6,430 bases of DNA. It comes from an uncultured archaeon. GTDB taxonomy: Archaea > Asgardarchaeota > Lokiarchaeia > Sigyniarchaeales > Promethearchaeaceae. Numbering within the stretch: position 1 is the stretch's first letter; the number at the start of each line of letters is the position of its first letter. Shown here one piece after another: positions 1-6,430 of this stretch. The notes beneath the pieces are model-generated. The model searched no databases, was not told the origin of the DNA, and was given only the letters and a program-made list of their open reading frames with translations. The DNA is taken from contig CAYRPF010000069.1 of NCBI GenBank assembly GCA_964426185.1, positions 1 through 6,430 on the forward strand, written 5' to 3'. The translations under genes and the position numbers were made by a program.

Positions 1-248
1 CCAAGACAAATTAATTTCTGATAACTTGCAGATGGTTCATTAGTCCAAGGGAGGGATTCTATCGATTTTAAATCATAGAACTGGAAATATCGCTCAAAAT
101 CCCTATAAAATGAAGGATTATTATTTAAATGAAATTTACCTATAATAATTGGTATTTCAATCAAGGGTTTATTATGTGAGAATTGATATCTTTTCCTTTT
201 ATAATAAAAGGTTCCATAATCAAAATCTATTGATTCTTGCGTTTTCAC
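1..248 (-). CDS. Hypothetical protein, N-terminal 82 codons, truncated by the window edge; translationally coupled to dprA
   Basis: Not in the ORF track. Manual translation gives GTG at 248-246, directly after an in-frame TAA, then a stop-free frame to the edge: MKTQESIDFDYGTFYYKRKRYQFSHNKPLIEIPIIIGKFHLNNNPSFYRDFERYFQFYDLKSIESLPWTNEPSASYQKLICL(G). It overlaps the dprA 3' end by 29 nt. An 82-codon open frame in such AT-rich DNA is unlikely by chance. The start codon is uncertain. Confidence 0.7.
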   Translation of the reverse strand, partial: MKTQESIDFDYGTFYYKRKRYQFSHNKPLIEIPIIIGKFHLNNNPSFYRDFERYFQFYDLKSIESLPWTNEPSASYQKLICL

Positions 249-1227
249 TTAATTCTTCAACCCGTTTACTATAATATTTAAGTAAAATTAAATTAACTTC
301 ATCCAAATTAGATAAATCATTCTTAATTTCAATTCCACCTTGTTCTTTGATCATTTTAGGAATGTATGAATTTTCATGAGACCAATCTTTTGGTTCTAAA
401 TAAAATACAGGCTTGTTTGCTTCTCTGGCAAATTTATATTGCCATTTTGTCCCAGATTTATAATTTCCCTCAATAAAGATACTACCATTTGATAAAAATG
501 CGGAAAAACGATTTCTAATTTGTAAAGTTTTTTTGGTTACTCTTTTCCAAAGAAGTCTTTGTGAGATAAAAGCACCGTTTGCAATTACTTTAGAGATAAA
601 TTTTTCATTTTCTAGGGGATAAATATTTTCAACTCCTGAAGCAATAATTCCCAAATATCTACCGCCTACTTTGGAAGCACCTATATATCCTTCAATATCA
701 ATCCCTTTTGCAAATCCATTAATTAATGTATATTTTTTCTTAGCAAAATACTCTGCTATTAATCTCGTTTTCTTAATTGCATCCTCCGTAGGATTTCGAG
801 TCCCACAAATAGAATAAGATTTCACATCTTGATTTAAAATTGTTCCTCTAATGAATACTAAATCTCTATATTTCTGATCAATATTAAAGAAAATGAAGGG
901 AATATTTCTACTATAACCAGTAATGATACGAATGGATTTTTTAGCGCACCAATTAACCATTTCTTTTATTTTAAGGTATTCTTGTGCAGAAAAATCAAAA
1001 TTTATAACATTATTTACTTTTGAATAGTCATCGAATTTAATTTGTTTACCTTTAAGAAGAAAATGTTGAATTCTCTCTTTGTTAAGATTTTTGAAAGATG
1101 AAATGGTCATTTCTGGATTTTTAAATAATTCCATCAATCCGATTTTTGAAAAATTTAAAATCCTTAATAAATAAATATAATCGATTAGATTCTGATTTTC
1201 ATTTATTGTACTAAGGGTCAAATTCAT
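220..1227 (-). CDS. dprA: DprA/Smf-family DNA-processing (ssDNA-binding, SLOG/Rossmann fold) protein
   Basis: Family motifs are present: SICGTRNPT (cf. aIVGtR), LINGFAKGIDIEG (cf. vSGlArGID), IIASGVENIYPLEN, GAFISQ, RNRFSAFLS, IFIEGNYKSGT, FAREANKPVF, MIKEQGG. ATG at 1227 is preferred over TTG at 1230 because AGGAG lies 5 nt upstream. No C-terminal winged-helix domain is evident. Confidence 0.9.
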   Translation of the reverse strand: MNLTLSTINENQNLIDYIYLLRILNFSKIGLMELFKNPEMTISSFKNLNKERIQHFLLKGKQIKFDDYSKVNNVINFDFSAQEYLKIKEMVNWCAKKSIRIITGYSRNIPFIFFNIDQKYRDLVFIRGTILNQDVKSYSICGTRNPTEDAIKKTRLIAEYFAKKKYTLINGFAKGIDIEGYIGASKVGGRYLGIIASGVENIYPLENEKFISKVIANGAFISQRLLWKRVTKKTLQIRNRFSAFLSNGSIFIEGNYKSGTKWQYKFAREANKPVFYLEPKDWSHENSYIPKMIKEQGGIEIKNDLSNLDEVNLILLKYYSKRVEELSENARINRF

Positions 1228-1232
1228 CAATT

Positions 1233-1237
1233 CTCCT
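1233..1237 (-). promoter_or_regulatory. Shine-Dalgarno-like site (AGGAG) of dprA
   Basis: The minus strand reads tctAGGAGaattgATG. Confidence 0.6.
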
Positions 1238-1408
1238 AGAAATCCAATATTATTTAGTTGGTACAGTATATTAATTTTCTAAAATATTTAAAAATCGGTG
1301 ATATTCACTGAAAAGCAAATCAAAAATCCTTTCTTCAAAATGAAGTATTTCCATTCCTATATTAAACGCATAAATCTTTGGCTTTTTACAATAAACAATA
1401 TAACTTAC

Positions 1409-1534
1409 ATGGGTAAAATTTATCTCCGATTGGCGCAAATCCTTGGAGAGTTGGCCAGTTTAATTTTTGGAGGCACCTTTAATCTCATCGGGATCGGGGG
1501 ATTGTTTACGGATGAACCCCGTAAAATTGGATAA
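1409..1534 (+). pseudogene. Truncated paralog (41 aa) of the membrane protein at 2159..2614
   Basis: MGKIYLRLAQILGELASLIFGGTFNLIG aligns without gaps to MGKLFLRLAQIIGGLACLFFGGTFIIIG, with 20/28 identical residues by manual count and many synonymous codon differences. It stops after 41 codons, against 151 aa for the paralog. G>E and I>N changes fall in the hydrophobic helix. Confidence 0.75.
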
Positions 1535-2068
1535 ATAAGCTTCAAACCACCGATTAATTGTGGCCCAATCCCTGAAATCGTTCATTCCATTCAAATCGTA
1601 TTTTTTCGGCCCTTCTTCGGCCAGCATTTTTCTGATCAATCCACTTTTCAATTTTCCAAAGCGTGAATTAAGCCGAAGGTCGAAAACTCCTCCAAATACA
1701 GCCGTAGTTCCGGGTTTTAGGTCATATTTCGTTAGTAACGGAGTTAGGTATTTTTCCTTGGCAGTTTCTACCCCTGCCGGATCTTTTGCCGTGCCGCAAA
1801 CCAGAAAGACTCCGAAATTATTTTTAAAAAGATTCAAGACAGCCCGTTTTTTCTTGAGAAATTTACGCAGGCTGGATGGGATTTTTCCGATTTGAATTCC
1901 GCCACCTACCACCACGCCGTCAAAGGCGGTAAGATCCAATTTGAACGTGTTTTTTACATCTACAAGCGAAACATCCACGTCGGCGGCCTGAGCGTTCTCT
2001 TCCATTTTTTCTGCAATTTCTTTAGTGGCTCCGTAACGGCTGGCATAAATTATGGCAATTTTATACAT
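1460..2068 (-). CDS. Flavodoxin-domain protein, HemG-like (Flavodoxin_5; menaquinone-dependent protoporphyrinogen oxidase-like)
   Basis: It has the FMN phosphate-binding loop IIYASRYGATKEIAE, plus FDGVVVGGGIQIGK, GVFLVC, AVFGG and the C-terminal DFRDWATINRW typical of the HemG-like family. The ATG at 2068 (MYKIAIIY) is preferred over TTG at 2074. True HemG activity is not established. Confidence 0.85.
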   Translation of the reverse strand: MYKIAIIYASRYGATKEIAEKMEENAQAADVDVSLVDVKNTFKLDLTAFDGVVVGGGIQIGKIPSSLRKFLKKKRAVLNLFKNNFGVFLVCGTAKDPAGVETAKEKYLTPLLTKYDLKPGTTAVFGGVFDLRLNSRFGKLKSGLIRKMLAEEGPKKYDLNGMNDFRDWATINRWFEAYLSNFTGFIRKQSPDPDEIKGASKN

Positions 2069-2158
2069 ACACAATTATTATTTTGATTGACAATATAAAT
2101 GATTTGGATTCAGAAATATCAAATACTTTTTTATTCTTTCACGAAGTATTTTTTTTAT

Positions 2159-2614
2159 ATGGGTAAATTATTTCTTCGTTTAGCTCAAATCATCGGAGGA
2201 TTGGCTTGTCTTTTCTTTGGCGGAACTTTTATTATTATTGGTTCTTCTGCACTATTCTCGGAGGATTTTGGTGTTTCAGACCCTCGAGAATTTTACATTG
2301 AATTATTACCCAATCTCATCTTAATTTTCAGTTCTATAGTTTGGTTTATATATTTCAATATTAAGAAAAAGTATGAAATTGGAGGTATCTTGCTTATGTG
2401 CTTCGGAGCGGCACTCTTTTGTTCAATTATTATCACTAAGTTAATCCGAACCCATGACTTCACGGAGAGTCTTCGGGCGGGGTCAATGGGTGGGATGATG
2501 TATGCACCCCCGTATATTCTTTCAGGGTTATTCTATCTGATTGCAGTTAAATTTCAAAAACCCTCAAATAATAATGCAAAAAATAATGATGATAATATTG
2601 TAAATAGTGATTAG
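2159..2614 (+). CDS. Hypothetical integral membrane protein, about 4 TM helices, 151 aa, Asn-rich C-terminal tail
   Basis: There are four hydrophobic segments (IIGGLACLFFGGTFIIIG; LLPNLILIFSSIVWFIYF; IGGILLMCFGAALFCSIII; MMYAPPYILSGLFYLIAV). The start at 2159 is supported because homology with the 1409 relic begins exactly at this ATG. Confidence 0.8.
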   Translation: MGKLFLRLAQIIGGLACLFFGGTFIIIGSSALFSEDFGVSDPREFYIELLPNLILIFSSIVWFIYFNIKKKYEIGGILLMCFGAALFCSIIITKLIRTHDFTESLRAGSMGGMMYAPPYILSGLFYLIAVKFQKPSNNNAKNNDDNIVNSD

Positions 2615-2625
2615 CTAGATCTAAT

Positions 2626-2706
2626 TAAACAAATTTTTCCAAGTTTTATATACTCTAAATACGGTAAACAAATTTCCCAAGTTTTATATACTCTAAATAC
2701 GGTAAA
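2626..2706. repeat. Tandem duplication, 39/38-bp unit, 2 copies
   Basis: TAAACAAATTTTTCCAAGTTTTATATACTCTAAATACGG (2626-2664) is followed directly by TAAACAAATTTCCCAAGTTTTATATACTCTAAATACGG (2665-2702), then TAAA. There is no spacer. Confidence 0.95.
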
Positions 2707-2942
2707 GTGGATAATAATCCAGTCTGAATTATTGAAATGTATCTTCTGACAATTTTTATGGTGATTGATGTTCTTTCCAAATGGACACGGGATCACTTTT
2801 ACACCAGTAGGAGGTGTATGGTTTTGGCTATTCTCTCATCCCTCTTTCCGATAATCTATTCAATAAACTCCAGCTTGGAATATTTCCGCCCACATTGGTA
2901 AGAACATTCTTCTTATAGCATATAATTCGAAATTCCCTAAGT

Positions 2943-3027
2943 AAAGGTAATCGAATTTCAAAGGTGATCGAAAGTCAAATGTGGTCGAAAGTCAAAGGAA
3001 ATTGAATGTTAAAGGTGATCTAGTGTC
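2943..3027. repeat. Degenerate 17-bp tandem repeat, 5 copies, consensus about AAAGGTGATCGAAWGTC
   Basis: Units: aaaggtaatcgaatttc / aaaggtgatcgaaagtc / aaatgtggtcgaaagtc / aaaggaaattgaatgtt / aaaggtgatctagtgtc, at an exact 17-nt period. Confidence 0.85.
3013..3019 (+). promoter_or_regulatory. Archaeal-type Shine-Dalgarno (AGGTGAT) of the transporter
   Basis: AGGTGAtctaGTG precedes an in-frame GTG at 3023, just before the first TM helix. Confidence 0.5.
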
Positions 3028-4678
3028 AAATGAAATAATATTACAAATAATCATTGGGCTTTGCTTCATTGGAATTATCGTAGTATTATTTTGGGAATCT
3101 CAAGACTATCTTACCTATTCCCTTCTATTTGTTTTTTTGATTGTCATTTCAACGTTAGTTTTAAGAGGTATGGGCCCAAATGAGCTGAAAGGAATTATTC
3201 TGGCAGTAGATTGGAATGTAATTGTATTTCTTATTTGTTTATTTTCGATTATTGAAATTTTGAATTCAAAGCAGATATTTCAGCAAATTGCAATTCGTAT
3301 TGTAAATAAGTTTGCTCTTCATCCCCGGCGGTTGTTTTATGCTATTTGTATTATATCAACGATGATTGCCACAATTATTGAAGATTTAAGCGTGGCTATT
3401 ATCTTCATTCCAATCGTGATTCAAGCATGCCGAGGTATTCATATAAGCCCTCTTCCTTACATGTTCGGGATCACGATCTGTATAAACTTGGCCAGTACTT
3501 TGACTCCATTTGGATCTGCCGAAAATATTATTATTGCCAATCACTTCAATCTTTCATTACATTGGCATTTAGTCAATTTGGGGATTTATTTCATTGTTGT
3601 ATTGTTCATTACTCTTTTTTTGGTTGATCGCTTGTTATTGACTCGTTATTTGAAACGGTATTATTATGAAATTTATGAAGCGATTCCGGGCTATTTTGAC
3701 CCTAATCAAATAGATCCCTTGAATAATGAAGAAAATTCTAAAAATATGAAGGGAAATAAAAGATCTAATCAACTAGATACAATTAATTATGAAGAGAATA
3801 ATAAAAATAAGAGAAGACATAAAGAACATCACCTGAGTGAAGAGTTTTTGAAAAATGCTCGGTTAAAAGAAATAAAAGATAGGGTATTTCAATCTTTGGA
3901 ACAAGCGAATTTGAATACTTCTGGTGAGGACAGAAATAAGGCAGTGATTACTGTTAGTTTAAGCGAGATTCAATTACATAATTTGCTCAAACATAGAAAT
4001 AATGACGTTAAGATAAATGTTCTAAACCTTAAAGCGGATAAAAAAGATTTTCACCGTAATATGATAGGTTTAGGGCTTTTAATAATAATATTTGTAACCG
4101 TTTCTCAAATTATAATTGCAGGAATTTTAGGATTATTACTGTTTACCTTTCTTAATCCTATAAAGGTTACAGGAAAAAAACGCATTCCTTCTGTTTCTTA
4201 TTATTTTAAGAAAATTGACGCTAAATTAATTTATTTCTTTGCAATTTTATTTATAACTGTATATTTTATGGACTTGGCAGGGATAACATATTGGATTGAT
4301 GAGTTGGTTGAAAATTGGGGGCACCATGATGTCTTTCTCATCTCAGTGGGAATATTATTACTAACTTCAATTTTATCTGGATTTCTCGATGATGCTCCTA
4401 TAACGATTATGTTTCTTCCTATTATTGACAACCTTTTACGCTTGTTTAATCATCCAGGTAATCCTATTTTTATCGCTTTTACCTTGGGAATCAATTTAGG
4501 TGGTAATTTTCTTCCGCAAGGGGCAGCTTGCGATATGATGACCCTAGAGCTGGCAAAGAAACACAATGTGAAGGGATTTACATACAAATCATTAACTCTG
4601 ATCGGTGGTTTATTTGCTTTAATCCATATTCTCCTCGGAATCGGTTATATTGCGTTATATCAAGCCATTTTTGGGTGA
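3023..4678 (+). CDS. ArsB/NhaD-family (ion transporter superfamily; SLC13/P-protein/CitMHS-like) permease with a large central hydrophilic loop
   Basis: It has many TM helices and the motifs VDWNVIVFL, ATIIEDLSVAIIFIPI, INLASTLTPFGSAENIII, SILSGFLDDAPITIMFLPI and INLGGNFLPQGAACDMM, matching the two-fold internal repeat of the family. The start could be 2981 (ORF track) but is more likely GTG 3023. The substrate is unknown. Confidence 0.85.
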   Translation: MSNEIILQIIIGLCFIGIIVVLFWESQDYLTYSLLFVFLIVISTLVLRGMGPNELKGIILAVDWNVIVFLICLFSIIEILNSKQIFQQIAIRIVNKFALHPRRLFYAICIISTMIATIIEDLSVAIIFIPIVIQACRGIHISPLPYMFGITICINLASTLTPFGSAENIIIANHFNLSLHWHLVNLGIYFIVVLFITLFLVDRLLLTRYLKRYYYEIYEAIPGYFDPNQIDPLNNEENSKNMKGNKRSNQLDTINYEENNKNKRRHKEHHLSEEFLKNARLKEIKDRVFQSLEQANLNTSGEDRNKAVITVSLSEIQLHNLLKHRNNDVKINVLNLKADKKDFHRNMIGLGLLIIIFVTVSQIIIAGILGLLLFTFLNPIKVTGKKRIPSVSYYFKKIDAKLIYFFAILFITVYFMDLAGITYWIDELVENWGHHDVFLISVGILLLTSILSGFLDDAPITIMFLPIIDNLLRLFNHPGNPIFIAFTLGINLGGNFLPQGAACDMMTLELAKKHNVKGFTYKSLTLIGGLFALIHILLGIGYIALYQAIFG

Positions 4679-4690
4679 TGAGATGCAATA

Positions 4691-4745
4691 GATTAGAAGT
4701 AAATGATTAGAAGTAAATGATTAGAAGTAAATGATTAGAAGTAAA
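4691..4745. repeat. Perfect 14-bp tandem repeat (GATTAGAAGTAAAT) x3.9
   Basis: Copies start at 4691, 4705, 4719 and 4733; the last lacks the final T. Confidence 0.97.
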
Positions 4746-4789
4746 GGGAGAAAAGGGAGAAAAGGGAGAAAAGGGAGAAAAGGGAGAAA
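4743..4789. repeat. Perfect 9-bp tandem repeat (AAAGGGAGA) x5.2, pure purine tract
   Basis: Copies start at 4743, 4752, 4761, 4770 and 4779. The array abuts the 14-bp array. Confidence 0.97.
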
Positions 4790-4796
4790 TAAAAAA
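4743..4796 (-). terminator. Putative archaeal-type oligo-T/pyrimidine-rich terminator of the 444-aa gene
   Basis: The minus strand after the TAA stop reads TTTTTT A TTTCTCCCTTTTCTCCC..., with no hairpin. Confidence 0.4.
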
Positions 4797-6131
4797 TTAT
4801 CCTAAGATCTCTGCATTTTGAATGATATTTGAGGCTTGTTGATGAAATTTTAAATTTCGTTCGATTAATGAATTGAGAGAATCTTTAAGAGTTTTTGCCT
4901 TCTGAGTTCCAAAAGTGATAGATTTTGTTTTTAACTTCGTCTGTGCTTTTTCAGATTCCATTTCTGCTTCATGCAGTGCTTGTTCTGCCTTGGTTAAATC
5001 TTCAGGTTTTCGTTTTTCTTCAGGTTTTTCTTGAATCTTTTTAAGTTTTTTCTGAGCTTTTTCCAGTTTTTCTTCAGCTCGTTTTGCTTCCTTAGTGATT
5101 TCTTGAAGAATTTTATAATCTTCGGAAAGTTTATGTAAGGGTTCAATGAATTCAAACTTCATCTGCTCGATAAAAGCTTGGCGATTCGTTTCAATGATTT
5201 CTAACGCACCTGCAAATCGATTTAACACTCCTTTAATGTCAGGAGATTCCTTTTCCGCATAACTCTTATAGACTGAGATTGCTTCCGTTGTTTCTTTCAT
5301 GAGCCGGGAGTGAGCGTCTAAAATTTGCTTGTTTTCCCGGATTACTTTAGCCAATTCTAAATCCGTTTTGGTAATTCGTTCGGTGAAGTTAATTATTTTC
5401 GATTTAAAGGGAGATTTTTCCTGTTTTTCTTCTTTATCATTTGTGTCTATTTGATTAGCATATAATTTACCTTCAGTTCCGACTTTAATTGCCAAGACTG
5501 GGGGTTTTACTTTCTCAATATTTTCTTTTGATTGATTGTGAAACTGTTTTCTTTGTTCAATCAGCACTTTAAAAGAATTTTTAATGATATTGAGTTTTTT
5601 TTGATGAAATTCTTCTTCTTTCTGTTCTAAATCGTAATTAATTTTTTCCAATTTTTCTTTTGCGTCTTTGACTTCTTGTTCTGCAAGTTCAAGTTCATTT
5701 TCCTTCATTTTTTCCGGATTTTTTTCCGCTTTTTCTTGTTTCTTTACCAAAGTTTTGTTAGCATGTTCCAAAGCTTTTTCGGCCCTTTGCTTTTCTTTTT
5801 TTAGTATTTCTACTTCTTTCCATACATCTGAAAGATATTCAAATGGTCGTAAAAATCCAAGGCGGAGTTGTTCTACCATTTTTCGCCTACTTTCCTCTAC
5901 TTTTTTCAGCGTTTCCGAAATTTGACTCAAAGCTTCTTTTGAAGCGGGCGTTTCAATTTCACTATAATCTTGTAAGGCTTGAATGCCTTCGTTGCTTTCT
6001 AAGCTGAGTTTTAACTCTGCTTCGAGCATCTGTCGATTTTCTTTGATTATAGGATTGATTGGAGAAGATCCCAGAAATGCTTGATCCGAAAGCTTTCCGA
6101 TTTTTTGTTTGACAGTTGTAAAAAACTTCAT
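4797..6131 (-). CDS. Tandem double BAR-domain-like helical protein (FAM92/CIBAR- or SNX-BAR/Vps5-like)
   Basis: The 444-aa protein is K/E-rich and all-alpha, with two homologous halves (aa about 1-208 and 240-444). A gapless alignment runs from IIKENRQMLEA...DYSEIETPASKEAL...EQLRLGFLRPF to VIRENKQILDA...SYAEKESPDIKGVL...EQMKFEFIEPL, and LIEQRKQFHNQS pairs with LIERNLKFHQQA. The pattern and length match a three-helix BAR domain. The CDS is near certain; the BAR call is by eye. Confidence 0.75.
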   Translation of the reverse strand: MKFFTTVKQKIGKLSDQAFLGSSPINPIIKENRQMLEAELKLSLESNEGIQALQDYSEIETPASKEALSQISETLKKVEESRRKMVEQLRLGFLRPFEYLSDVWKEVEILKKEKQRAEKALEHANKTLVKKQEKAEKNPEKMKENELELAEQEVKDAKEKLEKINYDLEQKEEEFHQKKLNIIKNSFKVLIEQRKQFHNQSKENIEKVKPPVLAIKVGTEGKLYANQIDTNDKEEKQEKSPFKSKIINFTERITKTDLELAKVIRENKQILDAHSRLMKETTEAISVYKSYAEKESPDIKGVLNRFAGALEIIETNRQAFIEQMKFEFIEPLHKLSEDYKILQEITKEAKRAEEKLEKAQKKLKKIQEKPEEKRKPEDLTKAEQALHEAEMESEKAQTKLKTKSITFGTQKAKTLKDSLNSLIERNLKFHQQASNIIQNAEILG

Positions 6132-6365
6132 GATATGATTTAGTTATGAAATCTTGAATAAAATCGTTTCCTTTCAAACTAATCTACAAAAGTATAGTCT
6201 GAAGACGACTAGTCAAATTTTTTTAAGAGATCTTGAGCGGATTTCAACAATGTGCGATTAATGGATTCTAAATGCGAGGAAGAAGTATGAAATGGGATTA
6301 ACATTTCTTGATTATCTGCATCATAGCTGGATATTATTAATAGGAATTTTCACGAAAATGCTTGA

Positions 6366-6430
6366 AAATCAAGATAAATCAAGATAAATCAAGATAAATC
6401 AAGATAAATCAAGATAAATCAAGATAAATC
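6366..6430. repeat. Perfect 10-bp tandem repeat (AAATCAAGAT) x6.5 or more, running off the window edge
   Basis: The sequence is aaatc followed by six consecutive aagataaatc blocks to position 6430. Confidence 0.97.

Follow-up and report, generated by a model that had tools for sequence, protein, structure and literature searches.

BAR domains work as antiparallel pairs, for which a second chain is normally required; where both partners sit in one natural chain, the pair can differ from end to end and each half can be mutated separately. The locus described here raises the question of whether one archaeal gene encodes such a pair, which eukaryotic family its halves resemble most, and what the product might do. 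BAR/IMD proteins were reportedly mentioned in the 2015 Lokiarchaeum paper. We analyzed a stretch of 6,430 nucleotides from an uncultured archaeon (contig CAYRPF010000069.1 of assembly GCA_964426185.1; hereafter the window), for which the initial annotation had proposed a membrane-curving BAR protein of FAM92/CIBAR-like or SNX-BAR-like type in a genome of prokaryotic gene structure, with possible relevance to Asgard protrusions.

The gene at 4797-6131 on the minus strand is an uninterrupted open reading frame with an ATG start and encodes 444 aa (Table 1); an identical protein is present in three further assemblies. The neighboring genes for DprA, a flavodoxin and a CitMHS-type transporter are intron-free and archaeal or prokaryotic, the GC content of the contig (33.5%) matches that of the whole genome (34.2%), and the closest homologs of the fused protein come from Ca. 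Harpocratesius. Full-length homologs were found in Ca. Harpocratesius sp. (67%) and other Promethearchaeota, and the genome of the window belongs to the same genus as that of H. repetitus. The host is a Lokiarchaeal Asgard archaeon of the genus Harpocratesius, in line with the Asgard origin that had been suggested. Eukaryotic contamination was ruled out by the archaeal neighbors, the agreement in GC content and the presence of homologs in two closed genomes, those of H. repetitus and L. ossiferum. The genome of the window also encodes actins. No conserved functional neighborhood was found around the BAR gene: the only recurrent element was a convergent CitMHS gene at four nearest-clade loci, and the surroundings (transporter, CoA transferases) offered no membrane-remodeling context.

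Several other features of the window were recorded. The CitMHS/ArsB-NhaD-type transporter (2981-4678, plus strand), which is also convergent with the BAR gene in L001, L004, L006 and L056, has a long polar insert in the middle of the protein (about residues 230-355). Perfect short tandem repeats occur at 4691-4789, 6366-6430, 2626-2706 and 2939-3036; those with units of 14, 9 and 10 bases flank the BAR gene on both sides, and repeats of 38 and 17 bases also lie upstream of the transporter gene. All three short tandem repeats have fewer copies in L001, so that copy number varies between strains. On either side of the flavodoxin gene (1460-2074, minus strand), the beginning of a small membrane-protein gene is present (1408-1534 and 2159-2300, plus strand); these two copies share 56% identity over 45 aa, and the left one is truncated. 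The DprA/SMF DNA-processing protein (PF02481, E 1e-33) is encoded at 220-1230 on the minus strand.

Table 1. Features of the fused BAR protein and its gene
Feature	Residues	Position in window	Strand	Basis or details
Whole gene, two BAR domains in a single chain		4797..6131	-	
N-terminal basic amphipathic helix (H0-like)	2-19	6075..6128	-	Hydrophobic moment and model
BAR domain 1	26-206	5514..6056	-	Helices 26-57, 62-137 (kink P96), 146-206
Basic tip, domain 1	125-146	5694..5759	-	Sequence
Domain 1 tail	207-225	5457..5513	-	Interface list, alignment
Flexible linker	226-240	5412..5456	-	pLDDT <50 at 230-239; length varies among homologs
BAR domain 2	241-443	4803..5411	-	Helices 241-292, 297-367 (kink P331), 376-443
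Basic tip, domain 2	358-377	5001..5060	-	Sequence
Y...P turn	Y56-P62, Y291-P297			Direct reading
Helix-2 Arg, then kink proline	R82/P96, R317/P331			Direct reading
Lys/Pro loops	130-144, 364-378			Direct reading
A-E-Q motif	150, 382			Direct reading
Helix-3 F...K	F175/K179, F407/K411			Direct reading
LIE motif	190, 422			Direct reading
F-H-x-Q motif	197, 429			Direct reading

Direct reading of the translation confirmed every motif that had been quoted for the two halves (Table 1). The halves are 36% identical over 174 aa (BLASTP, E 2e-27), and their Smith-Waterman score of 287 is far above the maximum of 110 reached in 1000 shuffles. At the DNA level, likeness between them is limited to a single 36-bp stretch (83%). 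Because the halves can barely be aligned as DNA and the same protein occurs in three other assemblies, the duplication is old, and an assembly artifact was ruled out.

Both sequence and structure searches identified the halves as BAR domains. In Pfam, the whole protein matched BAR_3 (40.1 bits; cut-off 31.7) and FAM92 (32 bits; cut-off 23.6), and domain 2 matched FAM92 with 36.2 bits (cut-off 23.6) and CIBAR1 with an E-value of 6e-7. Domain 1 by itself had no significant Pfam match, yet it scored 218 bits with the family profile. This profile, built from 54 rows and searched against the PDB, matched CIBAR1 (2e-23 and 1e-21) and, beyond CIBAR1, other BAR proteins only, from 1e-5 (amphiphysin, 1e-5). 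AlphaFold2 modeled three long helices per half with a kinked helix 2 (pLDDT 87 and 92.5), the bundle that the initial annotation had anticipated. The best Foldseek match of the domain 1 model was FAM92A (9uhd; E 3.8e-6, TM 0.71), and in a wide VIA search chains of the BAR superfamily held ranks 1-36 (Z 14.2-10.5). The domain 2 model superposed on chain C of SNX1-SNX5 with Z 13.1 and an rmsd of 1.9 Å over 181 residues, and on FAM92A1 at 2.8 Å. For the whole model, Foldseek returned no E-value below 0.001 (best 0.016). It should be noted that Z-scores of 12-14 alone are not decisive for helical bundles, and the BAR assignment is therefore based on the sequence evidence. Taken together, there is very little room for doubt that each half is a BAR domain.

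On the basis of sequence comparison, FAM92/CIBAR is the nearest eukaryotic family for both halves. The residues that form the dimer and the kink of FAM92A are retained: Y127 corresponds to Y56/Y291, P167 to P96/P331 and H264 to H198/H430, and the salt bridge E131-K245 to E60-K179 and E295-K411, which is invariant in both halves. PF06730 scored over its cut-off in 40 of 400 genomes of the phylum and in none of 14 controls. In the tree, in which FAM92 was the one eukaryotic BAR family represented, a long branch (100/100) set the six eukaryotic FAM92 rows apart from all others. By the features tested, the fused protein is FAM92-like, yet outside FAM92 membership. The other affinity that had been suggested, to SNX-BAR/Vps5, was not borne out: the Vps5 Pfam model matched only 1 of the 54 family rows and not the protein of the window, which has no PX domain, its 444 aa leaving no room for one.

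We then considered how the halves are arranged. The whole chain was folded with a pTM of 0.77 (AlphaFold2, five sequences) and 0.76 (Atlas). When the halves were folded as two chains, the score was 0.76, compared with 0.00 for the best of three controls; of 80 solved complexes, 58 attained the mark used for this score, as did 2 of 110 mismatched pairs (rough counts, from our own alignments). The two-chain runs shared at least 94% of contacts with a partner pLDDT of at least 85, although the score may stem from likeness to solved BAR dimers. In the modeled pair, which is antiparallel, helix 1 lies on helix 1' and helix 3 on helix 3'. The predicted contacts with the lowest error, L42-L277 and H198-H430, join equivalent residues, as would be expected near a pseudo-twofold axis; H264 of FAM92A is a dimer-interface residue (PMC12269497). 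The predicted interface is asymmetric and takes in the domain 1 tail (208-225) and residues 401-413 of domain 2, segments whose counterparts are absent or free in the opposite half; domain 2 has no equivalent tail. No second family member that could serve as a partner was found in the 92%-complete genome of the window. In addition, the whole model superposes on another chain across both halves (351 residues, TM 0.62), which suggests that the fused protein behaves as a single unit. On these models, it is quite likely that the halves pair with each other within the same chain, and since they model as one antiparallel BAR pair, an asymmetric BAR 'dimer' made of a single chain is the probable form of the fused protein.

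The distribution of charge indicates which surfaces of this pair might contact a membrane. Mutation of region 1 of FAM92A abolishes about 90% of liposome binding (PMC12269497). The five residues of this region in the mouse protein (R108, K109, R112, R114 and K116) correspond to E37/D272, A38/A273, K41/R276, S43/M278 and E45/E280, so that a single position of the central basic cluster carries a basic residue in the protein of the window; Glu takes the place of K116 in 100% of both halves. The tip and helix-2 positions R201, R205, K176 and K183 are basic in 60-100% of both halves, and the tip lysines K130/K134 (domain 1) and K365/K369 (domain 2) align with R201/R205. The tips carry a net charge of about +3 per half, and the helix-1 center -1.7 (N half) and +0.6 (C half), compared with +2.6 in eukaryotic FAM92. 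The net charge of the whole protein is +6, and that of the homolog P0003 is -21. Residues 2-19 are amphipathic (hydrophobic moment 0.47, charge +3, shuffle p 0.028), as were 12 of 13 family N-termini (p <0.05). This segment, which was modeled as helical with pLDDT <50, is set off from helix 1 by G21/P24/P27. Its counterpart in FAM92A is where helix 1 begins, and the segment could also just pack on the bundle. The matching segment of half 2 reached only p 0.12-0.15 and was modeled as part of helix 1.

From this pattern we infer N-BAR-like membrane binding via two tips and one inserted helix. A role of the fused protein in membrane curvature, which had been proposed from the sequence, is likely, and we consider it reasonably probable that it acts as a single-chain asymmetric FAM92/CIBAR-like BAR 'dimer' that senses or stabilizes positive curvature on the cytoplasmic face of the membrane. 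In such a mechanism, the halves would pack antiparallel about a pseudo-twofold axis, with the domain 1 tail bridging to domain 2, and anionic archaeal lipids would be bound by the two basic tips and the one N-terminal amphipathic helix, not by the center. By rmsd, the modeled single domains come nearer to classical BARs than to I-BARs, which would fit a site of action at protrusion necks, bases or branch points, or at invaginations, and not within the shaft.

Other explanations account for part of these data. Pairing could instead occur across molecules, the N half of one chain meeting the C half of another or like halves meeting each other, so that BAR dimers would be connected as chains or as a lattice on the membrane. 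In favor of this, the linker varies in length as well as being flexible (61 to 100 residues between the F-H motif of half 1 and the start motif of half 2), the residues of a symmetric dimer are retained in both halves, and the two-chain model is blind to cis and trans pairing, as the models in general do not separate within-chain from between-chain contacts. On the other hand, the single chain was folded as one unit by two predictors, and the arrangement appears to be closed by a short linker, with the domain 1 tail in the interface and domain 2 tailless in the clade of the window. As local concentration should also favor pairing in cis, we regard the intermolecular arrangement as improbable. 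The conserved acidic center would also suit a BAR pair that acts mainly as a protein scaffold, for instance of a small GTPase or of actin-system components, and that attaches to membranes weakly or via a partner. On the concave side, strong conservation extends to a central patch of neutral to acidic character, residues 316-328 in helix 2 of the C half are invariant outside the modeled interface, and arfaptin, a protein that binds Arl1/Rac, shares the top place among the structures that resemble domain 1 (Z 14.2, rmsd 2.6 Å). Three genomes of a single genus (L047:627-1241, L045 and L046) have a Ras-family GTPase gene immediately after the single-BAR gene, and an Arf/Ras gene is located three genes away from the fused P0009 (L062:9441-10049). 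However, small GTPases are numerous in these genomes, so that adjacency is a weak argument, and no GTPase gene occurs near the BAR gene in the clade of the window. Since the family as a whole also conserves the basic tips and an amphipathic N-terminus, a mainly scaffolding function seems unlikely.

Two further readings concern the fold itself. An I-BAR-like protein would generate negative curvature from the inside and line protrusions, which these archaea bear (PMC13716822). IBARa reached Z 13.9 in the fold list, within about 1-2 of the best classical BARs, and 4 of the 54 family profile rows had a weak Pfam IMD match. The single-domain rmsd values of I-BARs, however, were 5.3-7.1 Å versus 1.9-3.9 Å for the best classical BARs, and both halves retain the kink proline P167 of FAM92A, which makes an I-BAR-like function very improbable. 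Similarly, the Lys/Glu-rich sequence and the weak whole-model Foldseek result might be explained by a generic coiled coil (PspA/ESCRT-III or an SMC arm) whose BAR likeness is compositional. Against this, position-specific motifs are common to these proteins and FAM92, the family profile found CIBAR1 at the E-value given above, and all nameable eukaryotic matches among 1.84 billion protein representatives were FAM92/CIBAR. BAR chains led the structure lists, in which the SMC arm appeared far below them (Z 9.6, rmsd 12.2 Å) and PspA/ESCRT-III were absent. The coiled-coil reading, which the initial annotation had itself named among its possible refutations, is scarcely credible and may be regarded as largely refuted; of the refuting conditions set there, none that was open to testing here was found to apply.

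To place the single-chain BAR 'dimer' in an evolutionary context, we examined its occurrence in 400 genomes of the phylum. The family profile matched 60 of them, all within the class of the window and all but one within its order; no member was found outside this class with these queries. Single-BAR relatives are common in the order, and outside the family of the window each match consists of one domain, about 210-240 residues long. Fused forms were detected in 4 of 14 genomes of that family and are confined to it. [quoted passage not shown] In a tree of 52 rows, N halves formed one clade (97/95) and C halves another (100/98); since each group holds together, the fusion probably arose once. 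The N and C halves may or may not be mutual closest kin (AU p 0.129). At the locus L059 (ERZ21869602, ctg72012l), two BAR genes follow one another with 43 bp between them. Gene 2 has its own purine-rich leader, a start of free-standing type and stops upstream in frame. In the tree, gene 1 branches beside all N halves (97/95) and gene 2 beside all C halves (97/80); plain pairwise scores of gene 2 were mixed. This two-gene form is a single contig with frameshift/indel errors in gene 2, and no second example was found in metagenome contigs and phylum genomes. Cdc6 on the same contig showed 62-67% identity to ten genomes of the window's family, 38-47% to the remaining four and about 45% in other families.

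These data suggest duplication, divergence and then fusion as the simplest history: one homodimeric BAR gene would have been duplicated, the neighbors would have diverged into an N-type/C-type pair, and this pair would have fused once in the family of the window. The two-gene form may instead be a later split of a fused gene. A broader proposal, which joins a complete natural series of homodimer, two-gene heterodimer and fusion among Lokiarchaeal FAM92-like BAR proteins with a polar one-H0 curvature scaffold, adapted to archaeal lipids, at the necks or branch points of L. ossiferum protrusions and an archaeal sister relationship to the ciliary-base protein FAM92/CIBAR, is doubtful as a whole. 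Three candidates for single-domain relatives that had appeared within the fused clades were set aside: P0013, whose gene is cut by the contig start; P0017, a fused gene with one in-frame TGA; and P0055. P0055 (L051, G134:C39) is a protein of 467 aa that combines PBS-lyase HEAT repeats with one BAR of the same family, an architecture not met elsewhere in this analysis. In the fused-type BAR gene at L058:68-1339, one in-frame TGA (779-781) lies between the halves and may be an error, a mark of a pseudogene or a site of read-through. In the fused P0009, the first BAR is enlarged close to its tip (residues about 170-210) by a long insertion or a partial duplication.

With regard to significance, FAM92/CIBAR, rather than Vps5, is the specific eukaryotic family for comparison, and the altered charges would distinguish ancient contacts (tips and dimer core) from eukaryotic additions (the central phosphoinositide patch). 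As L. ossiferum is cultured, membrane bending by Asgard BAR proteins and their cellular site are directly testable. The relevance to the origin of eukaryotes that had been put forward holds for the single-domain family at best and not for the fused form, which is limited to one Lokiarchaeal family and says little on this subject; because the family was not found outside the class of the window with these queries, any such bearing is unproven.

Asgard BAR domains have already been published, and no paper on the fused form, on FAM92 in archaea or on a tandem or two-BAR chain was found in the open-access literature. Vps5-BAR proteins have been described in Asgard archaea, fused to Vps28 in Thorarchaeia (PMC10307638), and two unnamed BAR proteins were detected, without significant enrichment, in a Lokiactin pull-down from L. 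ossiferum (PMC13716822); the accessible parts of both papers report BAR in Asgard archaea, yet no two-BAR chain or link to FAM92. Three points appear to be new: the occurrence of N-type and C-type halves as adjacent genes, each next to its half in the tree, which is consistent with duplication followed by fusion; the absence, judged from aligned residues, of the main central lipid-binding patch of FAM92A, with basic tips and the N-terminal amphipathic helix remaining; and the whole-model shape match to plant DUF630/632.

Among known systems, CIBAR1/FAM92A (PF06730; 9uhd, 8ceg; PMC12269497, PMC11266426) was the best match by sequence, profile and Foldseek. Common to both are three helices, the kink proline, the equivalents of Y127, E131-K245 and H264, and basic tips, and the modeled antiparallel helix 1/helix 3 interface is as in FAM92A. 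FAM92A, however, is a homodimer of single domains with no extra helices and a basic helix-1 center and binds Chibby, whereas the protein of the window combines two diverged domains in its chain with an acidic center and an N-terminal amphipathic helix set apart from them; Chibby (PF14645) had no match in the 92%-complete genome. The arms of FAM92A1 enclose an angle of 33 degrees (PMC11266426). The fused protein also resembles SNX1-SNX5 (8a1g), Vps5-Vps17 and APPL1-APPL2 (5c5b) as an asymmetric pair of paralogous classical BARs, as reflected in the close fit of domain 2 to chain C of 8a1g. These pairs consist of two polypeptides with PX or PH domains, whereas here a single chain has no lipid-recognition domain. 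The models further suggest a likeness to N-BAR proteins (amphiphysin, endophilin and Bin1) in classical shape and a basic amphipathic N-terminal helix (Bin1, Z 13.2, rmsd 2.4 Å). In contrast with N-BAR homodimers, which have two H0 helices, only one clear candidate H0 is present here, the second being continuous with helix 1 and not significant, and the sequence match to N-BAR is much weaker than that to CIBAR1. Yeast Num1 was rejected as a tandem-BAR precedent because it has one BAR-like domain in a homodimer (PMC3308694). The sole chain found that matched the whole two-domain model by shape was a plant DUF630/DUF632 protein (NRG2-like; PF04782), with a TM of 0.62 over 351 residues and an rmsd of 4.8 Å (ESM Atlas; predicted versus predicted structure). 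DUF630/DUF632 showed no sequence or Pfam match to the fused protein, PF04782 being unmatched everywhere including the controls, and the modeled likeness is probably of independent origin. Even so, the plant proteins may be a eukaryotic precedent, perhaps as unrecognized single-chain BAR pairs.

Follow-up and report, generated by a model that had tools for sequence, protein, structure and literature searches.

A conserved tandem BAR-domain protein of Lokiarchaeia, candidate for a single-chain asymmetric BAR crescent

The tandem BAR gene and its surroundings

The window (the whole stretch of DNA analysed, 6,430 nucleotides) comes from a genome that is 92% complete (G000) and whose host is a Harpocratesius-like Lokiarchaeon. 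It carries the tandem BAR gene P0001 (4797-6131, minus strand, stop included; 444 aa), of which the reading frame runs from the ATG at 6131-6129 to the TAA at 4799-4797 with no internal stop. The closest homolog of the protein, 67% identical, belongs to Candidatus Harpocratesius sp., and the further homologs come from Promethearchaeota. Actin-family proteins are also encoded in the host genome. A scan for promoters of the sigma-70 type remained at chance level. In a search of sequencing runs, 76-85% of the words occur in two DNA runs from hydrothermal vents, of which one may be the sample of origin; RNA runs were absent from the results listed.

The tandem BAR gene lies tail to tail with a gene encoding a CitMHS/ArsB-type transporter with a long polar insertion (2951-4678, plus strand). 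The same neighbourhood is found in L032/L033, L034 and L035 (63-72% identical), i.e. it is conserved among close relatives. A functional link between the two genes was set aside, because the synteny is seen only among these close relatives and the genes are arranged tail to tail. Beyond the window, two CoA-transferase subunit genes are localized upstream on the same strand (G000:C69:6631-8450) and are 90-93% identical to those of L032, where two further genes, for which no match was found on C69, stand between the CoA-transferase genes and the BAR gene. At the other end of the window, a gene of the DprA/SLOG family with an N-terminal extension was recognized (220-1224, minus strand; PF02481, E 1e-33). 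A 41-aa ORF (1409-1534, plus strand) is a truncated paralog of the N-terminus of a 151-aa membrane protein (2159-2614, plus strand; 55% identity, E 3e-13). Between these two lies a flavodoxin-domain gene (1460-2065, minus strand) that overlaps the short ORF and has a GC content of about 42-44%, against about 30% around it, as if it had been inserted between the paralogs. Short intergenic tandem repeats, perfect or near-perfect, are present at 4691-4789, 6366-6430, 2626-2706 and 2939-3036. They comprise a 14-mer (3.9 copies) and a 9-mer (5.2 copies) between two convergent stops, a 10-mer (6.5 copies or more) upstream of the BAR gene and, in the other intergenic regions, a 38-mer (2 copies) and a degenerate 17-mer (5 copies).

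The sequence-only reading of this gene had recognized two BAR-like domains fused in one chain, and this is borne out by the alignment of the two halves, which are 36% identical over 174 aa with an E-value of 6e-28 (BLASTP). Because Lys/Glu-rich helices match each other easily, shuffled and genome-wide controls were run. The Smith-Waterman score of the two halves is 287, whereas 2000 shuffles gave 63 +/- 9 (maximum 99), shuffles in blocks of 7 residues (heptads) a maximum of 120, the reversed sequence 88 and the 3400 other ORFs of the same genome a maximum of 117. Shuffles in blocks of 28 residues, in which long real segments are kept, reached a maximum of 264. The score is above all controls; therefore, the similarity between the halves is not a matter of coiled-coil composition. 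Pfam detects BAR_3 (E 4e-10, two stretches) and FAM92 (E 1e-7) and, over the whole of P0001, no further family at E <= 1; matches to PX and Vps5 are absent. The two BAR domains thus take up the entire chain, with no PX domain before the BAR domain as in the SNX-BAR and Vps5 proteins, and the earlier statement that PX, SH3 and PH domains are lacking agrees with the Pfam search.

The chain begins with a basic amphipathic helix, H0-like, at residues 1-19 (6075-6131, minus strand, as for all the following segments), with a hydrophobic moment of 0.47 and a net charge of +3. This helix of the first half (R1) is free, being separated from helix 1 by a Gly/Pro break, and is modelled with a pLDDT of 51-59, a low confidence that is as expected of a helix folding on a membrane. 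Its H0-like score is unspecific, many other segments of the Lys-rich P0001 scoring as high. The homologs also possess an amphipathic and basic N-terminus, and the putative H0 may insert into the membrane. The first BAR domain has its three-helix core, delimited by the model and the profile alignment, at residues 26-206 (5514-6056), and retains the kink Pro96 together with Glu60, Lys179 and His198. Residues 209-226 (5454-5507) align with the C-terminal tail of the single-domain relatives and are modelled as ordered helices (pLDDT 85-98); Lys209 and Ile215 in this tail are typical of R1. The linker had at first been taken as about 30 polar residues, but about 17 of these are the conserved tail of domain 1. 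According to the homolog alignment and the model, the loose part spans about 14 aa, approximately residues 227-240 (5412-5453), with a pLDDT of about 61 for residues 231-240. Among the homologs, the length and the sequence of the linker vary widely, from about 10 residues (in P0006) to several tens. The second BAR domain (R2) is defined by Pfam, the model and the profile alignment at residues 241-444 (4800-5411). Its H0-like start is modelled as running continuously into helix 1 and, in the lineage of P0001, R2 has no C-terminal tail whereas R1 keeps it. Each arm carries a Lys-rich tip: that of arm 1 (residues 130-143; 5703-5744) matches the lipid-binding region 2 of FAM92A (PMC12269497), and that of arm 2 (residues 358-375; 5007-5060) is more basic than tip 1, as judged from its charge and the profile alignment.

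Family assignment and distribution in Lokiarchaeia

The profile of the single-domain proteins matches the CIBAR1/FAM92A structures with E-values of 8e-23 and 2e-20, the next match being amphiphysin at 7e-5. Each half of P0001 taken separately also matches CIBAR1 (E 1.2e-3 and 2.3e-7), and PF06730 is found in P0001 with 32-35 bits for a cut-off of 23.6. Judged by these profiles, the family of P0001 is CIBAR/FAM92-like, matched above all other BAR proteins; the assignment is one of profile matches and not an orthology to eukaryotic CIBAR drawn from a tree of all BAR families. The comparison of the model with FAM92A by Foldseek gave a TM-score by target of 0.79 and an rmsd of 2.8. The top matches of the fold search are all BAR domains (ACAP1, SNX1-SNX5, APPL and BIN1, at Z 12-13), and no BAR chain covering both halves, whether solved or predicted, is among the matches listed. 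In the model each half consists of three helices, and the kink Pro is invariant.

With the eukaryotic classical BAR protein CIBAR1/FAM92A (PF06730; PDB 9uhd and 8ceg), P0001 shares the three helices, the kink proline, the interface residues and the distal basic tips, and both are devoid of PX, PH and SH3 domains. FAM92A has, however, one domain per chain and acts as a symmetric homodimer, whereas P0001 has two unequal domains in one chain, lacks most of the central basic patch, possesses an N-terminal amphipathic helix and comes from an archaeal host. More generally, in the classical BAR superfamily a chain holds one domain and the working unit is made of two chains, a rule that P0001 breaks with two domains in a conserved ORF. 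The eukaryotic heterodimers Vps5/Vps17, SNX1/SNX5, Rvs161/Rvs167 and APPL1/APPL2 display the same fold (Z 12.9, rmsd 1.9 and 181 aligned residues for the SNX1-SNX5 entry 8a1g) and also build an asymmetric crescent from two paralogous BAR domains. They consist, in contrast to P0001, of two separate chains, mostly with PX, PH or SH3 domains, and the likeness to Vps5/SNX is weak in sequence (E 1e-3 or worse with the single-domain profile). The comparison with Vps5/Vps17 and Rvs161/Rvs167 made in the sequence-only reading is thus retained as an analogy only, the nearest family being CIBAR/FAM92 (E 8e-23).

Using the single-domain profile, the family was detected in 59 of the 161 genomes of the class; outside Lokiarchaeia, 239 genomes gave one marginal match with the single-domain query. 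Nearly all members are single-domain, with ORFs of about 205-275 codons. The double form occurs in four genomes (G000, G054, G077 and G151) from two genera of the host's own family, and the remaining 55 matching genomes have a single domain of the same family. The other genomes of the host's family, several of which are incomplete, have a single domain or no match. No second gene of this family was found in G000 or in the single-contig genome G054 of the same genus, whereas G151, which is Lokiarchaeum ossiferum (L036 is 100% identical to UYP47554.1), has two tandem genes and one single gene. The single-domain Lokiarchaeial proteins, presumed homodimers of chains of about 205-245 aa, are of the same family as P0001 and about 25-36% identical to each of its halves; the tandem form was found only in two genera of one family. 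One protein (P0011) is a tandem interrupted by a contig end. In another tandem (P0007, 553 aa), the first domain hits the profile in two overlapping segments (1-169 and 198-319), which suggests a partial extra duplication of the arm in its R1. A protein of 467 aa (P0050; L044:613-2175, in G135) was rejected as a tandem: it has HEAT/PBS-lyase repeats ahead of one BAR domain of the present family and represents another Asgard architecture.

Is the fusion an artefact of assembly, or the read-through of two separate genes? Two adjacent separate genes do exist in a relative (L046, see below), and another relative (L048) has an in-frame TGA near the junction. The tandem is nevertheless one open frame in G000, G054 and G077 and twice in G151, of which G054 and G151 are single-contig genomes; since the frame is conserved in four genomes, two of them single-contig, we conclude that the fusion is not an assembly artefact. 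Additional fused homologs were recovered from NCBI, Logan and ENA assemblies, and the entry for the L. ossiferum protein gives 51 kDa and a peptide coverage of about 50%. We attach practically no weight to an artefact, which the sequence-only reading had named among the outcomes that would undo it.

The cultured species L. ossiferum appears in a paper on Lokiactin pull-downs, the authors of which we take to be Radler and colleagues. Its protein UYP47554.1 (NEF87_003839; P0006 in our set) is a tandem BAR protein with its halves in the R1 and R2 clades, and is named Bar2 in the pull-down table (PMC13716822; bioRxiv 10.1101/2025.11.30.690169). Bar2 has the two-domain architecture of P0001, to which it is 36% identical, but its linker is shorter and it keeps the C-terminal tail of R2. 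In the tables of that source, Bar2 (51 kDa) is present in 16 of the 16 proteome columns with a mean of 18.5 (21.7 for Lokiactin); in the pull-down it is represented by 23 peptides (49.7% coverage) with a log2 ratio of 1.66 (about 3-fold), p 0.026 and adjusted p 0.075. The two BAR-domain proteins of the L. ossiferum pull-down are given there as not significant, and an Arf GTPase came down with Lokiactin along with Bar2 (PMC13716822). The second of them, Bar1, has the size of a single-domain protein (24.7 kDa; PMC13716822) and probably belongs to the single-domain Lokiarchaeial BAR proteins. In the accessible parts of the source, Bar2 is called only a BAR-domain protein and its double domain is unremarked. 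Since Bar2 was detected, a tandem of the P0001 family is produced as protein by a cultured Asgard archaeon; its link to actin is only a hint.

Origin of the two halves

Maximum-likelihood trees of single domains showed that all R1 form one clade and all R2 a separate clade. Three proteins near R2 in the first tree (P0013, P0020 and P0038) are encoded by stand-alone genes for which no BAR neighbour was seen on the contigs. The contig L046 (ENA ERZ21869602) contains two adjacent unfused single-domain genes, A (4001-4666) and B (from 4710), in the order kept in the tandem, with a kinase neighbour 65% identical to one in G000. In the tree, gene A branches as the sister of all R1 (96/85) and gene B as that of all R2 (98/88). 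After a spacer of 43 nt, gene B has its own Met-Gly-Phe start and an amphipathic helix and, across two frameshifts that are probably long-read errors, it contains the helix-3 signature of R2 and a full C-terminal tail. The reading frame of A is closed by a stop codon and that of B is blocked by stops immediately ahead of its start, so that a single indel cannot join them. In L048, a frame of the fused type still shows, where R2 begins, a relic internal Met-Gly-Phe-Leu, and downstream of this motif an in-frame TGA (746-817), for which a pseudogene, a read error or a recoding are candidates.

The sequence-only reading had described an old internal duplication. Its age is upheld, since the third codon positions of the two halves agree at only 38%; its internal nature is not, as the tree and the L046 pair favour the fusion of a gene pair. 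The simplest history suggested by these sequences is a gene duplication, a divergence into an A/B pair and then a fusion. In the other history, one gene was duplicated internally, and the two genes of L046 were split apart later or go back to a tandem duplication of their own. Placing all fused halves in one clade costs 17 log-likelihood units but is not rejected (p-AU 0.054), genes A and B share 42-44% identity, and L046, one long-read contig, holds the single unfused pair that the searches recovered. However, A and B take basal positions in the R1 and R2 clades, at nodes with starred support, B already carries the R2 helix-3 signature, and its intact N-terminus of ancestral type and its C-terminal tail are not restorable by a split. 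An internal duplication is thus the less probable of the two histories, with a chance that is small without being negligible.

A single-domain CIBAR/FAM92-like gene of Lokiarchaeia would then have been duplicated in tandem, the copies would have become an A/B pair whose members differ in their helix-3 interfaces, and these would have been fused in an ancestor of Harpocratesius and Lokiarchaeum. Since the tandem is confined to one Lokiarchaeal family, which is not the lineage nearest to eukaryotes, it represents a parallel invention and not the ancestor of the eukaryotic heterodimers; heterodimerisation arose independently in the two.

Predicted pairing of the halves and candidate function

The sequence-only reading had raised the possibility that the two halves fold within one chain as a pseudo-heterodimer. 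The AlphaFold2 model of the single chain of P0001, obtained with an alignment of 54 rows, is consistent with one rigid unit: the pLDDT is 93 and the pTM 0.86 over 444 aa, values given by a program whose training set includes solved BAR dimers. The ESM Atlas model has a pTM of 0.76, and P0006 modelled by AlphaFold2 without an alignment gave a poor model (pTM 0.28). Two equal halves without a fixed relative position would be expected to cap the pTM near 0.5, so the value of 0.86 suggests that the relative position of the halves is confidently predicted. Because one chain was given to AlphaFold2, the model applies equally to intra-chain and to swapped pairing. A single-chain helical bundle of 189 aa (8gl3) aligns 188 of its residues across positions 27-442 of the model (Z 10.3, rmsd 3.8), and the BAR core therefore appears to draw on both halves, as far as the common arrangement is concerned.

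The residues of the FAM92A dimer (PMC12269497) were mapped onto both halves through the profile alignment. The positions of the dimer interface are hydrophobic for 64% in R1 and 71% in R2, compared with 30-31% at other positions. For FAM92A, the contacts N91-T130', E131-K245' and S254-Q279' are listed (PMC12269497), and the inter-chain Glu-Lys pair E131-K245 and His264 are invariant in both halves. The residues of the antiparallel packing of helix 1 and helix 3 are thus kept in both halves of a chain modelled alone with a pTM of 0.86. The listed contacts bring the end of helix 3 in one FAM92A chain close to where helix 1 of its partner begins, and a short linker could consequently close the crescent within one chain.

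The two halves are not equivalent. The identity in helix 3 is 0.69 for R2, 0.42 for R1 and 0.26 for the single-domain proteins, and the R2-specific interface stretch from Glu424-Arg425-Asn426 to Glu441 (4809-4862) is invariant in 10 of 10 R2 halves. The profile positions 189 and 206 are predicted to lie opposite one another between the two helices 3, in a register borrowed from a protein of 20% identity. At these positions the commonest pair of the single-domain proteins is Asp/Glu-Lys (17 of 54), which forms a symmetric pair in many of the presumed homodimers, whereas R2 has Glu/Glu in 10 of 10 sequences and R1 has any residue followed by Lys in 8 of 9, all these sequences being related. This pattern is what a split homodimer interface with two complementary halves would look like, and may weakly suggest one; in P0001 itself, position 189 of R1 is Glu, against the pattern. 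A rough sum of charges is lowest, or tied, for the R1-R2 pairing in 8 of the 9 tandems.

From these data we consider P0001 as probably a single-chain asymmetric BAR crescent, i.e. a fused heterodimer that closes within the chain and binds curved membrane. The domains 1 and 2 would pack antiparallel to give the six-helix core of a classical BAR crescent, and R1 and R2 are accordingly inferred to be packed within one chain in vivo. The flexible linker, about 10 residues in P0006 and several tens in others, and a swapped arrangement that uses the same R1-R2 interface are also what would be expected if the protein were open and R1 paired with the R2 of the next molecule (or R1 with R1 and R2 with R2) in membrane-bound filaments or a membrane-bound lattice, with the closed monomer as a storage state at most. 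Assemblies of which the protein identity is not given are visible at highly curved membrane in tomograms of L. ossiferum (PMC9834061). Against such chains stands the large size of the interface (about 2700 square angstrom in FAM92A; PMC12269497). By general principle, tethering favours closure within the chain. Moreover, the charges oppose R2-R2 and, in most tandems, R1-R1 pairing, and the high pTM of the single-chain model indicates that the linker reaches. We therefore regard the formation of open chains as unlikely.

Concerning the membrane, the central basic patch R108, K109, R112, R114 and K116 accounts for about 90% of the liposome binding of FAM92A (PMC12269497). The equivalent residues are E37, A38, K41, S43 and E45 in R1 and D272, A273, R276, M278 and E280 in R2, so that only the R112 position (mouse FAM92A numbering) is basic in either half; the patch is mostly acidic or neutral in the single-domain relatives too. 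Both halves retain the distal Lys clusters (region 2 of FAM92A) and a large part of region 4. The overall charge of each half is close to neutral, which makes a strong electrostatic scaffolding doubtful. Any membrane binding would have to depend on the tips and the N-terminal helix; alternatively, the protein may serve more as a protein scaffold. As an arfaptin-like scaffold, it would bind an Arf-like GTPase, actin or an actin regulator rather than bend the membrane, and the invariant helix-3 face of R2 would be the docking site. The missing central patch, the far stronger conservation of helix 3 in R2 than in R1 (0.69 against 0.42), the presence of both Bar2 and the Arf GTPase in the tables of the Lokiactin pull-down, and the fact that the BAR domain of FAM92A itself binds a partner, CBY1, speak for this role. 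On the other side, the distal Lys clusters and Lys183/Lys194 are kept in most halves, the N-terminal amphipathic helix is also kept, much of the R2 signature falls at interface positions, and membrane and partner roles can coexist. We consider a scaffold of this kind quite improbable as the main role, somewhat more so than the open chains. In the crescent closed within its chain, one molecule would be a complete asymmetric scaffold independent of concentration. It would bear a single free amphipathic helix at its N-terminus and a pair of unequal basic tips, and would sense or stabilise curved membrane, for instance where the actin-filled protrusions of these cells have their necks and branch points.

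Fused pseudo-dimers are a common theme in other folds. For BAR proteins, the sequence-only reading knew of no well-characterised example of such an architecture, and our search of the literature on tandem or single-chain BAR proteins and on FAM92 in archaea, with most subscription papers outside its scope, likewise returned no description and nothing relevant. BAR domains of Asgard archaea are already known as eukaryotic signature proteins (PMC10307638); what is new here is the architecture within a known family, conserved and expressed. A bolder interpretation, which we put forward only tentatively, is that P0001 represents the first natural single-chain BAR heterodimer, in a series from homodimer to adjacent A+B pair to fusion, and that it is a polarised scaffold coupling curved membrane to Lokiactin in protrusions, or forms head-to-tail chains.

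How the branched protrusions of Asgard archaea are shaped is an open question in the origin of the eukaryotic cell, and no biochemical study of Asgard BAR proteins was found in the literature searched. The tandem family provides a small, soluble and testable candidate; a cultured species expresses it, and the Lokiactin pull-down contains it. The single, paired and fused forms allow a direct test of the passage from a BAR homodimer to an obligate heterodimer, the step behind Vps5/Vps17 and Rvs161/167. If P0001 is truly a natural single-chain crescent, one arm could be altered at a time, unlike in the homodimeric BAR domains.
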